DNA from: Macrostomum hystrix
Lineage: Eukaryota; Animalia; Platyhelminthes
Direction: 5' to 3'
NCBI GenBank assembly: GCA_950097015.1
Contig: CATNEN010000025.1
Span: 9,548,001-9,612,000, forward strand
DNA length: 64,000 nt
The notes under the pieces were generated by a model. That model had not been told where the DNA came from and ran no database searches. It saw nothing but the letters and a program-made list of their open reading frames with translations. Position 1 is the stretch's first letter, and each line of letters begins with the position of its first letter. Positions 1 to 64,000 of this stretch are shown one piece after another. Made by a program: the position numbers and the translations under genes.

Positions 1-64
1 CAGCTTAGCCAATAGCCATGGTTCATGATTTCAGGCTAGCCCCCTGGAGTATATGATAGCTTAC

Positions 65-294
65 CTTCTGTGGATTTGGATCCACAATGCTAACATAGAT
101 CTTCCTAGTAGCTTTGTCAACGCAATGCTGATGCTCCGCTAGAACTGCTCAAATGGTTAAAAGAAAGTTTTAGAAAATTTGCACTTTAACAAACAATGGT
201 GCTTTTCAAATAAAAAAATATCGCACTGATACCTACCGGGGTGACTGAACAAAATGACAAAGGTGACAAAGAGCCACCTGAAGTTTATTGACAT
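65..294 (-). CDS. 5' two exons of a probable secreted/membrane protein; gene continues off the left edge
   Basis: Exon 294-237 (ATG...CCC G|gtaggt) joins exon 144-65 (gagcag|TT CTA...CAG AAG|gtaagc) in matching phase. Product: MSINFRWLFVTFVILFSHPVLAEHQHCVDKATRKIYVSIVDPNPQK, with a hydrophobic signal-peptide-like start and a VLA|E cleavage-like site. Not in the ORF track. Confidence 0.55.
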
Positions 295-1192
295 GCCGCA
301 GATAGCTGAAAAACAAAATAGGAAATTTTTTTATTATTTATCTTTAACTACAGCATGGCAGTCACGCAGAGAAACAGAATACGTCCTAACACTGATGCTA
401 TATGATATTGGCATTACTAACTGCAGATGTGTACACTGATTTGTATATATATATATATATATATATTTGATGCATATTTATATCATGGGCTAGCTGCCTT
501 CCTATCAAAGGGTTATAAGCTTCGTATTAGACGCAGCTGCAAAATGTATCTTTCTAATGCAGCCAGCTATCTGAAAACGTCTGTAGAACTAAGCTGTGCT
601 GCTATTACACTCTGTGTACAACTTGCAAATCCTTAGTCTGCATCCGAAACCTACTTAAGATAAACAATTCTAGCCTGATAAAGCTGATTATGTTTGAACA
701 TTTAACAGTTTGTGTTCGCCTTACTTAATATAATTGCCAAAGCTTGCAAGCAGAAAATAAGCGACAAAAACTCAGTAAATCTAAATATGAAGCATCACAA
801 CAGACAAGTCTGTGCCGACGAACAAAATCAACACAAAACGAAACGTTAGTTAACTAACTTACAACTTATCTGTGCATAACAGGAAGTTATATGGCCTCAT
901 CGGCTTTAGCAGCTCAAGCTTGATGCACTACAGGATCATCATTAGATGGTCTGATACTAAAAATAAAATACTTTTCGAGTGCGAAAAAGCTAGCAAAAGT
1001 TTTGGTATACAACATTACAGCGCTGCTTAAACAAATAGTTACTCATCTGTAGAAAAAAAAAATTGGGAATGCACAATAAAGCAATTCGCCATGTAATTTA
1101 CAGAAAGTAAAGAGACGAAATGCAAGTCTCTCTTCGATTGGAAAACCTAGAAAGGAAAAAATAAATATCTGCGGATAGATAATAAGAAGCGA

Positions 1193-1552
1193 TGGATAGA
1201 TCTGAACATTGGGAGGAAGGAGTGGTGGATAGATCTAAAGACTGGGAGGAAGGAGTGGTGGATAGATCCGAGGACTGGGATAAAGGAGTGGTGGATAGAT
1301 CTGAGGCCTGGGAGGAAGGAGTGGTGGATAGACCTGAGGACTGGGAGGAAGGAGTGGTGGATAGATCTGAGGACTGGGAGGAAGGAGTGTGGTGGATAGA
1401 TCTGAGGACTGGGAGGAAGGAGTGGTGGATAGATCTGCGGCCTGGGAGAAAGGAGTGTGGTGGATAGATCTGAGGACTGGGAGGAAGGAGTGGTGGATAG
1501 ATCTTAGGACTGGGATAAAGGAGTGGTGGATAGATCTGAGGCCTGGGAGAAA
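1193..1552 (+). repeat. 33-bp minisatellite (GATAGATCTGAGGACTGGGAGGAAGGAGTGGTG)n, about 11 copies
   Basis: Directly visible tandem repeat; explains the DRSEDWEEGVV ORF. Confidence 0.95.
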
Positions 1553-1804
1553 GGTTTAACTGCTAAATTTAGGCTAAAGGTCTAATGTTAAGGTTAAGGC
1601 TAAACTGAAGGTTAAGTCTTGGTGTCTCGATCTGACTCATTTGGGCAAACGCGCATTTAAAAAAATCTATGAATCGCATTTTTAAACAATGCACTAACTA
1701 TTGAAGCCTTGACAATAAAAGAAATAATGACTAATGAATCCTATTAATTCACAGGTTCGTAGGCCTGTGACATGAAGAATGGCTTTCCATCGTCAACGTG
1801 ACGC

Positions 1805-2442
1805 CTAAGTGAGCACTTCGCAGCCAGTCTCAGTAACTAGCAGAGTATCCTCAAACTGGGCCGACCGTTTCCCGTCGGTGGTTACGGAGGTCCAGTTGTC
1901 CGGCCACAGTTGGTCCTTCCACACGCCCAGGTTAATCATTGGCTCAATGGTGAACACGTGGCCAGGCTTCATAACGCCGACGGCTTTGTTTTTAGCGTAG
2001 TGTGGCACATTCGGAGCGCAGTGGAAGAGGCGGTGAACGCCGTGGCCGCAGTAGCTGCGAACAACAGACAGGCCGGCCGATTGGGCATGCTGTTGAATCG
2101 CATCGCCAACGTCTCGATAGCGAACTCCGGGTTTCACTAAGGCTATAGCCTTCTGCAGGCACTCCCAGGTGACGCGGACTAATCGGCGACTGTCTTCATC
2201 AACGGAGCCAACAAATATAGTCTCGTTGAGGTCGCCATGATGCTCACGGTGATAGCAGGTGACATCAATGTTGACTATGTCACCGTCAGCTAGAGGTCGT
2301 ATGTCTGGTATGCCATGACATATTACTTCGTTAATTGAGATACAGCAGGACTTCGGGAAGCCGCAGTAGTTCAAAGGCGACGGATAGCAGTCGCGCTCAA
2401 TGCTGGCCTCATGCACCAGCTGGTCGATTTCGTCTGTTGTGA
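1805..2442 (-). CDS. METAP1: Methionine aminopeptidase 1, terminal exon (catalytic domain); upstream exons not found
   Basis: Acceptor tttccag at 2443-2444, then [34 protein letters not shown]...HGIPD...DIVNIDVT...HGDLNET...YCGHG...FTIEPMI...[19 protein letters not shown]. These are type-I MetAP metal-binding motifs. Confidence 0.92.
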
Positions 2443-2762
2443 CTGGAAACGCATACAGTTGCCTAACTACCGCTCGTGCAATACATACGCTACCATATTG
2501 AGGAGTTAAAACGGCCCATTTAAGGACCGCCAGTCTAAATATCTATTAAATTGAGACAGCAGCCGTGAGATCAGTCCCGTTACAAATTTGATAACAGCGG
2601 TTGGATCATTAAGTTACTAAGAAGTAGACCTGGTACAACTTTGGTGGCATCATTGGGACATTACAAAGAAATTAGGCCTACAACAACTTCGGTGCCGTTT
2701 GGTGGGATTTTCTTATAAAAGCCAATATTGTTTAAACACGCCTATAACATATATAAATATAT

Positions 2763-4160
2763 ACTGTGTGTAACAAATTAATATGCAAATTATAATTATA
2801 ACAATTGTTTTAACCCAAGAACACACTTACTGGTTATTGATAATGGTTCAGATTAAACAGACAACTTATCTTATCTTAATTCCCCAATTATCAGCCTCTT
2901 GATTTTGGTTGAATGTGCTGGAGGTAATGAATTCTCTAAACATACACTAACAAGTCATCTTAATATATTATACAAATAACTGAAAGTGTGGCAGAAAAGA
3001 GCTGTATATTTTTTCTCCATATCAAAACTGCCATCAGCCAGTTACAGGCAAGCGAAATGATCTTGCATTGCATGAAAAGGCACTATATCGTTGGGGAATT
3101 GAGCCATGGCTGCAAAACAAACAAGATAGCCAAGCAGCTGGGTTGCGACCATTGAACTATCAAAAAACTTTGCTGCTGATGCCAGTGAGATGCAAAAGTG
3201 ACGTTAGCAACCTAAGTTCAGGCTTTGTCGCATCAACAGACCACACAGCTAAAATGAGAATTTGCCAGGGCCAAAATAAGGATTTGCCCCACTTTCATCC
3301 AGCAAGGCCCTGTTTGTGCATATTGGTGCACCAGAAGTGTTGAAAGTGACTTGCTGTCGACTGCTGAGCAGCATTGAATTAGGCTGCTGCTGACCAAAAA
3401 CCACCATGAGAGATGTCTGCAATGGGCCAGGTCCAACCTGAAGACAGATTTCAAGACAGTTCTGTTTACAGACGAGACTTGTGCCACATTAGATGGACCT
3501 GATGGCTGGGCCAGAGGCTGGACACCATCTGGGTTGACGCCCAACCAAGTGCGTCATCAACAAGGAGGCAGAGGCATCATGTTCTGGTCAGGAATTATTG
3601 ACAGCATTCTCTTGGGGCCATTCTTCATTCCTAATGGTGTTAAGATCACAGCAGCCTTCTACTGCGAGTTCCTAGAGACCAACTCTGTTCTGTGGTTTAG
3701 GTGCCAGAAGGTTACTTTTCAGTGGAAAATGATATTCATGCATGACAATGCACATTCACATGCTACTTGCATGACCACCTAGAGAGCCTAGGGTTTAAGA
3801 ACTCACACCTGATGACCTGGCCAGCTAATTCCCCAGACCTCAATCCAATTTAGCACCTCTGGAGCTTTCTCAAAAGGAGGATCTATGCTCAAGGAAGGCA
3901 GATGTGCAGCAAGGCCAAGCTGTGGGAGGCAGTGCAGGATGATGTGGGAAACTTGTCATCTATTGATATACATGGTCTAACTTTACAATAGCCAAGCATT
4001 TTAGATTACGTGACAGTCTCACTATACTGTTTCTTGCATTTTTAATTGTCTTTAATATTTGTTATCTTGAAAGTTGTTTTTCCGCTTTGTATTTAGATGA
4101 ATACAGATGAAGACAGGTCACGACCTTTTTAAGCATTTTGCATAATAATTTGAGACACAA
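2763..4160 (+). mobile_element. Decayed Tc1/mariner DNA transposon (~1.4 kb) with TIR remnants
   Basis: Frameshifted transposase pieces: VLFTDETCATLDGPDGWARGW, RHQQGGRGIMFWSGI, FMHDNAHSHA, MTWPANSPDLNPI*HLWSFLKRRIY. TIR core CAAATTAATATGCAAA (2774-2789) matches the reverse complement of 4137-4152 at 15/16. Outer ends approximate. Confidence 0.85.
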
Positions 4161-5390
4161 AAACTGCCTTATTATCACAAAAATGAAAGTAGTATAAAAA
4201 TATTTTTTGCTCATTTTACCATTTTTTCTAGATCAACAAATGACTTATATTTCAAAAATCCTGATGCACTCACGAAAAAATGAGCCTAAATAAAAAACGT
4301 GAAAAATATCTTTAAACACACAGTAAATATACATATTAGGACTAATCATACTAAAGTGATACTAAACTAGAAGATCAATGTTTTTCTAGCTGTCTCTTCT
4401 AAAAAACTAATTATAGATATTTTACTTTTAAAGATACTTTAAATTATTTATATTGATTTTAAAAGTAAAAATTGTTAAGATTAGCAACTGCATTTTGTTT
4501 GCTCCAATAACTCTTTATCTAGAACTACACTATATATATAAGGTGGAACTATAGTTTGATGTTGAAAAATTTGTTTCAAGTTTGAAATTATAGAAAATAT
4601 AGGCCTAGCCAATATCAATAAATCTATATTACAAATTTTCAATTAATTTGACAATTAGCCAACTGAATTCTTAATAGGTTAATGTATCATCAACCAAACA
4701 GTGTATCTTCAAAACCGAACAAGAATTTTGACTCCTTCCTTGGTCTCGTGCAAGACAGAAACAAGCTATTGTGTTTCACAGAACAAGTAATTTGAAAGTC
4801 GAAGAAACTATCTACAAGCTGAGGCATGATGTGCAACGAAGCATTAAGAGGAAAGAAAGATATTGATGTTTCAGTAGAAATTTTTATTGCAAAAGCATAC
4901 TTTTTAACAATTTTTTTTCAGTATGTACTTTAGACGAAGATTGTATGTGGTTGCTTGCCAATTAAATGACTATAAATCAAATGTAGTTAGGCCTATTTAT
5001 AGAGCATGAATAATGCTTTCAAATGACATAATTCATGATAGTTCACTCCTTAAAATAAGATCAAACCACTCACTCAAATTATAAAACCAAACATCAAATT
5101 CTCTGTTTGGTTTGAAGATACATGAAAATCATTGTTCGGTTTTTGATAAAAAGCAGGAATAACTTTTTTTATTTGAGGAAATAACAAAAGCAGATACTTT
5201 TTAAAAAGATGTAACTTTTCTATCACTTGGCTTTTGATTTATCATCATATCTTAAATAGAAAATCTGTAGCTTAGGTTTGAAGTTAAAAAAATACATTCT
5301 TGTTTGGTTGATGATACATTACCCTAATTTAGGGACAGCATTACTACCTTAACAATAAAGTAAGCCCCCATTGCCGCTGCAGCCGGTTCC

Positions 5391-5543
5391 TCAGCTGTGG
5401 CCGCCTCCATCGCCGCTATGGCTGATTCCACCTCTGCCGAAGCCTCCTCCATAGCCACCACTGCGGCCTCCGCCATGGCAGCGGCCAAAACCACTGCTGC
5501 AACCTCTGCCACCACCACTGTAGTCTTCGGCAAAGGTCTTGCC
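5391..5543 (-). CDS. Candidate terminal exon encoding a Gly-rich (GGY/GGF/RGG) tail
   Basis: GC-rich island in AT-rich DNA. Strong acceptor ttttttttatcag, then GKTFAEDYSGGGRGCSSGFGRCHGGGRSGGYGGGFGRGGISHSGDGGGHS*. The ORF track shows a different (Ala-rich) frame. Confidence 0.5.
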   Translation of the reverse strand, partial: GKTFAEDYSGGGRGCSSGFGRCHGGGRSGGYGGGFGRGGISHSGDGGGHS

Positions 5544-7847
5544 CTGATAAAAAAAAATTTTTTCAAAGCCTGAAACGTAGATATCCAGAAGCTTGTTTCC
5601 AATTACAGATGCAGCCCTAAACGAAATACTGTAGAAAGCAAATAGTTTTGCAACACATAAAAACCCGAAAAATGCTAAACTATTGTAAACTACTTAGATG
5701 CTAAGTTTTTTTAGTTACAGATGTCCTGTGCAACTAATTAGTTATAATTTACTATTCATAAATTTTTTTATCATAGTTCTACTAAATAGACTTGAAAATC
5801 GAACCCAGTAACATGGTTTAACACTGTATACAAAGGTCTAAGAAATAATACTTGTAATAGAAAATCTTAGACATTCTCTATATTTGGATTACAAATTATA
5901 AAGACAAAATTGGAACAATACAATATATGCTATTGGTAGAAAAATTCCATGAAATCAATATATTTAGAATTAGATAAAAAAACTATAAAACCTTGTTTAT
6001 TAATCCTTATGCAAATGGGCTAAGTAGCATATCTGGCAATGGAAATAATTACAAAGTTAAAAGTGAACATGCTACCTCAATGAATTTAACATTTAAGTAA
6101 AAGTAATAACAAAGAACATCAAAATTATTTTTTAAAAACTGTTTGGCACTCCGATTCTGTTCACTGTAATTTAAAATTAGATTTTCCAAGAAATTCAGCA
6201 TTTTAAATGTACAGTCTAATACCCATAGGTACATGAAACTACTGGATGCGACTTTGCAGTGAAATGCTTTGCCATTCAATACAAGTTACCCAACATTAGA
6301 TAGGCCTAGCCTGATCATTTAGCTAAGTCCAAAATTAGACACTTGTAACAGCTTTAAAAAATGCAAAACAAAACAAATCAATCAATCAATAACAAAATCT
6401 ATGTTGAGAGAAAAATACTGCTATGTCAAAAACAAAAAGCTTTGAACATTTAACTAACCTCATAGTACAATGAGACTTACAAACCAAACAACAATATTTG
6501 TATAGAAATTTTAGACAAGAAAAAATATTTTACACTGTTGAAGTTAATCAAGGCTAGGCCTACTCACATTTTTAAGGACTTTCACTGAAAATTTTGTGGG
6601 CAGTGCTGGGCACAATAATTTATTCACAAAATTGCATTTAAGTTGCCAAAAGGCAAATTTGTGCACAGCACCCACTCAATAGTGTTTATTTTTTTAAAAG
6701 AATATTTAAATTGTATCTCGAGCAAACATTAGGCCTAGCTTTCTAAGTGCTTTGCTCATAAGAATTCAGCAACCATTGCAGTGCACATTGTGGTAATGTG
6801 CTATTAATGACCAAAACTACCAAAAGGCAATTGATTGCCAAAGAGGCTAATGGTTTGCTTTTTATGTGCTTTAGGCCTACTTATAAGAATTCAGTAGCCA
6901 TTGCAGGGCATATTGCACTAGGCTATAAATCTCCAAAAGGCAATTAATCAACAAAAAAGCACATGGTGCATTTCAAGACCTCTGCTTTGACAAAAATTCA
7001 GCAACTATCCATCACAAAACTGCATTATTGCATTTAATATTCAAACACATCTGCTTAACTATCTGCATCTTCTAAAAGTAAAGACAGTTTGATTAATAAA
7101 ATATTATTCAAATACTATACATCAGTTAGTATTTAAAATAAAATTATAAGCTTACACTTAGTGTAAAATTGGTAACAATTGAATAAGTAACAAGTAAAAC
7201 TTGTACTTGTAGAATACAATATATAGTACAATAATTATATATAAGGTAGGCCTAGTAGGATACCAAAAAATAGCGTAAGAAAATCGAGTATTATAGCTAC
7301 AGATTGAAGCTTGAAAAGATTTCAGATTTAGATAGTGATTGCTTTGATAAGTTGCTTTGAAATTTTGAAGTCAAGTTTGTCGTTCAACAAAAATTATTGT
7401 TAGCATAACCGATTTGAATTTAATTTTCTTGTAGAAATTGTATGGAACAGAGTGACTGAAATGTACAATATTATTATTTACAAATGATCGTAATTTAGTT
7501 TTTCAAGCAACTTATATCTTTATTCAAATATATTTTGTTATAAAATGTATAAATGGGCTTATTTTCTAAATTAACACTTAAAAGGTTAGTTTAACAGCTT
7601 TAATGCGCACATTTTCCACTTCACGGCTCCAAAATTTTCCACTTTCCACTTCATCGCCATAGCCGATTTTTGCAGGACGCAAGACTTTTTACATTACAAA
7701 ATAGACACTTTCAAGTCCATTTTTTATTCAGTGTCAGATTAATTTGGTATTTTTTTTTGTAAAGATTTTTGCGAAATCAGGTCTTTTTTAATTATTACGA
7801 AACTGTGGACCCACACTTTTACGCAACGCAATGCGCATGATTTCATC

Positions 7848-9027
7848 TTAAAGCACTTGCTAAATGCTATTTATTGACACCACACTGAAAGCCAGGCGTA
7901 GCATCGTTAATAAATGGCGGCGTGAAATATAGCAAATATACGCATAGTACTGGAACCTCGTAATTATAGGTAAAATGTTATTAGAGTCAAAATACGAATT
8001 TTTGCACACTTACGAAGATGGCAGTCATCTGTACGTGTTTACTGGGCACAATAGTGCTCTTTGAAGCTAAGAACCTCATAGCGAAAATTAATAAATTTTC
8101 CGCCCTATATGGGTTGTTTTTGCACAAAATCACGTTTTTCGACTTTGACAGTCAATTATAACAAAATTTTGCAACTGACAGACGTGAATGTCACTTTTTC
8201 TGAGAGCAGTCATCTAGATGATTCTAATAAGTACAAATTTTGGCTCATTTTTATGCTTCCCCTTGCCCTATCCTTATAAGTATATACTGGTACAAAGTAA
8301 TGATTTCATTTCCAGCAAGTCACGTGACCAGGCCTGGGGTGTACAAAACATCGTGCAAGGACAGCGAACATACACTCAAATTAAAGCACTTGCTAAATGC
8401 TATTTATTGACACCACACTGAAAGCCAGGCGTAGCATCGTTAATAAAAATTGCAGCGTGAAATATAGCAAATAAACGCATAGTACTCAAGGAACCTCGAA
8501 ATTTGGTAAATGTTAACAGATCGTCAAAATACGAATTTTTGCACACTAACAAAGATGGCAGTCATCTGTACGTGTTAACTGGGCACAATAGTGCTCTTGG
8601 AAGCTAAGAACCTCATGGCGAAAATTAATAAATTGTCTGCCCTATGTTGTGCTCATATGTTCGCTGTCATTGCACGATGCTTTGTACAAGGACTACTAAA
8701 CAACACAACAGTGTTGTTTATAGTAGGAGTAGTTTATCCTGGCTTTGTACACCTCAGGCCAGGTCACGTGACTTGCTGGAAATGAAATCATTACTTTGTA
8801 CCTATACTAAGGATAGGGGAAGCATATAAGAATGAGCCAAAATTTGTACTTAATAGAAACATCTAGATGACTGCTCGATGATTGCTTGCTGATGACTGAT
8901 GACTGCTTGATGACTGCTGATGACTGCTTGAACCAGAAAAAAAGACATTCACGTCTGTCAGTTGCAAAATTTTGTTATAATTGACTTTCAAAATCGAAAA
9001 ACGTGATTTTGTGCAAAAACAACCCAT
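7848..9027. repeat. Compound direct plus inverted repeat (A-B-A'-B inverted)
   Basis: 7848-8107 is repeated directly at 8381-8644. 8109-8371 is inverted at 8656-9027; the right arm has a ~63-bp insertion and a short GATGACTGCT repeat. Confidence 0.85.
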
Positions 9028-12000
9028 GATACACTCAAATAAAAGTACATCTAAAATGTAGTTCAATGACACCAAGCGCGCCGCGCTCCGGTAATCCGTT
9101 CAAAAGTTACAGGCTAAAAAGTATGTACGTTCGATATGCAAGCCCCCCGTACTGTCGTTAAAGTACATTTCTGTATAAACTAAAACTAAGACAAAATTTC
9201 AAGATATACACATTGTGCGCAATTTAGTTGTGCACCTTTCCTAAATTAAAATTCCGATTTTTCTAGCAAGTCGTTAAGTTTCTTATTTTTTGTACATTTG
9301 TATCATAAAAAATGCATAAAATAGCCTAAATCACGTTTTTGAGACTTTAGTAGCGTATGGCTCAGAGTCAATGCGCCATTCATGTACCGCATTCATGTAC
9401 TTTTTAGAGTCTCGCAACAAGGTTGAATTTCCTCTATTTTGGTTCGAATACCTACCCGTCGAATATTCGAATGTAATTAAAAGGTGCGAATGTACAGTTA
9501 AAGTGAGTATCTTGGTTAACCAAAAGTTGGGTTCAATCAATTTTTGACTGTATATTGTGAATCCTTATTTTTTGAGATTCAAGATTTCGACGGGTCTCAA
9601 AAAAGTCACTTTTTCGTTGCCATGGCAACCAAGACGCCTTGCTATGGAAATTTCACGTCGCTCATCTTGTAGCCCTAAATGTTTTACGTCCATAGAGGGG
9701 TCACACATGGTTTCATCTCAAGTAGAGATGCCAAAAACCGGCCCATTTTGAGAACCGGTTAACCGGTTTGAAAACCGCCTTTTATAAGAAAACCGGTCTT
9801 TAAAAACCGGTTTGTGTGCCAAGTTTTTAAAAAGCACTAAATAAGCATAGAAGATAGAACTTATATACAATCGTGAATTTGTTAACGGTGTGTGTGTGCC
9901 GATTATCCAAAGTGGCGTGGGGTTGGAGTGGGGTTGTGTTGTGTTGGTGTGGTGTAGGGTGTGATGGAGTGGTGTAGGGTGTGATGGATTTGGGTAGGTT
10001 GTGATGGTGTGGGGTAGGGGTAGGTAAGCCGATTAATAATAATAAAAGTTTCTTGGAATTATTAATTTTAAATTTTTTATAGTTAGGTTTCGCGGAAATT
10101 GAATATCGCGCCAATTCAAATTTTCCGTGGACTTTCTTCGGAATCGTTCCGTAGCCAATGCGAACTAAATGCGAACTAAAATAAAGACCCAATGCGAACT
10201 TAATATAAATTGAGATTTAGTTCGGATCAGTTCGTAACTAATTCGCGAACTCTTAATTTTGCTAAATAATAACTTTAAACTTAATAATGCACTGGTAGCA
10301 ATGATTGATTAATTTGATGATTTTGGCCAAGGCAAACTGGTCACAGTCTCGAAATGGCGGTTCCCTGGGATGGTTAGATTAGAAACGGCGAACCCTTGAT
10401 GTTTTTAGGTTTAGACTTAGATAGTTTTAGATTAGGCCCCAATTTAGATTTATACTTCTCATCACATCGCTGCTCATCGGATGCGGCATATTGGGTACAT
10501 TTCGTCTCTGTACATGAAAAAAATTCGCAAGATCGTTTTTACAAAATTTACCTTTAAAGGTTCGAAAAATTGCATGCCTTATTCAATTTCTACAAAAACA
10601 ACACGTTTTCCAACTGCAAATCAAGATTTAGCATCTGGAATGTGACGCTGACTTTAGTTGACATGTCATTCTCTTTCAAACATCCACATGCGTCTATTGA
10701 CACCATTTTCAACTCAATGCGACAAAGTGCACTATCATAGGGGCAGAAATGGCAAACTTTTTCTCTCATACGTACACCTGTACAGGTACATATTTCAGTA
10801 CAGATGACCAACTACTAAATGTGTGTACACCAGTCTAGTATCAAATGAAAGAGGGTCCTAAATGCAATTCAGCAACGGTAAGCGCAACACCAACGGATGC
10901 AGCAATCAAAAGTTATGACTGATCCCGTTTTGCATGTTTTAGCCACCCGGCGGGTCAAAATTTGGGATTTTCGCATCCACCTTCGGGGCAAGTGGATGCT
11001 TAGAAAATTCGAAATATACATTTTGTGCACACATTTGTTGCTATTTTAAAAACGGAAACCGAATTCAAATCCCACACCAAATACGTTCTGACCATGCAGT
11101 TTTGTACCTCGAAAAAAGACTAATAATGACCAAAATCACGTTTTTAAGATTTAATTACCCACATCTTCGGTAAACAACATCCAATCAGACTGAAACCAAC
11201 ATTTTCGGATAGGCGACACCCAAGAAAGTTGTTTGAAATGTGTTGAAATGCAATTCAAGTCGCATGTCTGTGCCATAGAGGCGTCCAAAGTGCACCCTGT
11301 ACTAAAAGTACTTTAAAAGTGCACATTTTTTTCAATCACAAAAGTACACGGTCAAAAAATTTCTTCAACATCAAGTAGGCCCATGTGTTAGGGTTACGAC
11401 CCAGCCGAGAGACAAATTTTTGTCATGTCCAAAAAATCATGTTTTTGGTTGCCATGGCAACGCTTTTCACTTCAGTACATAGACCCAAGTCTTTTACATT
11501 TTTTGCAAAATACCGCATCCAAATCGGTTCAACTGGGAAAAGCGGTAATCGTTAAAAGTTAAAAAACGTGCTTTCCTATCCCGACACGTTGGTTACATCT
11601 TATCAAGATGAGATATCGCATCCGTAATGACCAAGAGGAAGCCGAGCGTAAGCGAGACTTTCTCTTGGTCATTACTGGCTCACTCATCCCAACTAGCTCT
11701 AAAAATAGTAATTTATATTACACTTTATATGCCGATTGTACTATTTAACTATTCAACAATAATCTTATTCGAAACTTTAAATAATTCTAAGATTAGTAGG
11801 AAAATAAACGCCAACAAAAACATACAGATTGTGTTGCCAGTGTGTTTTGTCAAACTGACATCTTCTGGGCAAACTCAATATACAGAGCACAACAGCCAGT
11901 ATATTTAACAGAAAAAAATATGCACTATCCATAGTCGGTTCAACTCGTTCTGATCAGGGTTCTAACTACCATAACCCGAGAGAGAGGGGGGAGAAAGAAA

Positions 12001-13029
12001 GAGAGACGCTAGGCACTGCTCAGAGTATTCTGAGCTCCCGCTCCACCCCACTGCCTGCAAGCTGCACATTGAAGCAGGGTTTGTGCAATCAACTGATTGA
12101 TTGTTAGTAGTTTGGCTTTTTTTAAATCCCATCACAGAGCCCTCAATTTCCCATTTGTGTGCACCCCGAAATCCCTATTGGCGCCACCCAATAAAAATCT
12201 TGATAGCACCCCTGAATTCATGTAATTCTATTATTAACAAGGATTTATTTACCTTGAAATTGAAATTGGTAAAGCTTTGTGCCATGTGTTGTGTCTTGGC
12301 CTAATGGCCGACGGAGGGAGATGGGATTGGGTCCACCGCCCGAGACACCCAGGTCCTAGCCCAACCCTGCCTAGGCCTAACAAGTCTGATTGGTTCCGCG
12401 AGAGTTCGCAGAACCAACCACCCTGGGACTAGCGAGAGTTCACTCGTCTCAGGTCCCTAACGGAGCGAAAGTTCACTCAGTCATCCCACCGACACAAACT
12501 TACCTAGGTTTCTCACTCAAGCTGATAGCGGAACGGCGTGTATTGGCGGTGCGTGAATAATAAACAAGACCCGGACTGGCAGATAGATAACACAGATAGA
12601 AACAGATAGAAAAACAAGCTTATATACTTACGGTACAGGGGTAGAGAAGGGAGACAGAGAAACGATCCACAATGCCTGGGTCCACAGGACTTACCGGCCC
12701 CCAGCCAATGCGAATGGTCCAGGCGGGGGAGGTGTGGAGAGGTGGGGTGGCGGGGCTTGCGCTGCAACGCTTGGGCATGGGCAGGTGGGCGCAGAGCAGA
12801 GGGGCTAGGCCAGGGTTGAGGCGTAAGTCTCTTACAAACCCTGACCTAGGCAGGCATGGGCGCAGGAAGGGGCGGGGCATACATAAACACGGGTCACACG
12901 CAGAGCAGGGCAAAGTGCATACGCACGGCACAACACATGCCTCAAACTCAGTTTTCTGTTTAGAAAAGGAAAAAAAACTGTGGTCCTTTCATCCTTTGTG
13001 TCACAATTTCTTTTTCATTGTGGCGCGTG

Positions 13030-13580
13030 ATTCCAGAGGGCATGTGGCCTGATCCGCCATTAATGCTCTGACAGGGCGGAAGTGGCGCATCCAACTGAAT
13101 CTGGCAGGCAACACTGTGGATGAGCACAGTAACAAGCTACGCGAGTTCTTCGCTGCCATAGTCAACGCACCGCCACCCCCGCTGCCCAACATCCTGACAC
13201 TGCCACCAGAGACGCAGTTGCGGTCAAAGGACAGTTTTAACATTGCACCATTCACCATGGCTGAAGTCGTGATGCTTGCCTAGAAGATGCCGGGCGGCAA
13301 GGCGCTGTGTCCGGACAAGGTGCCCATCGAGGTGCTGCGCAATTACTGTGTGGCCAGTGAGGTTGCCTGTGTCTGTGTGATGAACCGAGTGGACCATTGC
13401 GCACATCATTACAATTTCAAAGAAGCCGGGCACTACACGGCTACACAATTACCGAGGCATCTGCCTGCAATCCTGTGCTGCAAAGTTGTTCAACCAAATG
13501 CTGCTATTGTGGTCGCAACCCATGTTGGATCCCTACCTGCGACCTGAGCAGAACAGGTTTTGTCAACTGCCTGCTGGCCT
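13030..13580 (+). mobile_element. Degenerate non-LTR retrotransposon (LINE) reverse-transcriptase fragment
   Basis: APFTMAEVVMLA*KMPGGKALCPDKVPIEVLR matches the FT..E...K..GKA.GPD.IP.E.L motif; MLDPYLRPEQNRF matches the L...Q.GF motif. Stops and frameshifts present. Confidence 0.7.
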
Positions 13581-14638
13581 ATGCTGGCGCCCTGGACACT
13601 GCCGGCGGTGTGGTGTTTGTTCGCGCCCAGGCTTTGAAGTGTGCACTGTGACACTGCTTTTTCACCTGACAGCGCATTTTTTGTCGTTGTTTTTATTGTG
13701 GCACACAACACTTCATAGGCATCTTGACAATAAAAAACGATGAAAAACGAAAGGTCAGCACTAATTGAACGCATATACAAAGATATAAAAAGCTGCAACT
13801 ACTTCCATTTATTGTTCTGCATTTGACATCTCATGGCACATGCACTATTGAGAAAAGAAACTCATTTCAATAATCAGAAAAATGTAAAAGAAATCTCGAA
13901 ATCATCTGAAGTAATATAAATGGATTTAGATTGTTCTTTATAACAAAAGATTCTTCAAATTCCAGGAAATTATTACAAATTATTACAAATTCGTCGAAGC
14001 AACATATTTTGTAACTCAGCCGATTGAGATCTCAGCCGTATAGACAACTTTTTGGCTGCATGGAAATGCGCATGGGACTGCCGCCTAATAAACAAGTCAG
14101 AACATGCTCGTTGTTCAGAGAACATGTTATTTGCAGTAATTAGGGCATTTTAATGCTTCTAGATAAAGCTCAGCATTAAAAAATGTAAATTGTGAAGAAA
14201 AAAAATGGATCAGGCCACCAACATTGAGGTCTCAAGTTGTTCATTGCACACTAAAACAAATTTGAGGAGCTTTAATCGTGCCAGCAAAAATAATCCAAGA
14301 CACCTGGTTCATTTGTGAAAAATATTTTTTGGCGTTTAGGCATAAAATAAGTAAAAAAAGTTTATTATGATGCTTCAATTTAACTATTAGAAACATTTAT
14401 CCTATTAAACACCTGCTTCCCTCTTCCTAAAACAACAAGTAGATATGTATCACGATGTCGTAATTACCTTATATATATTAGCTTAGAATCTATCTACCAA
14501 AATGGCTCAAAGGAATGCTACATGTATGTAGAAAGAAAGAAAAAAATGTTTAGCCCTACTTTGTTGCTTTGCAATATATTTTAAATCTAATGTTTTCTTC
14601 TCTATCAGTAGGAAATTGTATTTCGTATACCTAAATAT

Positions 14639-14790
14639 TAGTGTTCCGCAGTAATTACGGCTACGGCTACGGCAAACTACGGCTACGACACTTTTGAAGC
14701 CGTATTTTCATTACGGATTACGGTTACGGACTTATTTTGAGCTTACGGTTACGGTTACGGATTACGGAGATTTTTCTAGACTTGCCGTAA
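14639..14790. repeat. (TACGGC/TACGGT)n cluster, also at 15532-15640; probable subterminal repeats of a DNA-transposon remnant
   Basis: Repeated TTACGG/CTACGG motifs in two clusters ~0.8 kb apart; tagtgtt-like start at ~14639. Confidence 0.6.
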
Positions 14791-15646
14791 TTGGTAGCCG
14801 TAACAAAAATTATTTAAAAAATTTAAAATTAAAAATTTAAAATTAAAAAATTATTTCTTTTTAACTGTTAAGTGTTATAAAAGAAACTTTTTTATATCAG
14901 CTTTAACCAGTTTTCATTTTGTTTACCTAGTTATTATTATTATTTTTACATTTGTTAAGTTTCTAAATATCTACAAAACTTTTTGAAAACGAAAAACGAA
15001 AAACGAAAACGAAAAACTCATTAGGCATACGGCATAGCATAGCATAGTGATAGGATAGCAATGATAGGATAAGCCGATAAGGAATAAAGAATAAGGAAAT
15101 AGTCCGAAATACTAAATGTATTTAGTAAGAAGACAATAGACAATGCAATAAAATGAAAAAGAAAAAATGAAACATGTCATTTCTTAGTCATCGGAAATTT
15201 TGAAGCAGTTTTATTTGAACTAATTCATATATTTATTTATTAAATGATAGTAAACATACAAATTGACCTTGGCACATCAGTCATAGATTAATATTGTAGC
15301 GAAACAAAACTGAACCACGAAGCAGAAAACTGAAAAAGGCACCAAGCACACAATTGCATACAACAATGCTATACAAGACTTAGATAAAGATGTTATACTT
15401 ACGAAAAAAATTGAATATTAATGCATGAACTAACAACAAGTAGGTTTTATTGCTATCCTTTTATCCCTTTTATCTGTCCTTTTCTGTCTGCCCCACTTTT
15501 CATGCAAAAATATCAATTTTTGTTATACATTACGGCTACGGCTACGGTTACGGCAAATACGGACTTTTTTAGCCCGTAATGACGGCAAAATTCGGCTACG
15601 GAAGTTGCTTCTCTCTTACGGCTACGGTTACGGTTACGGTACGTCG

Positions 15647-16868
15647 GTATTGGTTTTGACAATCAATATGAGAAGATGGACAATCAAAATGAAGACAGCC
15701 ATAGATCTGCATGCAGCAGCTCAGCACAGCTTCGCAGCAGCTGCGGCTTAGGCCACAGACTTTTGACGATCGAAATGAGAATTGGACAATCAAACTGGCA
15801 ACGGGAGCAGTATGCACGTTTATTTGAACGAAAATTTAACATTAAAATGTATAAATAAAAAAAAGTTAAAATTTAACAATAGAAACGAGAAATCAACAAC
15901 AGAAATGGCAACACAGCCTCTAACAGTCAGAAAAAAGATGGAAGCACAGCAGTCCAGCAGCATGGGTTCAAAACTCATGCCCAGCAAGGCAGCGTCCAAG
16001 CTGACGGAAGCAGCGCAATTCCCACGCAGCTGCCTTATCCGGAGTCATGGCTTCAGGCAGTGACTCACGCGCCACTCTCTCCAGCAGCATGTAACGCCAC
16101 TCTTCCTGGTTCACGCCTTCTGGGGCAACTGCCTCTTCATCAACGATGTCAGGCTGCGCCAGCATCAAGACGGTGGCATTCCTCGCTCAGTTCGTTGATG
16201 AAGATCTGAAATCTGGCGTTCGTCTGGCCTCCTCGGAACACCGACGAATGCACGAGGCCAAACTCAGCGGCTAGGCCTATCGCCATGCAAACAGTCACAT
16301 TTGGTCCGCGCTGCGTTGTGACCCTTCGCCTGACCTCTTCACCTTTTAGGCTGCGACCCTGCGATCTTCTGGTCCACAAATTGAATCCCGTTTCATCAAG
16401 AAACACCAACCGTACTGCAGGGTCCAAGTTCAGCACAAACTCTGCGTACTCTCGCCAAGCCTCAATGTTCTCCAGGCTGTTCGTTCTCGAGCGCACATCC
16501 GTGCCCTTGGTGGCCAGCTTAACTGTGTACATCAGTCCCTGTAGAATTCTGTCCACAGTTCTGTACGAGAGATGTCCAGTTTGTCGTGGAAATGGTTGTT
16601 GACCCGCTGTGCCATCTGGCTGGCAATAGACTGGCACTGGCATTAAAAGTGAAAAGTGAAGTCCATTCTATTCTTTCCTTCATGGTGCTGCCTCGCTACA
16701 CTAACCAAGCGTTGCCATTTTGATTGTCCAATTCTCATTTCGATTGTCAAAAAAGTCTATGGCCTAAGCCGCAGCTGCTGCGAAGCTGAGCTGAGCTGCT
16801 GCATGCAGATCTATGGCTCTCTTCATTTTGATTGTCCATTTTCTCATATTGATTGTCAAAACCAATAC
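15647..16868 (-). mobile_element. Internally deleted IS630/Tc1-superfamily transposon with ~158-bp TIRs
   Basis: 15647-15803 is the near-perfect reverse complement of 16710-16868. Interior encodes LVFLDETGFNLWTRRSQGRSLKG...RGPNVTVCMAIG, then in another frame a C-terminal-like TPDKAAAWELRCFRQLGRCL. The second Asp and PIE motif are absent. Confidence 0.85.
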
Positions 16869-18236
16869 TTAAAACTCGCGGCGGCGGAATACTACTAAAT
16901 ATGGTGCTTGATCACAATATTTAACTAGGACTATGTAATGTAGCTAACTAGAATGAATTGTAAATGTTTTGTTCTCTGATTGCTTTCACTGAATCCAAGG
17001 GGTGCTGTCATTTTGTCAAACAAGTTGACAATGTGATATAAGTGTTAATTCTCTAAATATGGCAATTGACAACTGGAACGAACTCGTCAAAATAGTCACT
17101 AGCTTACATCTTCTAGTTTTAGTATATAACATATAATTATTTCTCAAAATATAGCTTGCCTTGTTTCTGGCAACCTTGGGCAACATTTTTTCTGAATAGC
17201 ATACTTCTAAGTGTAGGCCCTACACCATCTTAAGACTAGGCCTAAGAGTACTATGATATCTGAGTAGCTAGTTGGTTGTTGTTTCTTGGTTGTTAGGCTA
17301 GTCATTGTTTATATTTTTACTTTATAAAGAAGTTGGTAATATTGTTATTATCAAATAAATTTGAACACATAAATGAAAATCTAAAACTAGAAGATTGCCA
17401 TGTTGTATAATTAGGTAGATAAATTTAAATCTCTAAATTAGATGTGATCAAATCCACCATAACTTTTTTCTCTGCATGTTAGCTTGGCCTACACTTGTAA
17501 ATTGTGTATGGTCATAAGTAGCTATACATTCAGAACTTTTATTGTTAAAGTTGAAATATATTTTAGGTACAACTAATTTACATTATGTCAATTAAAACAA
17601 AACCAAAAGTGCCCTGATTGAAACTATTTTTTACTGGATTCCAGTTCTTTCGTCTGCCGCCAGTTCGTCTGCTCAGTAGACGAAAAAGCAAACAAGTTCG
17701 TCTGCTGGCCATTCTATGGCATATACAAGTATAAGCCCTGCCATGTAGTTTGTGTGTGTGTATAGGGGTGTGTTTGTTGCAAGGAACACTGAATTCGAAT
17801 AGAAGCATCTTCTATAGATGCTATGAAGTCCTTGGTTTTGTTGGCACCAAAACCTCCGGGTTTCATGGAGTGTTGGGGTAGGGCTCACAGGAATCCCCAA
17901 TTGAGACAAGAGCTGTTCTCACTTACTTCTCTCATTTTCATATTAAAAATTTGTAGCAAATTTGCAGCATTACTTTTAGTAGAAAACGCAAGTTTTTTAT
18001 TCTATTGTTTTACTAAATTGAAATGCAATAAAATACTTGGTCAGAATAAAAATCGAATCACAGGAATCTCTAGAACTTAATCTGTCTCTTTGTCTAGAAC
18101 CACTTTCTCTCCCCTTCTCTTTCCCCTTCTACACTCCCTTTCTCTCCCTACCTGTAAAGTGATGACTAAGCAAGTTATTGTAGAGCTCGTCTACTTAGTC
18201 CTATTTTTTTCTACGCCAATATCAGTTTTCACTAAT

Positions 18237-18560
18237 GTTTCGTTCTAACTTCGGATTATAACATGCAAAAAGTGAGCATGTACATCGGTTTATAACATGT
18301 TAGATGTTGTGTTAATGCCTACTTTAACCTTGAAGTAATCCTAATAGAAAGCCCCTTACTAGCAGTGTAGCAATAAGAAAAATGTCTACTTTTTAACTAG
18401 CTAGCTATTAATAATCGGTAATATTAACGATTTATACAGCTCGCTAGGTATATAAATATAATTTCTTGTTATTTCTTTATTTTGCACGCAACATCTAACA
18501 TGTTATAGATCGATGCAAATGCGTCCTTTTGCATGTTATATCGCGATGTTAGAACGAAAC
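18237..18560. mobile_element. MITE-like insertion (~325 bp) with ~72-bp TIRs inside the MULE
   Basis: 18237-18309 (GTTTCGTTCTAAC...ATGTTAGATGTTG) is the reverse complement of 18489-18560, with mismatches. Confidence 0.75.
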
Positions 18561-19398
18561 AGCCCTGCAGTTTTAGTCATCCATGAGTGACTCGATATAA
18601 ACGCACATAAATATATCACTTGAGATCAGATAAATCACCGCTGCAAGCATTCTGTCACATGACAAGCAACATGGCTAAAAAAGTCAACTGACTAGGATAT
18701 GAATATGAGTTATTCCTTGCTTTCCGCTGACAAGTTTATTTAGGCATATCACACAAATGTATTCGGCTTTAGAAGTGATGATAGATTTATTACCTGACCA
18801 TTTAATATTTTAATATTTTCTCAATAGGTGTATTGAGAATCAATTGTCTGGGCGTTGCTGGGGCCTATTGTTTGCGAGTTGAGACTCAATGCTCCGCTTT
18901 CTATTGTTCTCTTTTACTACTGGTTTTGTTTACCACATGGAGCTGCCTGTGCAATGGGTCGCTTGCAGCTAGTTGCGTAGACAGGGATTTCAATTTGAGG
19001 TAGGACTTCGGGCCGCACATTCGCGGCAATGAGAGTGTATGATTTACGACTAATAATACGGGCACATGTTCATAAAATTAGTCAACTAAGACTTAGACAA
19101 TAGACAAAGTTTATATACACAACAGAATGGTGATAATTTGCACAATTTGTGAATGACAGTGTATACGTTTAAAATACGAGCTCAAATTTCAAATTGGCAT
19201 TCACTTGCAATAAATTATGAGTATGTGTCATTAAACAGAGTATAGACAGAGTTTAAACAGTTGCGACTAAAAAATACAACTTGAGCAGCACCACTTAGTC
19301 TTTGAAAAGTTCATGTTCTTAAAGCGATAAAAACAAAGCAAAAATATTTAACATCCTCAGTCATTGTGGCATCAGTGAGTAGTTACTCACGAAGTTAG

Positions 19399-21946
19399 TT
19401 ACTCAGTGGGCAGCTTAACAAACTTCGCTGTCAGCTCAGCGCAAAACCGGAGAAGGCGCATAATGTCCTCCTCTTGACGAGCACTGCTATCGAATTTCTG
19501 CCATGCCGCCTGAATCTTGGCCTCGCGGCATCTGTAGACTAGCCTGACTCGTCTTCCAGGCCCGCCAGTAGCTTGCAGCTGTCGAGACTGCAGAACTGCA
19601 AGGGCAGCCTGTTGCAATAGGAGCTCAGCCAAGGCATAGAGATTCAAGTTGCCCTTCCTCGCTCTTCGGTTTAGAGCCATATGCCAGCCCTCCACAGAGT
19701 TATTAGTCCGCTCCCTCTTGCCGTGGACAGAGAGTTCTTCCAGGCTCCACACGCTACTCGACAGCCAGGTCACGTCCACATAGCGGCACAGAGAAACCAG
19801 CGCCTCTGTATTCGCTTTGTCGGCAAGAGCGCCAAAAGCAGTGTAAATGTGTTCGGCTGGGAGGAAGATGAGGGCCATCAGCTGCTTGCAGAACAGTCGC
19901 GTGCCCTTATCCACAGCATACGATGCAGCAAGGCCGAGCTCTTGAACTTTTCGAAAGATGCTCTGTGCGAAGTGAAAAGAGCAGCCCTGCAGCTCAGCCC
20001 TCGGGCAGGTATGATGCAGAGCCTCCCACATCGCAGCCTCAAAGTCCAATACAGCTTCAGAAGGAGGAACTCCAGCCAGCTCAATTAGCTTTTGCAGAAC
20101 TTGCAAGTAGTCGTGCTTTGATTTTCCTGACATGAGCGCGAAGCACAATGGCACTTGCTTGTGCTTCCCATCCTTCTGAAGAAGTCCATGAACTGAAAAG
20201 TAGATAATATTTACAATTTCATCCAAATGGAACAAAGCGAAGTGGAGAGAAGAATAGGAGAGAGGGAGACCAGAAGTTTGGTGGTGAATGAGAAAATGGA
20301 GTGATAGAGAAATGGGTAGCGGTGGGGGAGAAAAAAAAGGAGAGAGATAGAGGAGGGAGAGATGAGTTAGGGGTGAGGCTGAGAGGGGTAGAGATAATTT
20401 CCAAATGACAAAGAAATGACAAAACTCAATGACAAAAAGTAACAAACTTACCAGAATATAGTTGCATGAATGGGCTCTTGACGACATAGAATGTTCCATC
20501 GAGAAACCACTGCTTTGTGTTGGCCAGGATTGCAAGCTGCTCGTCTGTTGCGAATATCAGGTGGCGCTTTTGCGTTCTGGCCACAGTCACGTCCGCCTTC
20601 AGAAAGTTTGGTGGAAGTGCATCCTCCTGCAACTCGAATCGGAGATCTGTTGGATGCTGCGGCCGACTTCCTGCGCGAAATCGGTTGGCGTTTCTAGCGA
20701 GCTGTTCCACAGTCGGGGGGTTGACGCCTAAATCGTCGCGCAGACAATGAGCAATCAAAGCACTTTCGGCTATCGCAGCAGCTGGCTCGAATCGGCATCG
20801 CTTTGCCTCGTTTTTTACGTCCCATTGAAGCTCTCTCTTAAGTCCAGCTGCTTTGTCCGCATGGCAGACATGTGGTCGGCTCACATAAAACGAGCCATCT
20901 GCTGTCTGCTTCACAGAACCGTTGCATGTCAAAGCTTCGCTGCGGACGATACACTTCCAGTAATTGCAGCCAGCTTTTCCTCCATTGCGTCCGAGAATGT
21001 AGCCATGGGAAGACACGAGCAAGTCGCCGCCACGCTTGCTAATTCCAGGCTTCATTTCAAACTGTTCCGGCTCCATCGGTATCTGTACTTCAGCTAAAGG
21101 AGCTGGATCAGGAAGAGATCGTCGCCCAGCGGCATCAGTAGCCGTAGCAGCAGCGGCAGCAGCAGCAGCAGACAGCTCGGCGGCAGTATCAGCAGCAGCA
21201 GCACCACCAGACTCGGCAGCAGACAGCTCGGCGGCAGTATCAGCAGCAGCAGCACCACCAGACTCGGCAGCAGACAGCTCGGCGGCAGTATCAGCAGCAG
21301 CAGCACCACCAGACTCGGCAGCAGACAGCTCGGCGGCAGTATCAGCAGCAGCAGCACCACCAGACTCGACAGCAGACAGCTCGGCGGCAGTATCAGCAGC
21401 AGCAGCACCACCAGACTCGACAGCAGACAGCTTGGCGGCCGCCTGTTCAAGTTTTTTGTCAGATCGTGATTTTATTAGCAGTCTTATCGATGCAAGGCAC
21501 AAGCTTTAATTTTCTGTATATTAAGCTGTCTCTAGCTGCACAGTAAGTTGGGATTTGCTTTTCTGAAAATCTTTATTTTCTAATCTGGTTCGTGTACTGC
21601 AACTTCAAGTTTATGTAGAAAACATTATAGATATAAATATGTACAGCAAATAATCTCGCTATTATAATTATAATTATAATAAGTGGTTATGGTAGCTTGA
21701 ACATGACGTGCACATGAATTCTATATTTACATGTGCCATAAAAGTCAATGAGCTACTTACGTTTTTTTCCTCACATCGTGAGCACATCCAGTTGAAGGAA
21801 ACATTTTTGCTCAATATTTCGCGATACTCAGTCTGGGTCATATTAATGCCACAGATTCGATGCTGCCATTGATCACACGAATCGCACAGCAAGGCCTGCT
21901 GTCGCGTGCTGACTATCTTTTGACAGACAAGACAAAAATCTGACAT
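19399..21946 (-). CDS. MULE transposase with N-terminal PHD finger, Ala-rich repeat, FLYWCH and DDE domain (3 exons, 656 aa)
   Basis: Exons 21946-21761 (phase 0), 21442-20452 (phase 1), 20192-19399 give an open 1971-nt CDS. Motifs: C4HC3 PHD; FLYWCH (YWKC...C...H.CH); WFLDGTF..KSPFMQLYSVHG; LDFE; GCSFH; RTNNSVEGWH. Confidence 0.9.
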
Positions 21947-22210
21947 TTCGATTATCCAGGCACGCAAATGTGGTGTGCAATGACAATGAGTTGCATACGC
22001 TATATATATGTGGTTCAAAGCGAAAAGATTTTAAATTTGCGCGATATTTTGTCGTTTGATTGATTGTTTTACTGATTTCGGTTGTTCTAAGAATCTAAGT
22101 CTCGTTAAACTTGAGTTTCCAGCAGACGAAAAGTTTAACGCAAAATAGTTTGTTCGTCTGCCCAGCAGACGAACTGGCGGCAGACGAAAAGAGTGGCACC
22201 CTTTTTTACT

Positions 22211-23465
22211 GTACCTGGACACTTCGTCATCTTACAACTTTGTCATCCAGATGACGATCTGTCCAATATCTTAGAGGCTGGATGACAAAGACACTTGTGG
22301 ACACTTCGTCATCTATAAAACAAAAGTTTTCAAAGTTAGAACAGAACCACCCTTCCCCACCCCTCCTCACATCGTGTTGGCACCTATCTTTTAACTCTTA
22401 TAATGTGTCCTAGGGCTTCCCTCTTATTCAATATTAATCCTAACAATGCCACCAAAGTTGTTACCGGGCTAATTTTAATCCTATTGCTGTTACCAAAGTT
22501 GTTGTAGGCCTTTTATACTTTTGTCAATCTTATGAATGTCTTTAATTATTCGCTTTATGTATTTCTTATCTCAATTCAAATTGGTAGCGTTTATGTATTC
22601 AAATATGGTAGCGTTATACTTTCAATATGGTAGCGTTATACTTTCAGTATGGCCAGTATCTCTTCTCTATATTCCCTTCTGCTCATAACTTTACTGTATT
22701 ATTTCTATAAGTACTTTGTATCAATCTTTATCCGTCTTTATCAGTCTTTATCAGTCTTTTATCAGTCTTTATCAGTCTTTATCAGTCTTTATCAGTTTTT
22801 ATCCGTCTTTCAAATATTATTCCGTTTACCTTCAATTTAGTCTTCAGTTCAGTCTTCAATTTCAATCTGCAGTCCGCTTCATAGGGCTTTCCAGTGGATC
22901 TAGAGTTACAGCTTTTTCTTCACTCTATTTACTTCTCTTTCGCAATGTCTCTTTTTCTCAAATAACTTTTACACGAACACTTCACATTCAAGCTTTCTTT
23001 ATTCTGAACTTCGTCAGGCACGAGGTTACTTTTCTCTCTCTTTCACTCATGTATTTATAGTAGAATTCCCCCCCACATCCGCGACTTCAGTAAAACCTTT
23101 ATTTTTCGGTGCAGTTAAACAAAAATTTGGTGCATTAAAACAAAGTTTCGTAAAGTAAAACAAAATAATAAATTTGCATGGGAAAATGTTTCTAAGAAAT
23201 GTGACGTAAAAAAATGAAAAATAACCCTACATCAAATGAAATCATTTTTGACACCTCTTTTTGACAATTTAGAGTGTAAAGTGTGTTCACACCTCTGCCC
23301 CACCACCCCACCCTCACTTTATTGATGACAAACTTGATTGCTTATTATTAGCCCCTAGTAGATGACGAACTGACCAAACTTTAAAGCATGCCAATTGGCT
23401 GGATGATGAAGTGTCCTACCTTCCAAGTGGATGACGAAGTTGTATGATGACGATGTCTAGGATCC
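22211..23465. mobile_element. Non-coding TIR element (~1.25 kb) abutting the MULE; contains (ATCAGTCTTT)n at ~22715-22800
   Basis: Left end GTACCTGGACACTTCGTCATCTTACAACTTTGTCATCCA; reverse complement of right end GGATCCTAGACATCGTCATCATACAACTTCGTCATCCA. Flanks TTTTTTACT and TTTTTTATA (7/9). Confidence 0.65.
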
Positions 23466-24538
23466 TTTTTTATATATTTTTATCATTTTGAATATTTTTC
23501 ATAGGCCCACAGTCCAGATCATGTTAGCTGCACACTAAAAAGAAAAAAAGGAAAATTAGATTTTCACAACAAGGTTAGCTAGTTTTTTCTAATTATTTGC
23601 AAGTGCACACTAGTGCTACCAGTGTTGCATGCAGAAAAAGCTACATCAGGAAGTACCAATGAAGGGGCAGCATGATTGTGAATGTGGTTGATTGTCAGCA
23701 CTTTGCTGATATTGTCAATCATAAAACTGATAACAATTATTTGATTATAAGTTTTTATAGTTCAATTTACAAAAATAGAAGACTTTCTTTGGCTAAGACT
23801 AGAGAACATTTTGTTTTAGTCATGCAAAGTCTGTTCTTAATGGTTAATGGTTGGATGTTAACTACAGTTTTTAGAGCTCTTATACTGTTACAGCTATTTA
23901 ATTGTTTTAATCACAACTATTGGATGTTGATAATACATGTACAGGTTAACACATTTGATCTTGTTTCAAATACACAAATGCAGACTATGCATGCCAGCCC
24001 AGAGCAAATGTATGCTGGAATTTTCTGGTGTGCACTACATGATCAGCACATTGGTCATGGGCCAATTCCACTGAAACTTAATAGGCTTCTTGCCTGTTAA
24101 TTGTACAAATAAAGCAAACTACAAACAATTTGAACAGAGTACAACTTTTTATTCGTTAAAACAATTTTTGCAGTTTTTTTCATGTTTTCAAGAGGCCTTT
24201 TGTATTATTATTGCATACGCACAAGTTGGGCCATGTTTGGCAATCAAACATGCAAGGCTATTATCCATATCCTATTATATTATGCTCTTCTATGAAAACA
24301 TCTAAGTTAATCTCTTTAAAGGCCTGTGCAGTTTTGTTAAAATAAAAGATAAAGTTATTCACATATTTAAGTTTGCATGGTCACAAACTTTTACAATGTA
24401 CAGATCAAATGTTTGTCTAAAGTACTCATTCTTTGTGTTGAAAAAATCAATTAATTTTGAATATATTTTCTTCCAGCTAGTCATCAATAGACTCATAATT
24501 TTCAATCTGATCTGCTTGTTGAACAATCCATTAACTGT

Positions 24539-27238
24539 ATGATTATACTAGTGACCATTATCTTGGCTGGCTGCCTTCTAACAGCCAAACTATGGAAACG
24601 CCTGGCCAAATATGCCACAGATTTGTTTGCTATGCGTGACATTCATGGCCCACCTCAGCTGCCTCTGATTGGCAATGCGCACCAATTTGAATACGGTGGC
24701 GCCGCCTTCTATCGCCAGATAATGAGCTACGCGCATGAGTTTCGGGATAAATCACTGTTCCGCATTTGGGTTGGCATCTTTCCCATTGTAGTACTACAGA
24801 AGGCCAAGTCTGTTGAGACCATCTTATCCAGCACTAGGCACATCACTAAGGCGTTTCAGTATGACTTCCTGCACTCCTGGCTGGGCACCGGATTGTTAAC
24901 TAGCGCCGGAGAGAAGTGGCACACTCGCCGAAAGATGCTAACACCAGCGTTTCACTTTAGCATTCTTCAGGACTTCTGTCCGGTGTTTAACGAGCAGGGC
25001 CGCATTCTGCTACAGGTGTTAGATGAGCAGCTGGACTCTGATGGCCAGGTTGAGCTTGATATTTTCCCATATGTAGGCCGTTGCGCTTTGGATATCATCT
25101 GCGAGACTGCCATGGGCTGTCAGGTTGGCAATGCCGAGTCTGTTAATTTCGAAAAGTTTTAATAAATTAAATTCTGCCATCCCACAATCCACCTTCGGTG
25201 TCTCATCTATCCCCTGTCTACTCTCACTTCTGTCTTATCTTCACCTGTCTCATCTCTCCCCTGTCTCATCTCTCCCCTGTCTCATCTCTCCCCTGTCTCA
25301 TCTCTCCCCTGTCTCATCTCTACCGTGTCTTATCTTCCCCCGTCTCATCTCTCCCCTGTCTCATCTCTCCCAGCTGTCTCATCTCTCCCCTGTCTCATCT
25401 CTCCCGTGTCTCATCTCTCCCCTGTCTCATCTCTCCTATGTCTCATCTCTCCCTGTCTTATCTCTCCACTGTCTCACCTCTCCACGTCTTATCTCTCCCC
25501 TGTCTCATCTCTCCCAGTCACTGTAAATACCCCAGGTAGATCAAAAGAGTTATTTCTTCACCACTCGCTCCCTCCGTTAAATTGCATTCTTTAACAGAAT
25601 CATTTCGATCCCTTATTTTATAAAGTCTTGAAAGTCTTAAAAAATAATATAATGTAAACTCCTCGCTAAACCATCTGCGCAGGTGCACGCCCAGACTGAG
25701 CATTCATCTGAGTATGTCACCTCCGTAGGCTCAATGTCCGAAGTGGTCATGCGCCGGCTAAAGAATCCGCTGTACTATTCGGAGTTGCTGTTCTCGCGCA
25801 GCCGCCTGTCCGCCGAGCAGACCGCCTGCCTAGGCGTCATGCACGCCTTCACTACCGGCGTCATCGCCGAGCGTCGGGCCGACTTCGCCTCAATGTCCGA
25901 GGAGGAGCGCCGCGACCAGATGGCTCTGCGCCGTCGCAGGAAGCGTCTGACCTTCCTGGACCTGCTGCTATTCGAGAGCGAGGCCGGCTCCGGGGCTAAG
26001 CTGACCGACGCCGACATTCGCGAGGAGGTTGACACCTTCATGTTCGAAGGGCACGATACTACGGCCGCCGCAATGACCTGGTGCCTATATTTGTTGGGCC
26101 GCCATCCGCAAGTGCAGGCCGATGTGCATAAGGAGATTGACGCTATCTGGGAGGAGGTGAGATTATTAATTTGTTTTTTGCACAATTTATAAAGACAGAT
26201 TTGAAAAGACGGGAGAGATGAGACAATTTATAGATAAGAGAAGGGAGAGATGAGACAACTTATAGATAAGAGAAGGGAGAGATGAGACAACTTATAGATA
26301 AGAGAAGGGAGAGATGAGACAATTTATAGATAAGTGAAGGGAGAGATGAGACAATTTATAGATAAGAGAAGGGAGAGATGAGACAATTTATAGATAAGAG
26401 AAGGGAGAGATGAGACAATTTATAGATAAGAGAAAGGAGAGATAAGACAACTTATAGATAGGGGAAGGGAGAGATGAGACAATTTATAGATAAGAGAAGG
26501 GAGAGATGAGACAATTTATAGATAAGGGAAGGGAGAGATGAGACAATTTATAGATAAGGGAAGGGAGAGATGAGACAACTTATAGATAAGAGAAGGGAGA
26601 GATGAGATAAAAGCGATTAGACACGTGAAATACGAGACAGGGAAGAGATGAGAGATGTGTTTGATATGAACCGGCTCGCATGCATCTGAAGCCCAAGTAC
26701 TGGCTACTACTGTGCTGTTTTCAAACGGGTTTTAATTTTCCAACAACCGCAGGGTCGCCTCAGTCCGGAGGGCCACTTGACCTCCGAGTGCCTCAACCAG
26801 CTGGGCCTGCTCGATCGCTGTGTCAAGGAGGCCCTTCGCATCTATCCGTCCGTGCCATTCTTTGGCCGCGAAGCCGCCGAGGATATTCACCTGGATGGTC
26901 GCACTATTACGGCCGGCACCACCGTGCTGGCCCTAGTGACCCAGCTGCACAGGGATCCCGACGTTTTCCCCGAGCCGGACAAATTCCTGCCTGACAGATT
27001 CCTGCCCGAGGCTAGCCGCGGCCGCAGTCCGTACGCCTATGTGCCATTCTCTGCCGGGCCGCGCAACTGCATCGGCGCCAAATTCGCCCAACTAGAGGAG
27101 AAAGCCGTATTGTGCTGGTTCCTGCGCCATTTTAGCATTGCCAGCCTGCAGACTGAGGACGAGGTTGAGCCAGCCGGAGAGCTCATTCTCAGGCCGGCTA
27201 ACGGCATTCGACTGAAACTACAGCGGCGGAATGTTTGA
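24539..27238 (+). CDS. CYP4: Cytochrome P450, CYP4 family (CYP4V/4C-like), 3 exons, 514 aa
   Basis: Exons 24539-25123, 25683-26156, 26753-27238, all phase 0. N-terminal TM anchor, KWHTRRK, EVDTFMFEGHDTTAA (CYP4 I-helix), EALR, PDRF, heme motif PFSAGPRNCIG. Confidence 0.95.
25195..25517 (+). repeat. Intronic (CTGTCTCATCTCTCCC)n minisatellite, CYP4 intron 1
   Basis: Visible ~16-bp degenerate tandem repeat. Confidence 0.9.
26210..26655 (+). repeat. Intronic ~32-bp minisatellite (GGGAGAGATGAGACAATTTATAGATAAGAGAA)n, CYP4 intron 2
   Basis: Visible tandem repeat; 15 nt of the unit is the exact reverse complement of the intron-1 unit. Confidence 0.9.
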
Positions 27239-27274
27239 TGAATCATTGACATTGGCCTGACTTTCTGAGAGTGA

Positions 27275-27500
27275 GAGACAATTGACTTTATGGGAGTGAC
27301 AGACGAGTGACTTTATGGTAGTGACAGACGAGTGACTTTATGGGAGTGACAGACGAGTGACTTTATGGGAGTGACAGACGAGTGACTTTACGGGAGTGAC
27401 AGACGAGTGACTTTACGGGAGTGACAGACGAGTGACTTTACGGGAGTGAGAGACGATTGACTTTAGGAAAGTGACAGACGAGAGACTTTTGAGAGTGACA
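27275..27500 (+). repeat. 25-bp minisatellite (AGACGAGTGACTTTATGGGAGTGAC)n just downstream of the CYP4 stop
   Basis: Visible tandem repeat. Confidence 0.9.
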
Positions 27501-28096
27501 GGCAAGTAGGACCTGGTGGTCTTTAGCGAACAAAATATTAGTGAATTAACACTAGTTTCGACCTAAAATCCATCTATCGTACTTAAAAGTAGTATTCCTA
27601 GTATTCCCCTACTATTTTTCCAAATCAGGGTAATAAGATTGTTTTATTAAATTTTATTAACTTGTATTTGGACACAAGAACCACAGAATTTACTCTAATC
27701 TTTTAGACATAATTTTTCATCGTTCATTTTAAGTTGCTTTATTTTTGTTAGTGATTTAGACCTTTAACTTGATTTAAAACAAATCTAGATTTTGATTTCA
27801 TGCTCTATCTATCATAGTTTTTCTATCATTCAAAATCAATCACAATTTTTTTCCATTAGTTTTTATGAGTAGTCAATTAAATTTGGACAGTTTTGACGAA
27901 TTTTTATTAAACAAGTCATACATTTTACAGATTAGGAGACCATTTATCCATAATTGGCAGATATTTTCTTACAGTTTTTTGGCTTTCAAATAAAGATTGT
28001 TATTGATTTCTTTCGCCTTTTTTGATTGAAAATTATGTTAGCCTTCGATTTATTTCTTTAGTTTATACTAAAAAATCTGTCATTTAGCGAATTCAA

Positions 28097-28260
28097 TTAA
28101 CGTCCAACGCACCAAGCTCCCTTAGTTCGAATCCGCGGCGAGGCCACATTCGATTGGGCGCGCAGCCGCGGAGAGAATGCATGGGGGCTTGTCGTACAAG
28201 GCACAGTGACAGTGTACACTGCCTGACGATTATGTACACACCCTGTGTGAGTGTGTGCCT
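28097..28260 (+). mobile_element. Truncated copy of tRNA-derived SINE family 1
   Basis: GTTCGAATCCGCGGCGAGGCCACATT...GCAGCCGCGGAGAGAA...GGGGGCTTGTCGT is shared with 44836-45185. Confidence 0.7.
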
Positions 28261-28321
28261 ACCTCATTGGCTACTTTAGCTACTTTGTCTACTTTGATTT
28301 ATCCGCAGATTTGCTGAAAAA

Positions 28322-29140
28322 ATGGCTGAGCGCCAAGGCGCCTATCACCTGTATCACATGCAGCAGCAGCAGCAGCAACACGTCAGATCCAGCGATCAAT
28401 CATTCTGGGATAAGGAGATGCGCGCCATTGAAGCCATCCCGGCCGAACTATCCGCCTTCAAAAGCGCCGAATTGCCATTGGCTAGAATTAAAAAGATTAT
28501 GAAACTTGACGACGATGTGAAGACAATGATGATTGCCGCCGAGGCGCCTCTGTTGTTCTCCAAAGCTGCCGAGATCTTCATCAGGGAGCTGACGTACAGG
28601 GCCTGGGGTCACACGGAGCGAGCCCGCAGGCGTACACTACAGCGTAACGATATAGCTCTCAGCGTTGGCGATCCGGAAACGGACCAGTTCGACTTTCTCA
28701 TCGACATTGTTCCTAGGGAAGCTCTGCCTGCGCCGCCTCCGCCGCCTCATTCGCAGCAGCAGCAACAGCAGCAGCAGGCCCTGCAAGATCCTGCAACCCC
28801 TGCCGTGACCAATAGCAACAATAGCAGCGTCAGTGCCAGCAGTAGCTCGGACAATAGCCAGAATAAGTCTTCCTCGGCCTCATCTTCAGCTTCCTCTGGC
28901 ATTGTGACTAGTGCAGCTGCTGCTGGCATCCAGTATGTTATTCAATTGCCAGTTAGCGCCGCCGCCAACCCTGCCGCGGCTTTGACTCAGGCCCAGCCAA
29001 TGCAGATCTTCATCGGAAATCAGGCCGCACCTGGACCTGGCGGCCCCTTCGATGTCAAGCCAATGATTGTCGCATCGAATGCTAGTAGTGAATCGGCAAC
29101 TAGCACTGGCGCAGTCGGGCACACAGCTTACAATGGCTAG
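28322..29140 (+). CDS. NFYC: Nuclear transcription factor Y subunit gamma (NF-YC), single coding exon, 272 aa
   Basis: Histone fold [46 protein letters not shown]...[10 protein letters not shown]...[13 protein letters not shown], followed by a Gln/Ser/Ala-rich tail. Confidence 0.95.
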
Positions 29141-29894
29141 CGAATTAGTGAATAGAACGAATAATATTAGTACTAGACATAATGATCTACTCTCTCTCTT
29201 TTATCAGTAGAAAGACCACGGCAGCTATTTCAAATACCCATTGCCTATTTCACAAGCGGATAGTGCGGAAACTTTTATCCAGTGTTCTGGATTTACATGG
29301 CGACTGGTTGAATGTTTTAGGAGATACAGAAAATAGATAAATATGATTATTTGAAATCCCTCCAATGGTCTTTCTACTGTTATAAAGTACTAATAGATCG
29401 ATAAAACTATAAGTTTTTTAGCTGTATATATGTTATCGACTTAATGAATCCATGATTGGAAATCATAATTAATCTCTTTGAATACTTCAATTGTTAAAGC
29501 ATATATCCGATATGTGTGTCAACATTGTTCCAATATTTAGAGGCGCTGTCTTTGTGTGAAACATTAATTAAATACATTTTCTGTGTATCTTCTTTTCTAG
29601 TTAAAGCAAAAGCACTGTCTTCCCTTTTCGTTCGCAGCGAAAGTACAATCATTTTTTTGCCATGGAATTTAAAGCTGAAAATATTTTTCCATCAAATAAA
29701 TTTTCTTACGGGTGCACGCAAATCTACTATTTAAATAATTTACTTGTTTGGATTTCATTAGTTCACGATATTAAATATATAGATTTGCTTAGGAATTTTT
29801 CCTATAAACCCACTGCTACATCCACTTTAAGACAAACCCGGCAGTATATTCTGTGACAAACCCTCGCTACAGCAAACCCACATCCACACTCACC

Positions 29895-30265
29895 CAACCA
29901 CCCCTCGACAAAACAAACCTATGTACATCCACAATCAGCCAACAACCCCACGCCAAAACAAACCTATGTACATCCACAATCAGCCAACAACCCCACGCCA
30001 AAACAAACCTATGTACATCCACAATCAGCCAACAACCCCACGCCAAAACAAACCTATGTACATCCACAATCAGCCAACAACCCCACGCCAAAACAAACCT
30101 ATGTACATCCACAATCAGCCAACAACCCCACGCCAAAACAAACCTATGTACATCCACAATCAGCCAACAACCCACGCCAAAACAAACCTATGTACATCCA
30201 CAATCAGCCAACAACCCCACGCCAAAACAAACCTATGTACATCCTAACTCTGCCGACCACCCCAC
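29895..30265 (+). repeat. 45-bp minisatellite (AAAACAAACCTATGTACATCCACAATCAGCCAACAACCCCACGCC)n, about 8 copies
   Basis: Visible tandem repeat. Confidence 0.95.
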
Positions 30266-30686
30266 GCCAAAACAAACCAATCTACATCCACACTCAACCA
30301 ACCCCGCGCCCTAACCGAACCTTAGCAGAATCGTTGTGTCCTATGAAGGTTTTGGTCTGATGTGCCTCATTAGAGCCCTTCTGACCAACTTACTGTTCAT
30401 TCCAGCATTGTTTTGAGCTGCCAAAAATTGTCAATGAACAATATCCTATAGTTTATTTTTTTGCCTATGTGTTGTGTGGTTACATTTATTAGCTTTTTTC
30501 TACTCAGATTTTTAACATCTTTTGTTCATTTTTGGTAGTCACTCGAAGCTATGCTATTTATTGGCAGCAGAATTGTGTTAAAAATCACAGTACGTTAATA
30601 AAAATAATCAATAAAAAGCAAAAAATGTTTTGTTTAAGAGTTGTCTGTTTAGATTCTGTTATTATTTGAGCATGACGATAGTAGAC

Positions 30687-31316
30687 TAGACTGTCATCCA
30701 TTCTCCACCTCAGACTGTCATCCATTCTCCCCCTCAGACTGTCATCCATTCTCCACCTCAGACTGTCATCCATTCTCCCCCTCAGACTGTCATCCATTCT
30801 CCACCTCAGACTGTCATCCATTCTCCCCTCAGACTGTCATCCATTCTCCACCTCAGACTGTCATCCATTCTCCCCCTCAGACTGTCATCCATTCTCCCCT
30901 CAGACTGTCATCCATTCTCCCCTCAGACTGTCATCCATTCTCCACCTCAGACTGTCATCCATTCTCCCCCTCAGACTGTCATCCATTCTCCACCTCAGAC
31001 TGTCATCCATTCTCCCCCTCAGACTGTCATCCATTCTCCCCCTCAGACTGTCATCCATTCTCCACCTCAGACTGTCATCCATTCTCCCCCTCAGACTGTC
31101 ATCCATTCTCCCCTCAGACTGTCATCCATTCTCCACCTCAGACTGTCATCCATTCTCCCCTCAGACTGTCATCCATTCTCCACCTCAGACTGTCATCCAT
31201 TCTCCACCTCAGACTGTCATCCATTCTCCACCTCAGACTGTCATCCATTCTCCACCTCAGACTGTCATCCATTCTCCATCTCAGACTGTCATCCATTCTC
31301 CACCTCAGACTGTCAT
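30687..31316 (+). repeat. 24-bp minisatellite (CAGACTGTCATCCATTCTCC(A/C)CCT)n
   Basis: Visible tandem repeat with occasional 23-bp units. Confidence 0.95.
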
Positions 31317-31441
31317 TTAGTTAGTGCCGCTTGCTGTCGCAACTTAAATTCAGTCTAAATTTGCATTTGCAGCTACGAACGAACTATCATAAGTATAGGT
31401 GAATCAGTTAGCGAACAGTCGCCTCTGAGGTGCTAGACGCT

Positions 31442-34302
31442 ATGAGCTCCGGGCAGCAGCAGCCGGCAGTGCAGCGGATCACGCCTAGCAGAGCGGAGCT
31501 AACGCAGGAGGTCAGCTTTCCGCAGCATTCGCTGCACTGCTCACTATGCAATATGCCATTCAGATCCAGCAGCAATCTGCGCTTCCACATGATTAAGACG
31601 CATCGATGCACTGATCCCAGCGCAGCCATGGCCGCAATCGCATCCACAGCCTCTTCTCAGGCTAGCGCCGAGTCGATTAGCCTAAAACGCTACCACTGTC
31701 CGGAATTCAATTGTCGGTATAGCGAACTTAACGGAGAATATTTCAGCTCATTTTCTAGAGTTAAACAGGTGATTATCGTTGCCCTTTGCTTTTCAGGGGG
31801 TTTACGGGGATTTATGATGGATAAGCAGGGATCTCTAGGGATGAGCTGTTTTGGGATCTGAACTTCAATGTCTAGGGATGAGCTGTTTTGGGATCTGAAC
31901 TTCAATGTCTAGGGATGAGCTGTTTTGGGATCTGAACTTCAATGTCTAGGGATGAGCTGTTTTGGGATCTGAACTTCAATGTCTAGGGATGAGCTGTTTT
32001 GGGATCTGAACTTCAATGTCTAGGGATGAGCTGTTTTGGGATCTGAACTGCAATGTCTATGGGTGAGCAGTTTTGGGATCTGAACTGCAATGTCTATGGG
32101 TGAGCAGTTTTGGGATCTGAACTGCAATGTCTATGAGTGCGCAGTTTTGGGATCTGAACTTCAATGTCTAGGGATGAGCTGTTTTGGGATCTGAACTGCA
32201 ATGTCTATGGGTGAGCAGTTTTGGGATCTGAACTGCAATGTCTATGGGTGAGCAGTTTTGGGATCTGAACTGCAATGTCTATGAGTGCGCAGTTTTGGGA
32301 TCTGAACTTCAATGTCTATGGGTGAGCAGTTTTGGGATCTGAACTGCAATGTCTATGAGTGAGCAGTTTTGGGATCTGAACTGCAATGTCTATGAGTGAG
32401 CAGTTTTGGGATCTGAACTGCAATGTCTATGAGTGCGCAGTTTTGGGATCTGAACTTCAATGTCTAGGGATGAGCTGTTTTGGGATCTGAACTTCAATGT
32501 CTATGGGTGAGCAGTTTTGGGATCTGAACTTCAATGTCTATGGGTGAGCAGTTTTGGGATCTGAACTTCAATGTCTATGAGTGAGCAGTTTTGGGATCTG
32601 AACTGCAATGTCTATGGGTGAGCAGTTTTGGGATCTGAACTGCAATGTCTATGGGTGAGCAGTTTTGGGATCTGAACTGCAATGTCTATGGGTGAGCAGT
32701 TTTGGGATCTGAACTTCAATGTCTATGAGTGAGCAGTTTTGGGATCTGAACTGCAATGTCTATGGGTGAGCAGTTTTGGGATCTGAACTTCAATGTCTAT
32801 GAGTGAGCAGTTTTGGGATCTGAACTGCAATGTCTATGGGTGAGCAGTTTTGGGATCTGAACTGCAATGTCTATGGGTGAGCAGTTTTGGGATCTGAACT
32901 GCAATGTCTATGGGTGAGCAGTTTTGGGATCTGAACTGCAATGTCTATGAGTGAGCAGTTTTGGGATCTGAACTGCAATGTCTATGAGTGAGCAGTTTTG
33001 GGATCTCTATTTCAGTCTCTTGGGATGAGGATTTATGGTCTAAAACAATTTTTAAGATAAAAAAATCGCAGTAGCTGGCATCGTCTTCCCACAAATCGCC
33101 TGCAGCACTACAGCTGGAAACACCTGGAGAAGAAGTCTCAGTGCGACTACTGCTCTCGTCGCTTCCCATCTCAAGCCCTGCTCAGGCTGCACGTGCGCGA
33201 CTGCGGCAGATTTTTCAACTGCGAAGAATGCTCGAGGTTCTATCGCGATCTGAAGAATTTGCGCAGTCATTTTAAGAAAACTGGCCACGGCTTAAACAGC
33301 ATCTTCAGCCAGCGAACTCGGCGAAGCCCGTCAGAACTGCAACAGCAGCAGCAGCTGCGAAAGCAGCAGAAACAGAAGTCATCCACTAGGACCATTGACT
33401 TGGACGACTGTACTCAGCAGCCCAGTGTTGGCCTGGATGTCTCAAATTCTTTTTCGTCCACAGTTGCAGTCGGTAGCGGCGGAAGCGAGGCCGGCAATTC
33501 ATCGTTGAACCTGGTGATTGTGGTCACTGGTTTAGGCGGCTCAACGCCAACAGCTACGGTTTCTGCTGTCTCTTCGACGGCGGCCGTGGCTGCGGCGTCG
33601 GCCGCGTCGTCGTCTGGCAAGGCCGACTCGGCATCAGCGGCTTCCAACAGTCGCTATCGTCAATTGGCGCCGCGTCCGTTGCCTACAACCAATCGGTCCA
33701 GCCAGACAGATCCGTCGCCATCGCCGGAGCTGCTGGCCGCCCTGCTGCAGCAGCATCAGCAGCATGCGCAGCAGAGGCAGCCGCTAGTGCAACAGCAGCA
33801 TCACCATCATCAGCAAATGTTCTCCAGATCGCATCACCACACTGGCCCGATCATGGTGCCCAACCATGCCAGCTTTCGCGGCTCCAGTTGTTCCAGTTTT
33901 GCCGTGGTCTCCATTCAAGATGTTGGACAGCAGCATCAGCAGCAGAGTACCATGCATACTCAAACTGAATACACTTCGCCAATTGCTACTGAAGGCTATT
34001 CGGTTGGCGTCCAGTACTCCCACCAGCAGCAGCAGCAGCAGCAGCAGCATTCTCAGCCAGCCGCCGGCGTAACCCACGGCGTCTGCGTGGGTTCAGGCGC
34101 CTCTCCGCCCATCACTCTGGGCATCCAGGCTGGGCCGGATCCGCTGGAACAGCTGCTTGACATGGAGACCCAGACAAATGACGCATTCTGCAGCGGCGGT
34201 GGCGGCTTTGCTGGCTGCGAAATGGAAACTCAAACTTACGAAGAATTCGACTGGGACACCATGTTCGGCATTGTCAATCGGCGATCTACCGGCGTTGGCT
34301 AG
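31442..34302 (+). CDS. ATMIN: ATM interactor / ASCIZ zinc-finger protein, 2 exons, ~507 aa
   Basis: Exons 31442-31768 and 33106-34302 (phase 0). RYHCPEFNC...FSSFSRVKQ|HYSWKHLEKK.QC..C...F....LL..HVRDCGRFFNC..C...Y.....L.SHFKKTGH fits the ASCIZ ZnF array. C-terminal SQT/TQT dynein-light-chain motifs present. Confidence 0.85.
31830..33005 (+). repeat. 37-bp intronic minisatellite (AGGGATGAGCTGTTTTGGGATCTGAACTTCAATGTCT)n, about 31 copies
   Basis: Visible; fills most of the ATMIN intron. Confidence 0.95.
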
Positions 34303-34464
34303 CGTGTACAATCTAGACTGTGACGATGCGTCTAAATTAGACTGTTTTCTCATTCAATGTACTTATAAAATCAGCCGTCAGCAACCTTTCGCCCGCGATA
34401 GCTCCAGAATCCGGCCTATTTCAACACTCTACCAACAAGCATTCCAACACCCAATCTCAACTCT

Positions 34465-34735
34465 CGCTTGTCTCATCTCTTCACTGTCTTATCTCGACTG
34501 TCTCATCTCTCTCTGTCTCATCTCTCCCTGTCTCATCTCTCCCTGTCTCATCTCTTCCTCGTCTTATCTCTCCCTGTCTCATCTCTCTCTGTCTCATCTC
34601 TCCCTGTCTCATCTCTCCCTGTCTCATCTCTCCCTGTCTCATCTCTTCCTCGTCTTATCTCTCCACTGTCCCATCTCTCCCCCGTCTCATACGCTCGTAT
34701 CTACTGTGTCTCATCTCTCCGACTCTCCACTGTCT
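34465..34735 (+). repeat. (CTGTCTCATCTCTC)n minisatellite; (CT)n(CA)n follows at ~34800-34845
   Basis: Same motif family as CYP4 intron 1. Confidence 0.85.
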
Positions 34736-34815
34736 AATACTCGTATTTTCATGTGCTCGTTTTGACCGCAGTCAGTGCAACCTGCAGGGGTCTTGTTTCT
34801 CTCTCTCTCTCTCAA

Positions 34816-34847
<32 letters not shown>

Positions 34848-36041
34848 TATAGCCTGCGAATTTTCTAATTTAACTAACCGTGTTTTAAAATATGAAATGC
34901 AACTCATTGTTTTTTTGTTTTGTCTTCCAATGTCCGATTCGACTATGGCTGTGCCTGTGTCCATGCTACAAATTATGCGCTAGAAATAAAAATATATTTA
35001 AATGCATGCATATCGTTTTCTAAATAGATAAAGTATAATCTGTTAAACACAAGAAAACGTATAGGATTGTGTGCCAAAAATTACTCATTGACCACAGCTG
35101 ACAAGCTGGCTACTGTAATTTGTATTTAGTTAATCTAATTTCAAAACTGCTAATCCATGACTATTTTCTAAAGTAGCTAGGCTTGCTGTCTTCTCATGTA
35201 ACTCATGTAATTATTAAATATGCACTTTTATATTCTGTTTTTGATATTATCGATTTGCTATCCATTGCTAGACTAAAACTCATTATCTAAATGTAGATTT
35301 CAGTGTGTGCAAGGAATCGAATCTCGGATCTCTTACTTGAACTGTTTTAAAGCTAATTTCATTGAATAGATAGAAATGAAACCTAACCATAATACTACTC
35401 GCACTTAGAATATAATAGATAGTTATTGATTTTCCCAACGAGTATAGCGCAATCAGATATTAAGTTAAGTTAACTGCTTTTCAAATTGACCACTTTATTT
35501 CCTTAAAGAAACGTTTGCTACCAGGGTGTACTTTAAGGTGTCCGGAACAGGTCAATTAACATTTCCAGTAAAATTATATTAGTTCTACTTGTCTAAGTAA
35601 TCAATATAGAAAGGCATTGATTCTTCTCTTGGCGATACCCCAACAACTTGCCAATACCGGGTCAGGGCTACACTATATGCTCAAAGATGCTCAAAGGCCT
35701 TTAGCATCGGCATGGTATGCTTCCCTCGACAGCGGTGGCCGGCAAAAAAGTCCCTAGTTAATAAATTATTTATGCCCTATAACGTAACCTGACGACTGAC
35801 GAGTTGGCTTTCTTTTGCTCTGACTTATCGATGCCTTGTGTGAGCCTGGTCACGTGAGGAGCAACGTACGCTGCCTTGTAGTTTGGATGCAGCGACTTTT
35901 TGTAGCTATCAGTTAGGAAATGTTGGTAAATCGATATGATTCTAGGCAAATTGTAACCTGTCTTCTGGGCCAAGTGCATGCTTTTAGGATTATAGGGACG
36001 ACTAAAATATGGTATGCACTGTTTTAGTCCTTACGTAATTC

Positions 36042-37200
36042 ATGTAGCCAAAATGGCATCTGGCTTTCCGATCATTGTAGCCAAAATGGCGTCTGGCTTT
36101 CCGATCATTGTAGCCAAAATGGCATCTGTCTTTCCGATCATTGTAGCCAAAATGGCGTCTGGCTTTCCGATCATTGAAGCCAAAATGGCATCTGGCTTTC
36201 CGATCATTGTAGCCAAAATGGCGTCTGGCTTTCCGATCATTGTAGCCAAAATGGCATCTGGCTTTCCGATCATTGTAGCCAAAATGGCATCTGGCTTTCC
36301 GATCATTGTAGCCAAAATGGCATCTGGCTTTCCGATCATTGAAGCCAAAATGGCATCTGGCTTTCCGATCATTGTAGCCAAAATGGCATCTGGCTTTCCG
36401 ATCATTGTAGCCAAAATGGCATCTGGCTTTCCGATCATTGTAGCCAAAATGGCATCTGGCTTTCCGATCATTGTAGCCAAAATGGCATCTGGCTTTCCGA
36501 TCATTGTAGCCAAAATGGCATCTGGCTTTCCGATCATTGTAGCCAAAATGGCATCTGGCTTTCCGATCATTGAAGCCAAAATGGCATCTGGCTTTCCGAT
36601 CATTGTAGCCAAAATGGCATCTGGCTTTCCGATCATTGAAGCTAAAATGGCATCTGGCTTTCCGATCATTGAAGCCAAAATGGCATCTGGCTTTCCGATC
36701 ATTGAAGCCGAAATGGCATCTGGCTTTCCGATCATTGAAGCTAAAATGGCATCTGGCTTTCCGATCATTGTAGCCAAAATGGCATCTGGCTTTCCGATCA
36801 TTGAAGCCAAAATGGCATCTGGCTTTCCGATCATTGAAGCCAAAATGGCATCTGGCTTTCCGATCATTGAAGCCAAAATGGCATCTGGCTTTCCGATCAT
36901 TGTAGCCAAAATGGCATCTGGCTTTCCGATCATTGTAGCCAAAATGGCATCAGGCTCCGTTCCTTGCAGCCAAAATGGCATCAGGCTCCGTCCCTTGCAG
37001 CCAAAATGGCATCAGGCTCCGTCCCTTGCAGATAAAATGGCATCAGGCTCCGTTCCTTGCAGCCAAAATGGCATCGGGTTCCGTCCCTTGCAGATAAAAT
37101 GGCATCTGGCTCCGTCCCTTGCAGCCAAAATGGCATCAGGCTCCGTCCCTTGCAGCCAAAATGGCATCTAGCTCCGTCCCTTGCAACGAAATGGCATCTG
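36042..37200 (+). repeat. 33-bp minisatellite (GCCAAAATGGCATCTGGCTTTCCGATCATTGTA)n grading into a 31-bp variant after ~36950
   Basis: Visible; source of the 385-aa and 313-aa repeat ORFs. Confidence 0.95.
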
Positions 37201-38167
37201 GCTTTGTCTAATTATTTCTTATGTTAGATGAGTATTCAGTGAGTAATATAAACTCAATATTTTATTTAGTATTCAGTTAATGGTATATTCCGTTGTAACG
37301 AGATAAAAATAAAAGGCCAATTTACACAAACAAGAATTAATAATCGTCACCGCATTTCTAAAAAATCTAAATCTCGTACTCATGCTTCATTTTCATGGCT
37401 AGTGATTCTGTAAATACAAGCGTGATTGTACAATTGCTAGTCTGTCACGGATGGCTGGCTCTTGCCGGAATCGACATCCAACAGTTATATTTCCGAGAAT
37501 GCAGCCTTAGAAAATGGCAACGCTACCAGCAAACACTGCTTGAGTGTGTGTGACTTCCCTATCGTCACTGTCAGTTTCCCTTTTACCAATACACCGAATC
37601 CCCTTCCCCTTCAATCAATGGTTGTCTAGGCCCGATTTGACGAACATACGCGCGGTTCGATTCTCTCATTCTCAATTCCCTACTCTGCAGTCCCTGGGGA
37701 GATCTATGGCGACTTTGAAAGCAGCTACGGGCCACTTATTTATTTCTGTCTCCAATTTTAAAAAACGAAATCCATTTCGAGAACTCGCTTTTTGACACGC
37801 AATCCAAAAGCCTCCAAAACAGGGAATTTTGATTGGGTAAGCATGGAAATGTATTCGTGTAAAAGCTAATTGGAACAGCACTAAAGGTACTAAAACAATA
37901 TCAGTACGCTTCGTTAGCAACCAGAAAGTATACGAATCTGCGATCTAGCATAATAAAAATTTATGAAATTGTATTTCTGTCACAATAGCACAATACAATC
38001 TGCCTGTCTGCCTGCCTGTCTAGCCTATTGAAAAATTTGATGCCACATTTAGTATTGGTGTCATCCAGTTTAAATAAATAAAACTACTGATCTAATCTCA
38101 AATCTAATCTAGCCGAATCGGTAGTTAAGTTGCGAATCCGGCCCTCTCATGCGAGTCGCATTAGGTT

Positions 38168-38492
38168 GCCATCCTTGCAGTGAGAATGGCAACTGGCTTT
38201 CCGATCCTTGCAGTGAGAATGGCAATTGGCTTTCCGATCCTTGCAGTGAGAATGGAATCTGGCTTTCCGATCCTTGCAGTGAGAATGGCAACTGGCTTTC
38301 CGATCCTTGCAGTGAGAATGGAATCTGGCTTTCCGATCCTTGCAGTGAGAATGGCAACTGGCTTTCCGATCCTTGCAGTGAGAATGGAATCTGGCTTTCC
38401 GATCCTTGCAGTGAGAATGGCAACTGGCTTTCCGATCCTTGCAGTGAGAATGGCAATTGGCTTTCCGATCCTTGCAGTGAGAATGGAATCTT
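38168..38492 (+). repeat. 33-bp minisatellite (CCTTGCAGTGAGAATGGCAACTGGCTTTCCGAT)n, related to the 36-kb array
   Basis: Shares AATGG..CTGGCTTTCCGATC and CCTTGCAG with the 36.0-37.2 kb array. Confidence 0.9.
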
Positions 38493-38839
38493 GCTTACAT
38501 AAGCGAGATAGGCCATATGCATCTTGTTCACCTGAAAGTTGAAGTCAAACTTGGCCATGATAGATTATTGCAAGACCTCGCAATCCTTGCTTCCTTGGAG
38601 ACAAATTTCTATGTTTGCTGTTCACTGCCATTGTTGCCATTTAATGTTTGGAACGTTTTAAATAAATTTTAATCATAGGCTGCCATATCTACGAGTATGT
38701 AGTACTTTTTAGCCTGTCAATCTTTGAAGAAGGGTTTTCACAAATTGGTTCTCTTAACAATCTTAATGCTAAGATCCGAACCTAGTGGAGTCAGGAATCG
38801 AACCCCCGACTTTCAAATCATTTGTCCGACGCTCTAGCG

Positions 38840-39347
38840 CAGGGGTCGGCAACCTCCGGCCCGCGGGCCAGATGCGGCCCTCGAAGCTCCCAAATCCGGC
38901 CCTTAGCTCCTCCTAACACCTACTCTATAGTACACCCTATCTCATCTCTCCCCTGTCTCACCTCTCCCCTGTCTTATCTCTCCCTGTCTTATCTCTCTCC
39001 TGTCTTATCTCTCCCCTATCTCATCTATCCCGTCGTATCTCTCCCCTGTCATATCTCTCCTTGTCTTATCTCTTTCCTGTCTTATCTCTCCCCTATCTCA
39101 TCTCTCCCTGTCTCATCTCTCCCCCTTTTCATCTCTCCCCTGTCTCATCTCTCTTGCGTCTTATCTCCCCCGTCTCATCTCTCACCTGTCTGATCTCTCC
39201 TGTGTCTCATCCACAGATACTATAATAACGATAATAACAGTTATTATAGTATCTGTGGTCTCATCTCTCCCCTTTATTCATGCGGCCCGCCGTCGTCTTT
39301 AAGATTCTCTCTTTAGCCCGCGGGGTATATAAGGTTGCCGACCCCTG
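38840..39347. mobile_element. hAT (Charlie/Buster-type) MITE, 508 bp, with 8-bp TSD
   Basis: TIRs CAGGGGTCGGCAACCT / AGGTTGCCGACCCCTG. TSD CTCTAGCG at 38832-38839 and 39348-39355. GCGGCCC subterminal motifs. Inserted into a minus-strand tRNA-like SINE head (~38783-38839). Confidence 0.92.
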
Positions 39348-40680
39348 CTCTAGCGTCTACTCGTATCTAGCATTAGGCTATCTCCCCTAATGCTGTGTCG
39401 ACTCCAGTCATTCACAATCCGATTCTGCCCAACCACCTGTTCAAATTCGCGCGCATTGTCCTGTCCAGTCACGAAGTCGCCATTTTCAGTCTGTTGCATT
39501 CTCACGCGAGAAACGTGACCATGAGCGTGACTGTACACAACAGAGCTGTATCCATGGCATCAAGATCGCATCGTATTACCGGGCAGCAGTGCCCGTTAGT
39601 TTTTTCTCGGATTTGCAACGATTCCCAAAGCCGGCACATGATCTCCCGCGTCCGCGGCTGACTTCGCTTCGAGTCGTCCAGGAAGGACCAGATGACTCCG
39701 GGCGGGGAGAAATGAATGACCGGACTATCCCTTTATAAGCTCGAGGAGATGGCCAATTCACTGGGGAGAAAAGCCTCGCACTGTGTGTATCCGGGGCGGG
39801 GCAGAATGATACGCTCGTATTTTCCTAGAGAGATAGTGGACTCGTTCATAAGTCTCACCCTAATGGAATGCCAGGGCGGAAGGTCGGGTCGGTGCATTTA
39901 GATGGAGTGGCTACTCCTACAGACGTTGCCATGCGCTCAGCGGGGCTGTCAACAACGAGATGGTCTGAACTGCCAGTCAAGCTGCGCATATCGATGAGGA
40001 TCTTGCGTATATGAAATTTGTCTCTCGACAGGATAATAAAAATGCTTGTCGCTTAATCATCTATCAGAACCATCCACTTGACAGGTTTTAGCGTTTTTGC
40101 AATTTTAGACCAACTGATTGACTTGTCGAGTCAATTTCCTGTGGGACATATTTTATGATCAATATTAGCATTTTTACAAGTGTCAGTGACAAGTGTAGAA
40201 TAAGGTGCGAAGTAACCTATTCCATTGAAGGTGTCACTAACCCGAAATGAAAAAATATGAAATCTGAGTTTCTTCACAATGCTCCCACATGGAAGTTTGC
40301 TTATTGAAATAGTCTTTCAAAGATGACGATCTTTTTCATGCAATTGTGCAAACAAACTTACCGATCAGTCCACGGACTTAGGGGACGCCTCACCCACCCT
40401 AAATTACCCCAGCTTGTATATAATTTATTAGATGGGTGAACTGAAGCAAAGTGTCTTGCTAAATAACACAAATTATTGCAGTGGAGTCAGAAATGGAACC
40501 CTAGACCTTCAAGTCGTGAGTCCCACCCTCTAGATACATCCCTTTAAGCAAAGATTTTTTCAGGAAAATATTTTTATCCCGCGACACAAAATTCTATATG
40601 AATATGACAATTCTCGCTTGGTTATCTTGGTTACTACGTCACATTATGCTAATCGTAACAGTGTTCTCCACTCCGAGCTC

Positions 40681-40726
40681 ATTGGCCAACCAATGAGGAC
40701 TCGCTAGCCGCAGCTCACCTATAAAA
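40681..40726 (+). promoter_or_regulatory. Candidate core promoter: ATTGG and CCAAT boxes plus TATAAAA
   Basis: ATTGG 40681-40685, CCAAT 40690-40694, TATAAAA 40720-40726, about 100 nt upstream of the ATG at 40827. Confidence 0.55.
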
Positions 40727-40826
40727 TCAAGAGCGAAAATTGCCGCCCGCGCCTACTCCCCACCTGCTATTGATCCTAGTTCAAATTTGCCAGCCTCTAT
40801 CAGGTGAATTTCAGCTGATACCAGCC

Positions 40827-41431
40827 ATGAAACTAACCACTCTGCTTGTTGTCTGCCTGATCGGTGAGATTTTCGCTCTGTAATTATTTTATTTGTACTA
40901 CAAAAATCTGTATTTAGTATCTGAGCTACTGATAACTCATATTTCAGCTGTCAGCGTCTCGATTTCGAGCGCCCGACCCAGCGAGGAGCGCGGCAATTAT
41001 CAGTGAGGAAGCTTAAATTCAGAATCTAAATTTTTCAAATTCGTGCCAATATTTCTAAGAAAAATTACGGCGTATACTTTCTTCATGAAATTTTGTCATG
41101 GATTTCATGTTCCCGATCGGAATAAAAAAGAAGAATATCTCTTAATTCTTTCTAAAACCAGCTTAGACCTGATTTTGTTATTTTATTTTTTTCTAATTTC
41201 TTAGCGCGATTTAAAAAAAATCACGTAAATATGCGATTTTTCGTTAAAACTCCGCCCGCCAGGAGCAAGCGCTGGTGGCCGGTGAAGTACTACGACGCCG
41301 AGAACATACAGGTGAAACGCTTCGGCGGTGGCCACCGGGCCCAGGACCTGGACAATTATCCCGATTTCAGCTCCAAGCGCTGGTGGCCGGTGAATCCTCA
41401 CGAGGGAGCGGCCGGCGTACGACGTCGTTAA
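40827..41431 (+). CDS. Secreted peptide prohormone / neuropeptide-precursor-like protein, 3 exons, 86 aa
   Basis: Exons 40827-40863 (phase 1), 40948-41002 (phase 2), 41263-41431 give MKLTTLLVVCLIAVSVSISSARPSEERGNYQSKRWWPVKYYDAENIQVKRFGGGHRAQDLDNYPDFSSKRWWPVNPHEGAAGVRRR*. Signal peptide, three KR sites, repeated SKRWWPV. Confidence 0.8.
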
Positions 41432-41919
41432 ATGAAGAATTGTTGGAAAAATAACTACATTGCACGCAAACTGATTTCAAACGGATTTGTACACAGACTA
41501 ATGACACGTTTTGCATAGGCCTCGACCCAAAACTCTCGACATTTTCTGTCGCTTCGTGACAATTTTTACGACATCTTTGAAAATCTGACCTGCAATGCTA
41601 TTGGGGCATGCGAATTAACAAAAATTGTTACTGAAAAATACAAGCCGCAACGTGTGTCTGTCGCAGTGGATAAACGAACTTACTTGTTCTGGGATAAAAA
41701 CTCTGGGATTTGAAAGTTACTAACAAAACTCATTTTGTTCTAAAGGCAACTTCGTAAATGAAAAACAAATGTCAAGCCTTGAACTTTCTATGACGGAAAT
41801 TGCGTCTATTGAGAAAGTCGGATGTATCAGAAATTGCTGCTAGAGCAAACAGAACGACAAAAATATTTCTTGTAATCAATTTCTTTGCACACATCTCAAT
41901 TTTGAATCACTCAATCTCC

Positions 41920-43040
41920 AACAACCAATCTCCCATCTCTCAATCTCCCATCAGTCAATCTCCCATCTCTCCATCTCTCATCTCTCAATCTCCCATCAGT
42001 CAATCTTTCATCTCACAATCTCACATCTCTCAATCTCCCATCAGTCAATCTCTCATCTCTCAATCTCTCATCTCTCAATCTCCCATCTCACAATCTCACA
42101 TCTCTCAATCTCCCATCAGTCAATCTTTCATCTCACAATCTCACATCTCTCAATCTCCCATCAGTCAATCTCTCATCTCTCAATCTCTCATCTCTCAATC
42201 TCCCATCTCTCAATCTCCCATCAGTCAATCTCTCATCTCTCAATCTTTCATCTCTCAATCTTTCATCTCTCAATCTTTCATCTCTCAATCTCACATCTCT
42301 CAATCTCCCATCAGTCAATCTCTCATCTCTCAATCTCCTATCACTCAATCTCCCATCTCTCATCTCTCCATCTCCCATCTCTTATCTCTCCATCTCCCAT
42401 CTCTCATCTCTCCATCTCCCATCTATCATCTCTCAATCTCCCATCAGTCAATCTTTCATCTCTCAATCTCTCATCACTCAATCTCCCATCACTCAATCTC
42501 CCATCTCTCATCCCTCCATCTCCCATCTCTCAATCTCCCATCACTCAATCTCTCATCTCTCAATCTCTCATCTCTCAATCTCCCATCTCTCAATCTCACA
42601 TCAGTCAATCTCTCATCTCTCAATCTTTCATTTCTCAATCTTTCATCTCTCAATCTTTCATCTCTCAATCTTTCATCTCTCAATCTCACATCTCTCTATC
42701 TCCCATCAGTCAATCTCTCATCTCTCAATCTCCCATCTCTCATCTCTCCATCTCCCATCTCTTATCTCTCCATCTCCCATCTCTCATCTCTCCATCTCCC
42801 ATCTCTCATCTCTCAATCTCCCATCAGTCAATCTTTCATCTCTCAATCTCTCATCACTCAATCTCCCATCACTCAATCTCCCATCTCTCATCCCTCCATC
42901 TCCCATCTCTCAATCTCCCATCACTCAATCTCCCATCAGTCAATCTCCCATCAGTCAATCTCCCATCTCTCAATCTCACATCACTCAATCTCCCATCACT
43001 CAATCTCCCATCTCTCATCTCCCATCTCTCAATCTCCCAT
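41920..43040 (+). repeat. Degenerate ~15-bp pyrimidine-rich minisatellite (CAATCTCCCATCTCT)n
   Basis: Visible; source of the 436-aa ISQSP ORF. Confidence 0.9.
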
Positions 43041-44128
43041 TATTTACTTTGCTATTACTTCGCTAATAATTAATCCCACGCTATTCTGCGTAGTTTTAAT
43101 TTATCCCTAATTAATTCATCCTCACAATATCTTTCTTATTCTCTAGTTTCCTTTTTGACAGCAACTAGTAATTGCTTGACATATTAAATAAATCATTAAT
43201 AGTCAAACTGCCAGTAAAACTGCTCCATTTATTATATTTCATTTTCTCTACGAGCTATGCGTGTAGTTTATCAAATGAGATCATCAAATGAGAACTGATG
43301 CAAAGGATTTTATCACATGCAGTGCATGTAAAAAATCCAGAATTTTTATGTATTCTGTAAAGGTAATGGGAATGTATAGAAATTCGATCAAAAGAATTGA
43401 TCATCACAATAGCAGCAACACAATGTGCAAATATCGAAATATAATCAATTAACGAGTGGTAGATAGGTAAATACTTACAAGTATATATAATGGATTGCTA
43501 GTCTAGTAGATAATCATACTTGATCAGGACTAGATTTCGAACTCCTGACGTTTCTTGTATAAATCTTAGAATTGAAAATACTTGTAAATGAAACTTTAAT
43601 TTCAAAGTGACTATGCTAGCAATCCATTCTTAGCGTGAAGCATAAAATATTTAGTATAAACTTGTATTGATGGAATGTGATCAGTGCTTATTGACAAGGC
43701 ATGGGTTTGTTAAACAAAATTTATCGTTAAGAGCATATACTTGCAAAAAAGAAACAAGCAAAAGGAATGTAGCATTCATAAGAACATCATACAAATGTAA
43801 GTAAAATTTAGTTAATAAAATTGGGTAATTAAAATTAAGTAAAAACATAACATTTTTTGAAGGGAAGCTCCACTTACACTACTGTTGAATTAAGTAGCAA
43901 GACAAGATGTGCAACACACAATAATCATATGTTAGCTGCTACGGCTAATGTCCTATTAAAGTACATTTGGACCCCATCATTTTTGGCCAGCTAAATTGAA
44001 ATAGAACAAAAACAAAGTTTAGTTTATGGTCTAGCTACTACATGAGTTTTAAGCGCAGCGTCATTCATTGCTTTAAAAATTTAGGAAGAAAAACAGGAAG
44101 CAGAAGTCAGTGGTCCGAAGTTCGATTA

Positions 44129-46975
44129 TTATTTCCTTCTACCAGGCGGCTGCCGCTGCTGCTGCTGGCGCGGTCTCAGCGGTTGGGCCGACAAGGCGAT
44201 CGGCTGCTGATGCTTCTGCTGCTGCTGCGGCGGTGGTCGCTTCATTGGCTGCGCTTGCAGTGGCTGCGGAGGCGGCGGCTGCGGCGTCGGAGGCTGTGGC
44301 GCAGCTGGCAGGCTGTTCATTGTGCCGAAGGAGGCGGTCATGTCGCTCGGGTGCTGAGCGGCCACGCTGCTGCTGGCTAGCGACGATCGCGGCTTGGGCA
44401 TCGGCGGAGCCTGCGGCGGCGGCTGCTGCTGTTTCCGAGGCCGCACAGGCTGAGCCTGGATGGCATTCGGCGAGGGCCGCACCGGCGGCTCGCTGAACAA
44501 TGACCTGGCGGCTACACTAGGCAGCGAGGCCTCAGATGTCGGCCGGGTCAGGCCGCCCCCGCTCAGGCCGGCGCCGGCTCCGGCTGGCTCGCTGAACAAC
44601 GAATGCCGACTGTTGTAGACCGATGAGCCGGAGCGAAGCGGCTGCGATGTTAGCAGCGACTGCTGGCCGCGGATGCTGCCGGCCACGCTGCCTGCGGACA
44701 GCATTAAAGATGGGATTTTTTCAATGGAGTTGGCGACGGGATTAGGGATGGGATTGGCTATGGGATAAGCAATCGGATTTGGGGTAGGATTGAGGATCGA
44801 AAAATAAGAGAATTAGTTATAGGTTGAGAGATGGGGGGTCGGTGGCAGAGCGGTTAACGCGTTTGCCTCTCGCACCACGGTCCTTAAGTTCGATTCCGCG
44901 GCGAGGCCACATTTATTTGGGGCGCAGCCGCGGAGAGAAGGCTTGGGGGCTTGTCGTGCAATTTACGCCCTTGAGGGCCAACCTCCAAGGCACAGTGAAG
45001 GTGTACACTGCCTGACGATGAGAAAGTCAGGGCAGATGTACACACCTGTGTGAGCGTGTGCCTGCGTACAGTATCCGTGTGCGTGTGTGCTCAGGAGTCA
45101 GCGAAATGGGCAGAATTGCCTCCTCGCTGGCGGCGGGTCTAGTGTCACTAAATAATGTGTCACTGCCCGCAGCCCTCCTGCAATTATTATTCCTATTATT
45201 ATTATTATTTGGTTGAGAAATGGGTTTAGGGGTTTAAGGGATTAGGGACGGGATTAGGGTGGAATTATTGGGAACTCCAGGAACCATTTCAAACGGTGCA
45301 GGTCCTCACCTGGTCGCGAGTTGCCAAACTGCTGCTTGGAGACCTGGCTGGTGGTGCCATTGGAGCCTCTCTGCCTGAAGCCCTGCACCAGACCGAATGC
45401 GATGGGCGCGGCTGCGATGACTGCGCCGAAGAACACAACAACTCCGACAATGATGTGCCGGTTGCTGTACGCCTCCAGGCTTGAGGTCGAGGCTTCAAAG
45501 CAGCCGACGGGATTCATGAGGGGATTTTGGGACGGCACGGCCGGCTTGTTGTTGGTGCAGTCGGCCAGCTTTGACGGGTCGGAGCGGGCCTCCAGCTGGC
45601 AGCAGCTGTCAGGAATGTTCGGCGTGGTGTGCGGAGTTCCCTCGCTCAGCTTGCGGTACCAAGGAGTGTTCTTGTAGGCCTTGAGGTAGATTGGAATGAA
45701 CGAGACGAAACTAATTTGATGATTAGGGTAGCGAATTCTTTGCTTCTTTGCTTTGGTGACAGTCACCTGAGGACCATCCGGTCATCGAGCAGGTGACACC
45801 TGAGGATTATCCGGTCATCCAGCAGGTGACACCTGAGGATTATCCGGTCATCCAGCAGGTGACACCTGAGGATTATCCGGTCATCCAGCAGGTGACACCT
45901 GAGGATTATCCAGTCATCCAGCAGGTGACACCTGAGGATCATCCAGCAGGTGACACTTGAGGATTTTCCGGTCATACAGCAGGTGACACCTGAGGATCAT
46001 CCAGGAGTTGACACCTGAGGATCATCCAGGAGGTGACACCTGAGGATCATCCAGGAGGTGACACCTGAGGATCATCCAGGAGGTGACACCTGAGGATCAT
46101 CCAGGAGGTGACACCTGAGGATCATCCAGGAGGTGACACCTGAGGATCATCCAGGAGGTGACACCTGAGGATCATCCAGGAGGTGACACCTGAGGATCAT
46201 CCAGGAGGTGACACCTGAGGATCATCCAGGAGGTGACACCTGAGGATCATCCAGGAGGTGACACCTGAGGATCATCCAGGAGGTGACACCTGAGGATCAT
46301 CCAGGAGGTGACACCTGAGGATCATCCAGGAGGTGACACCTGAGGATCATCCAGGAGGTGACACCTGAGGATCATCCAGGAGGTGACACCTGAGGATCAT
46401 CCAGGAGGTGACACCTGAGGATCATCCAGGAGGTGACACCTGAGGATCATCCAGTGATCCAGCAGGACACGTGGTTGATCATGAAGTGCCTGATTGCTCA
46501 CCATCTGAGCATCGTTGGTTCGCACGGCGCAGCACCTGGAGTCGATCTGCATCTGATTCCAGGCCTCGAAGATGGCCGGCTCGCTGGCGCCGTAGCGTTG
46601 CAGCGAGCCGGCCAGGCTGGCCTCGAGTCCTGTCTGCGCGCTGCCAGCCTTCAGGCCGCCGGCCAAGCCCAGCGCTGCCAGAGCCAGAATTGCCGCCACA
46701 GCCAGGATGACGCACGCGGCAATATCCAGGCCCTTATTGCCATAGAGTTGTGATATGATGCCGCCAAGGCTAGCTACAATGAGCAAACCCGCGGCTGACA
46801 TGTCGATGTACATTGGCACATAGGCAGACTCGGCGTAGCTCAGTATTGGCCGCAGGTTTCGGGCGGGTCCCTGCACGGTGAAGGCCAAGATTAGACTCGC
46901 GAGGCCCAGAGCCAGGCCGATGGCGCAGAGGGCCAATGTGGCCGCGCGAAGCTTCGGACTCGTCGTCTTCCGCAT
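44129..46975 (-). CDS. Atypical tetraspanin-like protein with long low-complexity C-terminal tail, 3 exons, 468 aa
   Basis: Exons 46975-46502 (phase 0), 45679-45310 (phase 1), 44691-44129. Three N-terminal TM segments; loop with WNQMQ...CCAV, PDSCC and GC; TM4 IIVGVVVFFGAVIAAAPIAFGLV; P/Q/S-rich tail. Confidence 0.75.
44836..45185 (+). mobile_element. tRNA-derived SINE family 1, most complete copy (in tetraspanin intron 2)
   Basis: A-box TGGCAGAGCGG, B-box GTTCGATTC, unique body, AT-rich (TTA)n tail. Homologous copies at ~28100, ~49552 and ~60086 (minus). Confidence 0.8.
45768..46455 (+). repeat. Intronic minisatellite: 33-bp units then 25-bp (AGGTGACACCTGAGGATCATCCAGG)n
   Basis: Visible; tetraspanin intron 1. 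Confidence 0.95.
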
Positions 46976-47146
46976 CGCCGACTGCTCAGCTTCAGGATTC
47001 TGAGCTTCCTGCTTGATAATGTCGACTGTTGCCGTCGGAGCTGCTGCCGACTTTGCCGCTGATGACGACGGTGGCTTTGGTAATGCCGTTTTACTGCTGT
47101 GTTGACGTCACAGCACTCGGGTGCCGATTCTGTGGAGGAACGTACC

Positions 47147-47715
47147 GTCAGGTGTTCTTGTGTGGGAGATCAGGTGTTCTTGTATGGGAGGTCAGGTGTT
47201 CTTGTGTGGGAGGTCAGGTGTTCTTGTGTGGGAGGTCAGGTGTTCTTGTGTGGCAGGTCAGGTGTTCTTGTGTGGCAGGTCAGGTGTTCTTGTGTGGCAG
47301 GTCAGGTGTTCTTGTGTGGCAGGTCAGGTGTTCTTGTGTGGCAGGTCAGGTGTTCTTGTGTGGCAGGTCAGGTGTTCTTGTGTGGCAGGTCAGGTGTTCT
47401 TGTGTGGCAGGTCAGGTGTTCTTGTGTGGCAGGTCAGGTGTGTTCGTGTGGGGAGGTCAGGTGTGTTCGTGTGGGGAGGTCAGGTGTGTTCGTGTGGGGA
47501 GGTCAGGTGTGTTCGTGTGGGGAGGTCAGGTGTGTTCGTCTGGGGAGGTCAGGTGTGTTCGTGTGGGTATGTCAGGTGTGTTCGTGTGGGGAGGTCAGGT
47601 GTGTTCGTGTGGGGAGGTCAGGTGTGTTCGTGTGGGGAGGTCAGGTGTGTTCGTGTGGGGAGGTCAGGTGTGTTCGTGTGGGGAGGTCAGGTGTGTTCGT
47701 GTGGGGAGGTCAGGT
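47147..47715 (+). repeat. 22/23-bp minisatellites (CAGGTGTTCTTGTGTGGCAGGT)n and (CAGGTGTGTTCGTGTGGGGAGGT)n
   Basis: Visible. Probably within a 5'-UTR intron of the tetraspanin (minus-strand acceptor near 47131, donor near 47825). Confidence 0.9.
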
Positions 47716-48376
47716 ATGCTATGTCGGTGTTCTGGAGAGTTTAGGTTTAACAAATGCCTTGACTTCCGGGTACCTTTCTCTATAAAGAAGTGCGAACAGA
47801 AAAAGTATGATTTTGTTTCACTTACCCCCTGATTTGAATCTTAAAACTGAATCAAATAATCCTATACTAAATTATAAAACTGCTTTAAAAGTAACACACA
47901 AAAAACTTGCGGCTTTATCTTTCTTTTCCTAGTTTGCTGGTTGTTGTATTGTTGAATTGGCAAAATTTCTCAAGCCGCCAAGCAATGCAGAGTACTTAAC
48001 TGGCTCTCACAGCAGGGCAGAACTGGTTCTCTCCACTATACGCGACAGGGCTAGAGAAACAGGGACAGAGGGTGAGGGCTATGAATGTACATTATGCTGT
48101 ACATTGTACCTGGCCTGTCTTTCTTTTAACCCTTTTAACCACCCCGCTGAGAAGTATGCACAGTCATTCCTCTCAGCCAAAACTGACCTATGTCGTGAAA
48201 AACAATATAAATTACGAAGTTATTTTTCGGCGCCAAAAACGTCTAGCAATTGCTGGCTCATATTTTATCACACCGATCCGAAATCACAGGTATCGATTTC
48301 AGCTTGCCAACTAGCTGAACTGTTCAGAATTGTTGTACACGTCCATCATCACTCGGTTCCACTTCAAGCTCAATGG

Positions 48377-49035
48377 AATATCACACCTGTCCAAGCCCAC
48401 TATACACAGGTGCATACTCAGTATCCATAGGATATCACACCTGTCCAAGCCCACTATCCACAGGTGCATGCTCAGTATCCATATGATATCACACTGTCCA
48501 AGCCCACTATACACAGGTGCATACTCAGTATCCATAGGATATCACACCTGTCCAAGCCCACTATCCACAGGTGCATGCTCAGTATCCATAGGATATCACA
48601 CTGTCCAAGCCCACTATCCACAGGTGCATGCTCAGTATCCATAGGATATCACACTGTCCAAGCCCACTATCCACAGGTGCATACTCAGTATCCATATGAT
48701 ATCACACTGTCCAAGCCCACTATACACAGGTGCATACTCAGTATCCATAGGATATCACACCTGTCCAAGCCCACTATCCACAGGTGCATGCTCAGTATCC
48801 ATAGGATATCACACTGTCCAAGCCCACTATCCACAGGTGCATACTCAGTATCCATATGATATCACACTGTCCAAGCCCACTATACACAGGTGCATACTCA
48901 GTATCCATAGGATATCACACCTGTCCAAGCCCACTATCCACAGGTGCATGCTCAGTATCCATAGGATATCACACTGTCCAAGCCCACTATCCACAGGTGC
49001 ATACTCAGTATCCATAGGATATCACACCTGTCCAA
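48377..49035 (+). repeat. 53/54-bp minisatellite, about 12 copies
   Basis: ATATCACAC(C)TGTCCAAGCCCACTAT(A/C)CACAGGTGCAT(A/G)CTCAGTATCCATA(G/T)G repeats. Confidence 0.95.
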
Positions 49036-49203
49036 GGTCGCGTTGAAGACACGCGTTTTTTCCGAAAAAATATTAATATAATCTGTTTTTATATGATGTT
49101 CAATAATGTTTAAATGAGTTTAATGACTATGAAAAACTTTACAAAATCTTGCCGCTTAAGGTACATAATGTGTACACATCGGTCTAGCGCTTATAAAATA
49201 AGT

Positions 49204-50387
49204 TCAAATTCGCGCGCCAGCATGAGTTTTCGGCCTTGCCGGCACAGACTGAATCCGGTGCTTGTGGTGATGATGCCGCTGCAGCTGCTGCTGCCGTTGC
49301 TGCTTATTGGAGAGGTGACCAGCCGCCGAAGCCTCGGCTGCTGCAACTTGCTCTATCGACAATTGCTGCTGCTGCTGCGGCCTGTGCATATGGGTGCATT
49401 AAGTACTCAAGAATACATAAGATCTGGTTGGCTTTCCTAACCAAATGTTCTCAACCAGAGTACATTATTAGTAAGAGCACATGAGACAGAAAATTTTATT
49501 CCATGATCTTAAATGAATCAACAAAAGTATAAACATTTTCCTATTTTTCAAGCGGGTCGTGACTAGCAGAGCGGTTAACGCGTTAGCCTCTCGCACCAAG
49601 GTCAGTGAGCTCCATTCCCCTCGAGACCACATTCGGGGCGCAGCCGCAGAGAGAAGGCATGGGGGCTTGTCGTGCGATATACATGCGATATATGTCGTGT
49701 GACCCTTGAGGGCCAACCTCAAAGGCGCAGTGAGATTATACACTGCTATGGCGATGATGAAAACTTCGGCAGATGTGCACACCTGTGTGAGAGTAACTGC
49801 GTACAGAATCTGTGTGCGTGTGTTCAGGAGTCAGGAATGGGCAGAATTGTGCTCACAAACCCATTGAATACCATTAAAGTTCTACTCGTAACTCCCAGGT
49901 TTTACCTCTTCCCTGGAGAAGCAATCGATGTGACGCCGACCCAGTCTCTACTCTTCATCTCCAGCACGCGCTGCCGATCCTGTCTCCCCGCGGCCGCAGC
50001 AGCAGCAGCGTCGACATCCTCGGCCAACTGGCTGTCTTCGTTATCAACGTCAGTGGCGGCGATTTCAGTGAAGTCATCGCAGTCGGCAGTGCGTCGAAAA
50101 GTGTACCAGGAGCTCAACCGGCTCGCCTGCCGAATGCGCCGCTTCGCGAACCAATCATCGACGGTTGGAGTTAGCCGGGCGTCCAGCATGCGCGCCAAGT
50201 CAACTAGGACGTCGCGTTCGCGCTTCTCGTTCTCCCGACCCCAGAGGCTGCGGTCTCGCTCGAGTTTGGCGCCGTCGCGAGCCATAAGGTGCTGCTGTTG
50301 AAGGCTGGCCTCGCGCAGACGTACCTCGGCCAGGGGCGGCTGATGAGAGCGGAGGGGATGAGCTGGATGTCCCGCGGAGGTCGGCAT
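49204..50387 (-). CDS. Uncharacterised protein, 2 exons, 219 aa
   Basis: Exon 50387-49906 (AAG AG|gtaaaa) and exon 49381-49204 (cacag|G CCG) are phase-consistent; the intron holds a SINE copy. Ordered-looking core LERDRSLWGRENEKRERDVLVDLARMLDARLTPTVDDWFAKRRIRQ; Q/H-rich tail. Confidence 0.65.
49552..49850 (+). mobile_element. tRNA-derived SINE family 1 copy
   Basis: Colinear similarity with 44836-45120. Confidence 0.75.
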
Positions 50388-51014
50388 CGCAGGTAAACAG
50401 TTCTGTGCAATTTAGCAGATCTGGCAGACTTTATAATTACAATTTATGCCCAACTTTTGTGAAGCACCTCATTTGTAAGCATCAGCGTTAAATAAACAAT
50501 TGAATCTAGCCTAGTTATGGAGAATTATAGCGAATGGCTGAAAGCAATGCCAAGCAGCATGTACATCGGCCAACTGTTTAAAATATTGTCTTGTTTTTCT
50601 CAATTGTCCACTTAAAAAAACACGCGAGTGCTCAAGCGTTCGAGAAAATAACAAATAGCTTTTCTAACATTCATGGCGTAAATAGCCGAAAAGTTAAGAA
50701 GCAACGAACAGAGCTGTCAGTCAGAAGACTAACGAAAATATCTCTATCGAATGTAGCATTTGTGAGCTACAAATAGAATCCAAATGTCTGGCCGTAAAAT
50801 ATGCACCTCTGTAGTTTTTCCCTACACAGTTGTCTATGGCCCAAGCTCAACGCCTTTGCTGCGATAAGAAATTTCGACACGTACAGTTGGTGAATTTAAC
50901 TATTCAAGTCCAACATAAAGGAATTATACGAAAGCTAAAGAATTCAAGCTTGGTGATATTATAATTAGTGGCAATCGATTTCTATAAAAACCTGAAATTG
51001 AATTGCCGATAGAC

Positions 51015-53401
51015 ATGAGCAATAACTTCGCGCTGCCCGATTCCGAGGAGAACCTCTGCGAAATTCGCCTGCACGTGGACTTCGACAACCGCCTGCTGCT
51101 GCCGTTGAGCATTCTAGGCATCGGCTTCGAGGAGGCCTCCCGCTTCGAAATGCTGCTGTATGGTAGGCAGCTCTGCGAGCCAAACTGTCAGCTGATCAAT
51201 TGTGGCAAGTGTCAGCTCAAGATTCTCTACCATGACAGCGCGATTGAGCCGAGGGTATGGGTGCTTGCCTTTTTCGATTATATTGCATTTGGAGCTTAGA
51301 AATCAGGAGAACACAGAGACACATCTACATTAAGCTAGAAGGTAGTGCATGATTCATATTAATCATCACACCAAACAAGCGACCTTCAACAATCTGGACA
51401 GGGATCAGGCCTGGCCTACAGTCCGCACAGCGAGTACCTGTATTGCTTGAAGTGGCAGAAGCAGCCAGCCATGGCGCTACTATCGCTGGTTCCGCACGAG
51501 CAGGACATCGAAGTGAAAGAGTTGGGCCTCTTGGCCAGCTGGTTTGCCACCTGGTTCCAGCGGTCGAAGGCCCTATCTAAAAATTCTCTTCTTAAAGCCA
51601 CTACAGACTCAGGCTTAAATAAAGCCAAAGGTATCGACCAACAAGACCTTGTGTCATATCAGCACAGCGATGAGCAGGTTAAGTCTGAGAACGATGCTGA
51701 GGATGAATCAAGTAAGCCGCTGAGTTCCTTTCAAGAGGACGTCGAGCTCGAGTTGGCCCCTGAACAGGCCGACGGAGAGAACAAACCTGCACAATTCAGT
51801 AATATTGTCAGCAAGTAAGCCATCGAATTGCGACAAAAAACTAACAAAAAGTAATTAGCACCGCCACATTTAATATTCTCCCCCACACACGTCCCAGGTA
51901 TTTGCCCAACATGCGCATCATCTATCAGGTGCGCAATGAGATCATGCTTGTCACCCTGCCGGAGCCCAGCCAGCTGGCGAGGAGCCTCGAAGTTCAACTA
52001 GTCTGCCGCAAGGCGGACTCGGAGCAGCCACTGCAGACTGTGATTCTTAATCCTGGTGACGAGCAGGCGGACCGTGAGCTGGTCGCTGCTCGGGACACGC
52101 CCTACTCGCTGATGGCGAAGCTACCGGGCAAGGGCCACCCGGTGGAACTGCTCGAGCTGGTCACTGAGGGCAAAGTGCTGCGGGTGCAGGAGTCGCGCCT
52201 AGCGCCCAAGCATATGAACTTCCTTATGGAGCGTCGAGTAGATCAACGAGCTACGTTTGTACTGCATGTCACCTTCGACGAGAAGACAATTGATATTGGC
52301 AGCCAGTGGCAAGGCGAGTTCTTTCTTGACGTTGACGCCCAGTTGTGGACGCTGTCCATCGGAACCGTGCCGGCGCATGAACACAAAATTTACCGGGTGG
52401 AGAAGCTGACTGGCGAGCCGACCAAACAATCAGAGGGCTCCGACCAGAGGTTACAGATTTTCGAAGGCGGCGTTAACTCTGAAACGCTGTTCACCCCCAA
52501 TGTCATCCAGCTGGAGCCGCAGTCGGACTACCTGATTAGCGTCATAGAGCCGGACACGTGGAATGTGCTGCCTGCCAGTGTGTTGTCACTGCGGCGCACT
52601 TCGCTCTACGTCAAGGAGCTCAGAAATAGCGACGTCCGACTCCACGTCACAGTGCAGTGCGAGGCTTCCCCTATAACCAGTAACGATAACAATGTAGACG
52701 CTGTCAAGAATTATGAGCAGTCGTACGGCAGAAACAATTGCCATACGTTCCAGCGCTATGCTGACGGCACATTTTTCTGCCCTCTGGGTGACAGCGTTGG
52801 CCACACGCGCTATCGAATTCTGCACATGAGCAACCGACGCACGCTGCATCAACCGAGTGACCGCAGACGATTCAGGTCCAACAGTCGGTGCTCATCAGCT
52901 AGCATATCTGCCACAGGCGTCTCCACCACACCACTTGATGCTGCAGACGCGTCCTCTTATTCTTGCGGCGGCCGCTCAGAGCCCGACTCTGGCCTAGGTC
53001 GCAATCAAAGCAGCCTCATAGATAACTCAGACGCGTACGCTGCGACAACAATGCACCAGTCCAGAATCTGCCTACACCTGAATGTTGACCTGACAACGCT
53101 GAAGGCCCGCCTGGTGGCGCCACCGGGCAATGGTAGAAATGCTTCCAGCGGGCAGTGGCCAGACAGCGACAGTTGCTACGTCATTGTGGAGGAGCCCAAA
53201 ATGGGTGGCAAGATTCGCTCGACGCCGTACCAGCTAGGCCAAGACTTTAGCGTCAGTCGCTGGTGCCACTACACGGTCAAAGCCATCGAGGAGTGCAGCG
53301 TCAGTCCGCTGTTCAAGTTTAGACTGACCGACCGCGAAGTGACGGATGTGAGGCAGTGCGGCGTGCAGCAAGTCCAGCTAACGCACAGTGTCTCCAGATA
53401 A
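51015..53401 (+). CDS. Uncharacterised protein, 3 exons, ~718 aa
   Basis: Exons 51015-51254 (phase 0), 51402-51814 (phase 2), 51898-53401. Canonical GT/AG sites join three track ORFs in frame. No domain recognised. Confidence 0.75.
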
Positions 53402-54194
53402 GACTGAATCCTTCTCAGCTGAATAGTTGGTTGCGCTTCAAACAAAACAAACCTATTTTTCTCTTGCCTACATTCTATACTATTCACAAGTGGACAGCAA
53501 GCCACGTTTTTGTCTCAGGACGCCTTTGTTACTTCGTCATTCTTTTCTTGCTGTTTTTTCTCTCAAGCACACTGCTGGAAGTCTCTTTATTTGTACGCAA
53601 TAAATAGAGAGGGTTGACCGAAGGCAGAGAAATTCCGAATTTAAACTCTAGCAATCGAACAATGAAACAACCGAACCTGAATTTTCGCTGTCTCTGTCAC
53701 CTACCCACTTACATTGCCGCTCCAGTCTTTATATGAACTAAATAAATCTGGTAAATTTTGTTCTGTCGAATATGGACACAGCAGTGGAAAAAATAAATCT
53801 TTTTCAGCGATGGCTTTTTAAAATATATTCTTGCAGATACTATCATGACAAATGAAACGTTTTATTAGACTGATAGAACAAATAGATGGAAGAAAAAACT
53901 AAAGCACAGCGATAACGAATGTTCAGTTATGGTTTCTCTTTGAGAACAAAACAATTAATAAATCACTAAAAGGGCTTTTATCCAACTGTTTGTACAAAAA
54001 ACAAGGCACATGAGATTTTCTAACGAAAAAAGAGAATTGAGATTGACGAAAAACGCGAGCATTCGAGAAGCTGTTGTAGTTTTATATATAACTGTCATTT
54101 AGCAAACTGGTTGCAGTTACAGAGAGCAAGCAGTTTAATCATTAGTCTATGGCCCAAATATTAGTTTATCGCTCATAGGCCCTACGGCCATGGG

Positions 54195-54555
54195 CCATAG
54201 CATAGACTATGAAAAGTACTGAATGGACCATAGACGATGAAAAGTACTGGATGGACCATAGACGATGAAAAGTACTTGGTGCGCCAAAGACTATGAAAAG
54301 TACTACATGGACCATAAACTATGAAAAGTACTGGATGGACCATAGACGATGAAAAAGTACTGGATGGGCCAAAGACTATGAAAAGTACTAGATGGACCAT
54401 AGACTATGAAAAGTACTGGATGGACCATAGACGATAAAAAAGTACTGAATGGACCATAGAGAATGAAGAAGTACTGGATGAGCCATAAACTATGAAAAGT
54501 ACTGGATGGACCATAGACGATGAAAAGTACTTGATGGGCCAAAGACTATGAAAAA
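54195..54555 (+). repeat. 28-bp minisatellite (GACTATGAAAAGTACTGGATGGACCATA)n
   Basis: Visible, about 12 degenerate copies. Confidence 0.9.
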
Positions 54556-55209
54556 AGTAGTTTTCATTTTCATTTTCCATTTCCTTTCTTCTCGCCTAAG
54601 GCCTCGCATATGAATAAATTAGCTTGCTCCCTAGTCTCAATCCGAATGCTAAATGCAGGTCTTATAATAAAGAATGTACGAAACTATACAGAACTGCGGC
54701 TAACTACTAGATTTAAGACTGCGATGCAAAGGGAGATTAATAAAAACTGGACGCAAATCTGTACAGAACAAAAATTTGGTTCTAGTGTTTTAGCTGAACA
54801 GATATTTGATTTTCGATGAAAAAAGCTCCGACAAAAAAAGAATAAAATGTTTCGTTTTTGAAACTGAATAAAAATAGAGTATGATTGAAAAGAACTTCCT
54901 CTATAGTACAATATTTATATGAAAAATATGTACATTAGTTGAGCACTATTGCGAGGCAAGGTTTACGTATCAGCTGAAAAAAAATACGGCATAAATGAAC
55001 TACGTAGGAAAATCACAAAACTGAATTACTAATATTCTAAGCGGTAAATGAAATAATTTTCCTCTGATTAAGTTGCCTACTCTACTGACAGTAGGGAGAG
55101 ACAAAATAGTATGAATAAAAATGAATACAGTCCTATCTGCTTGTAAGTCATCACAGTAATAAGATAGCGTTCATTCACTCCGATTCGAATTCAAATTCGT
55201 GCCACCGGA

Positions 55210-58200
55210 TCAGCGAGGACCGCCGACTGGTTTCTCGCCGGCAAGGCTGAATTTGACTCGCTTCTCACTCTGCTGCTGCTGCTGCTGCTGCTGACGCCGA
55301 GAACGGGGCGGGCGGCGTCGGCGAACTCCTCCACGGCCAGTTTGAGACTCGTCCTCAGATGATTGCAGAGCTTCCTCGTCCTGAGCCGCCGCAGCCGCCA
55401 CAGCCGCAGTCACGGCGGCAACTGCGTCGGCGCCGAAGAGCTCTGGATCAGAGTGGTGTCGCTTAGAGCGACCGATACTGCCGCCTCCACCATTATTGCC
55501 ACCACCCACATCCGCAGTGCCGCCTCTACTATCGTTTCCGCCAGTCTTCGCGCCTGCCATCGCCGCTGCCGATGTCGAAGCCGTCCTGGTATTGGAGCGA
55601 GCGGCGTCGACCTCCGGATCGCTGTCCTCATGACCCAGCATGAAATCGTCGTCTGACCAGGCCGTCTTGGTGTTGCCACCGTCGCTGAATTCGTCCTCTT
55701 CAGTGTCGTAATTGAAATAAAAGTCTTCGTCGCACCAGCAGTGGCGGGCGTCGTCGTCGAAGTCGATTTTCAAATCGGCGACTCGTCGACCGGCGACCGT
55801 CGGCGATCGATAACTGGCATTGGCACTGCCAGGCCGGTCGAGGCGGCAGACCATCTCGGCCAGGTCGGTGAACTTTAAAGAGGCGTCCTCCCGACCGCCG
55901 GCCATCAGGACGTCGGCCACCTCCTGGGCCACCTGGCGTTTCAGCACCGGAAGCTTCTTGGCCTTGGCCCAGCGCTCAATCTGGTCCAGGCAATAGCGAT
56001 ATCCGACATCGTTGATCTCGTCGAATGATCCGAACTGCAGGGTGCCGTATCTCTCAATTGGCGGCCGCATGTATTCGCAGATGCCGTCTGATTTGACGCT
56101 TTCTAATTGACGCACACAGGACACGTAGGCCAGGCGCGATTGGATCTCGGTGAGGTTCGGCACGTTCACCTGGATAAAAAAACAAAACATAGTTCTAGGA
56201 TGCTGAGATTTCTACTGCAAGTAGACTATTACGAATAATGCGATAGTTTGGTAACTACGAGTGTTCGGGAAAACAAAAATAGACCTATAAATTCTCGTAA
56301 AAAGGGATTTCTTAAACATAAACATCAATTTTTCACGAGCTAATGCTGGCATCGATTACAGCTGGGTGAACTGGGTAGGCAATTAAGTGTCTAGGATTCG
56401 AACCCCAGACCACTCAGTTAGGAGTCTGAAGTTCAAACCACTGAGCTACACTTTCTGCAGCAGTGGGCGTAAGATGTTAATATTTCTACTGTGAGTAGGC
56501 TATCCAGAACGCGAATGAGTCAATATTTTGCAACAAAAAACATCGATCCAGACGCACCCTGCAACTGAAGGGATTCAGCTTCTTGTACAGCAGCCACCAG
56601 CCGGACAGTTCGTCGCCATAGTTAGTCAGATTAGTTTCGTCCTGCGAGCCTACATCAACGGCGAACACCGTCGACGGGCCGTACTTTGAGCGCATCACAT
56701 CGGCTGGCAGATTATTGACATAGCCGCCGTCTAGAAGCAGGTTGCCAGTGTCCGGATCGCACAGAGGTGGCAGGTAGCCGCTGAGGGACATGCTGGCTCG
56801 CACGTAGCGCCACAATGACCCGCTGGTGTGCACTCGCATCTGGGACTTAGTAATATCGGTGGTGATGCAAAAGTAAGGCAGCCAGAGGTCTTCAATGTTG
56901 CGATCGCGGAACACTGTTTCAATGCCGCGATTGAACGCCCGGCCAGTGAACATGGCCGTCTGCGGATAGGTCAAGTCGGCCAGCTTGGACCAGAGCGAGC
57001 CCATCTCGCGGGCGAACAGGCGCGCCCGGTCCTGGGAGGGATGAGAAATGGCAATTGGAGGCATATTCTTGTAGCATTTGATTTTGCTCAAACAGCGTCA
57101 GTTTGTTTACGAAAAAACTCAGGCAGACAGACAGCTCAGGCAGACAGACAGCTCAGGCAGACAGACAGCTCAGACAGACAGACAGCTCAGACAGACAGAC
57201 AGCTCAGGCAGACAGACAGCTCAGACAGACAGACAGCTCAGACAGACAGACAGCTCAGGCAGACAGACAGCTCAGACAGACAGACAGCTCAGACAGACAG
57301 ACAGCTCAGGCAGACAGACAGCTCAGGCAGACAGACAGCTCAGGGAGACAGACAGCTCAGACAGACAGACAGCTCAGGCAGACAGACAGCTCAGGCAGAC
57401 AGACAGCTCAGACAGACAGACAGCTCAGGCAGACAGACAGCTCAGGCAGACAGACAGCTCAGGCAGACAGACAGCTCAGGCAGACAGACAGCTCAGACAG
57501 ACAGACAGCTCAGGCAGACAGACAGCTCAGGCAGACAGACAGCTCAGACAGACAGACAGCTCAGACAGACAGACAGCTCAGGCAGACAGACAGCTCAGGC
57601 AGACAGACAGCTCAGGCAGACAGACAGCTCAGGCAGACAGACAGCTCAGGCAGACAGACAGCTCAGACAGACAGACAGCTCAGGCAGACAAGTGCACCTG
57701 AAATCGGTCCAATCGTTGCGTCTCCTCCGCCCACAGAGCGCCAACAAACGCCCCGATGGACGTGCCACCAACCATGTCGATAGGTATGCCGGCCTCTGTT
57801 AAGGCCCGGATTACGCCCAGGTGAGAAATACCCCTGGCGCCGCCACCGCCAAGTACCAGGCCGACGGCGGTGCTGGTGATGACGCGAGCCAGACGGCACA
57901 TATCCGACATGGGATTAGGCGGCTCGGACAGCACATCTCTGTAGGTTTCCAGTATTCGGCCGGGGCTACGTCGCGCAAACACTCGTTTGGGCACCCGGAT
58001 GTGCAGGTGCTGCTGAATCACTAGCTGGTTGTCGAAGTAAGGCTCCGAGGCTTTGTTGAGAAATTCGGCGGCCCGACCCGGCGTCGGGTACTCAGTGGTT
58101 TCGCGGTGGAGCAGAATGAGCATGTTCAGCAGTCGACTAGAGTCCGGTAGCACCACCTGGGAAAATGGGAGAATGAGATTTGATTAATCTAGAACTTTTT

Positions 58201-61200
58201 TATATGCCACTTTTTTAAATAAGCACGTAGAACTTTGAGTTCAAATTGTCTATGAGTGGGTTTTCAGTAATTTAGTATAGAGTTTGAGTAATCTAGTATA
58301 GAGTTTGAGTAATCTAGTATGAAGTTTGGGTAATCTAGCATGGAGTTTGAGTAATCTAGTATGGACTTTGAGTAATCTAGTAATAATAATAAAAAAACGA
58401 ATACATAGTTTAGTGCCAAATATGAATTTTGAGTTATCTTGTACTGAGCCACAATCAGGTGCAACAGACGCCGACTAACCCTTTTAACGTGATTCATAGC
58501 GTCAACTTTATCATCGGCCAGGGCAACAATGAGCAGACAGTCGGCCTGCCGGATGCATCGCCTTGTCCAAACAGTTCGTTCAAGGTCGCACAGGTACAGC
58601 AGCAGCCGGTGGTCGTCTTCCTGCTGAGCTAGCCAGCTGGTCATGCGGTACTCATTGTCGCGCTCAAACGCACGCCTTCCAAATCGCTTCAACACAATCT
58701 GCGACGTCAGACGCATGCTCGGCCCTACAATGGACAGGGCGTGCTGAAGCTCCAGCGCGAAGGCTTCCAGCGGCACGCGAGAGCTGGCCGGAAACAGCGC
58801 CACAGAGCGCAGGTTGGCCATCGGTACTCGATGAAGATCGACCATATCGGCGCCGCGTCCTCGGCCACCAGGATTGTCAACAATGTTACCTAGCAGGCGC
58901 TGGGATAACACGGTGATTAGCCTGGTGACAATGTGGGGATGTCGGCGTTTGATCATGTTCAGAAGGTCGACTGGGATCTGGGCCAGTTCGCTGTCGCGCA
59001 CGGCTATCACTGTGGTGGCGCGTGGCCGCAGCGTGAACACCTGCATTGGGAGCGGGTGAATTGGGGATCAGAACACTCGAATTCGATAGGACTTCAAGAG
59101 GAATGGAGAGGAGGAGCGTTGGGGGAATTTGGGGGAATGGGGTAGCGGAGGGAGGAGCTGAAGGATCGGGTGCTGGGGGAATTGGTATAGCGGAGGGAAG
59201 AGCTGAAGGATCGGGTGCTGGGGGAATTGGTATAGCGGAGGGAGGAGCTGAAGGATCGGGTCCTGGGGGAATGGGGTAGCGGAGGGAGGAGCTGAAGGAT
59301 CGGGTCCTGGGGGAATGGGGTAGCGGAGGGAGGAGCTGAAGGATCGGGTGTTGGGGGAATGGGGCAGTTCAGCCGTTAAACAATAAGCAAACCTCCAAGA
59401 AGCCGATCCAGTCGCCGCGGCCCAACTCTCCAGTCAGCTGTTTGTGGCCCTCAGGCGTTGTGTGCGCCTGTCTCAGCCGACCCTGCAGCACAATGTAAAC
59501 ATTGCTGGCTATGTCGCCCTGTTTGTAGAGCGGCTTACCAGACTCCAAGAACATCCAATCCAGCACGAAGTCAATCTGGCGCAGGAATGGCGACATTCGC
59601 CTGACAATGAAGTGCGCCACATGCAAAGCAACGCTAGGCTGCTGGCGCATTACGGCGTAGAAATCGCGACATGCAATAACGGCCACGTGGGCCTCCTCTT
59701 CGCAGCGAATGGTGAATAGAGAGGCCTCGCCAGTCAGTGCCGATATCATGCCGGTCATTTCGCCTGGCAGCACCGAGTACAGAGTGTTGACAGCAGGCGG
59801 AGCGCTAGCAGACAGCTGGTGACATTGCTGCAGCAGTTGCAGACGGCCGCTCACCACAAAGAACAGATTCGGCGAATGGTCGCCCTGGCGAACCAGTTTA
59901 GTGCCGGTCTTCACGCGGGCCAGAGTGACGCGATCGTCTAGCAGGGAGGCGTCAGAGAGGCCGAACACTGCGGCTATGTCCTGATTGGAAAATATGTGAC
60001 AAGGATAGAATCACTAGCGAAAAGGGGGATGATAATTTAGCATGAATAACGAATATGGGAAAGCGATGGGGATAATAATGTTAATAATTGTAGGAGGGCG
60101 GCTGGCATTGGCACATCACTTGGTGACATTAGACCCGCTGCCAGCGAGGAGGCAATTCGGCTCATTTCTCTGACTCCTGAGCACACACGCACACAGATAC
60201 TGTACGCAGACACTCGCTCACACAGGTGTGTACATCTGCCCTGACTATCTCATCGTCAGTCAGTGTACACAATGATTTGTACACAATGAGTGTACACAAG
60301 GCAATGATTTCTAATGAATTTTTATTTTTTTATCAGGGTAAAACATACATTTATGAGCTACGAGCGTAGATTACTAGAAAAAAGTTTTTGAATAGGCATC
60401 ATCAAGCATGAGGGCTACCTTCTTGGCCGCATCCATCAGCGTACGGAGCAGGGCGTCACTCTGCTCGCTAGCCGGGACCCTTGACGCCCTACGCTTGCCG
60501 CCCCCGCCGCCGCCGTGCGCAGATAGCGATATGTGCCGCCTGGGCAGTTCACCCATCTCAAGGCCCTCTAAACTGCCCTTCATGGTGCGCCTATTGCCTA
60601 AAGCCTTCTCAACGGCGGCGTTAAAATCTGTGTCGGCGTCGGCGGCTGTGGCCGTCGAAGCAGCTTCTGCGGCAGCGTCCGCGGCCGAGGGAGAGCGAGA
60701 ACGAGAGTGTGCGTAGACGCGAACTGGCGGCGTCTGCCGATAAGACTGCTGCTCTAGCTGCGTCGCCTGTTCAATGAGCGACTGCCCGCCCGCTGTTTAG
60801 GGACGAAATTTCAATATAAAAAGAGAATGTAAATAACCGTTTATGCTGAAAAACTGCATGGAAAGTGGCAGTTTTGACTCGGGAATCTGCAGGGAAAGTG
60901 GCAGTTTTGACTCGGGAATCTGCAGGAAAATTGGCAGTTTTGACTCGGGAATCTACAGGGAGGGAAAGTGGCAGTTTTGACTCGGGAATCTGCAGGGAAA
61001 GTGGCAGTTTTGACTCGGGAATCTGCGGGGAAAGTGGCAGTTTTGACTCGGGAATCTGCAGGGAAAGTAGCAGTTTTGACTCGGGAATCTGCGGGGAAAG
61101 TGGCAGTTTTGACTCGGGAATCTGCAGGAAGGGAAAGTGGCAGTTTTGACTCGGGAATCTGCGGGGAAAGTGGCAGTTTTGACTCGGGAATCTGCGGGGA

Positions 61201-63151
61201 AAGTGGCAGTTTTGACTCGGGAATCTGCGGGGAAAGTGGCAGTTTTGACTCGGGAATCTGCGGGGAAAGTGCCAATTTTGACTCGGGAATCTGCAGGGAG
61301 GGAAAGTGGCAGTTTTGACTCGGGAATCTGCAGGGAAAGTGGCAGTTTTGACTCGGGAATCTGCAGGAAGGGAAAGTGGCAGTTTTGACTCGGGAATCTG
61401 CTGGGAAAGTGGCAGTTTTGACTCGGGAATCTGCGGGGAAAGTGGCAGTTTTGACTCGGGAATCTGCGGGGAAAGTGGCAGTTTTGACTCGGGAATCTGC
61501 GGGGAAAGTGCCAATTTTGACTCGGGAATCTGCAGGGAGGGAAAGTGGCAGTTTTGACTCGGGAATCTGCAGGGAAAGTGGCAGTTTTGACTCGTGAATC
61601 TGCGGGGAAAGTGGCAGTTTTGATTTGGGAATCTGCAGGGAAAGTGGCAGTTTTGACTCGGGAATCTGCGGGGAAAGTGGCAGTTTTGACTCGGGAATCT
61701 GCAGGGAAAGTAGCAGTTTTGACTCGGGAATCTGCAGGGAAAGTGGCAGTTTTGACTCGGGAATCTGCAGGGAGGGAAAGTGGCAGTTTTGACTCGGGAA
61801 TCTGCGGGGAAAGTGGCAGTTTTGACTCGGGAATCTGCAGGGAAAGTAGCAGTTTTGACTCGGGAATCTGCGGGGAAAGTGGCAGTTTTGACTCGGGAAT
61901 CTGCAGGAAGGGAAAGTGGCAGTTTTGACTCGGGAATCTGCGGGGAAAGTGCCAATTTTGACTCGGGAATCTGCAGGGAGGGAAAGTGGCAGTTTTGACT
62001 CGGGAATCTGCAGGGAAAGTAGCAGTTTTGACTCGGGAATCTGCGGGGAAAGTGGCAGTTTTGACTCGGGAATCTGCAGGGAGGGAAAGTGGCAGTTTTG
62101 ACTCGGGAATCTGCAGGGAAAGTGGCAGTTTTGACTCGGGAATCTGCAGGAAGGGAAAGTGGCAGTTTTGACTCGGGAATCTGCAGGGAGGGAAAGTGGC
62201 AGTTTTGACTCGGGAATCTGCAGGGAGGGAAAGTGGCAGTTTTGACTCGGGAATCTGCGGGGAAAGTGGCAGTTTTGACTCGGGAATCTGCAGGGAAAGT
62301 AGCAGTTTTGACTCGGGAATCTGCGGGGAAAGTGGCAGTTTTGACTCGGGAATCTGCAGGAAGGGAAAGTGGCAGTTTTGACTCGGGAATCTGCGGGGAA
62401 AGTGCCAATTTTGACTCGGGAATCTGCAGGGAGGGAAAGTGGCAGTTTTGACTCGGGAATCTGCAGGGAAAGTAGCAGTTTTGACTCGGGAATCTGCGGG
62501 GAAAGTGGCAGTTTTGACTCGGGAATCTGCAGGGAGGGAAAGTGGCAGTTTTGACTCGGGAATCTGCGGGGAAAGTGGCAGTTTTGATTTGGGAATCTGC
62601 AGGGAAAGTGGCAGTTTTGATTTGGGAATCTGCGGGGAAAGTGGCAGTTCTGGTGTTGCCAAGAGATTAACACGCACCACTACTGCCGCTTTCGCCCAGA
62701 TTTACAGACGCCGCCGCGGCTGCCGCTTCGGTCGCTCCGCCGGAAGATCCGGCAGCGGCGTTCTTCGCCGTACTGGACGGCAGCAGGGGAACGCCGGACA
62801 ACTCGGCAATGCGGCTTTGCAATTTGAGCACCTCGCAGTCTGGCAGGGACTGCCGTTCCGCACTGAACAACTCGGAACTGAGGCTCAGATAGTTGTTCAA
62901 CGCCTGAAATGTGACTCGCTGCAGTCTAATAGTGATCACCTGCACTATGCGCACCATGGTCTGCTGGTACTGCTGTTGGGCGAACAGGTTCACCAGACGG
63001 CGGGAGGGAATGCGCAACACCTTGGCATCGGTCACCGCCTCGGCAGACAGAGTGCGATACGGCCTCGGATGGCCAGTGAGCACGTCTAGGAAACTCAGCA
63101 GCGAGTAGATTGGCTGGTCCTGCCCGAACTCGTGGAATCTATGCTGAACAC
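55210..63151 (-). CDS. PNPLA6: Neuropathy target esterase / swiss cheese (PNPLA6/7), 3' seven exons; 5' end off the right edge
   Basis: Exons 63151-62706 (donor less certain), 60766-60419, 59980-59393, 59040-58480, 58156-57698, 57031-56558, 56169-55210. cNMP-binding domains; patatin motifs [27 protein letters not shown]; NTE-typical [16 protein letters not shown]. Confidence 0.95.
56350..56451 (-). mobile_element. tRNA-like SINE head (second family); related relics at ~38783-38839 and ~40430-40530
   Basis: Minus strand GTGTAGCTCAGTGGTT...GGTTCGAATCC, then GACACTT...CCAGTTCACCCAGCTG. The cloverleaf is imperfect, so it is not called a tRNA gene. Confidence 0.5.
57115..57690 (+). repeat. Intronic 16/17-bp minisatellite (CAGACAGACAGCTCAG[G])n
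   Basis: Visible; fills almost the whole PNPLA6 intron 57032-57697. Confidence 0.95.
58272..58382 (+). repeat. Intronic 21-bp repeat (GAGTTTGAGTAATCTAGTATA)n
   Basis: Visible, about 5 copies. Confidence 0.85.
59128..59365 (+). repeat. Intronic ~45-bp G-rich minisatellite
   Basis: GGGGGAAT(T)GG(GG)TA(TA)GCGGAGGGAGGAGCTGAAGGATCGGGT units. Confidence 0.85.
60086..60275 (-). mobile_element. tRNA-derived SINE family 1, 3' half, in a PNPLA6 intron
   Basis: Reverse complement matches 45001-45185. Confidence 0.75.
60858..62650 (+). repeat. Intronic 33/37-bp minisatellite (GGGAAAGTGGCAGTTTTGACTCGGGAATCTGC(A/G))n, 1.8 kb
   Basis: Visible; source of the 545-610 aa repeat ORFs. Confidence 0.95.
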
Positions 63152-63204
63152 CTGGGGATTAGCCATTGAGGTGGCGGCGAATGGTTTGGGAGCAGGAACA
63201 TAAG

Positions 63205-64000
63205 TCGGGAAGTGGATAGGAAGTAGGGAAGTGGATGGGAAGTAGAAAAGTGGATAGGAAGTAGGGAAGTGGATGGGAAGTAGGGAGGAGAATGGGAAGT
63301 AGGGAGGAGAATGGGAAGTAGGGAGGAGGATGGGAAGTAGGGAGATGGGAAGTAGGGAGGAGGATGGGAAGTAGGGAAGAGGATGGGAAGTAGGGAAGAG
63401 GATGGGAAGTAGGGAGGAGGATGGGAAGTAGGGAGGAGGATGGGAAGTAGGGAGGAGGATGGGAAGTAGGGAGGAGATGGGAAGTAGGGAAGAGGATGGG
63501 AAGTAGGGAGGAGGATGGTGTTATGTAGTGACTTGCAGCCAGCGCGTATACGCTGAGTACACCGCGCTGGCAGCTGTCTGTTAACTGGCTGAATATCATT
63601 TCATTGTGCGGTGCAGCCATGTGCAGCCAGCGCGCGTACGCTGAGTACACCGCGCTGGCAGCCGTTTGGTTAACTGGCTGACTTTCAAATCATTGTTCGC
63701 TCTATTTTATCACCCCCTAATCCTTACACCCAACGTGCCGTCGCATAAAATATATATCGCTGTTCTCAGGAGCGTGGAGCTCTGACTGTTTACGTTTCGT
63801 TCTAAATACCACCAGTCTAGAGTTATTTCAGATGGGAAGTAGGGAGGAGGATGGGAAGTAGGGAGGAGGATGGGAAGTAGGGAGGAGGATGGAAAGTAGG
63901 GAGGAGGATGGGAAGTAGGGAGGAGGATGGGAAGTAGGGAGGAGGATGGGAAGTAGGGAGGAGGATGTGAAGTAGGGAGGAGGAAGGGAGTATGGAAGAG
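63205..64000 (+). repeat. Intronic 19-bp minisatellite (GATGGGAAGTAGGGAGGAG)n in two blocks (63205-63518, 63832-64000)
   Basis: Visible; interrupted by ~310 bp of non-repetitive sequence. Confidence 0.9.

Follow-up and report, generated by a model that had tools for sequence, protein, structure and literature searches.

The numbering of the flatworm neuropeptide family NPP-36 reportedly goes back to its founding paper, Koziol et al. 2016. In a library of 47 S. mansoni neuropeptides (PMC7284817, supplementary table 3) the family is represented by Smp_136620 (npp-36.1, WFPIKEYRGGLMEV) and by Smp_245940 (npp-36.2a-c, one of the three peptides being WSPVKEFHYDEPIEV). All 4 of these npp-36 peptides start with W-x-P-[VI]-K-x-[YF] and end in hydrophobic-x-V/I, and a W-x-P start is found in 0 of the other 43 peptides of that table. 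Among the cestodes, the Npp36 precursor of T. crassiceps (PMC11196405, supplement) has a signal peptide, a spacer and SKR followed by a terminal 14-mer, WFPVKQYRGGLVAV, and the E. multilocularis NPP-36 is EmuJ_000853400. A list of planarian peptides (Ong et al. 2016, PMC4825013, Table S2) also contains, for the Schmidtea mediterranea transcript dd_Smed_v4_2910_0_1, the unamidated peptide WYPVKEYNNLVEL, sequenced de novo by mass spectrometry (MS) with an ALC of 94%. Judged from its sequence it appears to be the triclad NPP-36; no paper linking it to NPP-36 was found in the literature. It may be noted that the 'Sm-npp-36' of PMC9495596 and PMC13026224 (Smp_201600, ASLSYF) is another gene, numbered in a conflicting way and called npp-43 in PMC7284817, and since only the name is common the behavioural data on it do not apply here.

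The precursor gene and its predicted products

The window analysed here is a stretch of 64,000 nt of Macrostomum hystrix DNA (GCA_950097015.1, contig CATNEN010000025.1), and all parts of the gene described below lie on its forward strand. The original prediction had assembled three exons with canonical, phase-matched splice sites into a protein of 86 aa, and its coordinates turned out to be exact, as both the translation and the GT..AG introns agree with them. Coding exon 1 (40827..40863, 37 nt) begins with the start ATG at 40827, carries the first part of the signal peptide and has the same length and phase as in M. lignano. After intron 1 (40864..40947, 84 nt, phase 1, GT-AG) comes exon 2 (40948..41002, 55 nt), which contains the end of the signal peptide and an N-terminal spacer, with the putative cleavage between SA and RP near 40973. 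Intron 2 (41003..41262, 260 nt, phase 2, GT-AG) has the donor GTGAGGAA, common to M. lignano, and coding exon 3 (41263..41431, 169 nt including the stop) holds all the cleavage sites and both WWPV peptides. The donors thus lie after 40863 and 41002 and the acceptors before 40948 and 41263, and the coding total of 37+55+169 nt is 261 nt with a single stop. GC content is 62% in exons 2 and 3 as opposed to 29-31% in the introns. Use of alternative splice sites would give a truncated protein, or would merely alter the length of the spacer or leader.

Upstream, the promoter elements that had been proposed are present: two putative CCAAT boxes at 40681..40694 (ATTGG at 40681 and CCAAT at 40690; in M. 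lignano an ATTGG lies at -182) and a putative TATA box, TATAAAA, at 40720..40726 (TATAA at -123 in M. lignano). They are weak evidence alone, since a CCAAT box lies 15-60 nt upstream of 5 of the 38 TATAAA sites that the window contains. Two closely spaced AG dinucleotides just before the ATG (40804-40829) could be a candidate trans-splice acceptor.

The protein has only one hydrophobic segment, which is N-terminal with its core near residue 6 (KD9 3.64; after residue 25 no value exceeds -0.18). By hydropathy only, this agrees with the proposed signal peptide, and SA-RP at the presumed cleavage point is kept in M. lignano. The three Lys-Arg sites and the terminal RRR of the prediction were located at residues 33, 49, 69 and 84, respectively. 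The predicted lack of an amidation signal was also borne out, as no G-K/R-K/R site is found anywhere in the 86 aa. Peptide 1 (41273..41314, 14 aa, WWPVKYYDAENIQV) is of NPP-36 type and is bounded by KR at 41267-41272 and 41315-41320. It is followed by a spacer peptide of 18 aa (41321..41374) that is well conserved only at DNYPD (41351-41365), and then by peptide 2 (41381..41419, 13 aa), a diverged copy in which W-x-P-V is all that remains of the motif, after which come RRR and the stop. Peptide 2 (WWPVNPHEG) is diverged yet conserved, its first 9 residues being identical in M. lignano. The repetition of KRWWPV was confirmed at the DNA level: its 20-nt coding stretch occurs exactly twice in the window without a mismatch, and in 100 shuffles it never occurred (0 expected).

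The neuropeptide or prohormone layout that had been proposed is therefore supported by the signal peptide, the dibasic sites and the conserved peptide blocks. Of the general features of such precursors, we found the N-terminal signal peptide with no other hydrophobic segment (from hydropathy only), as well as conserved dibasic sites around conserved short peptides with variable spacers between them. The feature neighbours of the protein in the ESM Atlas include many neuropeptide precursors (PDH, DH31, NPF, galanin), with scores below 0.9 that make them a lead only; the pLDDT of the ESM Atlas model is 0.36. The two spacer products, which diverge between species except at DNYPD, are probably not main signals. 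In DNYPD itself 4 codons are identical to those of M. lignano and 1 is synonymous, though the remaining spacer diverges. An aromatic residue stands shortly before SKR here, in the DNYPD spacer, and also before the peptide in Taenia Npp36. DNYPD may serve as context for the convertase site or may belong to a third small product.

Relation of the peptides to the NPP-36 family

To define the family we took the features of six published peptides, namely a W-x-P-[VI]-K-x-[YF] start, a length of 13-15 residues and a hydrophobic free-acid tail, and we compared the published peptides visually and through a short motif of position classes rather than by database-level alignment. Peptide 1 has in common with NPP-36 the residues W1, P3, V4 and K5, an aromatic residue at position 7, the length, the hydrophobic-x-V end and the free acid. 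The W-x-P-[VI]-K-x-[YF] start stands right after a dibasic site in peptide 1 of both the window and M. lignano, and peptide 2 has only W-x-P-V. With 14 aa and the end I-Q-V, peptide 1 also falls among peptides of 13-15 residues that end in hydrophobic-x-V/I/L, the ends of the references being M-E-V, L-E-I, L-E-V, I-E-V, V-A-V and V-E-L, and like them it has no C-terminal amidation glycine. At position 2 it has W where the six references have F, Y or S (a conservative aromatic change), and at position 6 it has Y where they have E or Q (a real difference). The T. crassiceps peptide, also of 14 residues and also preceded by SKR, is identical to peptide 1 at 6 of 14 positions. The chance of the N-terminal motif is about 2.6e-7 per peptide and roughly 5e-5 over 47 reference peptides and 4 products, a rough estimate that is indicative only because the motif was chosen after the match had been noticed. 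Among the W-peptides, the amidated types (APGWamide, MIP/Wamide, WWamide) were considered and rejected, as Trp is N-terminal here, there is no amidation site and the C-terminal W-G-K/R is absent.

We put at roughly 0.85 the probability that the gene is a Macrostomum neuropeptide precursor of the flatworm NPP-36 family, single-copy in the window, the family link being the match of a 14-residue motif. This link had to be drawn from published papers because the database searches gave only the M. lignano ortholog. The spliced model was joined only for translation and for pairwise alignment with the ortholog, and searches were run with exon 3 or with the ortholog, the other two exons being too short for this purpose. 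HMMER over 1.84 billion representatives returned the ortholog and two spurious hits, and no neodermatan or planarian NPP-36 precursor. The spurious hits, a tandem-repeat ORF and a Kelch-repeat protein (prokaryote-type locus), both score by summed repeats. Pfam and the JGI metagenomes gave nothing, and across the sequence searches there was no alignment-level relative outside Macrostomum. Such silence is expected, since the homology does not extend beyond a 14-residue peptide and a word-index search needs shared 5-mers. In the main texts of papers WWPV-like strings yielded only noise, as NPP-36 peptides occur only in supplements, and the strings tried had no match in the Collins 2010 planarian text and supplements, the Fasciola supplement or the Phan 2022 supplement. 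No record of NPP-36 in Macrostomum was found in the literature, the founding account of Koziol et al. 2016 lying outside that search.

The gene could instead belong to a separate, Macrostomum-specific WWPV prohormone family that resembles NPP-36 by convergence, the core common to both peptides then being WWPV and not WxPVKxY. Peptide 2, which keeps only W-x-P-V, and the W at position 2, present in both copies and in no published member, fit this reading, as does the lack of an alignment-level match outside Macrostomum. We nevertheless consider it improbable, because peptide 1 matches five motif positions as well as the length, the tail and the lack of amidation in animals of the same phylum, and because the database silence is what a 14-residue motif would give anyway. 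The broader proposition, that we have either the first NPP-36 precursor of an early-branching free-living flatworm in which the WWPVNPHEG peptide gained its own receptor or function, or else a separate convergent WWPV family, seems to us rather unlikely.

With membership of NPP-36 as the preferred reading, the suggestion that the WWPV peptides are an undescribed family does not stand: peptide 1 matches both the described flatworm NPP-36 and the MS-sequenced planarian peptide, and a match to a described family was what the original prediction itself had named as removing the novelty. What is new is the Trp at position 2 and the second, diverged yet conserved WWPVNPHEG copy, the NPP-36 family itself being already known and little studied. 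The result is thus a useful annotation and not a novel kind of system. Macrostomorphs branch apart from other rhabditophoran flatworms, and the Macrostomum member, taken with the unnamed planarian peptide, suggests that NPP-36 predates this split.

Processing and likely source

If standard prohormone biology applies, the precursor would enter the secretory pathway by means of its 21-aa signal peptide, which would be cleaved after SA. Prohormone convertases would then cut at the KR and RRR sites, a carboxypeptidase would trim the basic residues, and the peptides would be free acids because there is no glycine donor. Release would be expected from dense-core vesicles by regulated secretion, most likely of neurons. 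The planarian MS peptide shows, by analogy, that the family is processed in this way in at least one flatworm. After release their receptor would probably be a GPCR recognising the conserved W-x-P-V-K start, with peptide 1 as the presumed canonical ligand and peptide 2 as an internally duplicated, diverged copy of it. No receptor or function for NPP-36 was found in the literature, and for three S. mansoni GPCRs the NPP-36 peptides are not among the reported strong interactors.

The source of the precursor is likely neural, and about 85% of planarian prohormones are expressed in the CNS. For some of them expression is in glands and copulatory organs, and the product could also be a secreted peptide of glands (prostate or seminal fluid, adhesive, rhabdite) rather than of neurons, whether derived from NPP-36 or unrelated to it, and the original prediction had left room for a glandular or seminal role. 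Typical seminal proteins are not strongly conserved between species. The peptide blocks here are, which makes this reading less likely. In cestodes, npp-36 expression is higher in the T. crassiceps strain that bears a scolex (log2FC -2.43) and occurs in Echinococcus protoscoleces, which also speaks against it; after beta-catenin RNAi npp-36 is raised. We find a gland source highly improbable, and the cestode expression data hint, by analogy, at an anterior, head-associated role of the neuropeptide.

Conservation in M. lignano and comparison with known systems

Searching with exon 3 returned one protein, M. lignano BOX15_Mlig007078 (90 aa, 67% identity over exon 3, E 8e-16), which is annotated only as 'hypothetical protein' (g1/g2; PAA58252.1, PAA83139.1, PAA88489.1) and for which no paper giving a name was found in the literature search. 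Its locus is present on three M. lignano contigs, each time flanked by a zinc-finger gene on one side and a tetraspanin gene on the other, and the neighbouring ORFs of the window (31430-34302 and 44129-46975) are 58-73% identical in amino acids to those genes, in the same order and orientation. The three locus copies are near-identical (0-1 nt difference in the CDS), presumably reflecting the known partial genome duplication of that species or assembly haplotypes.

The only GT-AG model that gives the M. lignano protein has a 37-nt exon 1, introns in phases 1 and 2, the second donor GTGAGGAA and a similar second acceptor, so that the splicing of 40863/40948 and 41002/41263 is supported by the comparison; at the DNA level, exon 3 with its acceptor is the only similar part of the region. 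Over KR-peptide 1-KR, 11 codons are identical, 6 synonymous and 1 replaced. Over KR-peptide 2 the counts are 8, 3 and 4, with all replacements in the last four residues, and replacements number 6-9 in the signal peptide and in each of the spacers. As 6 of the changes around peptide 1 are synonymous and only 1 alters an amino acid, the gene is under purifying selection, which the codon comparison shows to be focused on the two KR-WWPV blocks. The conservation pattern is that of a functioning prohormone with the two WWPV peptides as its predicted active products. A chance assembly, a pseudogene or different splicing (with the stop at 41004, or through an acceptor at 41205 giving 33 aa) can be given almost no weight: the pyrimidine tract at 41205 is stronger than that at 41263, but the orthologous ORF is intact, the intron phases and acceptor context are conserved and synonymous changes are in excess. 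At the level of sequence, then, a conserved three-exon Macrostomum gene for a small secreted hormone precursor is confirmed as real. As Mlig007078 is a single unannotated gene in a free-living model open to RNAi and transgenesis, the role of NPP-36 could be tested there.

Several other features were seen in the window. The three ORFs at 44129-46975 (reverse strand) jointly correspond to a single M. lignano gene of 498 aa, which has a tetraspanin domain and a long tail rich in Pro and Gln. The C2H2 zinc-finger gene at 31430-34302 (forward strand), which we take to be ATMIN/ASCIZ-like, has an SQ/TQ-rich tail, is split by a 1.2-kb intron of a 37-bp minisatellite and is syntenic in M. lignano. Further away are a methionine aminopeptidase-like ORF (1805-2416), MULE-like transposase ORFs containing a 51-bp Ala-rich tandem repeat (19399-21502, reverse strand), a cytochrome P450 (24539-27238, Pfam), an NF-YC-like histone-fold gene (28322-29140) and, by eye, a patatin/neuropathy-target-esterase-like gene (55210-59968).

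On comparing the precursor with known systems, the M. lignano ortholog is closest, sharing synteny, two introns, 13 of the 14 residues of peptide 1 and the first 9 of 9 residues of peptide 2; it differs in its 90 aa, a longer spacer, a peptide 2 ending in GSGN and an additional RR site within its N-terminal spacer. The planarian WYPVKEYNNLVEL likewise has a W-x-P-V-K-x-Y start, 13 residues, a hydrophobic-x-hydrophobic end, no amidation and a signal-peptide transcript, but it is unnamed in PMC4825013, and its assignment to NPP-36 is our reading, from the peptide alone. With the fluke and tapeworm NPP-36 peptides, peptide 1 shares the W-x-P-[VI]-K-x-[YF] start, the 14-15 residues and the free-acid hydrophobic-x-V/I end, and it departs from them in having W at position 2 and also Y at position 6; peptide 2 is without K5, the aromatic at 7 and a conserved tail. 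The Taenia Npp36 precursor is also a small secreted protein with SKR immediately before the peptide but carries just one copy, at its C-terminus and behind a long acidic spacer, and the S. mansoni 36.2 precursor is, like the one described here, multi-copy.
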